Shown here: piece after piece, positions 1-64,000 of the stretch
Layout: each line of letters starts with the position of its first letter
Numbering within the stretch: the stretch's first letter is position 1
DNA from: Podarcis filfolensis
Lineage: Eukaryota
Reading direction: 5' to 3' (one strand)
Assembly: GCA_964270895.1 (NCBI GenBank)
Contig: OZ185445.1
Length of the DNA: 64,000 nt
Program-made: the position numbers and the translations under genes
The notes under the pieces: model-generated
The model's input: the letters and a program-made list of their open reading frames with translations, nothing else
What the model was told of the DNA's origin: nothing
Database searches by the model: none

Positions 1-117
1 AAGACCTTTGTGAATCTAAGGCTGTATATGGAGTTCTCCCTCCATTTGCAGCAAGTACTTTGCATGGGGAAGGGAGTGAGGCAGGCCCAGTTCATGGTGA
101 GACTATTGTAGAATCTA

Positions 118-570
118 AGATGATGATGATGATAATTTATTATTTATACCCCGCTCAACTGGCTGGGTCTCCCCAGCCACTCTGGGTGGCTCCCAACAGA
201 ATATTAAAACATGGTAAAACACTGAACATTAAAAACTTCCCTAAACAGGGCTACCTTCAGATGCCTTCTAAAAGTCAGATAGTTGTTTATGTCCTTGACA
301 TCTGGTGGGAGGGCATTCCACAGGGCGGGCGCCACTACCGAGAAGGCCCTCTGCCTGGTTCCCTGTAACCTCAATTCTCACAGTGAGGGAACTGCCAGAA
401 GGCCCTCGGAGCTGGACCTCAGTGTCTGGGCTGAACTATGGGGGTGGAGACGCTCCTTCAGGTATACTGGGCCAAGGCCGTTTAGGGCTTTAAAGGTCAG
501 CACCAACACTTTGAATCGTGCTCAGAAACGTACTGGGAGCCAATGTAGGTCTTTCAAGACCGGTGTTATA
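118..570 (-). mobile_element. L2 LINE 3' fragment (squamate subfamily)
   Basis: Short-repeat tail then the L2 3' UTR and RT C-terminal segment (ggagggcattccacagggcgggcgccactaccgagaaggccctctgcctgg). Same sequence recurs at 5904, 34381 and 54597. Confidence 0.8.
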
Positions 571-1692
571 TTCCCAGTCACCAGTCTGATAACTACACCC
601 TGGCATTTAGGACTGATGTAACCACTAATATCAATATAAATAAAGCCAGAGAGCATTAAGAAGGCAGCATAATGTAGAATTCAAACAATGTAACACACAT
701 TATTCATATACCCACTCACCCAGTTTCACTGTTCCACATAACCACTACAGTTATTCACAACCTCAAGCATTCTGTTAACCAACCACCCAAACATAAATCA
801 CTCACAGTCAACAATATTACAATCTGCATACAAAGGATCACTGCCAAGCCTACTACACGACACCACCCACTGAACTATCTAATACTCCTCTCCCATCTCA
901 ATTGCATTTCTGATCCTATTTCACAGAACTGAAACTTTGGGAAAGGTGTTTCCTTTCCTACTGGTAAAATGATAAATTCTGTACCATCTGTACTGAGGAA
1001 GTTATGGAAGTAGGCAAAAACACTACTTTGGTGTAAATTTGACAAAGGGGCTGCAGATGTCACACAAAGCCTTTAAATGGGCACCACTCAAAACTAAGGC
1101 TGTCCTATTAAAATGTGTGAAGATATCAGAGTAAAGGGCTTTCCTTATGGTGCAAGATATCTGGCAATCAAACTTCAAACACTACTTTGTCTGCGTGTGG
1201 AAGGCTGAAGTGTAAGCTAATCATTTAGAAAAACCCAAATCTGAAAGATCAATGGGAAATTGTGCTCATTAAATGTAACCCAACCATTTAGAAAATGGTT
1301 TTGAAAACATTATTGAATTTTTCTCCTCTGCTTGATCAATAAAAACCACGAAGAAAGGTTCTATTTGAGATTTTATTGAAAAGAATTAGTTTGTGGCAGT
1401 AGCATTTTTAGATGACACATTTCTATGGAATCGAATGTTCATTAAGGTCCCAGTTGGGAAGTCCAGTAGTGGGTTTGTGCTCTTGCCCTGACGGTGCTTG
1501 CTCACCTCTTGGTATGAAGACGAAGAGATCTATGTGTAGACTTTTCTCCAACAAGTGTTCTGTGTTATTGGAGCATCACGTCTTCCTTTCCAATTTCACC
1601 TCCAGTGTTGGATGTGAAAGTCCCCACAAATCCACATGACTGGATGCAGTGGACAACAAGGATCCAGAAACCTGTTTGTGAATGGTGATCAC

Positions 1693-1837
1693 CAGTGATA
1701 TTTTTCTAGAAAAAGAGGTGCCAGAACTCACCATGAACGCCTCCCTTGTTCTCTTAGAATGGCAATGGTGCCCATCTAAGAGGTGCCGGAACTGAGTTCT
1801 GGTGAGTTCCAGATGAGAGGGGGGAAAACAACCCCTG
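1693..1837. mobile_element. hAT-type MITE
   Basis: Imperfect CAG..CTG termini; 8-bp TSD gtgatcac / gtgattac (7/8). Confidence 0.7.
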
Positions 1838-2434
1838 GTGATTACTCTTGCTGGACCAGGGGGTACAAGCTTGAAACACAAATTCCTCTTTTTTTCTCGT
1901 TTCTGTTTTGCACATATAATTAAGTGAGAAGTTAAGAAGAAAAATACTCCAGAGGCAATTAGTAATGAAATATTTTGAAAAATGAAACACTAAGCTTCAA
2001 GAGACCCTGTTTGATGTTCTTATTGAGACCTGCCATTTATTGAGGAGGCGGGTGGTGTTGGTGGGGAGAACGAAGGAAAAGTGTGGAAAAAAACACAAAG
2101 GCGAAACCAAAAGCTCATAACTTTTTCTCACTGCTAAGCTGACTCATTATAACATGGCCTGAGGCTCGGGGTTAAACTAGATTTCCCTTCCCAAACTGAA
2201 TAATGAACTTTGAAGTGGTACCATAATGAATGTTATTAAAATGGATTTAACGGTTAGCTATAAGAGGTCTGTATCAAAGAATGCAGTGTGTGTATATATA
2301 GGCATGCATGAAAAAGTTAAGTATATTTTGTTAAGTGGGAAGGTGTGGTGTTCGTCGAACATATGGACAAAAGGGCGGTTCTCTCAATCACATTGCCCCA
2401 ACCTGTTCATTGTGACTAGCGGTAAATCACTCGC

Positions 2435-2452
2435 AAACAAACAGATGGCGCT
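2435..2452 (+). promoter_or_regulatory. Candidate CTCF site
   Basis: caaacagatggcgc matches 12/14 of CCASYAGRKGGCRS; motif match only. Confidence 0.3.
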
Positions 2453-3390
2453 GGATGGGTTGAACATCATTATTTTGAGAAATGCTCCAGGCCCTGGTGA
2501 AATTCTCTTTATGCAATTTTCCTGCATTGTCCTACCAGCACAATCTTGTGCACTCTCCTTTGCCGATTTGTTAAAAGGAATTTTTCGGAATGCCATCTAA
2601 TCCTATTTCCATAGCTACAGATAAGAAATCGAAGACTGGGGCCTTGAGCTGAAAATAGCTGACTTGCTTCATGGAAAAGGACTCATTCGTATGCAAAGCT
2701 CTGTGCTCTTATTCAAAGGACAATTAGAAGTTTGATCTTTGGAAGCATGACCTTCTAATGCCTTTCTATTTGCAGCTAGTCTGAGGCTGTAAAAAGGGAA
2801 TTGAATGAAATCAGTAAACTTGGGAGAAGAGGTGAACTTCTGCTTTAGTTTACATAGCTTTTGCTGGATGGTACTAAGCAGAATAGGGACCATTCATAGA
2901 ATACAGCCTTGCCATTCATCGTCACACGGATTCCTGCTACAAATACCATGCAGAAATGATTCTGATAAGAAAATACTAAGATTCCTGGGAACACATTTTC
3001 TGAAAGCAGGAAGTAAAGGACAAGATTGAGAATGAAAGCCATGCATTTGTTTCTTCTGTAGCAGGGATAGAGAATTTGCCAACGGCAGACAGGGCCAAAG
3101 GCAGAAGCAAAAGTAGGAGGAGCAACAGATGTCTCTGTTACCATTACACAAATAAGTAGCCTTCTAGCTATGCAAAATCACACTCACATGCATATCTCCA
3201 TTCCGAACACCAGAAAGCTTGATCAAGTAGGATTGTAACCAGGCAAGATCACACTTTATTCACCTCTCTGTGCCTTTGCCCTCTCCCAATGTCAACTTGC
3301 CTGAAATCAAAATGAACAGGATTTCTGTGAAAGGTTAATCACTATCAGAATCTAATATAGGTGGCAGCTGTTCATTGTTACCCCTTAGTT

Positions 3391-3642
3391 CATTGGTAGG
3401 CAAACTAAGGCTCGGGGGCCGGATCTGGCCCAATTGCCTTCTAAATCTGGCCCCTGGACAGTCCGGGAATCAGCGTGTTTTTACAGGAGTAGAATGTGTG
3501 CTTTTATTTAAAATGCATCTCTGGGTTATTTGTGGGGCATAGGAATTCTTTCATTATTATTTTTTTCAAATATAGTCCAGCTCTCCACAAGGTCTGAGGG
3601 ACAGTGGACCAGCCCCCTGCTGAAAAAACTTGCTGACCCCTG
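3391..3642. mobile_element. hAT (Charlie-like) MITE
   Basis: Termini cattggtaggcaaac / ttgctgacccctg; perfect 8-bp TSD ccttagtt at 3383-3390 and 3643-3650. Confidence 0.85.
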
Positions 3643-4693
3643 CCTTAGTTGGATGATGATGTTTGAAGAGACTCCTTAGATTATCCCACACTGAAGTATA
3701 CACAGTAGTTTTGTGCGTCCGCATCTAATCTTGCTCCATGTCTGCATCTAATCTTGCATCGAGGAACTTTAAGCAAAGTTGCAATTTTAACTAGGCTATC
3801 CATATCCACTAGCTGTGTCCTTCCATCCTTAGTTTACCACTGTCTTTGAGTTCCTTTGAAATTCCCTTGTATTCTTCTGAAGGTCAGCTGATTCTCACTG
3901 CAACATGCCAAATGATAAGGGAAGGGCCCAAAGATGGGTGCTATACATAGAAAATATAGTTTCTATATCCAGATTGGAGGGGGGGAGGCGTGCAGTGAGA
4001 AATGAAAAACTGCAGTTTGAGCAACTAGGGGAGGATGAAACTTATTTACCTTGCCACTGTTCACATCAGTAAGTGGCCTAGAAGTCTGTGAAAGTCAAAA
4101 AATGGGAAAGCAAAGGCAGTAAGCAACAAACATCCCTGGTACGAGTTTCTTCCCTTTCCTAAACATAATAAATCTGCAAAGTGCCAATTTTATTTTCATT
4201 AAGGCATTTGTTCAACAGTGTTTGGAAGCTGGAGTCCTGATGTCCAAAAGAGCAATAATTTTCTCATAGCAGGGTATCTGGTGGATCCACACAGAACTTG
4301 CACAAGGATTTAATTTTGTGTTTCGGTCCTTTGGGTGTCATTTTCCAGCAACTCGCACCTGCTTGTTGAAGGCTAGCCTTCAGCACTCCCCTGTGAGGCT
4401 TATCTCAGGGAAAGAGAGATGCCTTAGCAATGCACAGTTCATCGTCTGAGATGCTGACACCCAGTTTTTATGAGACAGCATCCACTTTTTATGTGCAAGC
4501 CCCATGAGGGCTGAGCATCCCAAGGTGCCACCATCAAATTCCTAACAACTTTGAACATCCAGACACCTGTTCTTTCTTCCAGCTTTGCCAATGTCATTTT
4601 CTTTTGTAAGAGTTTAGGTCAGCGAGGCACACACAAATAGGTTCCCTTGCTTGCCAGACTCCAAACACCTCCACTGTTCTGCAAACAGTTTTG

Positions 4694-4731
4694 ACAATTG
4701 GTTTATTGTAAATTTACAATAAACCAATTGT
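4694..4731. repeat. Perfect 38-bp palindrome
   Basis: acaattggtttattgtaaa|tttacaataaaccaattgt; halves are exact reverse complements with no spacer. Confidence 0.97.
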
Positions 4732-5091
4732 AGATACTTAGTGCCAGCCTCCCATTGTTTTGTAATTGCTTGGTAAGAGCCAGTGATCCATGATAACTGA
4801 TCACGTGATTACTAAAGACGGCAATTTCATGCCAGCAGGCTGTCCAGTGTTAAATGCAACTATCAGGTGAATAATGTAGCAAATGACTGGGGTCGATTTT
4901 GCAACGTAGGAGCTTTCGCCAGGCTTTCTGTGTGGAATGTGGCGAATGTTATTCATGGGACTGTCTTTGAAGGACACAAGAATGAATTGAATTGCTAAGG
5001 ACTGTTGCTTGATTCATTTGACATATGAGCAAAAGCCCCGACTAAGGACTCTTTCATTAAATGAGAAATTAGCTTTGTGTACCTTTGTGTT

Positions 5092-5121
<30 letters not shown>
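5092..5121. repeat. (GCA)n/(CAA)n microsatellite
   Basis: Direct reading. Confidence 0.95.
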
Positions 5122-5122
<1 letters not shown>

Positions 5123-5903
5123 ACCCTAACATAACATTCAAAAGACTCGTGGAAAAGAAACACTGGCTGATCTTCTTTCTATTAGTCAAAACAAAAATAA
5201 CAAAACTAATATTTTTTAGTGTGCAAAAAGATTTATCAAATTATGCCATGCGCTTGCTTCTTCAGGATAATTAAATAGCGCAGACATCAAAATCTGGCGG
5301 GTGCTTTCCTAGCTAGCTGGTGGCAAAGCTAAACAGATGTTTGGATATCCATGGGTGGTTATGTAGGCTCCTCAACACTGATGAATTTTTAGTATCACTT
5401 TGCATTGACTAACAGAACACATATGTACAAGGAAAAGAGGACTTGAGAGGAGCAGTTTACTCTTCTTCAGTGTCCCCAGAGTGGTGTGAAGTGCCTTAAA
5501 TGTAAATGAGGGCTTGACATGCTGACTTCTGTGCAAATAATCAGGAAATTAGTTGAACACATTAGGTTTGGAGGCAGGTTCCTGCGAGTAGCACGCTGTG
5601 GCCACAGGGACAAGGTCAACAAAGGAGATCTCCTCTGAATCCACCTTTCCCATGCCCTCCCCTTCAAAATCGGCTCAGTAGAGTTGGGAAACCCTCTGGG
5701 ACAGCATGGGAGGGGGCACTGAGGGCTGCACAGAGAAGAAGAAATTGGGAAAAATTGTTTCATCCTGCTTTCTGCCAAGGAGAAATCCTTCACAGGATTG
5801 GAAACCTTTATGTGAATGGAAAGAGCACCTCTGCTTAGGATCTAAGCCATTAATGTTTCCAGGACTGGAATCAAAAGACCACTGAATCTGAATCTGTCAA
5901 TAG

Positions 5904-5904
5904 C

Positions 5905-5958
<54 letters not shown>

Positions 5959-6258
5959 ATCCCACCCATCTGACTGGGTTGTCGCAGCCACTCTGGGGTG
6001 GCTCCCAACAAAATATTGAAACCACAGTGAAACATAAAACATTAAAAACTTCCCTAGATGTCTTCTAAAAGTCAGATAGTTGTTTATTTCCTTGACATCT
6101 GATGGAAGTGTGTTCCACAAGGTGGGTGCCACTACCAAGAAGGCCCTCTGCCTGGTTCCCTGCAGCTTCACTTCTCTCAGTGAGGGAACTGCCAGAAGGC
6201 CCTTGGAGCTGGACCTCAGTGTCCAGGTTGGACGATGGAGGTGGAGATGTTCCTTCAG
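5904..6258 (-). mobile_element. L2 LINE 3' fragment with (TAA)n tail
   Basis: (tta)n about 5906-5956; minus translation RPTWTLRSSSKGLLAVPSLREVKLQGTRQRAFLVVAPTLWNTLP is an L2 ORF2 C-terminus. Confidence 0.85.
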
Positions 6259-6269
6259 GTATTTCTTTC

Positions 6270-6800
6270 TCATTAGAAAGGGGCAACCAAACCAAAATGA
6301 TCAAGGGCAGGGGAAGGAGCAACTCCCCTATGGGGAAAGGTTACAAAATTTGGTGCTTTTTAGAGAAAAGGCATGTAAAGAAATTATAGAAATCCTTAAA
6401 ATGATGCCTAGTTTGGAGCAAGTGTGTGAAGTTTTTCTCCATCTCTCGTGGAATACAGGAACATCTAATGAAGCTGAATGTCGGGCAGACAAAAGAAAAT
6501 ACATTGTTAGACTGTGGAATTCATTCCCACCAGAGACAGTGATGGCCACCAACTTCCATGGCTTTAAAAGATGATTAGGCAAATTCATGGAGGACAAGCC
6601 TATCTGTGGTTACTATCCCCAATGTCTATATTATATATCTACTGTAGAAGTAGTAATGTTTCTGAATACCAGTTGTGGAAGCCACAGGAGGGGAGAGTCA
6701 GGCTGTGCTCAATTCCTGCTTGCGGGCTTTAGGCCACTGTGAGAACCGGATGCTGGTTTAGGTGGGCCTGATCCAGCAGAACTCTTCTCATGTTCTTACA
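6270..6800 (+). mobile_element. CR1 LINE 3' fragment (degenerate)
   Basis: gggcaaccaaa..atgatcaaggg..ggagcaactcccctatg..gaaagg..ttaggcaaattcatggaggacaag, then CR1-type 3' UTR ending ctgatccagcag..tatgttctta. Confidence 0.75.
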
Positions 6801-6921
6801 GCAGATGCCGGTGCACAAATATCATTTGTCATTAGAATGCTTCAAATAAATTGGCCTCTTAATGGTGAACTATCCCTGCCCTAGACAGGGTTTATTGCAT
6901 CAGTCAACACCTTCTTGGTTA

Positions 6922-7645
6922 AAACTTCCAGAGAGGTAGCTCAGCTGTCTTATTCGGCTGAAGCAAAAGCAGATATCTTGTAGCATTTTAAAGACTAACA
7001 AAATTCAGACAATCGTGAAGAGAGACAGTAGTTTTATATTCCACAAGGGTTGATTCATTTGACAGTGCTAGGGTGATTGTGCTATCACCAATTGCCGCTG
7101 TTGTGAATGGTCACTGTGATAATCTACTATATGTTTTGGAAAGTAGTTCGTTTGTGCACTATGCATTTTGACACGTCTTAAGATTGCATAACCTAAGTTT
7201 TCATGGTGGTTCCTGAGCAGGTTTGTGTCTATGATTTGCTAAAATTGGACACCATTATAAATTATGATGGTGGATTGAGCCTTCCCAGACTGCACTGATT
7301 TTAATCAAATCTTGCATAATGGTTCCTGAGATCATGGGCCAGTTTTTTTTGTCTGTGTTTGGATATAGTTGGATGTCATTTTGAATCAAGATAGTGAACT
7401 GAGCCTTTCAAAACTGCATTGATTTTAACTGCTGATTTGCGGGCTGCTAGTTTTACATACTTTTAATCTTTAATTGAATTGTCTTTGTCATCTTTAATTC
7501 CACTGTTTACATTTTGCACCCTTCCTTGCTCAGATAGCAAAACACAATTTGCAGCTCTTTTGAGAATAATTGAGAATAATATTTAATGCATTTGATGAGG
7601 TGGACTCTAGTCCACAAACGCTTATGCTATAATAAAATTGTTGCT
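6922..7645 (+). mobile_element. Penelope-like element relic (inverted 5' pLTR piece, decayed endonuclease-like segment, 3' pLTR)
   Basis: 6922-7005 resembles the antisense distal pLTR (gaggtagc..ttaaagactaacaaaatt). 7112-7141 reads HCDNLLYV and 7241-7256 reads KLDTI, reminiscent of GIY-YIG ends. 7586-7643 carries the pLTR hammerhead motif. Confidence 0.65.
7586..7627 (+). ncRNA. Degenerate minimal hammerhead ribozyme motif (Penelope-type)
   Basis: tgca-t-tTGATGA-g-GTGGAC tcta GTCCAC-aaac-gcTTA-tgc. Helix II perfect; CUGAUGA is UUGAUGA and GAAAG is AAACG, so probably inactive. Confidence 0.65.
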
Positions 7646-8608
7646 TTCATGGGCTGCAAGACTTTATCATGGCAAAATATTTCACACTTCTCCCAGTGGG
7701 AGAGTGCAAGGAACTGTATACAGCAGCAGAGTTATGCATAGTGTGTACATTGGAAGTTTCCAAGCAACCATTTAGTAATGTATCATTAGAGTTTGAGAGA
7801 CCAAAGTGACAAATCTACTCAGCAAGTGTAGCAAGTAGGGAATCCTCATTTTTTAAAAGATACTATATTACCATGGTTTCCATTTAGTGTAGAAGCCTTT
7901 TAAACTTCTGATCAAATGCCAATCAATTACAGGCACCTATTCCCCCCCACCATGTGATATAGTTAGTGAACTAATTATCTAACAAGCATGATATGCTAAG
8001 GATTTTTTTTTATCAGTGAGCTTGTTTATTACTTTTACAGAGTACTGTAGTCCACTACATGTCTGCTCAAAAATGAATCCCATGGAGCCTGATAAGGCTT
8101 ACTCCCAGAAAGTGGGCATATAATTGAAGCCTTAGTGATTTTGGCATTTAAGCGGTATATAAATATCAATCAATCAGTAATTACATTGTTATGTGTTGGG
8201 TTGCATTTTGAACTCTTTTATAAAATAAAATAAAATTCCCATGAGTATAAATAAATAAATAAATGCAAAAGAATAAGAACTCTTGAGGTGGTGAATGTCA
8301 AACTTGAAGACATTTTCCCTTTGCTCTGCCAGGCGGATATTGAACTATCTGAAGCAGAAACTTTTAAATGTGAAAAGAGCTCAACTTAGACCTTTTCCAA
8401 GTTTGCTAGAATTCCTAGTTTTCTGCGGTAAAATGAATTACTATGACTAAGCCAACCATGTCTGAAATCTCATTTACACTACAACTTCTTCATATTGCTC
8501 TGGCTGGGAGAAAGAGGAGGATGAGTATAAAATGACTATACCCCATTTTTTAATGGTTTTATGTCTCTGAAGCTGTGTAAATTCTACTGGAGGCCTATGA
8601 CCCTGACA

Positions 8609-9063
8609 GTGCAATCCTGTGTATGTCCCCTTGGAATTAAAGCCTATCAATTTCGGTGGGACTTACTCCCCACTAATTATGGTGCTGGAGGAGACTCTTG
8701 AGACTCCCATGGACTGCAAGAAGATCAAACGTATCCATTCTTAAGGAAATCAGCCCGGAGTGCTCACTGGAAGGACAGATCGTGAAGCTGAGGCTCCAAT
8801 ACTTTGGCCACCTCATGAGAAGAGAAGACTCCCTGCAAAAGACCCTGATGTTGGGAAAGATTGAGGGCACAAGAAGAAGGGGACGACAGAGGACGAGATG
8901 GTTGGACAGTGTTCTCGAAGCTACAAACATGAGTCTGACCAAACTGCGGGAGGCAGTGGAAGACAGGAGTGCCTGGTGTGCTCTGGTCCATAGGGTCACA
9001 AAGAGTCGGACACGACTAAATGAATAAACAACAACAACAACAAGTATGTACAGGATTGCATCC
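8609..9063. mobile_element. Short palindromic MITE-like repeat (gcaatcct...aggattgc) split by Bov-B
   Basis: Left half 8609-8672 and right half 9044-9063 have inverted ends gcaatcctg / caggattgc. Confidence 0.6.
8675..9043 (+). mobile_element. Bov-B (RTE LINE) 3' fragment
   Basis: ORF reads PWTARRSNVSILKEISPECSLEGQIVKLRLQYFGHLMRREDSLQKTLMLGKIEGTRRRGRQRTRWLD; (AAC)n tail. Confidence 0.95.
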
Positions 9064-9159
9064 TGAGTGTTTTTGTTCTGGCTGATACAAAACAACCTGA
9101 GCCATAGATGGTATGTAAGCTAGCCAGAGAATAGGGTGTGAAGGACAGAATTTCAGCAG

Positions 9160-9225
9160 GTGTACCTTAAGAAACTGGGACAGCTCCTGTGAATCTGGGA
9201 CTGTCCCTGGAGAATAGGGACACTC
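9160..9225. mobile_element. Fragment of unclassified MITE (same family as 33289-33694)
   Basis: gggacagc..gaatctgggactgtccctggagaatagggacac matches about 33636-33683. Confidence 0.55.
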
Positions 9226-9243
9226 AAGAGTCTGCATTACTGG

Positions 9244-9412
9244 CAGTGCTTTTTTTCTGGGGGTATGCATACCCTTAAACATTTTGTGAATCTTTGTATT
9301 TTTGTCCATTTACTGTATTTATTTTCCCCAATTTGAACAATAAAATGGTGATTTTCTTGAGTCAAAATGAGAATACACCTAAACGTGTTTTTTTAAGGGA
9401 AAAAAAGCACTG
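9244..9412. mobile_element. hAT-type MITE
   Basis: TIR cagtgcttttttt / aaaaaaagcactg; 8-bp TSD attactgg / attacagg. Confidence 0.85.
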
Positions 9413-9683
9413 ATTACAGGCACAGACTGAAATAAGCACATACATGGGAATTCTGGAGCAAATGGTTTCACTTTGTGTGGTAAGATATTGGGTAAAAGGT
9501 AAAGGTAAAGGACCCCTGGACGGTTAAGTCCAGTTAAATTTGACTATAGGGTGTGGTGCTCATCTCTGCTTTCAGGCCTAGAGAGCTGGCGTTTTTTTGC
9601 AGACAGCCATTCCGGGTCATGTGGCCATCATGGCTAAACCACTTCTGGCATATGGAGCACCATGACGAGTGCCGGAGCGCATG

Positions 9684-10496
9684 TGTCAGGGACTCAGGAG
9701 CAGGAGCTCTGGGGAGAGAGGAAATGGAGAGCGAAGGGGAAGAATCCGAGAGCAGCGTAGGGGAGTATGACAGTGGCCCGAGAGATTCCATGAGCTTCTC
9801 CAGCGAATCAGAAGATTCCCAGAAGGGGGCGCCTATGGTCAGGGCAAGGGGGGTCCCAGGGGGGACGCACCAGAAACAAGGAGACAGAGGGGAACCCCAA
9901 AGCAGCAGTGGGGGATTGGGACCAGTTTCCCCACCAGAGCGTAGTGGGGGGGAAGAGTCACATGTGTCAGAGCCAGCGTCTCCTCCAGCGGGGAGAGAGA
10001 GTGAGTCAGGGCTGACCACGCCTCCAACGGAGGGGAGGTCAGTTGCAGCTAGCCCCCCCAGAGGGGGAAGCAGTGACAGCAGCAGCAGTGAAACGGTCAG
10101 GAGGAAAGTTACCGGCTGGGCGCGCGTGCCAAGTTCAAAGGTACAGGCGCGGGGAACAGCAGGAGACCCGGATGCGGAACCAGCTCCTAAAGCCCGCCGG
10201 AGGGAGGGGGAAGGCTCAGGGGACTCAGCGTCAGAAGAGGCTAGAAAGGATGAGACCCCAACGGCCAGGCGCAACCAGAGGCGGAAGGAACTGAGGAAGA
10301 GGTGGAGTAAGGCTAGAATCTTAAATTGGTGTCAGGGGGGAGGAGACTCAGACGGAGCATCAGCGGTCTAACAGTTGAGACGTAGAGCTGCGCGCTGCGG
10401 CTCTGGAAGTGAAACTGAACTTCAATAAAGACTTTTGTACTTAACAAAGAAGCAGCGTTGGTCCTTTGTGAGCTGGGACCTTGGGCAGCCCTGACA
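9684..10496 (+). mobile_element. Solo LTR, 813 bp (Gypsy or ERV class not determined)
   Basis: TG..CA ends with 8-bp inverted termini tgtcaggg / ccctgaca; 5-bp TSD gcatg at 9679-9683 and 10497-10501; AATAAA at 10424-10429. Confidence 0.92.
9724..10371 (+). CDS. Putative LTR-encoded 215-aa acidic, Ser/Pro-rich disordered protein with basic C-terminus (function unknown)
   Basis: Frame open from the second base of the LTR to TAA 10369-10371 (228 codons); first ATG in gaaATGG context. No homology recognised and expression is unproven. Confidence 0.4.
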   Translation: MESEGEESESSVGEYDSGPRDSMSFSSESEDSQKGAPMVRARGVPGGTHQKQGDRGEPQSSSGGLGPVSPPERSGGEESHVSEPASPPAGRESESGLTTPPTEGRSVAASPPRGGSSDSSSSETVRRKVTGWARVPSSKVQARGTAGDPDAEPAPKARRREGEGSGDSASEEARKDETPTARRNQRRKELRKRWSKARILNWCQGGGDSDGASAV

Positions 10497-11030
10497 GCAT
10501 GGAAATGTCATTTACCTTCCTGCCACAGCAGCGGTACTTATTTATCTACTCGCACTGGTATGCTTTTGAACCGCTAGGTTGGCAGGAGCTGGGACAAAGC
10601 AATGGGAGCTCACCCTGTTTTGCGGATTCGAACCTCTGACCTTACAATCAGCAAGCCCCAGAGGGCTCAGTGGTTTAGACCACAGCACCGCCCACTGTGT
10701 TGGGTAGCAACTCAGGTCACCATGACCATAGTTGCTGTGGGTTTTTGCAAAGAGTTCTGAAAGTACAGAAAACTGCCTTATGCTCTCAGACCATTGGGTT
10801 CATTTTCAGTATTGTCTACACAGATTAGTGGTGGTTCTCCCAGTCCTATTCCAGCACTAAGCTGCATGCAAAAGCTTTGTGTTCCATTGATCTGTGTTGC
10901 ATGGCTACATGTTTCAGAACTATCTCTATGTATTTCTCTTTTACATACACAGAGCAAAAATGACATAATGTATGCATTAGGCTTCCTGTATTTGGGGGAG
11001 TGGAATATTCTAGCCCTAACTGTATGAGAG

Positions 11031-11558
11031 AAAAGCAATGACAAACCTAGACAGCATCTTAAAAAGTAGAGACATCACCTTGCCAACAAAGGTCTGTATA
11101 GTTAAAGCCATGGTTTTCCCAGTAGTGATGTATGGAAGTGAAAGCTGGACCATAAAGAAAGCTGATGGCCAAAGAATTGATGCTTTTGAATTCTGGTGCT
11201 GGAGGAGACTCTTGAGAGTCCCATGGACTGTAAGAAGATCAAACCTATCCATTCTTAAGGAAATCAGCCCGGAGTGCTCACTGGAAGGACAGATCATGAA
11301 GCTGAGGCTCCAATACTTTGGCCACCTCATGAGAAGAGAAGACTCCCTGGAAAAGACCCTGATGCAGGGAAAGATGGAGGGCACAAGAAGAAGGGGACGA
11401 CAGAGGACGAGATGGTTGGACAGTGTTTTCGAAGCTACAAACATGAGTTTGACCAAACTGCGGGAGGCAGTGGAAGACAGGAGTGCCTGGTGTGCTCTGG
11501 TCCATGGGGTCACGAAGAGTCAGACATGACTAAAAGACTAAACAACAACAACAACAAC
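11031..11558 (+). mobile_element. Bov-B (RTE LINE) 3' fragment
   Basis: Open 163-aa frame TNLDSILKSRDITLPTKVCIVKAMVFPVVMYGSESWTIKKA..; (AAC)n tail; 13-bp TSD aactgtatgagag. Confidence 0.97.
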
Positions 11559-12307
11559 AACTGTATGAGAGCTGCCTTTCCATGGCTTCTTCCCAAATGT
11601 TCTAGGACTATATGGAAACAGGAATCACGTGGGTGGGCTCATGGTGTGGTTCCTTGTACCCACCCGATCATCACCCAGGCAAGAGGCTGGTATTTAGGAA
11701 GAAAGCCACAGATTTGTCTTCTTTGCTGCAGCTGAGTAAGTGGAAATTAAGCCTAAGACCATTGCATGAATTAAAATAACCCACATTGGAATGTTCACTC
11801 ATTTTGCACCGAGATAAAAAATGGTAGCATTTTATCCAGCTTGCCTCCCGTGAATGTATTATTTTTTAAAAAATTAATTCCTCAGACTACTGGCACTATT
11901 GATTTGTTTTCCCTTAATTATTTAACATGAAAAATGCCTGAGCTTTAAACTAGAATAAAGACTGGGGAAAATATTTGCATAAAATAATCATTTTTGAATA
12001 TGTCTTGGATCTCCCTTAATTCTTCTTCTTTTTCTCTCCGCCCCCTCCCCAAATCCTGTGTCAAAATAAATGAATACCATTTAATTCTAACACTGGATTG
12101 AAATATTCTTTTCTTCAGTAATGTTTTAAAATAAATACTTTGTATTGAACACACATATTTTTTACAGTAAATAAATACAACCAAAAGAATATATAAAATT
12201 GACTGAGCTCTTCATGCTGAGATTTTGTAACAGAACAACTCAATTTTCAAATTATGTCAGCAGGATATGTAAATGTATACATATGCAAGGGGGTACAGGA
12301 GGTACTA

Positions 12308-12676
12308 GGGATGCAGGTGGCACTGTGGTCTAAACCACTGAGCCCCTTGGGCTTGCTGATCAGAAGATCGGCGGTTCGAATCCCCATGACGGGGTGAGCT
12401 CCTGTTGCTCTGTCCCAGCTCCTGCCAACCTAGCAGTTCGAAAGCACGCCCCCCAAAAGTGCAAGTAGATAAATAGATACCGCTCCGGCGGGAAGGTAAA
12501 CGGTGTTTCCATGCGTGTTCCGTTGCTCCAGAAGCGGTTTAGTCATGCTGGCCACATGACCTGAAAAAACTGTCTGCAGATAAATGCCAGCTCCCTCGGC
12601 CTGTAAAGCGAGATGAGCGTCGCAATCCCAGAGTCATTTGCGACTGGACTTAACTGTCAGGGGTCTTTTATCTTTA
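12308..12676 (+). mobile_element. Sauria SINE
   Basis: A box tggcactgtgg, B box ggttcgaatccc, degenerate cttta tail; TSD ta(c/t)aggaggtact. Confidence 0.92.
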
Positions 12677-12870
12677 TAGGAGGTACTGATGTACCAAGCC
12701 CAAAAACCAAATCCACAGCTTTTAATTTTTTTTAAAGGTAAATCTCTAGCTCTCCTAGGAAAAAAGTTATGAAGTAAAATATGCAGGAAGCTTCTAAGCA
12801 GTTTTTGGGAGTTTTTGGGCTTAGCTTATTCCTCCCTTGGCTGTTTCTGACCAACGAGTCAGATCAGGTG

Positions 12871-13084
12871 CAGGACCAGCCTACCCATGAGGGAAGGTCA
12901 GGTCACCACCTCGGGCAGCAAGTCCACCAGGCAGCAGACCCCAATGTCTCTTTTTCTCCCTTCCTGCACAAGCAGTTCCTGATGCAGATCTTCCCTGACG
13001 CCATTTTCCCTTGCAGGGAGGAGAGTTGGAGTGGCATCATTTTGGAGTCTGCCTCTGGTGCCAAAAAGTTTTGGGCTTACCCTG
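12871..13084. mobile_element. hAT-like non-autonomous element (family shared with 28380-28719)
   Basis: caggaccagcc..cccatgagg start and gcctctggtgccaaaaagttttgggcttaccctg end match the 28380 copy. Confidence 0.5.
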
Positions 13085-16000
13085 CGGTCTTAAATACCTG
13101 TTGTTTCCTCCTCCCCTTTAGTAGAGCCTTTCTTCTTTTTTCGTAGTCCTGCAATTTGCTCTTCCTCTCCACCACCACCCAGAAATCAGGATACATCTTT
13201 TATGTGGTGGATCTATCTGAGATCAGGGACTCCCTAGAAGTTATTTTCCATAAATACTACTCCATAATAAGTGCATGTGGATGGTAAAGAAGTTTCCATG
13301 GCAAACGCAACATGTTAAAACCTAGCAATGAGTAAATGAGTAAAGGATTACAGCCTAAATTTCACTTTAGGGTTGGCATGAAGCCAAGCTGGGTTCTTGT
13401 GCCATTAACAGTTGTATGGCAGGCCAGAAATTCAACAAGTTAAGCATTTTCTACTATGACTATACAACTATGCAGAAAGCTTCACCTGTTCATATTCTGT
13501 CTGTGGGACAATTTATTATGTGTGCGGCTCCTACTTTATTTTGGGGGTCACCACTGTACTTGCAAATGAGGTGTTGGAGAAAAGGGCTTTTTTCCTAATC
13601 AAAACGCCCCCCCCCCCCGAAGTGGCCATTTGTCCTATTAGGCAAAACTGACACATACATAGTTTGTACAAATATGTCTTTGCTAATCCAGTAAATGGCA
13701 GCTGTGTGTGCGATTTTCATCCGAAAAATAGTGTAAGAGAATGGATTAAATCTCTGTTCCCGGTGCCTTGGATCCGAGGCTCCCTGTTGTCAATGTTTGC
13801 AACCAATCAAAAAACTTCCCTACTTTGGCCCTAAGATAGAAAACAAGGATGGAGAAGAATAAATAAAACTGAGATAGAAAAGTAGTGGGCATGCAGTAAA
13901 ATAATAAGAGAGTTTGCTGATATATTTAATATGAACAATTTAAAAATCCTTAAGTTGGCTATCTCTCTTCTAAAGCTCCAATTCTTCCCCGTTTCCTGAA
14001 AACCACTTGAAAATGTTTTCATGTGCAAAATTACAAATACATCACGAAATGTAATTGGACTGCCAGAATTTTCTGCATATTATTGCAGATAAAATAGAGC
14101 ACGGGGATAGATGGGGGGGTATACTTATCATTCGAGTATTGCACAAGTAATGTCCCATGCTGAGTAAAACGATTCGTTATTATTTGTGTCCTCTCTCTTG
14201 CACTTCTAGAGTTAAACAGCTTCATTATCCCCACTATTTGCCAAACCCTCTGAAGACATTCAGACAGTAATGGTGCATTATCATTCTTACTCATTAAGGC
14301 TAATGGAAAGTTTCTGCTTATGCTGAAATGACATTGGACGAGGACTTAACTAGACATTTCATGCACTTAATAAGGAAATGCAGCTTTGGGAGGCTGTGGT
14401 TCTTAGCTAAGAAGAGACTGGGTCCTCCAGCCACTTCAGATAGTTTATCCTCAGAAGCATTCATCTGGAGCTTCTGGAGGTAAGCATCACCAACCTCTGG
14501 GTGTGTGGTGATCTGAAGTGGAAAATGGCAGGGGGAAGCAGGATTAGTGCCCTCTCCCCCTGTGGATTCTCAACTCAAAAGTGCAGCCTTCTGAAGGTCA
14601 ATTTCCTTATTAAAAGCAGTAACTAGCTAATCTTGTTCTTCCTTGAAAGCCATGGTGAGGTACAACCATCACCAGGGTTGTCAGGAACCAGCGTCAGAAA
14701 TAACTCAGCAGTAATATCACCAGTGTTAGTGAGGTTAACTTTTAATTCAAAACAACGCCAATACTGTAGCAGCTTCAGGTACTGAGATGGATCAGGAAAG
14801 CATTGTAGGAAAGCAGTTCTGTGGTCCTGACCCAATTTGCACCCCTCACTCCATGGCTGCATTAATCATTTAACTACTGCCCTCACCACCAACAGCAAGG
14901 TGATTGAATCACAGGTCTCTCACCTTCTTGTTTATTTGCACCATCAGACTATATGTTGTAAATCTGTGCCTAAACGTAGGGTCGGAAGGAAACAAATGTT
15001 AAGAGGTTGCTATGCTGCAATGCTTTGGGACTTGGGTTACTGAATGAATCAGCAAAACACCAATTTGTCCAGCCTGAAGAGTCAGTTGAAAGTGAAGATA
15101 AGCCCCATAAATAAGATGTTGATAGGCAGGATCATAAATATTGCTGAAACAGCATTTCACAAAGCTTTTCAGAAGCTGCCTGCTTTGAAGCTGCTTATAT
15201 TTGCAATAAACACATTTATGCTTTATTGCTGCTTGGCCCCTACGCTGTAAATATATGTTTACTGCTGTCATTATGGAACGTAAAGGTCATACAAGACACG
15301 CTGCTTTTTAATCCTATTACTTCAAGCTTAAAAACACAGCACAGTAGAACAAATTAAAAATATACAGCCTGAGTGTGTGAAAGGTATTCAGACAAGTTGA
15401 TTGATTAGGTATAAACTGCTGCAATGTGGCAGGCACATTATAAACCTTTTGATGGTACAATTAACTTGACAGTTTTGGGACATGGAAGATGGACATGAAT
15501 TCAGGATGTTGTAACGCTTATGATTAAAAGAAGCTGAGCTGTCTTAATTTCAGGGGAATTTTCAGTAAGTGAGGCCAAGCTACATATTAACATGGAGCTG
15601 TGTGTGTGATTTTGTTCCTCAATGGGTTTTTATGAGGGGGGTGGGGGTGGGAATCCCAGTGGGGTGGTTGGTGAAGAAAGGGACTGCTTTACCCTTTCAC
15701 TACCATGCATCGACTACTCAAGATCGCTGCTGCTGCAACAACTAGGTCTTGGGGCAGATTACAAGTGGACACATTGCAAATTATTTTTCTTTCCATGCAT
15801 GGACCCAGACCAACAGTCCTCAATTGCAGAGCCCTCCTAGACCAGCAGAACCAAGGAAGAGGAGACAGATCCACTCCCTGGTTCTGAATCCTGGAGCCTA
15901 AATCCTGGAGCCTAAACCCAAAGGAGACACTTCTGCCACTAGTCACCATGATGACTAGGTCACAGATTCCTTGGAGGAACAGGAAAGACCTGCAGAGCTT

Positions 16001-18238
16001 TCCCCAGATAAATCCCTGCGGATTGAAATTATGCCATGTGAAAAAAGCCAAATACTTCATCCCGCTGCTGGTCTCTACATCAAGATCCCAGACTCCCTTA
16101 GCAATGGATGCTTTTCCTTTTTGAATTCCCATTTGGAAAAAAGGTCCACACAACTACACAAAATGTTTGGCCTGCAGTAGAAGTCGTCAGCCACCGATGT
16201 TAAAAGGAATTGGCATTTCTGAAATAGGTCAAGCAAACACGGAGCACAATCAAGTAGGAACCTCTCCTGCACAAATTCTACTCGTATCAATGCCTCTTGT
16301 TCAAGTGCATGTTCTGTTTATGTCTTCCTGACTGCTGGAGATGCAAGCACAGGACAAAGTAAGTACGAGACAAGCTCTTCCAATCGTTCCATTGTTGGAA
16401 TAGACTAAAGCACTGAATCATCATCCAGAGCAGGCAATGGAACCAACATGGGGATAGATCTATGGAGAATGGAGAAACCTGTGGTCCTCCAGCTATTGCC
16501 AAACTACAGTTTCCATCAACCCTTGACTGTTGGCCATGGTGGCTGGGCGGATGGGAGCTGCAGTCAAATATATATATATATATTTGTCTGTGCTGACGAA
16601 ATTACATAACTTACATAAATAATATATTACATTGCCATTGTGTTATTCCATCCTATTCATTTCAATCAAAAGGAAACACAATGTGGGAGATAGTAATCAA
16701 TGACATACCATTTGCGGACTGAAAGCAACAATAGCAAATGCTGATTGTATTCTCTGGATTGATTCCTGTTCCAGGTATGGGATGAATAAGCAAACATCGG
16801 TAATTTCTGCTCCACTGTTCTTCACAATTCCCCAATGTGCTGATTTGGAAAGACAATAATTATTTTCTGAGAGCTACAGGTTTAAATTAGGCCTGTTCCT
16901 CCATGCTGAAACCTATGCATGGCACAACATATTATGCCTACAAATAGTATACATTGAAGCCCATTAACTTCCAGTAATGCCACCCATCTTAATGCAGAGG
17001 TCTCTGAAATTAATTTATGACCAAGGAAATAAAATAAACTGAACCAAAACAACCCTGAGAAGATTTGATAAATTGCTGACCATTATCCTCAATGGAAGTT
17101 CCTTTTCAGTATCTCTGCTGGGTGAGGAGAGTCTCTCAGCTGCAAGTAGCCAGGATTGTTACAGAAAAATACTATGATGAGAGTCTTTGTACTAGATAGA
17201 AACATGAGCATTAATAATAATTCACAGTAAGAGAGGGCTAGAAGAAATGGATACTGCGAGGAAATAGCTTAGCCAGACTCTGTCAGGAAGACTGAGGGGT
17301 ATCAGCTTGGGGTTGACACAATGTAAAGTTTATTAAAGACATTAGCCTTTGGAGGCAGCCACTGCTGTGAAGAAATTAAGGTGGCCATCAAATAGGGGCC
17401 TGGAGGATGTCAGGGCCAGCTAAAAGGAAATGTGTTGCTTGAAAACATATGCAATTTCTTTGATGATAAACAGCTGGAAGTAAAAGAGTGGGGAGAGAGA
17501 GATGGGAACCATCTTAGAAGATTCATGTCTTACACAGGCTATTTTCTCTGAGCAAGGAGAGGCCATTTTGTAGAAAACCCATGAGGTAAAACTGTAACCT
17601 TTCAACCTATGTATTGGTTAGAAACTCTCAAGGCATCTGGCATAGAAAGAAAACTTACTGGATAGTTATATCCTTTTCTTTATTGGGGTTCCTACTTCAC
17701 TCCACCAGATTAAACGACAATACTTCTCTGAAAGATGGTTTGCATTTCTAATTAAAAGCCAAATCTTGCATTTCAGCTGGCTGAAGATCCTTTGCTACAG
17801 TACAATGTATTTTACAAGTTAAATTTGTTCTGTAAACATCTATTCTGTTGTCAGCTGATCCTAATAAATGGGTATTTTGCTGTCATACACTGTGGGTGTG
17901 TAGACACAGCTGCCTGCAGTTTGGACTCTTTTTGGAGGTGTTGCTATGGGGGATAAACTCCTGCATTGTTGAAGTGGGAGAAAAAAATGAAGTCGGGTAA
18001 TTCATCCAGGCTCAGTTACATGAACCGGAGAAGAAGTGGGATGGTTATAGGTTCACCACCCAAACAAACAACAACAAAATGGGATGGCAGCCCAGCACAC
18101 TCCAAGAACTGATGGAAGCACTCCTGGTGCACGTTAACTTTTAAAGGACTGAATTGTGATTGCTTCTCACTCTTGGATGAGGAATGAATTGTGATTCTAC
18201 CTGTGTGCAGTACAGGTTTACTTAATTAGGGGCTAGGA

Positions 18239-18371
18239 CAGTGTTTCCCAAACTTGGGACTCCAACAGTTTTTGGACTACAACTCCCATCATCCCTAGCT
18301 AGTAGGACCAGTGCTCAGGGATGAGAATCGTAGAGCAAAAACAGTTAGAGACCCAAGTTTTGGGGAAAATG
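18239..18371. mobile_element. hAT MITE (ggactacaactcccatcatcc core)
   Basis: TIR cagtgtttcccaaactt; TSD ggctagga / ggctagat. Confidence 0.75.
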
Positions 18372-18389
18372 GGCTAGATGTTTAGGCTA

Positions 18390-18750
18390 AGGCTGCAATC
18401 CTACATGCACTTACTAGGGAGTACGTCCTGTTGAGTTCAGTAGGATTTAAAAGGTAAAGGGACGCCTGACCATTAGGTCCAGTCGTGACCAACTCTGGGG
18501 TTGCGGCACTCATCTCGCTTTATTGGCCGAGGGAGTCATGCGGTACCTATTTATCTACTTGCACTTTGACGTGCTTTCGAACTGCTAGGTTGGCAGGAGC
18601 AGGGACTGAGCAACGGGAGCTCACCCCGTCACGGGGATTCGAACCACTGACCTTCTGATCGGCAAGTCCTAGGCTCTGTGGTTTAACCCACAGCACCACC
18701 CGCATCCCTTCAGTAGGATTTACTTTTGAGTAAACATTGCTAGGATTGGA
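18390..18750. mobile_element. Short palindromic MITE-like repeat split by a Sauria SINE
   Basis: Ends ggctgcaatcct / taggattgg; same family as 8609. Confidence 0.55.
18449..18708 (-). mobile_element. Sauria SINE (short variant, internally deleted)
   Basis: Tail aaggtaaagg and head with B box; 13-bp TSD ttcagtaggattt. Confidence 0.92.
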
Positions 18751-19905
18751 AATGTTATGAAAGAGGATTCCACCCACTGCTAAATCACTTGGGTGCAATT
18801 GTTCTGCTCTGAAATGAAGCCTCAGCGATGAAATGAAAGGTCTCCCTGGTGAACACAGGTAATTAACTCTGGCTGTCAGCAAGCTATCACAGTTTGTACA
18901 TTCTTTAATTCCTTCCTTTATAGAACCCAGCCCCTGTATTTCTACTTCATTTGAAACTGGAGTGACCATTATGTTTCTAGCACAAAGAGCAAGCACCATG
19001 ACTCAAGCAACCCAATCCATAAACCGGTTAAGTGCAGAAACTGGGATGTGTCAATTGAGTCCCATATAGGCTAGATCAGTGTTACCAGTGTAGTTACTCA
19101 TTCTGGCTGCAAGCCACAAGCCATTGAAATCAATGAGACTACTCTGAAGTGCATTGGTCTTTTGTTTGAAACCCCAAAGATGATTAGCAGAGGAAGCCTC
19201 CTGGCATAATTGGACAATCTATGCAAAAATGAGAATGAAGCATCCTTAAAACATGTCAGTAATCACAGAAAACTGCTTTTGAGCAGAACCAAGAATTATA
19301 TTCCACTCTTCCCATTTTGCTGAAAATAGGAAAATCCTTGTTGTGTCTTTCCCTTTTGCATTTTTCTAATGTAGTGTAATATTTCTCTGATTATCTCTGA
19401 TTTTCAATTTGTAGTCAAGTTGTAGAAAGTGTGATTTAGCATGCATTGCTCATATGCCCCTACCTGGCTGTAAAAATGCACCAGGCAGGGCAACCTAGTC
19501 AACCTCATATAACAAAAAACGACACCAGTTTCAGGGCACAATTCCTTCGCAGAGATTCCCCGAAGCCTAGAAAGCTTCATTGGCTTAACATACTCACGTT
19601 AACACACACAGCTTCATGGTTACTGTTGACATGCATGTACCACCATCACCCATCTCCCCGATAACATTTGGTAAAACAAACACAAAAGATGGCATTGCTG
19701 CATTAAACATTGCATTGAGCACTCACAGTTTTCACCGGCAGATTAGTACTTGCAGGGTTAGATTCAGCACAAAGAAGTCATGCCACAGTTTTCGTAACCA
19801 AATACTACTAGAGAGACATGAACCCAGGAATGGGGTGGGATATGGGTCAGGGGCAATCACACCTACAGACCTAGGTTTGTAGCCAAAGCTGCTGTTCTGC
19901 CTATG

Positions 19906-20385
19906 TGTCAGGAGGCTGGCAGCGACTCCTGGCTGGTGGCCCAGAAAAGGAAAGATAAGGGAAAGATTCTTACCGTCCTTTTTTATTCAGTAATCACAGA
20001 GAGAACCCAGCCTCTTGGATAATGGCATTGTCCCAAGTGAACCTCCACCCCCGTCTCTCCCACTTCCTCATTCTTCATTTCTATGGGTGCTTCTACGTGC
20101 CCTCTGTCTTTGAGCTCTTTGCTCTCCTACTTTCAAGGCACGCCGGGTTCTAGGAAAGGGGGAGTCTTGAATGCTTTCTAGTGACATTGTGTCAGCCAGC
20201 TGTTGCTCTGGCTCTGTCTGCTCCTCCTCTCCCATTATTTCCCAACTTTCCCCCTCATCTGCCTCTGAGCTGCGGCCTCCCTCAAACCCCGTTGTAAATC
20301 TATATTGTCTTCCTCTTCCTCCTCCCTGGAAGGGCCAGGAGGATGAGACGGTCTCCACCTTTCCTCCACTGCCCAGTCCTTGACA
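19906..20385 (-). mobile_element. Solo LTR, 480 bp, with internal ORF
   Basis: Ends tgtcaagga / tcctgaca on the minus strand; AATAAA at 19982-19987; frame open from base 1 to TGA at 20068. TSD not clearly preserved (cctatg / cccata). Confidence 0.75.
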
Positions 20386-20398
20386 CCCATAGAAGTGA

Positions 20399-20722
20399 TG
20401 AGCCAGTGTGGTGTAGTGGTTAAGAGCGGTAGTCTTGCAATCTGGTGAACCGGGTTCATGTCTCCGCTCCTCCACATGCAGCTACTGGGTGACCTTGGGC
20501 CAGTCACACTTCTCTGAAGTCTCTCAGCCCCACTCACCTCACAGAGTGTTTGTTGTGGGGAAAGAAGGGAAAGGAGAATGTTAGCCGCTTTGAGACTCTT
20601 TAGGGTAGTGATAAAGCGGGATATCAAATCCAAACCCTTCCTCTTCCTCCTCCTCCTCCTCCTCCTCCTCTTCTTCTTCTTCTTCTTCTTCTTCTTCTTC
20701 TTCTTCTTCTTCTTCTTCTTCT
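20399..20722 (+). mobile_element. Squam3-type (MIR/Ther1-related) tRNA SINE with (CCT)n/(CTT)n tail
   Basis: gagccagtgtggtgtagtggttaagagcgg head, MIR-like core tgggtgaccttgggccagtcac, long pyrimidine tail 20637-20722. Confidence 0.85.
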
Positions 20723-21287
20723 ATGCAACAGGCTTCTGCAGCGTCTGTATGCACCCTCAAATTCTGCTTCATATTTATTTCTTAATATTGTAGATGCAGA
20801 AAATGATGTATACAATCTGTACTTTACTCAGTCACAGTCATGGCTATAGTTATGATTTCCCCTCACTTTGATTGATTTTTACATTATATTGACTCCCCCC
20901 CCCCCCGTTATTTTGTCAAAAACTTATCAACACACACACATTAAAAATTCTGCTTCTGATGTTTGGGGAACCTCTAGAGAAGATTTTGGGTGTGTGGGGG
21001 GGGGGGAGATGAGGGGAAGAGGAAGTCCCATTGCAGGATTTGGTCAGCACTGGATACAACCCCTAATGTAATTGGAAGAGAACTGGGATTTGGTTTTTAG
21101 TAAAAATATTCAAACTCCTATTTCCGTGGGAAAAATAAAGATTTATAGAATAAAAGGAAAGACATTCAGAAACCCCTTTAGCCACCTCAAAACTGAGATG
21201 AGCGCAACAAAACTCCTGCATAACCATCTTTTTAAAGATAAATTTATTTTCTCAGTTGATGGAGAATAGCAGGGGGGAATGAAGAAT

Positions 21288-21332
<45 letters not shown>
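21288..21332. repeat. (TG)n microsatellite
   Basis: Direct reading. Confidence 0.95.
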
Positions 21333-21335
<3 letters not shown>

Positions 21336-22290
21336 CAAAACCCTGTCCGGGACTGAATTCAAGGCTAAAGAAAGAACCTTTTTCCACAGTGGTGGTGATT
21401 CTGAGTCTCATGGGAGTGGATTTGACATATCACAAACCACTTTAGTTGAGGATCTGCTCACTGTTTTCGTTAGCTAATTGATGTGCTTCCAACATGCAGG
21501 AAAATAGATGTTGCAATTATTGTACTTGACATTTTACACGTGGGTCCATGGCTTTCCCCTCTTCTGCCTGTAAGTTGGTGAAATCATGTATGAATAACTC
21601 CTATTTCAGTGGGGAGAAAAATCATAGATTTATCAACGCATATCAAATTTCCCCCAAAAAACTTGCACACATGCAGACTTTTGTGAGAGCTAGTGGATGT
21701 GATTTCTGTTTGAACAGCAAGCTCTTCGGGTTTGATTTTTAATTAGGTGCTCATCCAGTTGTACATCATATTTGCAGAATATTGATAGTGGAAGGAATGA
21801 TTGAATCGTGGCTTTAGTATTTTAAAAAGCCATTCTTTGCACTTTTTGATTATTATAGGGGGCAGAAAACTGAACTTCACTTCTGCATTAAGATGCAGAA
21901 ACATCATTTTCTATATATCTGGGGAATATACTCAGTACTCTTTTTGTTAAAAGAAAGCCTTTGGCAGAGCAGAACACACTGTATCAAGCCAATGTCACAA
22001 ATTATAGGGTACACCTCTACTTCATTACAGCACATTCTCCAATAGACAGATGTTTTCCAAGGGGTATGGAACATGCTCTCAGCGGAAGGCAAAGAGTGTC
22101 AGATATGATAAAGACCCTCTGTTGCTCTATGTAGTATCTGCATAGCCTCTTTACAAAATAATATTTCCATACTTTTAAAGCTGCTATTTTTCTAAAAGTA
22201 TAGGAAGAACTAAAATCATAGGGGAAATAAACCTATGTTACTATTCATCAGAAATATATATCCAGTGTTTCTCCAAATGTATAAAAATTA

Positions 22291-22292
<2 letters not shown>

Positions 22293-22328
<36 letters not shown>
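22293..22328. repeat. (GA)n microsatellite
   Basis: Direct reading. Confidence 0.95.
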
Positions 22329-22330
<2 letters not shown>

Positions 22331-22344
22331 TCTAATTAGCTCAG

Positions 22345-23195
22345 GTTTTTTTTTTTAAAAAAATCTAAGCTTCTTCCTCTTCTTTTTTCCCCCACCCTCC
22401 CAAAGAGGAGAAAGAAAGAAGGAGGGTGATTGTTGGGTCAAGTTAGCCATATTGAAGCGTATGCTGTCGGTGGATCCTTGTTGTTGTCTTGTTGGGCTGT
22501 GTATGTGATAAAGGGGAGCCATACTGGAGTCTTCTTCTGTTTGTCCTCATGTCAGTTTCAGTTTACTGCTTAGCTTTTCTAATAAGGCTGTTTCCTATAC
22601 AATTTGATACCAGTGGTCCACGTTTACTCCTGACAGGTCTCTCTGGGGTCTGGCTATGATGCTTCTGACTGCTGAGAGTAGGTGGGTTATGAGCTCTTTA
22701 TACTGTGAGTGGGCATTATTATCTTGGAAGATGATGATGAAGAAGAAGAGTTCACTACCTGAAGAAGTTTCAAAGTGGCTAACATTCTCCTTTCCCTTCC
22801 TCCCCCACAACAAACACTCTGTGAGGTGAGTGGGGCTGAGAGACGTCAGAGAAGTGTGACTAGCCCAAGGTCACCCAGCAGCTGCATGTGGAGGAGCGGA
22901 GACACAAACCCGGTTCACCAGATTACGAGTCTACCGCTCTTAACCACTACACTACACTGGAAGATGTTCAGTAGGTCCAGTCTGGGGTTGACTTCTAATA
23001 TCTGTTTAGTTATTTTTCATATTTCTTGTATGACTGCTGTCCAGAAGAGTTGAATTTGGGGACATTTCCATCACATGTGGAGGTATATGCCTGTGGAAAT
23101 GCAGCCTCTCCAGCATTTTGGTGAGGTTCCTTGGCATATCAGTGCCAGTTTCCATGCTGTTAGGTACCATCTGCCAATGAGTCTTTTATTTTTGG
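22345..23195 (-). mobile_element. L1 LINE 3' fragment (ORF2 Cys/His knuckle and C-terminus), split by a SINE
   Basis: Minus translation RWYLTAWKLALICQGTSPKCWRGCISTGIYLHM*WKCPQIQLFW...LLNIFQDNN..; frame rejoins once the SINE and one TSD copy are removed. Confidence 0.85.
22734..22960 (-). mobile_element. Squam3-type SINE inserted in L1
   Basis: Reverse complement matches the 20399 copy; TSD tggaagatg at 22725-22733 and 22958-22966. Confidence 0.88.
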
Positions 23196-23295
23196 CTGAG
23201 ATGGATCTAAAGGGGGATTTGGGCCACATGTAGACTGACTATGTTGGGGTTTAGAAAGGACAGTGAGTCAGAGACAAAGTATTGCTGAATAAGGC

Positions 23296-23437
23296 CAGGA
23301 GTGTGGGGAATCTTTAGCCTACCAAAGGTTGCTGAACTACAGCTCCCATAAACCCAGGCCATTGGGCATGCTTGTTGGGGGTGATGGTAGTTATAGTTCA
23401 GTTGCATCCTGGTGGGTCAAAGGTTACCTATATCTGT
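23296..23437. mobile_element. hAT-type MITE (gaactacagctccc core)
   Basis: Internal inverted symmetry and core shared with the 18239, 27255 and 56085 copies. Confidence 0.55.
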
Positions 23438-24603
23438 TCTAGGTGATATACAATAAAAAATCCTTTAGATCAGAGTCTGTATGTTTCTGTTACCATCAGA
23501 ATTTTAAAAGATGCTAACCAAATGCTGTTTTAAGAAATATTATCATTGTCAGCCTTATGCATTTTTTTGTAACAGTGTGTCTATGCCCCCCAAGTCATCT
23601 GAATTTTAAAAAAGGATTTATTAGACTTTATTTGCAAGAGACTGATTTGCTGGTCTTACTATGAACTGGTGATTTATGTAACTTTTTTGAATGCAGATTT
23701 TATTCTGTTAGCTTACAATTCCTCATTAAGACTCATGTTTTACAATCAGCAGTTATTTGCCTATTTAAAATCGACCCATTTTATTTTACTATAATGGCTC
23801 TGTAAAATATTACCTCATTGGTAAGCTATTATGGAAGTGACAAATTAATTCTAACAGAAAATATTGTTTTAGTTATTATTTGAATTGTGTAGTTGAACAT
23901 CTCTGGATCTCTATTTTTCTCTTTAATATTTCATAAACAAGTGATCCTCAGAGATAGAAGCACTAACTTCAGAAATTCTCACAGTTGTCAGATATTCAAC
24001 TTGCCTATGGGATCAAGTGCAAGAACTGACTCTTTCCTGTATCATTGTGGGTTGAAAGGGCACTTTGAAGAAGAACACTCAGTTTTGAACAATGGTCTGT
24101 GTACCGAAATAGAAAACTTTTATTCCAAGTGAAGAAAACGCATGAAAAGGAGTCACAGAATATATTATCTTAGATTTAGCTTCACTGAGACTGTAGTTAA
24201 GCTGAAAAGCTTTGATACAGTATTTCCTCTTATTTATAGTAAAAAGAAAAAAAGCAAACAAATTATGGAGCAAAGGTAATGTGTTGCAGACAAGATTTAC
24301 ACACAGGTCCATTATAACCCAGAGAAAAACAATGTGTAGCAAGTTATGTTAAGCAAGGTGAATGTAGAGCATGTAGAAAGAGTAGTTAATAGAATTTTAA
24401 AAAGTGGAACCAGCAACAAAATGTTGCAGCATAGCATGTTCTCATTCACTGTTCCAGCCATGCTCCCCTCCACAATACTGCAGTCTATTCCCCCTCCCCG
24501 CTGCCACCATTGTCAGCCACCATCCCATGGCCATTGCTCAATTCTATTTTGAAAGGCTATTTAAAAAAAAAAAAATCATCACCTTAAGATGCATCATCGC
24601 CAC

Positions 24604-24647
<44 letters not shown>

Positions 24648-25342
24648 TCTGTCAACCTTGGGATTCCCCCAAGCCTACTGATACCTCCTTCCTGAGAATG
24701 AGGTGTTGCATTTTTGCTACATAATCAGTGGCACTCATAGTTTGAACAGAAACAGAAGGAACATGTGGGACCAACAACAAAACATAGATGTGTGGAGTGC
24801 AACTATTCCCAGGATATTCCATGCTATCCCTCCCATTTCCCAGCTTTCAATTTGCCCCCCCCCAACAATCGATTACCATTCCATGTCCACATTGGGCTGT
24901 TTTGGGATACCAATCCCTTGTGTTTTCCCCTAAAGATTTTTTATGCGTCTTCTAACCCTGGGCTTCCTCCAGGAGATTCCTCCTTGCAGATTCTTTCTCC
25001 TAGTGCATAAATGGTACTGTTTTGGCTTCAGAGTTTGAGACTCGGAGAATTGAGATCATTATTAATATATATGGTCTTATAAAGAGTCCTGGAGAATTTT
25101 CTGCTAAGTTAAGGTTAGGCATGCCAGCTGAGTAAAGATTCTTCACTCTGCTTGTCCTACCATTAACAACATTTCATACTTGTGATAACTTTTAGTTAAG
25201 AGTACTCCACCTTGCCTGAGCCATCCCCAAGTGATTTTCATCCTTACTAAAAGTTGTCTGTAGATGTTAAAAATTCCTGTCCTAATGAGAGCCCATAGTG
25301 GAAGCAAGTGAGGCAGAGTTGCCTAAAGTAATGATCTAGGCA

Positions 25343-25721
25343 AAAAGGCAAAGGACCCCTGGATGGATAAGTCCAGTCAAAGGCGACTATGGGGTTGTGG
25401 TGCTCATCTCGCTTTCAGGCCGAGGGAGCCAGTGTTTGTCCACAGACAGCTTTCCGGGTCATGTGGCCAGCATGACTAAACCATTTCTGGAACAACGGAA
25501 CACCGTAACTGAAACCAGAGCGCACGGAAACATTGCTTACCTTCCCGCTGCAGCAACACCTATTTATCTACTTGCACTGGTATGCTTTCAAACTGCTAGG
25601 TTGGCAGGAGCTGGGACAGAGCAACGGGAGCTCAGTCCATCACGGGGATTCGAACCGCCGACCTTTGGATTGGCAAGTCCAAGACGTTCAGTGGTTTAGA
25701 CCACAGTGCCACCCGCGCCCC
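25343..25721 (-). mobile_element. Sauria SINE (long variant)
   Basis: Full body, B box ggattcgaacc, aaagg tail. Confidence 0.92.
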
Positions 25722-26206
25722 AAGTAATGATCAGGCAGAAACTGGGTGTAGCAATTTAAAATGGTAGAAACTGGAGTCAAGAAATGAGTAGTCAGGCATA
25801 AGTCCTTCAGGACCTTGGACAGATCCCACGGGGAAAATACCCTGTCTGAAAAGTGCTGGGTGCTGACTGAGCTCAGCCTACTTACCTCTCCCAGATGCCA
25901 TCCTTTGCTGGACAAAGGAGGTCTTTTAAGGGCTGCAGTCCTTGTGTATCTGCTAATTCCTCTCAAGCACAGTGGCATGTAAGATCTTGAAAGTAAGGGT
26001 GCTGGACCCCTTGATGAGGTTTGGCCCAGGGGCTGCAGTGGCAGAGGTCTCTCTCTCTCTTTTTAAATTTTTTAATCATTTTTTCGATACAAACATCAAC
26101 CGCAAAAGACACATACAACAAAAACCATAATAACAATAATAACACAATTTGACAATTTGGATTTGAATACACTGATATACCTGCAACTACACATTTTTTA
26201 ACAATA

Positions 26207-26277
26207 CAGTGGTACCTCGGGTTACAGACACTTCAGGTTACATACGCTTCAGGTTACAGACTCCACTAACCCAGAAA
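26207..26277. mobile_element. Truncated Tigger/pogo-like MITE
   Basis: TA then cagtggtacctcgggtta and (cttcaggttaca) repeats as in the 59971 copy; other end missing. Confidence 0.8.
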
Positions 26278-27254
26278 AACACACATGTGTGGAAAGGATG
26301 GGGTAGTTGTTGTGACCTTGTCTAATGAAATTTCGTGTCACTTGCCAGTATATCCCTCAAAATGCCACAATTCCATAACATAACACGTACTGCAGTCTGA
26401 AAGGAACATTAGAAAACTGTATAGAAGAGTGAGCATTATAAATAGGAAAATGAATGCAATATTCCCCATGTCTGAATGCAGTCTTAATCAGCAGTGTCCT
26501 TTCCACTCAACATGAGTAGACACCATGCGTCGGAAAGGGCATGGAATGTGTCTGAAAAGTAATTTTAAAATTCTATGTTTAGTCAATCTTTCAAGGTGTT
26601 TTTAATATTCCCAAAGCCTCAGATTTCTGTTTAGATTGTTGATTTCTTTTTCAGCAAGCTGTTACCATGTTAACGCAAGGAGATAATCACTGTTATTGTA
26701 AATGTTACATAATAAAGGGTTTTTAAGGCGGAAGTCTCAAAAGAATTCAAAACCCTTTTTTAAATGCTAAGCACACACCTGAGGTATAGAGCTGTACAGC
26801 CTTATCACTGGCCCTTGAGATGTGCACTTGAGAGAGAATTAAAGTGAGACACAGGTGCAGAAAAAGGAGCATGCATTTATTTTTTAAAAAATCCAAGTTC
26901 ATAGGAGAAGGATGTAGTCTGATGGAACCTCTAGCTAGTAAAGTGCTTTCTCAGATTCTGCCCCTCCCCGTTGAGAAGATGTTTCTGGTAACACATGCCC
27001 ATTTCCATGAAAACAATTTCTATAAGAAAGTCTTTATGTTCAGCAACTAGTTCTTTTTCTCAAAAGCAATTTTAAAAAATGTGTGCAAACATGTTTTTGA
27101 AACGAAGGCTTTCCATGATTATGGAATAATTTCATAAAGCGTATCTGTGAAATGGATCCCTTTCTCAAACACCCTGCTTCCTCCAAACCACTCATTTCAG
27201 AGCCAAACAACAGCAGCCATGTTTTATTTGCGTATTTTAAATGTTTAAAACCAG

Positions 27255-27385
27255 GGCTGGGGAACCTGAGACCTTCCAGACATTTCCGGACTGCAGTTCC
27301 CATCATCCTTGACCTGACCTTTGAACCTGCTGGCTGGGGTTCATGGGATTTGAAGAACCTCTGAAGGGTTACAGGTTCCACACAC
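27255..27385. mobile_element. hAT-type MITE
   Basis: cagggctggggaacctg ... acaggttccacac inverted ends; ggactgcagttcccatcatcc core. Confidence 0.55.
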
Positions 27386-28050
27386 ATATCTTAAAGCCTT
27401 TGTTAGCATAGCTAGTAATTTGCAACAGAAAGGATATGTAAAATGGATAGGATAAAGAAAATATTTAAAAATGCAAAAATCCAATTGTTTCCAAAAAGTG
27501 GTGTAAGTTATTCAACATCTATATGCACGTTTCAGGTGTTCAAAATGCTTTGCATGCATTATCTCAGTCATCTTTACAAATTTATCAGTGTTGTGACTGG
27601 TTGAGGTTGAGGGGATAGTGGCCTACCTAAAGCTACCCAGTGAGTTCGTGGCTGAGAGGGAATCTGATCTGTCACAGCTCACCCACTCCTAACCATGGCT
27701 TCTTATCAGTACTTTTGTTTTCATTCAACAAGAGCAGAACTCATGCCGCTGCGTGAAGGTGGCCAGGCGATGTTTACAAGCAGTGACTCGCATCCCACAA
27801 ATTGTGAGGATAGTTCTGCTAGTGAAATGGGGCTCTCAGCTTTCCTTCAGACCACCAAAAGCTGCTTCAGAAGATTGGGACAAGTTCTGGAAGAGTATGA
27901 GTTGTAAGAAGAGGTGCAACCTGGGTGGCTGCAGTGGAAAGACGGAATCAGCATAAATGGGAGACTAGCTCTTGAACAAGTAAAAAGCACTGATGCTTCA
28001 TTGTATAGCTCTATTCAGCCAATTATCAGACAGAAGAGGCAATGTGAGTA

Positions 28051-28276
28051 TAGTGGTACCTCGGGTTAAGAACTTAATTCGTTCTGGAGGTCCTTTCTTG
28101 ACCTGAAACTGTTCTTAACCTGAAGCACCACTTTAGCTAATGGAGCCTCCTGCTGCCGCCGCGCTGCCACCGTGCAATTTCTGTTCTCATCCTGAAGCAA
28201 AGTTCTTAACCCGAGGTACTATTTCTGGGTTAGCAGAGTCTGTAACCTGAAGCGTCTGTAACCCAAGGTACCACTG
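28051..28276. mobile_element. Tigger/pogo-like MITE
   Basis: TIR (t/c)agtggtacctcgggtta / taacccaaggtaccactg with TA on both sides. Confidence 0.9.
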
Positions 28277-28379
28277 TATAGCTCTATTCAGTCATTATCA
28301 GACAGAAGAGGCAATGTGAGTACTGCAAGGCTATTGGACCATGCATTTAGCCCTAACTAATGGAACTCTCCTTGGCTTC

Positions 28380-28719
28380 AGGACCAGGTCAACCCATGAG
28401 GCAAAGTGAGGCGACCGTCTCAGGTGGCAGGATCCACACAGGCTGCAAATCTACAAGGACTACAAGGAATACATCACCAGTTGCTGCTGCTGCTGTGGTA
28501 GCAGCAATAATTGCAGCATGCTTCTTGGAGGCTGATCTGCTGCCTTCTTGTCAACCCCCCCCCATGGCCTCTATAGTGGCCTCTTGGTGAGTGGGAGGCG
28601 CTGTTGGTCTCCTCTCACCCTTTGTTTATGATGCAGATCTTCACTCAGCCCTTCTTCCATGGTTTGTGGTAGGCATTTTGTGGTTTGCCTCAGGTGCTGG
28701 AATGTCTTGGGCTGGTCCT
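28380..28719. mobile_element. hAT-like non-autonomous element
   Basis: Inverted ends aggaccag / ctggtcct; shares ends with 12871. Confidence 0.5.
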
Positions 28720-28886
28720 ACATTGCCAAGAGGGAAGTCCTGTTGTATCTAAGGAGGGTTTCCATCCAACTGACAACATTGCTCTTCCTGCTGCAGAAGG
28801 ACACTCTCCACATGAAAGGCACCAGGAGAGTCTTGTGAGCTTGTGAGCAGGGCAAAACATTCAGCCCCGTAGATACCCTTTGCCCC

Positions 28887-29292
28887 GAGAAAAACTACCG
28901 ACGAAAGAAGAATGGCTTATGAAATTAATGGACTATGCAGAATTAGATAAGATGACAGGAAGGATTCGAAACCTGCAGGGTCATAGATTCTCAGAGGACT
29001 GGAGTAAATATGTGAATTATTTGAAAAGCAATTGTAATCAACAGATTACGCTAGTAGGATTGCAAGAAGTTTTGTAAGGAGGACTATGCGAAATATTGCA
29101 GAGAAAAGTATGAAGAGAATTATTAGTGAAGGACTATTAAAAGTAATAGTGAAACTAATGAAATGCACATTAAGTGATAATCTTCAGATGTGCTTGATGG
29201 AAGTCCAAAACATTGTATAAGATAAGAAAATATGTTGTATGATTATTGGAAATTTTATGTAAAAATCAATAAAAATATATTTTAAAAAATCA
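28887..29292 (+). mobile_element. L1 3' fragment (ORF2 C-terminus and 3' UTR)
   Basis: EKLPTKEEWLMKLMDYAELDKMTGRIRN...WSKYVNYL; AATAAA and A-rich tail; TSD tttgcccc. Confidence 0.85.
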
Positions 29293-30990
29293 TTTGCCCC
29301 TGTGTTGCCTCGTGCGTCTGCTGAGTACCTCCCATAATCACCAATTTCAAATGTGATATGTGCCATTATTTCACCAGCAGAGAATTGTTCTTTCTGAGCA
29401 TCAACATTTAAATTGTTGCAAAGATGGAAAATGTGAATATGAATTTGTCACACAGAAGATATGGAGAGTAAAATCTGTACATAAGCTCCTTTTTTTGTGT
29501 GGGTGGTTTTTTAAAAACTGGTTTCTGACTTATGCAGGCTGATGTTTGATGTAAAAATGCATCCTATAACTGAACTACACTGAGTCCTTCCCTCCCCCTG
29601 CTGCAGGTATCCTTGTCAGTCTCTTTAAAGTTGAACAGGGCAATCCTGGACATGTCTCCTTAGAGGTCAGCCTCACCTAGTACAGTGGGACTCACTCCCA
29701 AGGAAGTGTGTCTCAAATTGCAGCTTAACTGTGTTTCATTCAATTTTACAGTAGATGCATCCATTCTAAATCTTAGATGAGCTGTCTTGATCTCCTCCAT
29801 GTCATCTCTTTTCTGCCTGCATCTGAAAGTGTAGCAACCAAAACTCTCATGCACTACTCCCACTGAGATCTCATCATTCCTTGAATAGATTGTTTTTGTT
29901 GATGCATCCTAAAACTGAATTTGCTTCCCGATTCAGGCTTATCCTATGATACTTAAATCCTTCTCATCATTGTTTCTGACAGGACAGTAAACCTCAAATT
30001 GTATTTATGGTTTTGTTCTTCCACCTTGTCCCTTATGCAATATGTTACATCAATCCTTAATTTAACTGTACTGATTTCCTATACTGTACTGATTTTGTTC
30101 TAATTAAATTCATCACTGCTGCTTTGAATTCCAACCCTGGTTGTTGTTGTTATTAAAAATAGCGTGTGTTATGGCATAATTTTCTTTGTTCAAGTACTCC
30201 ATCAACACATGTGCGATCCCATTAGCGTTTGACCTTCTATATTAATAGTTGTTCATATTTTGTTTCTTTATTTAACCTTCTTTGCTGTGGCTAATTGTTG
30301 GGAATAGCATACAGACTATGCCAAAGGCTTTCCTAAATGTCTGTACATGATGGGAAAGTTTATAGACAAAGTCAAACTATGGTTTGACCCTACGTGAAAA
30401 AGGCTCAATCATTGGGGATTAATGTCAGTAGTCCTTGGACTACTGTTAGGATGTAAAATTTATTAAGCTGCCTTTAACTCTGTGGGGGTGTATCTAGGGA
30501 TGGAAGGCTCTGACCATTTTGGTTCTCTCAGTTTCTCATTTGTTCGCTCTTAAATTCAGCTCTAAACATTTTGCATCAATTCTTAAAAAAAGAATCTGCA
30601 TAAAATTGACCAGCATTAAATGAACACATTTTTATATGCAGTTTTGAATAATGTACACATTTCTGCAGGCCATTTCCCCTACTATAATGCATGTTTTGGC
30701 ATGTTATTTTCACTAAAAAACCACTTTAAGGGTTGTTTCTAAACAAGCAGTATAGAAATGTTAATGAAATAAACAAATAAAGAATACCTACATTGTTTCG
30801 CACACATTCCCCTAACATATGCAACAGGAAAATGAATGCAATATTCATCATGTCTGAATGCAACCTTGACATATGCGGAAGCAACATGGATTGGAATCCT
30901 GAGTTCTAAATCATACAGGCATCCTTCACATACACATCAGGCAAAAATTTGCCCTGAATGCCTGATAAACTGGAATAAATTGCTTGATAA

Positions 30991-31348
30991 AGGTAAAGGT
31001 ACCCCTGACCATTAGGTCCAGTCGCAAATGACTCTGGAGTTGCACACTCATCTCTCTCTATAGGCTGAGGGATCCGGCGTTTGTCCGCAGACAGCTTCCG
31101 AGTCATGTGGCCAGCATGACTAAGCCGCTTCTGGCAAACCAGAGCAGCACACGGAAACGCTGTTTACCTTCCTGCCGGAGTGGTACCTATTTATCTACTT
31201 GCACTTTGACATGCTTTCGAACTGCTAGGTTGGCAGGAGCAGGGACTGAGCAATGGGAGCTCACCCCGTCGTGGGGATTCGAACCGCTGACATTATGATT
31301 GGCAAGCCCTAGGCGCTGTGGTTTAACCCACAGCGCCACCTGCATCCC
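30991..31348 (-). mobile_element. Sauria SINE (short variant)
   Basis: Tail, body, B box; TSD ttgcttgataa. Confidence 0.93.
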
Positions 31349-31467
31349 TAAGTTGCTTGATAAGCAGGGTTAAAAGTGCATCCCTGCAGCCTCTTTGTGT
31401 TCATGACCACTGGAAGCCCACTCAGAGCATTGGTCCACCTAGCTCCATATTATTGTCTGCTCTGACT

Positions 31468-31570
31468 GACAACAGCTCTCCAGGGTTTCAGACTGTAGAT
31501 ATTCCCATTCCTATCTGGAGATGCTGGGGAAGGAAACTGGGACCTTTGGGATGCAAAGCAGATGCTCTAT
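31468..31570 (-). mobile_element. tRNA SINE fragment (Squam2-like)
   Basis: ctctccagggtttcag..ctggagatgctggg..ctgggacct..gcaaagcagatgctct as in 40688 and 62955. Confidence 0.6.
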
Positions 31571-32269
31571 TGTTCTGGTCCTTCTTCATGAGAATGATGA
31601 CTGAATAGAGCTTTAGGTTTCTTTGGATATAACTCTACACACTTATTATTTCCTTAAGCCCTCCTTACTGACAAAGTCCTCACCCTCCATTTCCTTTCTT
31701 GGTGCTTTTCTGTCCTTCAAACATTCATTGTACTGCCCCTTTGGCTTTCTTCCACTGTTGTCCTGACGCTTTCTTTTGGAGTCTGAAGCAGGCAGATTGC
31801 AGCAACCATGTCCCATTTGACAAACAAGATGGAGCCTCCCAGTGTTCAAGAGATTCACTCCCAAAGTTGCTAAAAGCTGCTGGTTGTTTGGTATTGTGCA
31901 TATTTTGAAATAAAATGTTCAGCAGAGCTGAAATTTACTAAATTTGAACACTTAGCCATCTGGAGCATTAGATGCTTAATTACCGCAGAAAGAGTTGTGA
32001 ATTAACAATATGAGACAGCTTCCACTTTCCAGTGGAAGATTTTGATTAGGTTTGAGCCTTTTATTCCTCACAAAAAGGATATATGCAAGTAGGTCACGTC
32101 CTGCCTACAACTAATGCCTTCTTTCAGTTGATTTTTTTCTTCTCACAAAAATCTTATCTTTGTCAGAAGCTTTATACAGAAGTGGTAAAACTCCTATCTT
32201 TTAAAGCAAAGTAGTGATGACGACAATTAAATAAGAAATGGAGAAAAACACCAGACACAGAAGAGTATT

Positions 32270-32272
<3 letters not shown>

Positions 32273-32352
<80 letters not shown>
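32273..32352. repeat. Compound (CT)n(CA)n microsatellite
   Basis: Direct reading. Confidence 0.95.
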
Positions 32353-32354
<2 letters not shown>

Positions 32355-33288
32355 CACTCTCTCATATTCTGCAAGGGCTTGACTTACTGGGATTTCAATG
32401 TTAACTGTTTGTAATATTTGCATATGATGAGCTCCTTGAAAAAAATACAAACTTGAGTGGCGGACATTGAGAATGAAACAAGAAAACCTTTGTCCCTCTT
32501 GCCCAAGGCAAGTAAAAGTATAATACTCCTGCCCTGCTTGCCAAGAGGCCTTCAGTCAACACTCCTAGCATTTCTGACAACTGAGACAACGGTTAGGCCT
32601 AAAGGCATTCAAACGTGACATTTCAAATAGAAGGTGCATTGAGGTGTAAGAACCGTGGAGTGGATTTTCCTGCAATACAAAGATAAATTTACAGTCGGTT
32701 GCATCCCAGTGCTTTTCATTGAAGGTTTCCCTCCCCCAATTGTGCTGCATCGGGGAATAAAATTTACAAGTTGCTTGAGACAGTAGCTTTTAGTGCTCTT
32801 TTGAAAAGAGGAGTAAAATTTACAAGTTGCTGATTAAGGGTTGCAGTACACCACACTATTGGTTTTTTGTGGTTTCCAGAAAGTCAAATTTGCTAAACAT
32901 TTTTTACGAGCCGGCTTGATTTTCACTGCAGCAAGTGGGGAGTGTCTGTGGGACAGTGTCCAAAGCAGTCCACAGCAATTCTCCCTTTATGCTCTCTTCA
33001 TGAGAAAACTGTGCTAACCGCTTAATCATGAGTAGGGGGGCGATTATCTGTCCTAAATACAGCGCACTCTACTTGTTCCATATGCGCTTATTGGGAGAAT
33101 CTATTACCACCGATGCCACCCCTCCCCCGCAACTGTATAGGTAACTAGCATGGTAGTGATTTGCAATCAGTGCTAAATGTTGTAGCTTGGTTTTCAAGTT
33201 ACATCTGCTAGATGGGGATGGCTTTTGATCATTCCATAGGGCGGCTTCATCACACAGTGAATTTTTGTATGTAGGGGCTCACCAAACA

Positions 33289-33331
33289 CAGACCCGCCAA
33301 CATTTCTCTGATGAAAATAGGGACGTCCTAT

Positions 33332-33376
<45 letters not shown>

Positions 33377-33694
33377 GTACTGTTTATACCATACCCATTT
33401 GACTGAGTTGCCCCAGCTACTCTAGGCAGCTTCCAACTGATTAAAAATATATATATAAAAATTAAACATAAAAAATTCCCTATACAGGGCTGCCTTCAGA
33501 TGTCTTCTAAAGGTTGTAGAGTTACTTATCTCCTTGCCTCGGGGGTTGCATAACTCCATATCCTGCAATATTTCTCCAATTAAAATAGGGGTATCCTAAG
33601 GAAAAGAGGGATATTCTGGGATCAGATCAGAAACCAGGACAGCTTCAGTAAATCTGGGACTGTCCCTGGAAAATAAGGACACTTGGAGGGTATG
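33289..33694. mobile_element. Composite MITE enclosing an L2 3' end
   Basis: Inverted ends cagacccgccaa / ttggagggtatg; inside are (AAT)n plus L2-type 3' sequence (gggctgccttcagatgtcttctaaagg) and a second copy of the left subterminal segment near 33558-33597. Confidence 0.6.
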
Positions 33695-34149
33695 CAATGA
33701 GCACTCACTGCTTCCATTAATGGACTTTGGATCACACAACTCTCATTAGCCCTGGCCTTAAAGGTGTGATAAGGGACATCTGTGCTCAGCTTCAGTATTC
33801 AGAAATCCCGGCAGCTACTAATACAGACTAACAAATCAGGCCGCAAAGATCTATTTCTCCACAGAAGCCTCCTTGCTTACCCAGCTGAAGAGCAGGTCTG
33901 ATCTCCAAAGAAACCACAGGGAAAGAAAGGGCCTGGGATAGCGGACTCCACTGTCCCTCAGAAAACCCGCCATGCCTTAATCCATACGGAGAGGAGAAGC
34001 AATCATAGCGAACATCCCTCACATATGTAAAGGCAAAAGTCATGTTGTGGTGATTGTGATCTTTTTTTTGCGATGCCACTGCATCAAAATGAATGTGCAA
34101 ACTAGCTTGAACTCCCCCACCTCTACATAAGCATTTGTGGTGTTGTTGG

Positions 34150-34379
34150 CAGGGGAGGAAGAAGGGGTGGGTGGTGGGTGCGGTCCGACCTGGGTGTCAC
34201 TACTTAGGGGGTGACAAAATGCCGGGCGGCACTCACTGCGGGGCCTGCAGCGCATCTGAGCCACGCGTCTCTCCTGGTAGAGACACGGTGTCTTGGGAGT
34301 GCGCAGGCTCCGCATTGCCCAAAGGTCTGCCCACTGCCTCCCCCCCAGCTGTAAGGCGGCTGAGTGGGAGGAGGCAGGC

Positions 34380-34426
<47 letters not shown>

Positions 34427-34853
34427 TTATTATTTATACCCTGCCCATCTGGCTGGGTTTCCCCAGCCACTCTGGGTGGCTCCCAACAGAATATTAAAAA
34501 CACGATAAAACATCAAACATTCAAAACTTCCCTAAACAGGGCTGCCTTCAGATATCTTCTAAAAGTCACACAGTTGTTTATTTCCTTAACATCTGGTGGG
34601 AGGGCGTTCCACAGGGCAGGCGCCACTACTGAGAAGGCCCTCTGCCTGGTTCCCTGTAACTTGGCTTCTCACAGCGAGGGAACCGCCAGAAGGCCCTCAG
34701 CACTGGACCTCAGTGTCTGGGCAGAATGATGGGGGTGGAGATGCTCCTTCAGGCAGACTCTAGAGGCCCCGCTGTCCACCCTGCCCCTTTGAGTGGCTCT
34801 CCCTGCCCCTGGGCACCCCGCCCTAGGCGCCCAAGCAGCTTCCTCTGCCACTG
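34150..34853. mobile_element. GC-rich hAT-type element with nested L2
   Basis: Ends caggggaggaag / cttcctctgccactg; 8-bp TSD gttgttgg / gttgctgg. Confidence 0.7.
34381..34752 (-). mobile_element. L2 3' fragment with (TAA)n tail
   Basis: Near-identical to the 118-570 family; flanked by aggca(g) repeats. Confidence 0.88.
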
Positions 34854-36749
34854 GTTGCTGGTGACCTGTTTTAGGGTTCGGAGCTTGTTAGCAGACTCAT
34901 TCCCATTTTCTTGTAACTTGAAAGAATATTTGGGGCTACACACAAAGTGGCAGAGAGTGATGGCACATCAAAGTAAGGCTTTGTGATATGACAAGGGCAA
35001 GGCTTAGCTGTACCCTAATGACAGAGCACCGCTCTTCAACCAGTGTTTATAGGTAGCCTGTTTCTGAACAGACTTGAAATCAGGACATTACATATAAAAC
35101 CTTGTGGCTTTTGAAAATAAGCATGCCATTGGCTTCATCTCCTTGGCTTGTGAAAAGTTTCTAGTAGCGCCCTCTGTGCTTTATAATTCTAGTACTGTAG
35201 AAGTTTCAATGGAGGGTGAAAAGCAGCGTCATGTTCTTTGAAAAGGTGGGAAATTCAGCTAGAATGCAGTCAGCTTAAATCATGAGAGACACATGTTTCA
35301 CACTAACTCCCTCAGGCTAATTTATGACAAAATTTAATTTAATCGTACCAGGGGCTGCAAGTATACACTTTTTGCATCAATTTCACATTTCAGACTGGTT
35401 GATTCAGCATGACTTCCTGGAATTGAAGCAAAACATATTAAAGCATTCAGTATGCAGGACAATTTTTCTAGCCAAAGCAAAATCTCCTTAAGCCACACAC
35501 ATAACTTGACGTTACTAAAAAAATAATTAAAGAATGAATTAATTCATCAAGGAATTTTGGCTAAGGGATCCCTGTTCTGCCCTGCTATTGTTAACATAAA
35601 TATTTGACAGATGAAGCTGTTTAACATGACAGCTGAATGTATAGATAGTGGGTATCTAGCTAAAATAAAATCCAAATTTTGGTTTATCTTTAAAAAATGC
35701 ACAATAGAATATTGTCTTATTTTATCTCGGATTCTCATATCATTTGTTTAATTTTCTGTCCTTCTCTACTCATGTTACTATCTCTGTACAAATCAATAAT
35801 AATTCTTCAAGGCAAGTGCATAATCTACAAATTATGTGGTGTGTTTTTTTAAAAAAATTGCCTATTTGTTCCTAATTCGTAAGGAATCACATAAAATCAC
35901 ATAAAGCAAATCTAATCACCTACATGTTTAACTAAGGCTACAAACGTACATTTACTTGTGGGCCCTTAATTTCCAGAAAGTGAGAGGAAGCTGTTTTGAA
36001 CCATTTTTTATTTTTCTGCAAGAAAACAGAATTTCTATCACCAGTAGATCATTTTCTTCTACCTATCACCTCTGTATTTTATCAGGGATCAGTTGAAGAA
36101 TAAGTCAAGCCATCGTTTTTTGTTTTTATTTTAGTTCAGGGAAAAGTGTGTTTATGTGTATGTCTCTATCCATATATGTGAAACATAGAAAGTCAGCTAG
36201 AACAGTAAGGCTTCATTCGCTGTATTGCCCTTCTATTATTCCACACTTCCTGTGGTTTTTCAGATTGTTAACTAACCACTGCTACTGCTAATCTGTTCTT
36301 CTGTGTGTGTCATTTGCTGGACACTGTCCAATAGAGAGAGTGGAAATAGCAATAGCAGCAGGAGAGGTTTAGCTGCAATAGGATTACCAGATTTTCTATG
36401 ACTCTGTTTGGAGGCTGCTCATTCTATTGTGTTCCACTGGAACACAGAGGTGACCTGCTCAGGAGAAGATCGCCTTCTGTCTCAACTTCTGCCCATCAAT
36501 GTCTCCTTTTTGTCACTCTGCGGGACACAGATTGCTTTGCTATTATCTTCCTCCCAACAGCTTTATGTTTGTAGTATCAAACTGTCTGTATTCTGGGCCT
36601 GACAGACACAGTTTGATATTCTGTATCATTATACCAACTGAGTTTATCTCCCATTCTGCATTTCAACAAGACTGGCTATTATAGCTTCTTTTTCTATACT
36701 ATGCTCTCCAGGTAGAGTCAGTCAGTCAGGTGTCTGCCCACTTCGTCCC

Positions 36750-37900
36750 AATCCAAGAACATTTATTTTCATGACTACAAAATAAATGTTGCGTAAAGAG
36801 TGTCTACTATTCAATCAACTGCTCAGTCGAGGAAATGTGTAGTGTTGGGCAAAATAGTCACTGTAAGCACAAGGGGAGAAAATTAGGCATTTAAACTTTA
36901 AATTAATGGGGAGGAGCAAGAGGGGGAGAAGTAATAATCTCCTTGCCACACCTCCAAGTAGCGGAATAATGATATTGCCTCTGTTAGAGTGGCCTATTGG
37001 TTTCATACCCAGTTCAGTTACTCAGTCAGTTTATTTTCCTCATTTCCTCCTCTCTCTCCTAGTTTTAAATTGCTGTTGTTTAAAACAGTCTCTGGATGAT
37101 TGCCTCGAGAGGGTACTCAATTATTTATGACGCTGATGCAGAAAAGTAATATATCCCAAAGACGAGGTGCCATTAATTAACATGTCGTCTTGCTTATCAT
37201 TGCCTTTTTCACCTTTTCATCCCATTGTGAGGGATGCACTTAATTCATTAATAACTTACCAAGTGTGCTTCTCTGACATTCAAAAAATGACAAATTTCTT
37301 GCCTGGGAAATGCATGTGCGCCCACACAGCTTAATGCAGGGACCTCCACTGCATTCATGTCACTGCCATGGTGTGCTTATTAAATGTCACCACTATGTGG
37401 TTTAGAGTCCTCTGCTGGCTTGCTTTTCCCTGTGTTTCTCTCTCCCTCTGTGCGGTCTCAAAATGCAAAGAGTAGGAGAGATTAGTCATGGTTCCAATTC
37501 TCATTGGATGAGCCTGTAGAGTATGTCTGGAATAAGTTCTCTATACTTTAATTTTCTTTAGCTGCAGGGAATTACATTATTGATGTCCCTCCCTCTGCCT
37601 AAGTCACAAATCACTTATTTCATTTCTGCCTGCAAATGTATTGCCCTGGCTAATCAGTCCCAAACCGCCAATTCAATCAATGACGCTGGAATAAACTGAT
37701 GGCAAGCCAACTGTATCGCCAGCTCCTCTTTGACAGATGACTTGCTCAGATGTTTATAAAGGTGAACGCTTCACATTTCCTCCCATCATTTTATATATTA
37801 GCAAAATGTCAATTGGTCTTTTGAGCTGTTTCATCTATGTTAATTTAAGTGAGGCTAATACAAGCAGGCCACCTGAGGACAATATCCAAATGTATAGTTT
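36750..37900. promoter_or_regulatory. Candidate enhancer or conserved non-coding block
   Basis: About 1.1 kb with no recognisable repeat; homeodomain-type TAAT/TTTATGA/ATCAAT motifs; no ORF. Conservation not testable here. Confidence 0.3.
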
Positions 37901-38348
37901 TATCTTCCCTTTCTTCTGTACAAATATATATAATGTATATAATGAACTCTAGAACGAAATCACATGAAGCATGAGAAATGAAGGTGAATGTAACATATTT
38001 TTCTTCTAAATTTCAAGACCAAACCTTCTGTTCTACAAGAATAATTGAGTTTTCCATTTATTTTTATGTTTCCAGATGATTCTCATGGTTGACCTTATTT
38101 GGATAGTTTCAAAGCAAAGGATAATGTTACCCATTCTTTCCCAAACTTACTGACTCACCCCCTCGCTCCCAATTCTGTATTTGTTCCATGTCTAGTTAGG
38201 AGATATCTTACTATAAAATCACACATTATGCATTTTCACAAAAACTCATCTGTTTGTGCATGTTACTGGTCTGAACTAGGGCTGTGCAACCATAGTTCAC
38301 AGACTCAGGATTTAAGGTAGCCAGGAATTGCCTTGGGCTGGATCAAGT

Positions 38349-38733
38349 GGAGCGGGTGGCGCTGTGGTCTAAACCACTGAGCCTCTTGGTCTTGGCAATC
38401 AGAAGGTCAGTGGTTCAAATCCATGCGACGGGGTGAGCTCCTGTTGCTCTGTCCCAGCTCCTGCCAACCTAGCAGTTTGAAAGCACAGCAGTGCAAGTAG
38501 ATAAATAGGTACTACTGCAGCAGGAAGGTAAACGGCATTTCCATGCGCTCTGACTTCCATAATGGCATTCCATTGTGCCAGAAGTAGTTTCGTCATGCTG
38601 GCCACATGACCTGGAAAGTTGGCTGTGGACAAACACTGGCTCCCTTGGCCTGAAGCAAGAAGAGCGCCACAACCCCATAGTCGCCTTTGACTGGACTTAA
38701 CTTTCCAGGGGTCCTTTACCGTTCACCTTTTAC
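38349..38733 (+). mobile_element. Sauria SINE (long variant)
   Basis: A box tggcgctgtgg, B box ggttcaaatcc, cctttac tail. Confidence 0.92.
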
Positions 38734-38821
38734 TTGGAGTGATCCAGGACTGTCAAAAGGGCATCCTACGTGTGTTTCCTTCCTTCCCCCCTCCCAACTG
38801 CATGTTTAATCATGCTTAATC

Positions 38822-39219
38822 GTTGTTTTTTTTAAAGATATTTATTGAAGTTTTACAAAAACATAAGTTTACAAAATAAAAAAGGTCATATAAAAAGAAA
38901 AAGATACAAAAAAGAGAACATAGAAAAATACATGAAAAAGAAAAAAGAAGCATAAAAATACAAAAGACAAAAGACAAATAGCTAAAAAAGAATTAAAAAC
39001 AAATCCGTTTTTTGTAACTTTGAACTCATTAGCTTATTTCCTTGGCCTCCTCACACCTCCCCTTTTTGTATTCCCATTTAAATAATCAAATCAGCAAATC
39101 CTTACCCTCTTTCGTTTATCTTAACTCTGTATCTTAACATATTATAACTCTATATTTTCATCCATTATCAATTCATTTTTGCATATTCTTATTAACTTTG
39201 TTGCTAATGCCACTTATTT
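38822..39219 (-). mobile_element. L1-type 3' UTR fragment
   Basis: T-run and tttatt at the left end, strong strand bias; 12-bp TSD tcatgcttaatc. Confidence 0.7.
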
Positions 39220-39503
39220 TCATGCTTAATCATATTTTAAACCCACATTATACATGGAAAGCAGTAAAATAGGAGTCACCATCAACCATATGTGTGATGA
39301 TGCTGAGCTATGGGTTGTTTGAAACTGGTAAGTGAACTTTACATAAACACCATGGGAGCGCACATGGCTGTGGCCAAGCAGCAGTTGTTCAGTGTGTGAA
39401 GTGGCATCTCCACCTGAAATTTTTCTATGTGGCTGCTCTGATTTGCACACTCATAGCAGCTTTGAAAATGTTTCAGTGTAGATTATGGTGCCCTTACATA
39501 ATA

Positions 39504-39877
39504 AAAGGTAAAAAGGTAAAGGACCCCTAGATGGTTCAGTCCAGTCAAAGGAGAATATGGGATGTGGCGCTCATCTTGCTTTCAGGCTGAGGGAGCCGGC
39601 ATTTGTCCACAGACAGCTTTCCATGTCATGTGGCCAGCATGACTAAGCTGCTTCTGGTGCAACAGAACACCATGACGGAAACCAGAATGCAAGGAAACAT
39701 TGTTTATCTTCCTGCTGTAGCGGTACCTATTTATCTACTTGCACTGGTGTGCTTTTGAACTGCTAGGTTGGCAGCAGCTGGGACAGAGCAATGGGAGTTC
39801 ACCCCGTTGTGGGGATGCAAACTGTCAACCTTCCGATCGGCAAGCCCAGTGGTTTAGACCACAGTGCCACCCATGTT
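39504..39877 (-). mobile_element. Sauria SINE (long variant)
   Basis: Tail, body, head; 12-bp TSD ccttacataata. Confidence 0.92.
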
Positions 39878-40370
39878 CCTTACATAATAGTGCTGGTTCA
39901 CAAAAGTGGTACTGCCATGTGTACACTGGCTTTGTATGCCCCTGCGGGGAGTTCTGTGAGGATCAAATAAACAACGGGCATAATCAAAACAATGAAATGT
40001 GTGTGAGGGTTTGTACACTCTGGTTAGCCTATTGTTTCTGGCAGCAACACCTTCTCACAATGCACCAGAGAGCTTCTGACATTCCCTTGCATTTCTGGGT
40101 GCTGAAACAATCATGGGGACTCTGCTTCTGGAAATGAGATATCAGGAGCCCACTGTGAGCACAGAGCTCACACCTGGAGCAATTTATGTTAGGGCCAAAC
40201 TAGACATGAATGTGAAATGTGAAATTGCATTTAACATACACTTTTAAAAAATGGAAATAACTGCTGCAGGAAGCCTTGAGTAGGATCAGAACTACGGTGA
40301 GTTGGAAAGATTTTTTAACCCTTCCCCCCCCCAAATGCTGATAAAAATCAGTCTCCATCAATCTGTTTAT

Positions 40371-40459
40371 TGCATTGGGAGCAAAGCTCCCATTGACACT
40401 AATGGAAGTTTGCTGGAAAAGCTCCAATTGGCACTAATGGGAGCTTGTGTCTTAATGCA
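40371..40459. repeat. Short palindromic MITE-like hairpin
   Basis: tgcatt..agctcccatt...aatgggagct..aatgca inverted symmetry. Confidence 0.6.
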
Positions 40460-40465
40460 AATAGG

Positions 40466-40630
40466 AACATAGGACATTGCCCAATATTGAGTGAGACCCG
40501 TAGTCCATCTACCTTGGTATTGGTTATATTGACTGGCAGCGACTTTCCAGAATTTCAGACAAGGTTCTCTCTCAGCTGTAACTGGAGAAACTGGGGATTG
40601 AACATGAGGCCACCTTAATTCCTTCCCCTA
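40466..40630 (-). mobile_element. Degenerate tRNA SINE with CR1-like tail (Squam2-like)
   Basis: aacatagg..gagacc..gtccatct..gactggcagcg..ggggattgaac similar to the adjacent copy. Confidence 0.5.
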
Positions 40631-40687
40631 AAGGCTTGGGGAGGGGGATTAGCTGCTGCCTTATGTGTTTTAAGGCAGGATGACACT

Positions 40688-40885
40688 AAGGAACATAGAG
40701 AGCTACCTTACACAGAGTCAGATCCTTGAGTCCACCTAGCTCAGTATTGTCTACATTGATTGGCAGTGGCTCTCCATATTTCAGGCAGGAATCTCACCTA
40801 GACCTACTTGGACTTGCCAGAGATAGAGCCTGGGACCTTTTGTACACAAAGCAGATGCTCTAACACTGAGATATAGCCAATCCCC
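40688..40885 (-). mobile_element. tRNA SINE with CR1-like tail (Squam2-like)
   Basis: Minus strand begins gggga..ctcagtgttagagcatctgctttg..ggtcccagg (tRNA head) and ends in CR1-type ctatgttcct. Confidence 0.7.
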
Positions 40886-40921
40886 AAAAGCAGAGTTGGC
40901 TAGCCCCTTTGGTTGGAATTG

Positions 40922-41278
40922 TAAGGTAAAGGTAAAGGGACCCCTGACCGTTAGGTCCAGTCGCGGACGACTCTGGGGTTGCGGCGCTCATCTCGCTTTA
41001 TTGGCCGAGGGAGCTGGCGTACAGCTTCCGGGTCATGTGGCCAGCATGACTAAGCCACTTCTGGCAAACCAGAGCAGCTCATGGAAACGCCATTTACCTT
41101 CCTGCCGGAGCGGTACCTATTTATCTACTTGCACTTTGACGGGTTTTCGAACTGCTAGGTTGGCAGGAGCTGGGACCGAGCAACGGGAGCTCACCCCGTT
41201 GTGGGGATTTTAACTACCAACCTTTTGATCGACAAGCCTTAGGCTCTGTGGTTTAGACCACAGTGCTACCCGCGTCCG
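40922..41278 (-). mobile_element. Sauria SINE (mosaic copy)
   Basis: Tail, body, head; TSD gaattgta. Confidence 0.93.
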
Positions 41279-42621
41279 TTTGAATTGTAGCAGGAAGCAA
41301 AAGATGACCCGCACCCCCCATTCCCAATCCTGTTTGGGCTCCTTATAGCAGCTATTTGCATAAAAAGCCCATGTTAAGTGCAATAATACATTTAATGCCA
41401 CTTTGGCTCTTAAGTTGCCCTATACTTGTCCTATATCCATGCACTGAATTTCTGTTTCCAGTTACATGTTTTTAAAAGTCAGTGGGAAAAACATCTGGTT
41501 TCTTAGATTCAGTATTATTATTAATCATAATAGATTTTCAAGGTGACAAAGCCTGTTAGCTTTAATTAGGGATATCACTTTTTGGAAGGAAAAAAACTCT
41601 TTCCAAGTAGGTCAAACTGTATTAAATAAAAATGCATAGAAGGAAGAAGTCATTCCTGAAGCAAAACCTTGGGGTTTTAGTTTCTCCTAAGGATATATTT
41701 TTGCTACTCCCACTAGACTTGCTTTGACATGAAATGATATTTCAAGATGATGAGATGCTTTCAGATGTAAGTTCTTTCTCTCTGATATGCACAGATTTAG
41801 ATGACATGTCAAATATGAGGTTGGTTGGAAGAGAGTTTTCCACATTTGCCTTAATGTTCCTTGAGAGCTAATACTGGGTCAGCAAATCCCACACAGCCCA
41901 TTTCCTGAGTTTGCATGAGGATGTGGACAGTGTTGGACCAGACTCCTTCCGATATTTCTCCATCAGCATTCCTACTGGGAATCGCACGTGTGCCTCAAAA
42001 GATCCTTTTTCCACACATTCGTTTGGATTTCAGGCATGAGTCCCGAGCAAACTATCTGGTTGCAAAATGTGAAAACATGAAGTTCAGAAATGTTGATAGA
42101 TCTTTGCTTGCAGTATGATGAAAGGGTGCGGAATTATGGCAGGTTTTCATGCTTTTGAGAAATAATTACACTGTACTTCTCTTAATTGCCTCCTCTCCTA
42201 GAAATATACCCCTCTCCCCCAATTTAATACTATTGAACAAAACTATCAGCATCTGTTTTCTGCATTTAGTGCAGTGGCAAAACTATGAACTTCTGTTTAG
42301 GGAGTAACATTTTAATCCAAAGATTCCTTTGACAAATGAAGACAGGCTAGACTGAAGCCAAATTACAAACAAGCATTTCTCTTGAGCTTTTGTAGGGTGA
42401 GTTTTGCTCAAACAGTCTAGATTCAATTGATTGCTTTTTATACACACATTAAAGAACCAGGAGACATCAGACTGGACTGATCCTTATTGATTGATTGATA
42501 GATTTAAGCATGCCTCTATATTGTATACCATGGCTTTCATACTTGAACTCTTTGGCTTTCAGCTTTTTCAGTCTATTCTGAGGTGCTACAACATTTTCTG
42601 CCTTGTTCCCTTCATGTGGTA

Positions 42622-42971
42622 AAGGTAAAGGGACCCCTGACCATTAGGTCCAGTCGCGGACGACTCTGGGGTTGCGACGCTCATCTCGCTTTATTGGCCG
42701 AGGGAGCTGGCGTACAGCTTCCGGGTCATGTGGCCAGCATGACTAAGCCACTTCTGGCAAACCAGAGCAGCTCATGGAAACGCCATTTACCTTCCCGTCG
42801 GAGCGGTACCTATTTATCTACTTGCACTTTGACATGCTTTCGAACTGCTAGGTTGGCAGGAGCAGGGACTGAGCAACGGGAGCTCACCCCGACGCGGGGA
42901 TTCGAACTGCTGACCTTCTGATCGGCAAGTGCTAGGCTCTGTGGTTTAACCCACAGTGCCACCTGCGTCCC
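42622..42971 (-). mobile_element. Sauria SINE (short variant)
   Basis: Tail, body, head; TSD cttcatgtggta. Confidence 0.93.
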
Positions 42972-43321
42972 ATATCTTCATGTGGTAGTGGTAGGCTATA
43001 ATTTAGACCAGGACAGAAAATTGTGAGTTGACATGGTGTCCTACCCCATGGTCCTGGGCCAGGGACACTGGCTTCCCCCACAACTGAGGGGGCTGGCACT
43101 GCACTATGTGCATGTGCCATGCTGAAATTGCTCATGCATGCCATGCAACCTACTGACATCACTAACGCATGCCGTGAAATGTGTTGGCGTGTTGCACACA
43201 CACTGCGTGCCTTGCACAAGTGAATTGAGCGTGCTGACATGCCTTGAAAATTTAGGTGCCTGGGCCCTTGCAAAGACTGGCAATAGCAGCAGCAATAAGT
43301 GTGCCTCTTTGACACGACAGA

Positions 43322-43493
43322 CAGAGGTGAATTTAGAGGCGCGTGACCGGTTTGTCTGCACTGCGTGCCAAGCTGAGAGGGCATTGCAGGGGGTGACACA
43401 ACAGTGATGAACAACGGATGATGAGAGGCAGAGAGGCACCAAATTTTGGCATGACAGGGTGCCACTAATTTTAAAGCCCAAAGTTCATCACTG
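43322..43493. mobile_element. hAT-like MITE
   Basis: Imperfect TIR cagaggtgaattt / aagttcatcactg; flanks cgacaga / ctacaga. Confidence 0.45.
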
Positions 43494-43776
43494 CTACAGA
43501 GTTGATTGGGGAAAGTCTGAGTTCTGTGCATTCCCATCGTCATCCACATGTCAGCTGTGATATCCCAGCTGGGTGGGGAGGGTACATTGAGTACCACCAG
43601 ACATACTGCACTTGGAAATCCACAATGTGACATCTGTACCTGCAGTATTCATTCCACATAGTGCTGCTCCATTCTTAACCAAGCACCTTACTATAACTTG
43701 TCTTCTGCTGGCCATTTGGCACATTCCCTTCACGGCAACAAGGAGGGTGGGAAGCCATGAGTTGTCTCCAATGAAG

Positions 43777-44306
43777 TTTTTGTCTTTTTTTTAATTTTAA
43801 ATAGTGAATTTTATTAGTATTTTCCACACAACAAAACAAAAAATAACAATACACAAAACACAAAAACAAGCATATAAAAAAATCCAAATCCAAATCTTAC
43901 AAATTAATAATATAAACACTAAAAAGGAAAACAAACATTGACTTCCACCAATCCCACAGCACCTCCTTTACCTCTCATTGTATCTTCCTGTTTTCCTGAT
44001 TTCCTTATCATCTCTATCCTAGCATCTAGATATAAATCCCTCTTTCTTATCCTTTCACTTCATAAGGTTATTCCAGACTCAGCCAGATTTCTGTCCTCGA
44101 ACCTTGGCTTTTAAGGTATTCATTTAGGCACTCCCATTCCTTTTTCACTTCACTTTTTGGTTTTTGTCTTATTATATCTGTCAATTTGGCTAATTCTAAA
44201 TATTCTGAAAGCTTACATAACCATTCTCCCCTAGTGAGTAACTGATTCCCTTTCCAATACTTAGCCACCAGGATTCTTGCTGCAGATGTCGCATATAAGA
44301 AAAAAA
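43777..44306 (-). mobile_element. L1 3' fragment running into the gap
   Basis: FLYATSAARILVAKYWKGNQLLTRGEWLCKLSEYLELAKLT..KEWECLNEYL; poly(A)-like tail. Confidence 0.85.
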
Positions 44307-44468
44307 NNNNNNNNNNNNNNNNNNNNNNNNNNNNNNNNNNNNNNNNNNNNNNNNNNNNNNNNNNNNNNNNNNNNNNNNNNNNNNNNNNNNNNNNNNNNNN
44401 NNNNNNNNNNNNNNNNNNNNNNNNNNNNNNNNNNNNNNNNNNNNNNNNNNNNNNNNNNNNNNNNNNNN
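44307..44468. other. Assembly gap (162 N)
   Basis: Run of N. Confidence 1.
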
Positions 44469-44815
44469 AAATATATAATTATAATAATACCAAAACCCAC
44501 ACCCACAATTAAAAGATTCCTCTGAATCTCTGGACTTCCTACCTTCCCCTCCATGAGTTCGGTTGTTAAACTTTTCTACTGCATCTTTTTCAGTAATCCA
44601 TGCTTTTTATAACTCCATCATCTCCATAGCAATTGCTACGTTACAAGTGTGATGGCAATCCTGCTAATGTTTTCATCTGCTTACAGTGGTCTCCAAGACC
44701 AATTATAATTTTTTCTCCATTCCTTATTGAAGTTTCAGTCTTCTTGGTTCCTGAGCTTTCCAGTTATTTTGCCATTTCGGCATAGTCCAGCAGTTTAATT
44801 TGCCATTCTCCTAAC
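44469..44815 (-). mobile_element. L1 3' fragment (different subfamily)
   Basis: Minus strand reads EWQIKLLDYAEMAK..GKLRNQED..NKEW, then 3' UTR. Confidence 0.75.
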
Positions 44816-44934
44816 CCTCCAAAGCAGATGTGCATGAAGGCTTTGTTGGATTCAACCCTATTTCCTTTGACAGCAGCCTCTGCCTTTCTCCTCTTTTACA
44901 AGCCATTGGGAGCATGAATCTGCAAGCTTCCAGC

Positions 44935-45150
44935 TTCTCAAAAGCGGACTAGGCAAATTCATGGAGAAGAAGGCTATTAATTGATATTAGCCACGATAGC
45001 TAAGTTTTACCTTCACTGTTAGAGGGCCATTATGTCTCTGAATGCCAGTTGCTGGGAGAGTGCTCAGATTCTGCTTCCAGGTTTTCTGTAGGCATCTGAC
45101 TGGCCACCGTGAGAAGAGGATGCTAGACTAGAACAGCCATTGGCCTTATA
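44935..45150 (+). mobile_element. CR1 3' fragment
   Basis: ggactaggcaaattcatggagaagaaggctatt..ctgaatgccagttgctggg..ggccaccgtgagaa matches the 6560-6780 segment. Confidence 0.7.
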
Positions 45151-48100
45151 TTCTTATCAGCACCACCTGTAGCCAGCTGTAGTTCAGTCATTTGGGCTGA
45201 TTATTACTAGTCAAGCAGCTTCTGTCTCACACATTCTGATCTCCAATTTATGTGATATTTACTGAATTGTCAATTTTGTCTTATTTGAATTTATTGATCT
45301 ATTTTGCAACCATATGTCTTTTTTCAGATGTGACATAGCATTTTGATAAGTTATTATTTATATCATCATTATCATTATCCTTGTCATCATCTGATTTGGG
45401 CACAGTCCAGTGTGGAAAAGCAGCATATAAATTAACTGAACTATAATCATTGGACTTAAAACCTGTCTTCACCTTTTAATATGCCATTCCCTACCCTCCC
45501 TTATGCACCTATTTGTATTTTAGATTTTCATTAATGATCTAATCCTGATCAGCACATGAATCTAAGGGCCATCCAGTCTCCATGGGTAGATTCTTCTGAA
45601 TTTTGTGGCAATTCTCATATTGTTTAATCATATTAGTATCAACTCCACTATTAATGTATTTGTGGGTTTCCCCCACCATCTTTTTATTTTTAGTTTCATC
45701 TTTTGTAACAGCCAACTGCTCAGTTTCTTTTAAGAGGTGAAACTGTCAAAGAAGCGAAGGCTTTGGAGACTCAATTATATTGGAATGGCAGGAGGAGTTG
45801 GTTGTGCAATTTCTTCTGTTCTTATGAAAATCTCGGCTTGCCCTTTATGTAAGAATGTATAACAGAAATGAAATAGAAAAGGCTTGCATAAGGGACACTT
45901 ATTAAAAATCCCATTAGGAAACTCAAGGTTAGTGTGACTTACTTGGTGGCATTCATACTTTCCTTATTTATCACACTGAAAGCTGCTGAAATCTCTGTAT
46001 ATATATAAAAATATGGATAGGCAGTACATTAAAGTAGGAAAGTGAGTTTTGACCCACAAATTCTTCATTGCGTTCCAAAAGCCAAAGACCTCGCTACTCT
46101 GTCAATATAGTCAGCCAATATTTGTGGGAGAAATCATACTATTATCAGCATCCAAAGCTTGATTTGTGAGTTTGCCAGGAAGTTAGAAAAATATTCTCTT
46201 GTTTAATGTATTTGTTAATTAGGCATTTGTGATACACCAGTTGTCCACTTGTATGACAACAAAAGAGCTCAAGGAACCGGTTTCGTAATGAATGAATCTC
46301 GGCATTGCTGTAATTGATACATAGCACATGAAAAGAACTAGTGTTGGATATCTTCTGCCTCCAGTAGCTGTTTGGCAGCTACTAAGACATTCTATGCAAG
46401 GCTGTTTTTGTTGTAACTAAACCTGCCATGACCTCACACAAGCAAATATTTTTGCACCCAGACTGCTTGCAAACTCTTACTTCGAATATCCACTTCTTTG
46501 CTTCCTTATGTGTAGAGACCATCTACCGTCCACTGTATGCATGCCCAGTGTTGCAAACTGATTTACTGCCTTCTAACGTTGGTTTGAACTACTGTTATAT
46601 AAGTGATGCCATTGAAAGGGAGCCCAAAAGGAAGATTCACTGGCCACATGGATTCCCCTCTCCACTTGGGGCAAATTTGCTCTCTTCAGAGAGATGGGAA
46701 TGGTATTATGTATCTAGATCTGCAACCCAAAAGAAATGGAAATAAAATCCCACATTTGTTTGATAGTCATGGTAACATGTCAAATGGCTTTCTTGATTTT
46801 AAAAACCCCCCATAGTATTTGACACATCATCTATTTGCCATATTTTTTGAGATATATAATTTCATAAGGGACAGCTTTGATCTTCCTGTAACTCTAGTTC
46901 ATAGGGAATTTTTTGGGCAAGGCTAGTCAATGAAGATATATGTATAAAGATATATCCATCAGTTGGAATTGTCACAGAGAACCATTATATTTATCTTTTT
47001 GCTGGTGGACTATTGGGGACAGATTTTGGAAAAAAAAAGCAACTATGCAGTTTTTGCAATGAGGCATTTTTTGCCATCTGCAAATGTCTGCTTTGATCTC
47101 ACACAAGCTAACATGTTGAAACTAAAGATGTCTGAAACTAGGGATGGTGCAATTGTCCAATTTCTCTCATGTTTTTAAATATTGACGTAAAATGACTCGA
47201 TGAGGTCAGTCAGAGGTTGGTGGCTTGAGATGTCACCAATAAGCAGATGAGACACAGCTCTACCTCTTGTTCTCATCGTTTCATCCCATGGATGCAGCGG
47301 AAGTACTGTTATTAGTATTAATACCTTCACTCAGTTCCATAGAGAAAAGTGTCACTGACTTCAGTGAGTGTTGGGTAAAGGGGAAAATCATGATTATTTT
47401 AAAATTCCTGCTTAGAAATTGTAGCTGTGTGCAGTATAGCTACATCTTTTGTTAAAATGGGGAGCATTTTGTCTTATGTATAGTAGTTTGTTAGGTATTG
47501 AGCTAGAATTTCTGATCACAAATCCAATTCTCAGGCAGTGTACTCACTTCCATTTACTGTACTCTGCATCCAGTATGCTCTGAGCACTGTTTGGGGATGT
47601 GGTGTACACACAACGTTAGCTACAATCCATATCTATCCTGTATCAATAGTCTCCTTTCTTATGAAACATCACATTTTGAAGCGTTATTCCCCAAACCAGC
47701 TTCAATCCAAATTGGAAAAAACAATTCCCTGGCTGCCTTTTAAGTTTGTATTGTGTACACAGGCTCAGTGTGCAATCAGATTGCTATCATTTAGCTTCAG
47801 TCCTCCGTTCATCAAATTGTTTTGCTATGAAGTGTCTATTCCAGGCCTTGTAAGATGAAACTTCCTGGAGGAACACAACAAAAGTTGGGATTCACACTTT
47901 GTATGACAGTTGTTCATCAGAGTCCCAGTACTGTGTCTCACTCTATGAGATTGGTTGCTTGGCTGTCCTGACTTCTGTGATACAGTCTCCTTAGTGTTTC
48001 ATAGGCAATGGAAAGCATCCATGGGAGAAGCAGGTGGTCTTGTTGTCCCAGCTGCTGAAGATCCTGCTTCTCACTTCTGTCCAGTCAGCTGTGGTGAAAT

Positions 48101-50151
48101 GTCTAAGGACTGACAGTAGATGTTAGACAAAGAAGGAACAGCTGAGATAACACTGAGACTATTCACAAGAGCTGAATGGGAAGAAATGAGCAGCTTAGAG
48201 ATCAACAACATTCCCTTCCCCCTTGGTTCTCTTCAATTTAAAAAAACCAAAACACTGTTGATTCATGAAATAGCTACACAATCAACAGTTGGGAAAAAAG
48301 CCAAACCATATAACTTCGTTTGACCAGAAATTCAGCTGCTTAAGGTTCTTCTTTATGTGTAGACAGACCACAGGATATACACATATCGGGTTGGGTTCAA
48401 AGGTTGTTATTCATGGAGAGAAAGAATGTCCTTGGACAGAAGGGATACTCCTTTCAGAAGACAGGAATATTTGGTACAATCAGTCAGACCCAGTCAACAG
48501 AGATTGCATGCTTCCAAGGTCGCTCTGCCTGATTTGGGGTGATTTCCTCTTCATTCAATAGCCTCCTACCACGCAACTCATATTATTCCTGGAGACAAAC
48601 TTCCACAGAGACTCTTGGCCATTATACAAGGTTGGGCAGAGGAAAAGAGCAGACATGGACAGTGTGGTGGGCTGCTGCTGCTCACCTGAACTCTGGTTGG
48701 TTGCGTTGCTGCTGCTTACTGGGAGATAGAGGGGCAGGGGCAAGATGATGACAAGATTGGTATGTTGCAAAAATGCCGACAGATACAATCCAGCACTCCT
48801 GCTGGCGTGTTTGCACTGTGCCAACCTCACCACCACCTTGCCTCTCCCCTCTTGGTAAGCATTGGAGATGTGTACAACTGGAGATCAGGTGGCTGGTGGG
48901 GTCCAATGATGACAACTGTTATTAGCAAGGAGAAAGGTTGGTTCCACATGTAGCCTCTGATGTGTCCAATGTTTGGGTCCAAATGACAGTAAATTACAAA
49001 TAGTCCCTTGATTTGAAAGCTCACTTTATGAACACAGATTGCTCCTCAGCTTCCCCACCCTCCATAAGTGCATGTTTTCAGCATGTCACACAACAACCAC
49101 ATGTTGACCTATCTCCACACAGTGGGCAGCAGACACCTAAAAATTATTTTCTGTCTTTTTTAAAAATAAAACTATTGTGGAACGTGATATGTGTTCCAGA
49201 TTTGGTAATCTGTCATATATTCCAATGGCTTGTTGCGTGTGTTGACAGGACTACAGCTTGAAAGGCAGATCTATTGGCATTTGTCAAACAAGCCACAGCG
49301 AGAAGCACAGAGATGACCGTGTTTTGTGGATAACTTGTGAATAAAGAAATAATTTGTTTAAAACACATGAAAGCTGTCAATGTATGAACATAGATCTCTT
49401 TAGTTTGGATTTGTGCATCATTTCTAAATTTACATAGGGCAAAGCACAGTGAAGACATTTGATGTACTGACGTAAGAATGGCCATTGTGCTTTTGATCAA
49501 CTAAAACATAAAAGTTTACTTTACCGTGTTTAGGACTTCGTTTTATTACAGCACAAGATTTTGACAACACATAGCAATGGCAGAGTGCTAAGGATTAGAC
49601 ACATTTTTCTTGCTGTTCCTCAAACAGTGAAAGAACATCTGAGAGATGCAAAAGTCCTAGACATCTCTTGGATATGTAATCTTGAGCTGGGAGGCTGTTC
49701 TTAGAGCTACTCTTCCAAATTTTGTGGGGGAACCATACAGTATCTACCTTTGTGCATTTGAATTTGTCATCAGTGCCAACATTCAGCCTCTTCCAGGTGA
49801 ACAACATCTGTGCTATAATGACTACAGCATATGCTTCTGCAATGAGGGACAAGAGTGTGGATCAGCTGAAACAAGATAAACAAAAGCACAGAGAACTTGT
49901 GTCAAAAGGCATGTATTCAGAAGGGGGGGGGGGTTGTGTAGTAGCTATTGTTTTAAGAGAAGATGTGCCTTATATAAAATGCTTTGAAGTTCTGCTATAA
50001 ATGCTTTGAAATGTGTCAATAAGGATATGTTTCTTTCACCCCAAGAATGCCCCTGGGAATGTCACTATGGAATAATCTGACCAAAATTTACAATGGGGTT
50101 TTTTGTAGAGCTGGCAAGAACATCTGAGCATTGCTTGAATTGGTGGTGAAG

Positions 50152-50200
50152 CTTCCTTCCTTCCTTCCTTCCTTCCTTCCTTCCTTCCTTCCTTCCTTTC
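50152..50200. repeat. (CTTC)n microsatellite
   Basis: Direct reading. Confidence 0.95.
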
Positions 50201-50395
50201 TTTCTGCATGTTTTTTTATTTTAAGTCCACTGTTATCTCATCCTTTAAAACTGCACCCACCCCAACCAAAGTTCTTAGAATTTGCTCACTGGTGAGGATG
50301 TCCAATATCTCCACACACATATACAATTTCTTGGGTGATTAATGGTTCCATGAAAGCAGTGCGGGGAGAGATTCAGCCCAGCATTGTGTCTGTCC

Positions 50396-50437
<42 letters not shown>

Positions 50438-50503
50438 GTCGTTTAGTCGTGTCCGACTCTTCGTGACCCCATGGACCAGAGCACGCCAGGCACTTCTGTC
50501 TTC
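50396..50503 (-). mobile_element. Bov-B extreme 3' end with (AAC)n tail
   Basis: (gtt)n then tttagtcgtgtccgactcttcgtgaccccatggaccagagcacgccaggcac. Confidence 0.9.
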
Positions 50504-52421
50504 GTGTCTGTCCTACTTGCCCCCAAAACTTAATGTTTATAAATCCACAGATGATTACCATATGTGTGACAGATGAAGAGCAAAGCTTACTCTCACTATT
50601 AGTGTTTATATTTGTATAGGAAGGAATATGGAGAAAAAAATGAGGGGAAATGATGCCAATTGCCATAGATACTAGGAAGTTAATTAGGAAGTTTAAAGTA
50701 TAAAGACCCTTGAAATTGAGAAGGTCAATTATTTCAAATCAGTCAAATAGCTGCAAGGAAAGAACATCTCACGTTGTAAGGTAAGTGTTTATTTTCTATA
50801 CTTTACAAAGTTAATAACATAATAACTTTCCAAACCTAGAAAGAATTCACACAAGACTATTCCCCACCCAAGTTTCATCTTGCTTTTTCTTTGATTCCTC
50901 GTAATTATTTACCTCCCAAGTTGAACCATCCGAGGATGGAAGAGAAACTATGTTGGAAAAGTTAGTCTATAATGTATACCTCCTGTTTGCCTGACGCTTT
51001 AACTTCAAAGATAATGTTTTGGTTTCTTGCTCAGGAAAGAGATCTGTGTGGATCATCTGGAAAACTTTGTTTAAGATATTTACTTGTCAGGTATCATCTG
51101 AATCTAATTCATGTTTGTACAGCTACATAGGAAGAAATTGCCAACATAATGATGTTTATTCTTCTAGCTATTGTTCAAAAACACAGAACTCAAATTCAAT
51201 TTAATCGAATGTCAGTGTTAGATTATATGACATATGAACAGATTGTACCTGACAAGTGGGTGGCTACAATCAGCTGACTCATCCTGGCTGAAGCCAGAAG
51301 TTGAATTTCTTAATTCAAAGCGGGTCACAGATCATTGAATGAGACCGTAAACCAATCACACAAATTTCATTTCAAGCATGTTCAAAAGGTAGGGATCACA
51401 AAATGAGTCTCATTTTGTAATGGAACCTTTTTGAGGAATTATTTATTTCAGTGCTATGGCTCTTTGACACAGACGGATGAAGAAGCACTTTAATACAATG
51501 AAGTGCCAGATTGTCTTGTGAGCGTTGTGAAAGCATGTGGATGGGCTCTTGAGAAACACCAATCCCAGGCTTTCAGATGGGAGAGTGCCAAAGGGTCATT
51601 AAATGGGGAAATTGAGTTGGTAGTGTAGCTGAGGTGACCCAGTGAGACACAGAGATTTCAGAACTGCAGGACAGACCTTAAGCTGTGAAAAGAAAAGGGA
51701 AAAAGTGTATAAACCAAGCACAGTGTTGAAATCATCAATGAGCTATTAGAGTGGGCATAGAGATACAAATGAGCTGTCATATTAAAACAAAGAACACATT
51801 GATTTGAAGTGAAATAACAAAGATAATCAAAGGAGGCTGGGAAAGGGGGTAAAATCTGGGAGGTTGCAGTGGAATGACCACCTCACCCCAGCATTTGTCT
51901 GACCTTTTGAGATGTCATGGAGGCAGAGATGTCAGATTTCCCAGAACTTCACTCTATTGACATTAGTCCCTGCCCTCTTCTAACCATTGGCTGAGCTGCT
52001 TTGGAATTATCATGAACATTCTAACTGCTCAGGTGTCAGCACAAAAGACCTAGAGACACGAGTGGCTGTATTCAGAGAAGGAATATGGCGGGGTGAGGAG
52101 GCAGTACTGTTGCAGCAGTGATTGACCTTTAGGTTCAAGGGCAACCCTCACCTTTTTGGTATCTCACCTATCTTGGTGGAAAAATGGCACTTTGATTCAT
52201 CCCAGATGCTTCCTTTGGGGAAGTTTGGAAAGAGCCAGGAGTAGAGCTACACCTCTGTTCCATTACTGACAAAATTTTCCTTTGCATAGAAAATTGAAGA
52301 GGATTATGTGATTATCTCCTGCCTTAGCCCCTCTTCTCTGAGTGGTAAGAAGGAGATAGGTTTCTTCAGGCATAGGAGTCAGTTGCTTTTTATTCTATTA
52401 TGCGCCTCCACTTGTTGAGCC

Positions 52422-52472
<51 letters not shown>

Positions 52473-52872
52473 TTATTTATAGCCCTCCCCGTTTTAGAAA
52501 ACCGGGCTCAGGGCGGCTAACAACAAATTTAAAACACTTAATTGATGCAACAAAAAATAGCATAAAATACAGTATAAAACGTGAATAACAATAAATTCAG
52601 AATTCAAAAATCAATTTAGGGGGGAAATCCATCCAATAAACATTAGATGATCACCAGGGTGAGCTGGTTAAATTAGTCCTATTTGGGCCAGCGAGGAGAC
52701 CAGGGGAGAATTAGCTGTGGGATCCCAGAGCGGGTAATCTTCATAAAAAGGGGAAGGGGGAGGGGAGGAAGGGGAATAAAAGATCAGGCCAAGCTCAAAT
52801 TGAAAGCCAGGCGAAATAGCTCTGTCTTACAGGCCCTGCAGAAGGAAGCTAAATCCTGCAGGGCCCTGGTCT
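52422..52872 (-). mobile_element. L2-type LINE 3' fragment (second subfamily)
   Basis: (AAT)n tail; minus strand gagaccagggccctgcagg..ttctgcagggcctgtaagacagagctatttcgcctggc resembles an L2 ORF end. Confidence 0.65.
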
Positions 52873-52924
52873 CTCTCTTAATGTGGAGCAGAAATTCCAG
52901 ATATTATGTAATAGTGCTTATGAA

Positions 52925-53070
52925 GACAGGATGCTGCTTTGCATTGGATCCGACCAATGGTTCATCTAGCTCAGCACTGTTTTGCACTGACTTAAAGTGG
53001 GTTTCCAAGTTTTTCCCTTGATCTACCGGGAGATGTTGGGGACTGAACCTGGGACAAAGCAGATCTGTTC
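52925..53070 (-). mobile_element. Degenerate Squam2-like SINE
   Basis: gaccaatggttcatctagctcagcactg..gggagatgttggg..gaacctgggac. Confidence 0.5.
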
Positions 53071-53107
53071 TATTCTAGAAATGAATGGAAGATGGAAGAT
53101 TACTCCC

Positions 53108-53745
53108 TTTGTATGAGGAAGGTTTTTTAATATTGGGAAGTTTTCAGTTTAGAGGGAAAAAACAAGTAAGGGACAGGATAGAGGTGTATAAATTTATGTA
53201 AAGGGTGGAAAAAAATGGGCAGAGGGAATTTTTTCTTCCTGTCTCATAATAAATGGGATCCTCATAACAGAGGGTCCTGGTTGTGCTCGGGCCCTGGGGC
53301 TCACCCCCTATAGGGTTAAATTGGTGGTGGGGGGAGTAGCAGGAAGTCCTGGCCTTTGCCCTGGGATCACGCCAGGCTGTTTTAGCCAATCACCAGCCGG
53401 TGGCTGATCCCAGGGGCTTTAAAACCGGCAGCGTGACGCAAGCCCAATTGAGGGGCTAGGGCCATGCCAGGACCACAGGAACCCCGGGGTGAGCTTCGGT
53501 TGGTCCGCATCGACGTTGCTCCCTCGTTTGGTTTACCCCATTGGACGATCACCCAGAGAGGTGGAGTCAGTTATAGTGGGGAGTCAATGCCTAAGCCAAT
53601 ACCGCTCATGTGACTGCATTTCAATAAAGTTGTGGCCAAAAATTTGCCTGAAAACATAAAACTAAAATAGGTGTCCATGTGAAGTTATTTTTGGGGGTGG
53701 GTCCTGGGGCCTTGAGGTGCAATAGTAGAACCCAGTTAAACTGTA
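53108..53745 (+). mobile_element. CR1 fragment interrupted by an LTR-like element
   Basis: gtatgaggaagg..gggacaggatagaggtgtataaatttatg..tctcataata, resuming atagtagaacc after 53721. Confidence 0.6.
53254..53721 (+). mobile_element. LTR-like solo element with conventional promoter layout (boundaries approximate)
   Basis: CCAAT (agccaatc, about 53385), TATA-like tttaaaa (about 53419), AATAAA (about 53623), CpG-rich; TG/CA ends plausible, TSD degenerate. Confidence 0.65.
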
Positions 53746-54596
53746 GAATTTGCTACTAGCACCAACTGCCAGTTTGGGCCATTTTATAAAGGGGTTAAAT
53801 AAATTCATGCAGCACAGGGCAGCCAGTCACATGGGCTATTCAGTATCTCCAGTATCAAGATGCAGTTTTGCTCTGAAGGCTGGTTGTTAGGGAACATGAG
53901 GGGGAGAATGCTATTGAGCTGATGTTTTGCTTGAGGACTTCCCATAGGTATCTTGATTGACCACCATGTTTGACCAGCAAGCTCTTTCAACATTCTTATC
54001 GCCGCAGCGGGACTCTGATTCATGTTTTATATGTCAATGAATTGCGTTTCAAGCCCTCACCCTCCAAAGGGACTGGCACAGGGAGAACATGCAAGTCGAA
54101 TCTGCAGCCTGAGTTTATCCATCTCCCACATACCATTTCCCTTTTAGCTGTGAGGCTGCTACTCCTTCACACATCCGCTTTCTGTGATGTTCAGAACATT
54201 AAAGTTGGGACTCTTTATGTGTTATCTGAGGCATGGATCTGACGAGCTCCAAAAGGATCTTTGCAGCTGGGGCAATTTTAAATGACCCAACCATGGCATC
54301 CCATCCACTTCACCAGACAGTCCTTCAGTTGCCACGAGAGTCTTTGTTCTTTCTTGCTTTCTGTTATGAAATTTATACCCCACTTGATTGCAAAAAATAA
54401 ACTCAAAGGGGTTTGCAAAATGATAAAGAGAAAACAATAAAATTGAGAGCAATTCAGAGCCAGACTTTTAACACATACAAAAGTTAAAATACTGAAAGAG
54501 ATTAAAATTACTTTAACTTTCTAAGCACCTGGGTAGGCTTTGCCTAAACAAGAATGTTTTTAATATTACGTAGCACCTGTAGTAGTGCAAGAAGTG

Positions 54597-54828
54597 AGGT
54601 TACAGGGAACCAGGCAGAGGGCCTTCTCGGTAGTGGCGCCCGCCCTGTGGAACGCCCTCCCATCAGGTGTCAATGACATAAACAACTATCTGACTTTTAG
54701 AAGACATCTGAAGGCAGCCCTGTTTAGGGAAGTTTTTAATGTTTGATGTTTTATTATGTTTTTAATATTCTGTTGGGAGCCGCCCAGAGTGGCTGGAGAA
54801 ATCTAGCCAGATGGGTGGGGTATAAATA

Positions 54829-54875
<47 letters not shown>
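54597..54875 (+). mobile_element. L2 3' fragment with (TTA)n tail
   Basis: cagggaaccaggcagagggccttctcggtagtggcgcccgccctgtggaacgccctccc..gcagccctgtttagggaag. Confidence 0.9.
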
Positions 54876-54876
<1 letters not shown>

Positions 54877-56084
54877 AATTCTGCCAATCAAAGTGGTTGA
54901 GTGGGCACATGTGGAGAAAGGCATTCTTGTAGGTAAACAGGTTCCAAGTTGTTGAGGGTTTTATAATTTAGAGCCCTTCAGTGGTCTGATCATGACCCCG
55001 ATCACTGCATGTCCATTGGCTTCACCCGCCAACTCTTTGTACATTCAGTGGAAAGTCTGGATGGGGCTTCTATGCATGCGTGTTTGTATGCAGCTGAAAG
55101 CCCTGATCACACAGGTTCCTGATTGGATGGAAGAGCCTGTGTGCATCACAGCCAGACATACATCGGAGCCATACATTCTGACCTTCTGCTGAATGCAAGT
55201 TAAGGACAGGGCAAAGAAGCAAGGCCCCATTCCCTCCTCCACTTATCCAGCCTATGTGCGGAGCGAAAGAATGGGACTATTGATTCAAAGTAATCTTATG
55301 ACTTCCTCCCCCACCTCAAATCCTAAATCAAATGGATTTTTAACATGCTGGGCTCCGGGAACAGTTTCTCCGTCTCTTTGGGTTGACCGCATGCATTTTA
55401 TTCTTACTCTTAACAAATCTGCACACTATTCCTGGTGTGGTCAGCAACATTAATCATGCTCCATTTCTATTTATCTTATGAGAACAAAAATTCTCATTTT
55501 ATCCAGATGGGGAGGAGGGAAAGAAACCCACCAGTGAGACTGTAAGCTTGTGAAGTTTGTGTGTGTGTGTGTGTATGTATATAGGGGAGAGGGTTAGGTT
55601 CTGAATAACAATAACCCACTCCAATCCAAACCTCTGTTTTCAAGGGCTGCCTGAGGTTTTGTTTTGCTTTTTACAAGAAGCAGTATGTTGTAGACCACTT
55701 AACACGAGCTGCTTAGTTTTGCTACAACCCCAGCATAGCAGATCCTGAAAAAAGAGGATGAAAAATGAAAGAGGGGTTCATGGTCTTTATCTTTTCAGCT
55801 CCATATGGCATTGTTTGCTCTGGAAGTAATCAGAATGGTGAGGCAAGACAGAGGAGGCTGAGACAACCTCATATCTAGCAAAGAATTATTTAGTGTTATG
55901 CTGATGGGTGATGTGGGGGCTAAATCTTTGGAGACATCTAGCTTAGAGTCCTACATCACAGAGACTGAGATCCCTCCCCTCAGTGTGTTTCAAGTATCAT
56001 AAACTAACTGGTTTCTCATTATATGCAGACATCTACACTGAGCAAGTGACTTGCAGTCACAACCACACAATACAGTTTAAAGAA

Positions 56085-56200
56085 CATTGCTTTGCCCTAG
56101 AGATTCCTGGGAATTGTAGTTTAAGTATGCCAAGAATGGTAGCTCTATGAGGGATAAACTACAGTTCCCAAAATTCCTTGGGGGAAGCAGTGCCTTTTAA
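56085..56200. mobile_element. Small MITE (tgggaattgtagtt...aactacagttccca hairpin)
   Basis: Internal inverted repeat ctgggaattgtagttta / taaactacagttccca. Confidence 0.55.
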
Positions 56201-56877
56201 ATGTCTCTCTTTCTCCACACGCACGCATGTGCAATCACACATACATAAATCACTTCCTGACAACCAGTTTATTGAGCATTCATCTGGATGTCTTTGCCCA
56301 AAAATTGCAGGGAAGTTAGGTAATGTTGGCTATTTACCGAGCTTTCATTCTGATTTGTTTGCAGGGAGGCTAGACGTTGTTGCATCAAGCAAAGGTTTTT
56401 TTCCACACTTTTCTGGCGCATTTCTCCATCCCTTTCCTTACTGCAGAAAGTCCAATTCTGTAGGAAAGGAGATTTGTTGAACAAGAGTTTCAAATCAACT
56501 TTGGGCAGATCCATGCCATTTAAAGCACATCCAGTGTGCATGACTTCTCTCAAAGAATCCAGAGAACTCTGGTTTGTTAAGGGTGCTGGGAATGATAGGT
56601 CTGTGGGACGGAAATTGCAACTCCCACTGTTCCTTGGGGGAAGTCATGTGTGTTGGATCTGCTTTAAACCTTATGGTGTGAATCGGCTCTCTAATTGTGC
56701 AGCCTGAATTTGCCAGTGTGAAATTGAACACAGGCAAAAACGTAGCAGTCTGGCAGCGTAAATTGACGACTTGCTTATTTGCTTGATCAATGTCTCAGTG
56801 ATCCCTGAGGTTTCTACACACTCTACACATATTTTCATATGTCCAAGTGCCACCACACGTCAAAAATCAACATTCTG

Positions 56878-57219
56878 CAGGAGTGGCAGGTGAAGATGAC
56901 AGATTTTGCGGAACTTGCCAAATTAACAGGGAGGATCCGGGACCAAGAGGACCAGAGATACAAGAACAATTGGAGTAAATTCATTAAATACTTAAAGGAC
57001 AACTGTAAAAACTTAAAGACACTAGCAGGACTGGAATAATACCTTCAATGTAAAATAGTAGAGATATAAGAATAATATACGCGATAAGAATGTGATAAAT
57101 ATACCAACTGTAGGGAGGGAGGGAAGTCAAGACTTGGCAGAGTCAAAGGGAATATATTGTGATAATAAGGACTGTTGGAAAAAGAATATTTAAAGAAAAT
57201 ATTAAAAATTTACTTGAAA
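56878..57219 (+). mobile_element. L1 3' fragment
   Basis: QEWQVKMTDFAELAKLTGRIRDQEDQRYKNNWSKFIKYL; 16-bp TSD aaaaatcaacattctg. Confidence 0.88.
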
Positions 57220-57574
57220 AAAAATCAACATTCTGGAGCTGAAATGTAAGCAAATCCTAGAGAAAGTATTCCTCATCCCAAGAGCTTCAGTTCAGTGGCT
57301 TATACAACTCCTGCCGGTGAACCAGTATTGTTGTTGTGTATCATAGCTCAGCTCTCCTCTTCAACAGAGCATGAGAAGTCAGAAATGGGAATCTGCTACA
57401 ACCACCAGCATCTGTTCCTTACTCAGCATCTTATGAATTCTTCCCCACCTCCCTGAATCTGGTGGAGTGTTATTGCCCACCTGTGGCAAGAGGATGCAGG
57501 CAAAGTCAGTGCCCAGGTTGTGAAGTAACTGATGGTGTGATAGTTGCTTCCTCATTAACTGCTGTTTGCAACTA

Positions 57575-57803
57575 CAGTGGTACCTCGGGTTAAGAACTTA
57601 ATTTGTTCCGGAGGTCCGTTCTTAACCTGAAACTGTTCTTAACCTGAAGCACCACTTTAGCTAATGGGGCCGCCACGCCACTGCATGATTTCTGTTCTCA
57701 TCCTGAAGCAAAGTTCTTAACCCGAGGTACTATTTCTGGGTTAGTGGAGTCTGTAACCTGAAGCGTATGTAACCTGAAGAGTATGTAACCCGAGGTACCA
57801 CTG
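57575..57803. mobile_element. Tigger/pogo-like MITE
   Basis: TA-cagtggtacctcgggtta ... taacccgaggtaccactg-TA. Confidence 0.93.
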
Positions 57804-59970
57804 TATAGGGGTCAGTTTCATCTTCTTTGATGCCAATCTTCAAAATCCATTTAGTGTCCCTATGAGATTTTAAATGCCTTGCCCCGTTGCAAAAACCAAA
57901 TACCAAACAGAAGCACTGCCGTGTCAGATAATATCGACTACAATCTCCTTTATCTTCTCAAATGCAAATACATCTATGTATATCAACCTTAATTCATACT
58001 GGCATAAACTTTGAGTATCCTTTTATAAGGCACTGAGGTCAGCATAGATTGCATGTGTCTTGAGTGGCAACATTAGAGACGGGGTCTTTGCTACCCATGA
58101 AATCCACATCAACATCAATATACTGTAAGGCCGTGTAATCAGTTGGTCTTGATTCTTGCCTTCCTTTGTATTCGTAAGTGATGCTCTCATTCTGCACTAT
58201 TCTTTTTCAGACACACATGGTTCTTGGGGAACAAAGTGAAAGGATGTGCATGTTTTCTAATTAAAACCTCCCATTAGAACATTACAGTTTATTTTCATTA
58301 AAACTAGGAATGAATCTCTTGCAGGAAAGTGCCTAGGGACATCTTTAAAACCTTTGGATGCTTTCTCTTTCAGGTGGTCATTTAGGTTTCGGTAGCAGAA
58401 ACAACAGCCAACAGTTAGGAGGTGCTGAGGCGTATGCCTCTCTTCCCTTTCCGAAGGATAGAAGCAGCTCAGCACCATCCGAAGAATGATGAGAACCTGA
58501 CCAGAATGAAACCTCTGCTATAAACCACAATCTGAATTCATTTACTCACAGTGGATTTGTAGTGGTATCCTTCTGCCTGTAAATGATGTGATTTACATCA
58601 CAACAGTGCTGGAGGGTGCTGAATACTGTCAACGAGTGAGAAAAAGCACACAGCCTACAACAAAATTGGGATTTCAAAATGGGTGTTAGAAAAATGTTGT
58701 GTGTTTTTTTGTCCCTAGACTATACACAGCTGCAGTATTCAATCTTATTGGCAAACTGTCATCTTGCATTAGTACATCCCTCCCAAGAGCAACTGAATTG
58801 AGAAACACAGGATTTGATATTCAGGGTGATGTCATGCAATTTTTTATATCCAGAAATCAGGGTGGAAATTATGAAATTGTGTTCTCAGCTGACACGGATT
58901 CATGTAGCTTCTGCAGAATTTATAATTTATTTAGCAATGTACTGAGGAATTGCCAGTGTATACGCACACATGAACACACACACACATACATATACACATA
59001 TACACATATACATATACATGTACATATACATGTAGTCAATGTGGATGTGGTGGATGCCAACTCCCATTTGCCCCAGCCAGTCAATGATCAGGAATGATGA
59101 AAGCTGTGGTCTTGGAGGACTTTACACTGGCTGGCCCTGTATTGGATCAACACTGTGATGTTTCTCAAGGACTACATATGCTGGATCAAAATATCTGATT
59201 TTCACAAACAACATAGCCTTGATCCCTTTTAATGAGGTCTGTAATGTTTAATTGAGTAATGCTTTATTAATGGATGAAAACATTGTGATCAACTCAAAAC
59301 ATGCCTCTAATATATTAGGCAGCAACATATTAAAATACACATGCTTATAAAATTCCTGATGTCAAATACCATACTTAAAGAAACATTCTCCTTACATCTG
59401 AGAAAAGGAAGAATACTTCTTCTAAAATTATACCTATTGCAAGAAAAGTAAACGCCCCCCCCTTATAATGATTCCCCCCCTCCTGTGCAATATATGCAAG
59501 CTTTGGTTAATCCATCAACCAATTCCAATTTATCTAATTAATCAAAGAATTTTTCAGTCAGATGACATCAGAAAAGTAGGGCTGTCCATTTAATCATGAG
59601 ACAACCCTACTTCTAGTGTTTTAGTGGAGGGGAAATGCAGGCGAGCACAGTGGGGGCTTCCCAACCCCCAGAGCATGAGCGATGACACAGGGTAATTGAC
59701 AACTCTTCTTTCTCTGGTAAATGAATGAGATGATAATGAGATTTCAAGCTTTTCCATCCTGTGCGGCAAAGTCAGAGACTGAAGCCAGCTTATTATGCTC
59801 TGACTGTCAGCTGATTCTTGTGTAGAAAGGATCAACAGAGCTCCTTGGGGGGCATGGCTGTGGGGGCTATGAGAAACTCCTTCAACATTCACCAACTGAC
59901 TTATTTTAAAGATGAATTATGTGGCCATCTCAGGTTGGAGGTATATTGTGAAAAGCCCACAATGCTATTA

Positions 59971-60212
59971 CAGTGGTACCTCGGGTAACATACGCTTCAG
60001 GTTACATATGCTTCAGGTTACAGACTCTGCTAACCCAGAAATAGTGCTTCAGGTTAAAAACTTTCCTTCAGGATAAGAACAGAAATCATGCTCTGGCGGT
60101 GCGGCAGCAGCAGGAGGCCCCATTAGCTAAAGTTGTGCTTCAGGTTAAGAACAGTTTCAGGTTAAGAACGGACCTCCGGAACGAATTAAGTACTTAACCT
60201 GAGGTACCACTG
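59971..60212. mobile_element. Tigger/pogo-like MITE (opposite orientation)
   Basis: TA-cagtggtacctc ... gaggtaccactg-TA. Confidence 0.93.
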
Positions 60213-60437
60213 TATTATTAAAGCGTTCATGAAGAAATCTCCTCAGTGTATTAAACTTAGAATATGGGGAAAGGAACTGCTCAGTTGGTTGGTTAGAGCG
60301 TGGAGTGCTCCCTATCATCTAATCCTACTAATGATGCAAAAATTAAAAAGTCAATGAAGCAAGTACTTGGTGTGTCACACAGTAGTGTACAGTGAGCCAT
60401 GGTTGTGTCACCGGACCTCCTTCATTATTGTCTACGC

Positions 60438-60638
60438 CGGTGGCTCCCAAACTTCCCATGGACCACTTGAAAAGTTGCTGAGGGTCTTGGTGGACCACTT
60501 AATGATTATTCTGCCTGTTGTAGCATTTGTTATGCACTATGCTTTATGAATTTTCTGTATTTTTACAGACATGCTACAAAGCAACCAATGAAGCTTGTGG
60601 ACCAGTGGTGGTCATTGGACCACAGCGTGGGAACCCTG
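60438..60638. mobile_element. hAT MITE
   Basis: Ends cggtggctcccaaa / tgggaaccctg; TSD gtctacgc / gtctacaa. Confidence 0.7.
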
Positions 60639-62954
60639 GTCTACAATGACTGGATGAAGTTCTCAAGGATTTTAGAGTTTCTCAACCCTATCTAGATATA
60701 CCTAGGATTGAATTTATGACCTTCTACACGTGCTCTGCCAGTGGACTCTAGCTCTGCCCTCAAATAGAAGAAAAAGCTGCCCTGAAACATAGTCATAATC
60801 ACAAACAAGGGACACAATTGCCCAGTAGTGGAGTTAGCAAAGAATTTGTGAGAATTTCTCTTGGGTCTAGAATGAAGAAACACGAACAGTTGCTTGTTCA
60901 TGAAATTTATGAAAGTTATGATGATGCTTCTTGCTGCATCTTTGTTTCCCCCATGAGCATGTGTTTGGTTTAGGGTGGAGAATTAATGTAGGCAATTAAC
61001 CAACTTGGTTTTTAACTGATTAAAATCGTTTTACTGTCAAGCATATAATACTTTTCCATAGGGAGATGGTGCAGGAAACCTGTCTACCCAGAGAATGTCT
61101 TGTAGAGACTTGGGGAAAATATTCCACGTTGACTACAAGTTATATTCATGGTGTAATAGGCAACTACGTCATTAAAAATAAATAAATCCTAGGCACAGGG
61201 GAGCATGACTATTATCACCTCTCAGAGACACTCCCATCTACAGCAAGCTCTGTCATGCTGTCAGTACAAAAAGACGCTACCATGGGAGGGGAATACATAT
61301 TTCTTCCACCCAAGGAGTATCTTCTGAATGCACAGTCAATCCTGGGAGCTCTAATTGCACTGATCACTTTGTGGTGCTGAAGAGGGAGAAGTGCTCTAAA
61401 CAAAGTTTATCCATCCCACTCCTTCTCCCCTCGAAACGACTTGGCAGAGATCAGTTCCCAAGTGCTGCACAGTTCTGGACCAGGACCACTGTGTTATGTA
61501 CTTCTGGCACTTGGGGGCATCTGCAAGGCTAGGCAAGATAAGGATCAATTAGCAAAACTGTTCCATTTTGGATTAGCTCCAGGTTCCCCCCCCCATCAGT
61601 AGAGATTCTGGGACACAGACCTGTGGAAGCAGTCAACAGCAGTGAGGCAGCAGTGAGTCGATAAAGAATACGATGAAAATGAGTCACAGGCCCACGAATA
61701 TTTTAAACGAGCTGTAGATTCTGTTTGAGAATAGCTCATATAATTAACTGAATCAATGGCGGCATTTTTTTTTAATCCATTGTGCTATTTGCAGCGTGGC
61801 TGAAATATGCAGGGTTTAAAAATAGAACACGCCTATGATGTGCGTCCCTGTATTGTAAAGATACTGCAACCATTAAGAAGAACTGGCACTAAGCGCTGGA
61901 AGCATTTCGTCTGAAGCATTTGCAGCAGAGAAGCAGGCTGCCACATTTGCCAAGACACAAGAGAGAACAGCAAATGAGCAGAGCAAAATGGCAAATTTGG
62001 ATGTTTGCACTGACTATTCATAAGTCGTTTGGATCATTTATTCAAGTTCTCGAGACAGCTAGAATCACAGTTTTGCAAATGTTTTGAGAAATGCTTTAGA
62101 GTCAAGCAAGCTCTTAGCTAGGCAAGGCGAAAGCAATGGTAATTTCCAAAGTGTATTTAAGTCATTCATCAAAATTAAGCTTCATGAATAACGTGCATCA
62201 ACCCAACAGAAAGTGAAGAAAACACCACATTTTAACATCGTTTCCCTTCCCCAATTTCAAAGTCAAATGTATAGGGGAGAAAATGTAAAACATGCCTTGG
62301 AAGTATTTGAAATACAACAGAAAATTACAGTAGGCTGCCGGTGCACACTTATAATTACAAGACACCCAATCAGAACAGTGAATCTATCAGGTTTCTGGAT
62401 GTGATATGAATAATTCTGCACTAGAGTCTGTGCTTCTAGAATCTTCTTAGTGATGTTGACAGAATGCATGCTAACAAACTAGAAATTATGAACCTTTCAT
62501 TTTCAGGAGAATGAAGAATCAGACTTCTCTCTCTACCTATCGAAGCTGTCTTTTATTTATTACCTTATTATGACTCAGCCTTGGAGGCCTTAAAAATTTC
62601 AATCATCGTTTCTCTTTGGTCTGGGTGCTGAGTAAAAAAAAAGAAGCTAGGAAAAATCTTCACGCCCAAAGCCCTGTCCAATGAGAGGAGATGCTTGTTG
62701 ATCTCCAGCTGCATCATGGGAACCTAGGAAGCTGCATTGTACTGAGTAAAACCATTGGTCCATCTAGTCTGACATTCTGGTCCATCCCACATGACTTTCA
62801 TCTGCAGTAAACAATGAAGGGAAGTGGATAGTTAGCACCTGACTTTTCTTCAGACATAGCAGTCCATTGCTCATTCTTTTATTACATGCATCCACTTGTC
62901 AAGCCACAGCACACAGCAGTGGATTCCAGATATTATCAAATAGTACACAGGAAA

Positions 62955-63144
62955 ACTGGATGCTGCCTTATGCTGAACCAGACCATTAATCTATCTAGTT
63001 TAGTATTGTCTACACTGCTCGGCCGCAACTCTCAGGGTTTAATAGAAGAGTCTTTCTCAACCCTACCTGGAGAGGCCAGCAACTGAAGCTGGAACATGGC
63101 GTTTGCAAAGCAGATGCTCTACTACTGAGTTACGTCCCTTCCCC
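62955..63144 (-). mobile_element. Squam2-like tRNA SINE
   Basis: gctgccttatgctgaaccagaccatt..gtattgtctacactg..caaagcagatgctctactactgagttacgtcccttccc. Confidence 0.7.
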
Positions 63145-63177
63145 TATAGCTGGCCTGCCCCCTTTCCCAATGGGGGT

Positions 63178-63646
63178 TGTTGTTGTTGTTGTTGTTTAGT
63201 CGTGACCGACTCTTCGTGACCCCATGGACCAGAGCACGCCAGGCACTTCTGTCTTCCACTGCCTCCCGCAGTTTGGTCAGACTCATGTTTGTAGCTTCGA
63301 GAACACTATCCAACCATCTCGTCCTCTGTCGTCCCCTTCTCCTTGTGCCCTCCATCTTTCCCAGCATCAGGGTCTTTTCCAGGGAGTCTTCTCTTCTCAT
63401 GAGGTGGCCAAAGTATTGGAGCCTCAGCTTCACGATCTGTCCTTCCAGTGAGCACTCAGGGCTGATTTCCTTAAGAATGGAGAGGTTGGATCTTCTTGCA
63501 GTCCATGGGACTCTCAAGAGTCTCCTCCAGCACCATAATTCAAAAGCATCAGTTTTTCGGCGATCAGCCTTCTTTATGGTCCAGCTCTCACTTCCATACA
63601 TCACTACTGGGAAAACCATGGCTTTAACTATACGGACCTTTGTTGG
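63178..63646 (-). mobile_element. Bov-B (RTE LINE) 3' fragment
   Basis: Open frame PTKVRIVKAMVFPVVMYGSESWTIKKADRRK..; (AAC)n tail; 10-bp TSD caatgggggt. Confidence 0.97.
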
Positions 63647-64000
63647 CAATGGGGGTAGGCTCACAATACTATCTCACATTATTATTGTCTGCCACAAACT
63701 GTCTAAGGAAGGGCTAAGGAACAAAATGTCAGAGTGAAGGCAGCATTTTTCTTTTCCTAGCACAGACGCTGATATTGACACTTTGATATTATAGCAATAA
63801 CATTATTGACTCATGTTTTTTTCGGATTGTATAGTGGAAGTTTTAAAAAATGCAGATCTTATGGACAAGATGACCTGTGTGTGTGTGTGTGTGTGTGCAC
63901 GCATACACACAAACTCTCATGGCTCTCTGCCAGTTGTGAATTGGCCTATAGTAGTTTAAAAAATTATACATGTTCACTGTTTGGGCCATTCAACACCGAT

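Follow-up and report, generated by a model that had tools for sequence, protein, structure and literature searches.

A Lizard Solo LTR Carries the C-Terminal End of Pol from a Self-Priming, Probable Chromovirus, Read through Nearly the Whole Inferred U3

Introduction

Protein coding within the U3 region of long terminal repeats (LTRs) is known from MMTV sag and lentiviral nef, which are separate ORFs expressed from their own mRNAs. Vertebrate Tf1/sushi elements are relatives of the mammalian RTL/SIRH genes. A layout in which the Pol frame itself extends into the 3' LTR has been described for plant CRM elements of group A, where this extension carries the CR motif (Neumann 2011, PMC3059260; Weber 2013, PMC3605345); such elements are centromeric, primed by tRNA-Met and endowed with the CR motif instead of a chromodomain. 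In Tf1/sushi elements the RNA begins with the self-primer, and those outside yeast are described as mostly frameshifting (bioRxiv 2022.12.06.519325). The LTRs of fish Sushi elements have been described as T-rich in U3 (PMC3601003). Our literature search for coding U3 regions, or for Pol frames reading into the LTR, in vertebrates, which did not extend to Repbase, Dfam or older subscription-only articles, brought up nothing beyond the work on plant CRM.

Here we analyze a solo LTR in a stretch of 64,000 nucleotides from the lizard Podarcis filfolensis (contig OZ185445.1, assembly GCA_964270895.1), hereafter called the window. A reading of this sequence alone had proposed that the LTR encodes an accessory protein. 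The results of our analysis indicate that its open frame is the end of Pol of a young chromovirus, and that this layout recurs in three other element families of the same genome.

Results

The Solo LTR and Its Open Frame

The element at positions 9684 to 10496 (plus strand, as are all features below unless stated otherwise) is a solo LTR from a Ty3/gypsy family, probably of chromoviruses, hereafter called family A, and represents the 813-bp type. It has TG..CA termini with 8-bp inverted ends (TGTCAGGG..CCCTGACA), lies between two copies of the 5-bp target-site duplication GCATG (9679 to 9683 and 10497 to 10501) and is 98–99% identical to both LTRs of two-LTR copies containing gag and pol. The structure given in the sequence-only reading was found again in full, including the insertion into a short interspersed repeat: the flanks (9495 to 9683 for the 5' part, 10497 to 10700 for the 3' part) rejoin into a single copy of a SINE-like repeat, which we take to be a Sauria SINE and which occurs in several copies within the window. 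An Rfam search of positions 9400 to 10800 returned no match.

As previously noted, no stop interrupts the frame from base 2 onward over 228 codons (9685 to 10368, with TAA to 10371); the AATAAA poly(A) signal (10424 to 10429, also present in family B described below) follows 52 nt past the stop, close to the earlier estimate of about 50 nt. The ATG at 9724, the four [ST]PP motifs and the basic end of the peptide are likewise present in the window copy. The frame is in fact open from 9550, and the additional 45 codons in the SINE flank were rejected as chance flank. Searching the 1.5-Gb genome at the DNA level gave 2429 first-look candidates, of which 40 were scored, all being at least 98% identical to the window LTR, and 30 were fetched. 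Among these 30 nearest copies, a target duplication of their own is present in 24, and a frame of at least 228 open codons has likewise been retained in 24. When the LTR was shuffled with its dinucleotides preserved, 94 of 5000 shuffles gave a frame of this length or more in any of the six frames, so length alone is only moderately significant and provides modest evidence. The decisive evidence for coding is the continuity of the frame with pol combined with selection.

Besides the LTR, the window contains three young 3' fragments of a LINE-like repeat, presumably RTE/BovB (8675 to 9020, 11020 to 11530 and 63122 to 63673), which are 95–96% identical and have open RT-end frames.

Full-Length Copies of Family A

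The search for full-length elements, recommended on the basis of the sequence, was successful. Two LTR matches 5.9 kb apart flank a 6.7-kb element containing gag (CCHC), protease, RT, RNase H, integrase and a Tf2-type SH3 domain, as called by Pfam on the two-LTR copy L031; two-LTR copies also have a primer binding site (PBS). The order gag, PR, RT, RH, IN and a polypurine tract (PPT) ahead of the 3' LTR are those of Ty3/gypsy elements (Metaviridae). Copy L031 is broken by stops in the integrase; the last ORF of the two-LTR copy, of 633 codons, runs through the SH3 domain, a chromo-like stretch, an acidic tail and the PPT into the 3' LTR, stopping at the same codon as the frame of the solo LTR. 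The earlier suspicion that the frame continues an internal ORF is borne out by full copies, which read from integrase across the PPT into the 3' LTR. Positions 9685 to 10371 of the window correspond to the last 228 codons plus the stop of pol, and we are highly confident that they constitute the C-terminal tail of Pol, behind integrase and chromodomain.

A single open frame of at least 1480 codons is present in 72 of the 150 best-scoring copies of family A, with 20 others of the 150 ending at 1340 to 1390 codons, and in 58 of 64 near-identical young copies; young copies are spread over many large contigs. After fetching 40 further stretches, the choice of which was partly guided by long frames, the pol frame was found to end 211–232 codons inside the 3' LTR in 25 of 41 fetched stretches, many of them with identical LTR pairs. 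The LTR types of the family (801, 813, 816 and 825 bp) differ in length by multiples of three. Just 5 of the 30 older copies nearest to the broken copy L031 are open from the chromodomain to the LTR stop, and in 18 of these 30 a single nucleotide has been lost from the G runs directly ahead of the 3' LTR. Since such 1-nt changes are scattered over different runs and LTR types, they may represent a slippage hot spot or assembly error. Tail-less copies may be mobilised by help in trans.

Older copies with internal sequence are concentrated on one contig, C19 (15 of 30 loci), and near chromosome ends, a pile-up that would be expected of low-recombination regions such as the W chromosome. Copy L031 splits an ORF that is probably part of a tyrosine-recombinase element, its first part weakly matching the phage-integrase N-terminal domain (E 3.9e-5, below the cut-off); because three places on C19 (also L002 and L021) have the same flanks, this composite must have been duplicated. 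Around the 5-bp duplications of 65 family A and B insertions, A or T stands at -3 in 64 cases and at +3 in all 65, a symmetric bias that amounts to a strong target preference; four insertions (L006, L013, L023 and L128) share, to the nucleotide, a single site in one host repeat, with both orientations represented.

Self-Priming and the Inferred Transcript Start

The PBS, located 2 nt past the 5' LTR, pairs over 10–11 nt with a site 146–147 nt from the LTR end in all 34 two-LTR copies of family A, and in six of the 34 pairs the PBS and its complement have changed together. This self-priming, characteristic of Tf1/sushi elements, also holds for 16 of 16 copies of family B, with a different sequence, and for 10 of 14 of family C. 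The pairing of PBS and self-primer is contained in the folded leader, the overall energy of which is ordinary (z -1.2). In the window the self-primer occupies positions 10350 to 10360, overlapping the last pol codons, and since the self-primer of Tf1/sushi elements marks the RNA 5' end, we place the U3/R border at 10350, namely 22 nt before the end of the pol stop codon. The transcript would thus start at the self-primer, and within the full-length RNA the 3' LTR copy alone would supply the tail; a solo LTR would transcribe from its own promoter just the last seven codons. It is likely, judging from this arrangement, that solo LTRs do not express the tail peptide. Together with the neutrality of private mutations reported below, the position of the inferred start speaks against the earlier idea that solo LTRs scatter an expressible cassette across the genome.

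The sequence TTAAAT, about 30 nt before the inferred start, resembles a TATA box and was rejected as such because it is not kept in family B, which has TTGAAC at this place, a synonymous change. A block of 24 nt at 10120 to 10143 is identical in DNA between families A and B, synonymous positions included, which suggests that promoter elements lie inside the coding frame; the window copy departs from this candidate element at two places.

Selection on the Tail

Natural copies of family A have dN/dS values of 0.26–0.42 in the LTR part of pol, compared with 0.03–0.40 in the enzyme cores (8 pairs). For a finer comparison of variants we used 77 LTRs of family A with distinct flanks, considering as shared the variants present in at least three copies and as private those of a single copy. 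Shared variants in the pol frame comprise 43 synonymous and 51 replacement changes plus 1 stop (dN/dS 0.48, p 2e-4; 0.38 without CpG-type changes), whereas private variants show a dN/dS of 1.01 (Fisher p 0.006 vs shared); the values in the other two sense frames are 0.91 and 2.07. Indels behave similarly: the three commonest measure 15, 9 and 3 nt (in 9, 26 and 37 copies, respectively), private ones are frameshifting in 17 cases versus 4 in-frame, and the three rare shared frameshifts are located at G or C runs. Between families A and B, the LTR part has dS 1.24–1.46 and dN 0.27–0.28 (dN/dS 0.19–0.22), with 62% amino-acid identity. Given that shared variants and indels are constrained and private ones neutral, the tail peptide is under purifying selection in the replicating lineage and decays neutrally after insertion. 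The proposal that the LTR frame is coding and selected is upheld by the shared variants and by the comparison with family B.

The ATG proposed as the start of a stand-alone accessory protein (9724 to 9726) shows no such conservation. This codon is TGG or TTG in 29 of the 77 LTRs, the 801-bp type included, and the ATG is missing from family B and from the Podarcis muralis model P0001. Hence the frame has no conserved start codon of its own, separate from pol, of the kind found in sag or nef, and the evidence favors the Pol C-terminus over a stand-alone protein.

Related Families and Taxonomic Spread

By protein search, the same tail was found on Pol models of Podarcis muralis (56% identity) and also on more distant models; gene predictors already call such LTR frames hypothetical proteins in Podarcis. 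Genome searches with tail-bearing Pol proteins led to three more families, B, C and D, in which pol coding runs through nearly all of U3. Family B, with RT 88–89% identical to that of family A and a 714-bp LTR, reads 195 codons into the LTR in 16 of 16 copies; its stop lies 125 nt from the LTR end, as in family A, and its PBS is different yet complementary. Family C (RT about 70%, 435-bp LTR) has a clear chromodomain and reads about 109 codons into the LTR in 9 of 14 resolved pairs (20 stretches), with dN/dS of 0.31–0.44 in 6 pairs. In family D (RT about 51%, 568-bp LTR) about 120 LTR codons lie in unbroken frame with the chromodomain in 5 of 8 stretches, and the stop is 25 nt ahead of a 10-nt PBS complement. 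The stretches of families C and D were also picked for long frames or full matches. The tails of families A, B and C end with an Arg-rich run followed by [ILV]L-x-W, retained through synonymous change, and those of family D and of two Anolis proteins end in RRSAR[LI]; the LTR border of the Anolis proteins was placed from PPT-like codons only and is putative.

Among 122 relatives, the chromodomain could be located in 114, of which 88 end no more than 30 residues past it. Tails of at least 112 residues occur in 16 of the 122, 12 of which are named squamate proteins, seven of the 16 having come from tail-based searches. In a quick tree of 35 rows, families A to D form one squamate clade with Anolis, gecko and Rhineura proteins (SH-aLRT 99), to which the long tails belong and which is placed among vertebrate chromodomain Pol proteins beside fungal ones; the named elements Tf1, Sushi-ichi and Amn were outside this tree.

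Among the family B copies L122 to L137, the most numerous young ones join gag to pol in a single frame of about 1868 codons, and what separates them from L130, a frameshifting copy, is a short deletion between two GGAAAC repeats; this single-ORF lineage has amplified. A Podarcis muralis model named 'vomeronasal type-2 receptor 26-like' (P0023) includes integrase sequence of family C, and probably represents a mis-annotation.

Chromodomain and Predicted Properties of the Tail

The chromodomain of family A remains below the Pfam cut-off (E 0.15–0.2), and its weak fold matches are all chromodomains (best E 0.025). The region of family C aligned to it passes Pfam (E 1.7e-10), and we read the chromo-like stretch of family A as a degenerate chromodomain, in which families A and B have Arg where family C has Trp. 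Pfam recognizes no family in the LTR peptide, and the ESM Atlas queried with the tail of a relative returned nothing but chromodomain clusters, under 0.9. The fold model is of low quality (pLDDT 39.9) and comprises a chromo-like unit, an extended region lacking structure and a single helix at the C-terminus. Predicted disorder and an Arg/Lys-rich end agree with the disordered, basic-ended peptide of the sequence-only reading; of its four [ST]PP motifs, only one is kept in family B. The helix (residues 421 to 446 of the low-confidence model, positions 10258 to 10335) is Arg/Lys-rich, ends in the [ILV]L-x-W motif kept in families A, B and C, and is a candidate NLS and nucleosome-binding segment.

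A predicted complex of lizard H2A-H2B with residues 186 to 222 of the window peptide scores 0.46, compared with 0.01 for the best control (partner pLDDT at least 61; runs agreeing in at least 72% of contacts). These controls are not charge-matched, so that any basic peptide might score, and the mark used, which 51 of 78 solved complexes attain as against 2 of 108 mismatches, is not calibrated on peptides. Support for the complex is weak because a score of 0.46 falls in the range, up to 0.60, that holds only 5 of the 78 solved complexes together with all 4 passing mismatches.

Discussion

Of the systems considered, plant CRM is closer to family A than the sag and nef genes earlier named as precedents, since the LTR frame is the C-terminus of Pol: sag, nef and family A all code within U3, but family A does so without a conserved start. 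Families A, B, C and D resemble CRM group A in that the polyprotein frame reads into the 3' LTR. However, family A belongs to a vertebrate, is self-priming rather than primed by tRNA-Met, keeps a chromo-like domain upstream of the PPT instead of replacing it with the CR motif, to which Pfam finds no likeness, and has a frame that takes up almost the entire inferred U3 as far as the transcript start. The lizard element is not a CRM, and its sequence features indicate a Tf1/sushi-type, self-priming element with a CRM-like layout. It shares with Tf1/sushi the CCHC gag, the order PR-RT-RH-IN-SH3-chromodomain, with a chromo-like stretch in the last place, the self-priming PBS with no tRNA PBS and the 5-bp target duplication; it differs from most relatives in extending far beyond the chromodomain, and from fish Sushi in having a T-poor, coding U3.

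What the tail may do is suggested by its predicted properties. We propose that the disordered tail would serve integrase as an arm for nuclear import and nucleosome tethering, staying on integrase after protease processing, with its Arg-rich end contacting H2A-H2B, and that it would have taken over targeting from the chromodomain decayed in families A and B. That chromatin or nuclear tethering is the job of the tail has an even chance of being right; the joint reading of a young lizard chromovirus with Pol running through the whole inferred U3, its tail likely being an import or tether arm, appears probable. The HMGN motif RRSARLSA takes hold of the acidic patch of the nucleosome, according to PMC12487698, which also covers Dsup, and the Pol tails of family D and Anolis, ending RRSAR[LI] in a disordered acidic tail, bear a likeness to it; the RRSAR core is absent from the window peptide, family A having a different Arg-rich end, the binding of which is only weakly predicted, and the tails of families A and D cannot be aligned with each other. 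A broader scenario is more tentative and, in our estimate, somewhat more apt to fail than to hold: a squamate-wide clade of self-priming chromoviruses would have its whole U3 promoter overprinted by an integrase tail of 110–230 residues. The last part of this tail, reaching the transcript start, would tether nucleosomes through an arginine anchor (similar to HMGN in some families and formed by a new basic helix in family A) and would have replaced the chromodomain in targeting, convergent with plant CRM and constituting an unreported acidic-patch tether on a retrotransposon integrase.

Other readings have to be weighed against that of an integrase arm. The tail, though part of Pol, could be cut off by the protease or come from a spliced subgenomic RNA and act as a separate accessory protein, for instance a silencing antagonist or transactivator; this would suit its extension of 385 residues past the chromodomain, the several islands conserved at protein level and the acidic and Ser-rich blocks, which may resemble those of regulatory proteins. 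A Met just before the LTR, kept in families A and B, would provide the start, but it sits in the PPT-LTR junction, where DNA constraint may fix it, and most family C copies have Val at this site; on balance we find this reading, the main rival, rather unlikely. Passive read-through of a T-poor promoter, yielding an inert and merely harmless peptide, draws on the ease with which such composition produces long frames (the shuffles reported above), on the common G-run shifts and on the fish and frog relatives that extend 41–77 residues past the chromodomain without a shared motif. The variant test and the comparison of families A and B have largely refuted it, since dN/dS is 0.19–0.48 at each of three depths, synonymous sites have diverged as much as those of the enzyme core, and the common indels are multiples of three; it now seems improbable.

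Still less credit can be given to a gene starting at the ATG at 9724 and expressed by solo LTRs. The good context of this ATG and the frames open in most of the nearest copies are in its favor, but open frames are expected in copies only about 1–2% diverged, the ATG is variable and lies upstream of the inferred transcript start, and private variants are neutral, with indels mostly frameshifting. The least credible product is that of the antisense frame, 216 codons within the LTR (9684 to 10331, minus strand) and absent from the sequence-only reading, which might be what is selected, as with HIV asp; it is open for 212–250 codons in most LTR types of family A and 195 in B, with equally low dN/dS. 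This low value is a mirror, because the frame has its third positions in common with the pol frame; moreover it has no Met before codon 162, synonymous shuffles match it in 406 of 5000 (A), 1907 of 3000 (B) and 1069 of 3000 (C) cases, and only 87 codons are open within the LTR of family C. We have thus rejected it as a gene and consider it a by-product.

With the LTR frame taken as the end of Pol, a likely promoter region doubles as selected coding sequence along nearly its full length, and thousands of solo LTRs in lizards become a record of protein evolution, in repeats that libraries treat as non-coding; dating by LTR pairs assumes neutrality of U3 only after insertion. The tail also offers a short candidate for how vertebrate Tf1/sushi elements reach chromatin once their chromodomain has decayed. 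The motif EEIDV/EVDV, which resembles a WDR5-binding motif, was dropped from consideration since the DV at the junction is forced by the TG end of the LTR.

Follow-up and report, generated by a model that had tools for sequence, protein, structure and literature searches.

An old solo LTR in Podarcis filfolensis with the likely LTR-coded C-terminal tail of a chromovirus-type integrase

Introduction

As far as the available portions of the sources cited here describe them, Tf1/sushi elements carry a self-priming PBS (PMC6317226; 10.1101/2022.12.06.519325), and the LTR ends of Sushi follow the pattern TGTYANR..CNTNACA (PMC3601003, Table 3). The vertebrate V-clade chromoviruses include Amn-ichi of Anolis (PMC2774666). 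According to the same kind of partial sources, pol of the plant CRM group A reads into the 3′ LTR, where a conserved CR motif is found (PMC3059260, PMC3605345, PMC6317226), and acquisition of this motif is tied to loss of the chromodomain (PMC6317226). Read-through is also present in some Bingo elements of beet, the chromodomain of which lies upstream and for which the available text of the source describes no LTR-coded motif (PMC3605345).

In the present work, a window of 64,000 nucleotides of P. filfolensis (contig OZ185445.1, assembly GCA_964270895.1) was analyzed, and all coordinates without further specification refer to this window. It contains two LTRs with long reading frames, which had been described in an initial annotation made from the letters of the sequence. 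We consider it quite likely that the second of these, at 19906..20385, is a solo LTR from an element in which pol runs over the polypurine tract (PPT) into U3, and that the basic tip encoded there serves as a nuclear-import or chromatin-tethering signal.

Results

The LTR at 19906..20385

The LTR at 19906..20385 is located on the minus strand, has a length of 480 bp, and bears the minus-strand ends TGTCAAG..CCTGACA. An AATAAA polyadenylation signal is present at 19982..19987 (minus strand). The initial annotation had listed a 480-bp minus-strand LTR, a 105-aa frame ending at TGA 20068, and a tail with AATAAA, all of which we found again. A search for further copies in the genome (1.5 Gb) yielded 2529 candidates at first look, and scores were calculated for 40 of them. 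All 40 match the LTR (80–100% identity), and the 39 copies other than the window copy itself are 80–84% identical to it, most of them near full length. For 30 copies, target duplications were scored in such a way that the ends could move a few bases; a 5-bp duplication was exact in 7 copies and had one mismatch in 4, at least two mismatches were present in 10, and clean TG..CA ends were missing in 9. The duplication flanking the window copy is degenerate (ATGGG / CATAG). From the copy identities and the target-duplication counts, we identify 19906..20385 as a genuine solo LTR of considerable age, which stems from a large Ty3/gypsy family of the chromovirus type (family 2). The window copy is a dead fossil. 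Also, DNA contigs from sequencing runs of four other organisms bridge the 19906 end and its flank, so the insertion is older than the split of these organisms.

Other repeats are present in the window as well. A copy of a very abundant SINE-like repeat (20403-20611) sits 17 bp from the 5′ end of the LTR and forms an inverted pair with a second copy at 22752-22960 (92% complementary). Three 95–96% identical copies of a young repeat with open frames of 150–195 codons, probably a LINE fragment, are located at 8675-9020, 11080-11534, and 63195-63649.

Reading frame and frameshift of the window copy

Frame 1 of the window LTR is open for 105 codons up to the TGA at 20070-20068, and frame 2 begins with VKDW and is closed after 49 codons. 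In natural family-2 copies, frame +2 starts with a VRD-like triplet (27 of 30 copies). Open frames of at least 100 codons were detected among the 30 copies in frame +2 in nine cases, in frame +1 in one case, which is the window copy, and in frame +3 in none. A one-base register shift at 20290-20292 separates the window copy from all eight open natural copies compared, and the indel of 1 nt that had been guessed near 20285 was thereby confirmed. Because of this shift, the 105-codon frame of the window is a composite, of which the first ~32 residues are off-frame.

The frame from LTR base 2 to the TGA at 20070-20068, which is interrupted in the window copy by the one-base frameshift near 20290, is the putative U3-encoded C-terminal tail of an integrase (20068..20384, minus strand). 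Part of an acidic stalk predicted to be disordered was assigned to 20206..20265 and a basic tip, composed of an SP cap and a predicted basic helix, to 20089..20163 (both minus strand). AlphaFold2 models of nine natural open copies consist of a low-confidence coil and a confident helix at residues 77-98. In the model of copy L020, the N-part of which has a net charge of −21, this helix block reaches pLDDT values of 80–91.

An open frame of 105 codons alone is weak evidence, since 130 of 5000 dinucleotide shuffles contained such a frame from the LTR start. This rate of 2.6% in purine-rich shuffles fits the explanation that read-through into the LTR is real and the tail inert, with conservation of U3 due to DNA motifs of the promoter or att site and the lack of stops due to its purine-rich composition. 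Judged on the substitution data given below, we regard this explanation as very improbable.

The peptides of both window LTRs had been reported to share a basic motif. The corresponding regular expression matched 1 of 5000 shuffles and had no match in 174 kb of flanking sequence in six frames, and both rates flatter the expression because it was derived from these two peptides. In its strict form it is retained in 10 of 30 family-2 copies, and a looser form, composed after viewing the copies, fits 26 of 30. What holds of the shared motif is its rarity in shuffles, for an expression fitted to the peptides, while the strict form is restricted to a third of the family-2 copies and to some families. 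A protein search with the family-2 alignment gave no match among longer proteins, and HMMER against 1.84 billion representatives returned six short unnamed ORF calls that resemble further LTR copies. The tails had no match in Pfam, PDB sequences, and the ESM Atlas, where blanks mean neither novelty nor absence.

Family 1 and its integrase frame

The first solo LTR of the window (9684..10496, plus strand; 813 bp) belongs to a young family (family 1), which Pol places in the same clade. It lies within a SINE and is flanked by a GCATG target duplication. Family-1 copies are 98–99% identical to 9684-10496, and exact 5-bp target duplications were found in 24 of 30 of them. Its putative U3-encoded integrase tail of 228 aa (9685..10371, plus strand) is open in 24 of 30 copies and is contiguous with integrase in locus L061 and in the UniRef entry A0A670KNJ5.

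In L061, two family-1 LTRs with five mismatches between them delimit an element of 6,670 bp, which is accompanied by a 5-bp duplication. Pfam matches comprise Gag, protease, RT, RNase H, the integrase zinc finger, and SH3_Tf2-1 in the order Gag-PR-RT-RH-IN, and pol carries internal stops. The last stop-free frame of 633 aa leads from the integrase core over SH3 and a chromodomain-like segment to an acidic linker, crosses the PPT, and continues into the 228 LTR-coded residues, which are in LTR frame +2. The chromodomain-like segment is divergent and without a match to Pfam Chromo. After the 5′ LTR, a PBS is present, 11 nt of which are the exact complement to the LTR from position 667 onward. 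In the flanks of the element (L061 positions 64-711 and 6550-7701, plus strand), frames resemble by eye a tyrosine-recombinase (DIRS-like) gene, and the family-1 insertion appears, likewise by eye, to be nested in a DIRS-like element.

Young family-1 LTRs at 34 sites are spread along the contigs (10/5/5/8/6 by fifths, with sites on contigs C19 and C9 omitted). Any targeting by family 1 would therefore probably not be centromeric. Contigs from four sequencing runs, guessed to be RNA with DNA being possible, cover the family-1 integrase and LTR, with no listed piece spanning the junction, and no RNA datasets were listed as matching the window stretch. In a comparison of 9684-10496 with L120, synonymous divergence was 0.49 in the last 42 codons and 0.09 across the remaining tail, which hints at subfamily recombination near the U3/R border.

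Internal sequence and self-priming of family 2

Based on the self-priming layout of family 1, the PBS of family 2 was predicted from its LTR and then located at four places, while a reversed-pattern control gave 0. At two of these places a family-2 LTR directly precedes the PBS, at the third (L067) the common downstream sequence with RT, RH, and IN remnants follows, and the fourth is unrelated. The self-primer site of the window copy (20027..20041, minus strand), the presumed start of R, is complementary in 15 of 15 bases to the stretch that directly follows the 5′ LTR in L069. From this complementarity, RNA of family 2 would start at ~20041-20037, downstream of the stop codon of the tail. By eye, a 469-codon frame on the minus strand of L070 (oriented 4017-5423), ~3 kb from a family-2 5′ LTR remnant, resembles the first exon of an androgen-type nuclear hormone receptor.

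An intact family-2 element was not found in the genome, and L118 is the one clear 3′ junction. Here, integrase (41% identical to that of family 1), SH3_Tf2-1, and a chromodomain-like end are followed by the PPT and an LTR that is 78–82% identical to family 2, and the chromodomain end is in register with LTR frame +2. This copy has degenerated: its frame is broken within the chromodomain-like part, and the tail contains stops. By tblastn it aligns to the chromodomain, and Pfam gave no match for this domain. Evidence for Gag-PR-RT-RH-IN in family 2 consists of fragments only (RT/RH/IN remnants in L067 and IN-SH3 in L118), and a PPT-plus-LTR pattern search for this family gave one rearranged solo copy only.

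Chromodomain elements of the genome

A chromodomain search of the genome gave 150 scored matches, and 92 loci were examined (the top 30, 60 hand-picked from the other 120, L118, and L061). Using a strict PPT-TG rule, which misses some real junctions, a junction was called in 60 of the 92 loci. Among these 60, an LTR frame open for at least 60 codons was found as frame +2 in 41, as frame +1 in 2, and as frame +3 in 7. For 35 of the 60 junctions, LTR frame +2 and the chromodomain share one register; the other 25 are out of register, which we attribute to presumed decay in G-runs. Unbroken read-through is present in 28 of the 60 junctions, and a long tail is found in 19 loci from 9 LTR groups. 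The layout before and after the junction is SH3, chromodomain, acidic linker, PPT, and then ~100–230 U3-coded residues in a frame that starts at LTR base 2. Four sister-family segments match PF00385 above cut-off. As read from the genomic DNA, the frame that encodes integrase and chromodomain continues as LTR frame +2 in elements with a self-priming layout.

Twenty-nine tails were compared, all of 90–130 codons except for that of family 1 with 228, which is counted among them; the loci are non-independent, several being of the same family. An acidic-then-basic polarity is found in 26 of the 29, [ST]P-x(1-4)-RR in 11, and C-W or N-W near the end in 12. In one family (L168, L171, L177, and L196), the tail terminates in SPELQRLRAERRRELVSPRRSARLKARR, whose RRSARL segment may recall the HMGN nucleosome-binding core. 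Tail tips may resemble CENP-C, HMGN, or SPKK motifs. A seemingly large share of the listed chromodomain-bearing internal copies lies on contig C19 (43 Mb), a pile-up that would suit a non-recombining (W-like) chromosome.

The two window LTRs had been called unrelated. This is correct on the DNA level, where blastn between them found no significant similarity (best E 0.57), and incorrect for the elements, the integrases of which are 41% identical and fall in one tree. In this tree of 33 integrase C-terminal segments, all from copies of this genome, the deepest split, which has a support of 100/98 under midpoint rooting, separates family 1 (a long branch) from family 2, and tails are present on both sides. 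Because of the integrase identity and the common tree, both LTR families are assigned by sequence to a single clade, made up of Ty3/gypsy elements that are self-priming and of the chromovirus type.

Podarcis muralis pol models in UniRef, of family 1 and of a sister family, already end in the LTR-coded tail. One example is A0A670KNJ5, an automatic model named "Gypsy retrotransposon integrase-like protein 1", in which the tail is unannotated and without Pfam family. An unnamed ENA protein with 43% identity to the query also ends in an LLCWKR-type tip, and a protein search with the chromodomain-plus-tail of another family gave no match.

Some retroviruses have accessory genes overlapping U3. A small gene of the LTR itself, which uses either a U3 ATG or a transcript that is spliced or starts internally, would enable solo LTRs to make the peptide. 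In-frame start codons suited to such a gene are present, since the ATG at 20235 would yield 55 aa with the basic tip and the PPT of family 1 contains an ATG at a distance of two codons from the LTR, and the tip is under selection as well. We nevertheless consider such a gene highly unlikely: no stop separates the frame from that of integrase, and it is unbroken in 28 of 60 junctions; transcription of a solo LTR would, by the inferred start site, begin only downstream of it; solo copies decay (21 of 30 without open frame +2); and in public proteins the tail forms the end of Pol. The initially suggested class of ORF-bearing LTRs was thereby not borne out as one with an LTR gene of its own, and the LTR frame is best read as an integrase tail continued across the PPT.

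Selection on the tail

In the young sister family, dN/dS was 0.16 for the chromodomain, 0.30 for the linker, 0.73 for the N-part of the tail, and 0.19 for its last 42 codons (five subfamily representatives, 10 non-independent pairs). With other representatives, the last 42 codons again gave 0.19 (bootstrap 0.08–0.40) versus 0.63 (0.42–0.92) for the N-part. In shifted frames, dN/dS of this tail was 1.17 and 1.61, and changes in the last 42 codons were distributed as 48/35/107 over the codon positions of frame +2. For family 1, one pair gave 0.11 in the last 42 codons versus 0.66. For family 2, comparison with the single sister copy L156 gave 0.17–0.28 over the 26 motif codons on which the estimate is based and 0.26–0.49 upstream; against lineage L108, synonymous sites were saturated. 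Within family 2, shared non-CpG variants of the motif region fall 4/2/10 on the three codon positions (p = 0.024, one of six tests), the third-position excess over all sites has p = 0.36, and the length of shared indels is divisible by three for 3 of 5 within the frame versus 1 of 6 past the stop; the selection signal inside this family is weak. The motif residues, including the arginines, are encoded by different codons in different families. Taken together, dN/dS shows that the last ~40 codons of the tail are under purifying selection, and with the synonymous codon variation it supports the protein-level constraint across LTR families that had been proposed.

These data also bear on the inert tail introduced above. 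In its favor, the conserved codons are located just upstream of the inferred start site, the N-part of the tail is near neutral, and the start GTC AGG GA coincides with the integrase att site. DNA motifs would not lead us to expect changes concentrated at third positions of frame +2 (48/35/107), dN/dS values above 1 in the shifted frames, the same residues from different codons in families without DNA similarity, or the preference for frame +2 by 41 to 2 to 7. For the sister family, the inert tail is largely refuted.

Discussion

Proposed function of the tail

The analysis favors a C-terminal extension of integrase that would be translated only from genomic RNA of the full element, which includes the 3′ U3. 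Transcription of a solo LTR from its own promoter would, by the inferred start site (~20041-20037), begin downstream of this frame and not cover it; the frame would be silent and decay, as in the window copy, leaving a fossil. In the integrase, the long acidic stalk could keep the short basic helix off the catalytic core, and the helix could bind importin or nucleosomes/DNA beside the chromodomain. We incline slightly toward this role of a stalk that holds out a basic helix for importin or nucleosome/DNA binding.

With the same architecture, the tail might instead act in the particle or intasome, on the element's own cDNA or RNA, by condensing nucleic acid or through regulation of integrase, with neither host chromatin nor import factors as its target. 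This alternative concerns the function step only and is, in our view, possible and clearly less probable than not. An SP-capped basic helix would suit nucleic-acid binding, and the 34 young family-1 sites are spread without obvious targeting. A long near-neutral acidic spacer followed by a conserved motif with a hydrophobic C-W (12 of 29 tails) would be more typical of a short linear motif that is recognized by a protein partner.

Tentatively, the tip of the tail could be a short motif for chromatin binding and thereby a second targeting module of lizard, perhaps of all vertebrate V-clade, chromoviruses, which arose independently of the CR motif and stands beside or replaces a degenerating chromodomain. 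In family 1, the chromodomain has diverged furthest, and the tail is longer than in the other families. If this were true, thousands of solo LTRs would scatter a basic nuclear motif through the genome that is open to exonization by host genes, and a P4-ATPase model hints at such an event. In this Podarcis muralis model of a phospholipid-transporting ATPase (UniRef A0A670JKR6), the last 47 aa correspond to the basic tip of the sister family (83% identity), either by exonization of a solo LTR or as an artefact of the gene model.

Significance

The tail architecture is not a new class of element. Rather, the U3 of these vertebrate LTRs would be dual-coding, combining promoter, att site, and the end of integrase, and a short motif would be kept in it by purifying selection across deeply split families. 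A comparable LTR-coded motif in plants is tied to centromere targeting, and the ~40 residues described here are a candidate for nuclear entry or site choice by vertebrate chromoviruses. An integrase tail also explains the coding look of lizard solo LTRs, which bears on gene annotation.

Comparison with known systems

The C-terminal region of Ty1 integrase is acidic and disordered. Like the signal proposed for the lizard tail, a basic import signal is located at the C-terminal end of Ty1 integrase (titles cited in PMC3605345). Ty1 belongs to the Ty1/copia superfamily and encodes its signal inside pol, not in the LTR.

By their build, the lizard elements are probably Tf1/sushi-type chromoviruses. 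They share with the Tf1/sushi V-clade elements Sushi-ichi and Amn-ichi of Anolis, as far as the available texts describe these, the Ty3/gypsy order, an integrase with SH3 and, in sister families, a chromodomain, the self-priming PBS, and the vertebrate host, and the ends of the window LTR fit the Sushi pattern TGTYANR..CNTNACA (PMC3601003). A U3-coded integrase extension of 100–230 residues with a selected basic tip is unmentioned in the available portions of these sources, and the original description of Amn-ichi (PMID 19118606) or Repbase may note it. In the literature covered, which leaves supplements, subscription papers, and Repbase outside its scope, no vertebrate description of such a tail was found.

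The closest precedent is plant CRM group A, in which the Pol frame likewise extends into the 3′ LTR and ends there in a conserved motif. In CRM, however, the CR motif replaces the chromodomain, priming is by tRNA-Met, and insertions are centromeric, whereas the lizard elements have retained a chromodomain ahead of the PPT (seen by Pfam in sister families), are self-priming, and are dispersed. The lizard elements are thus CRM-like in layout and not members of CRM.
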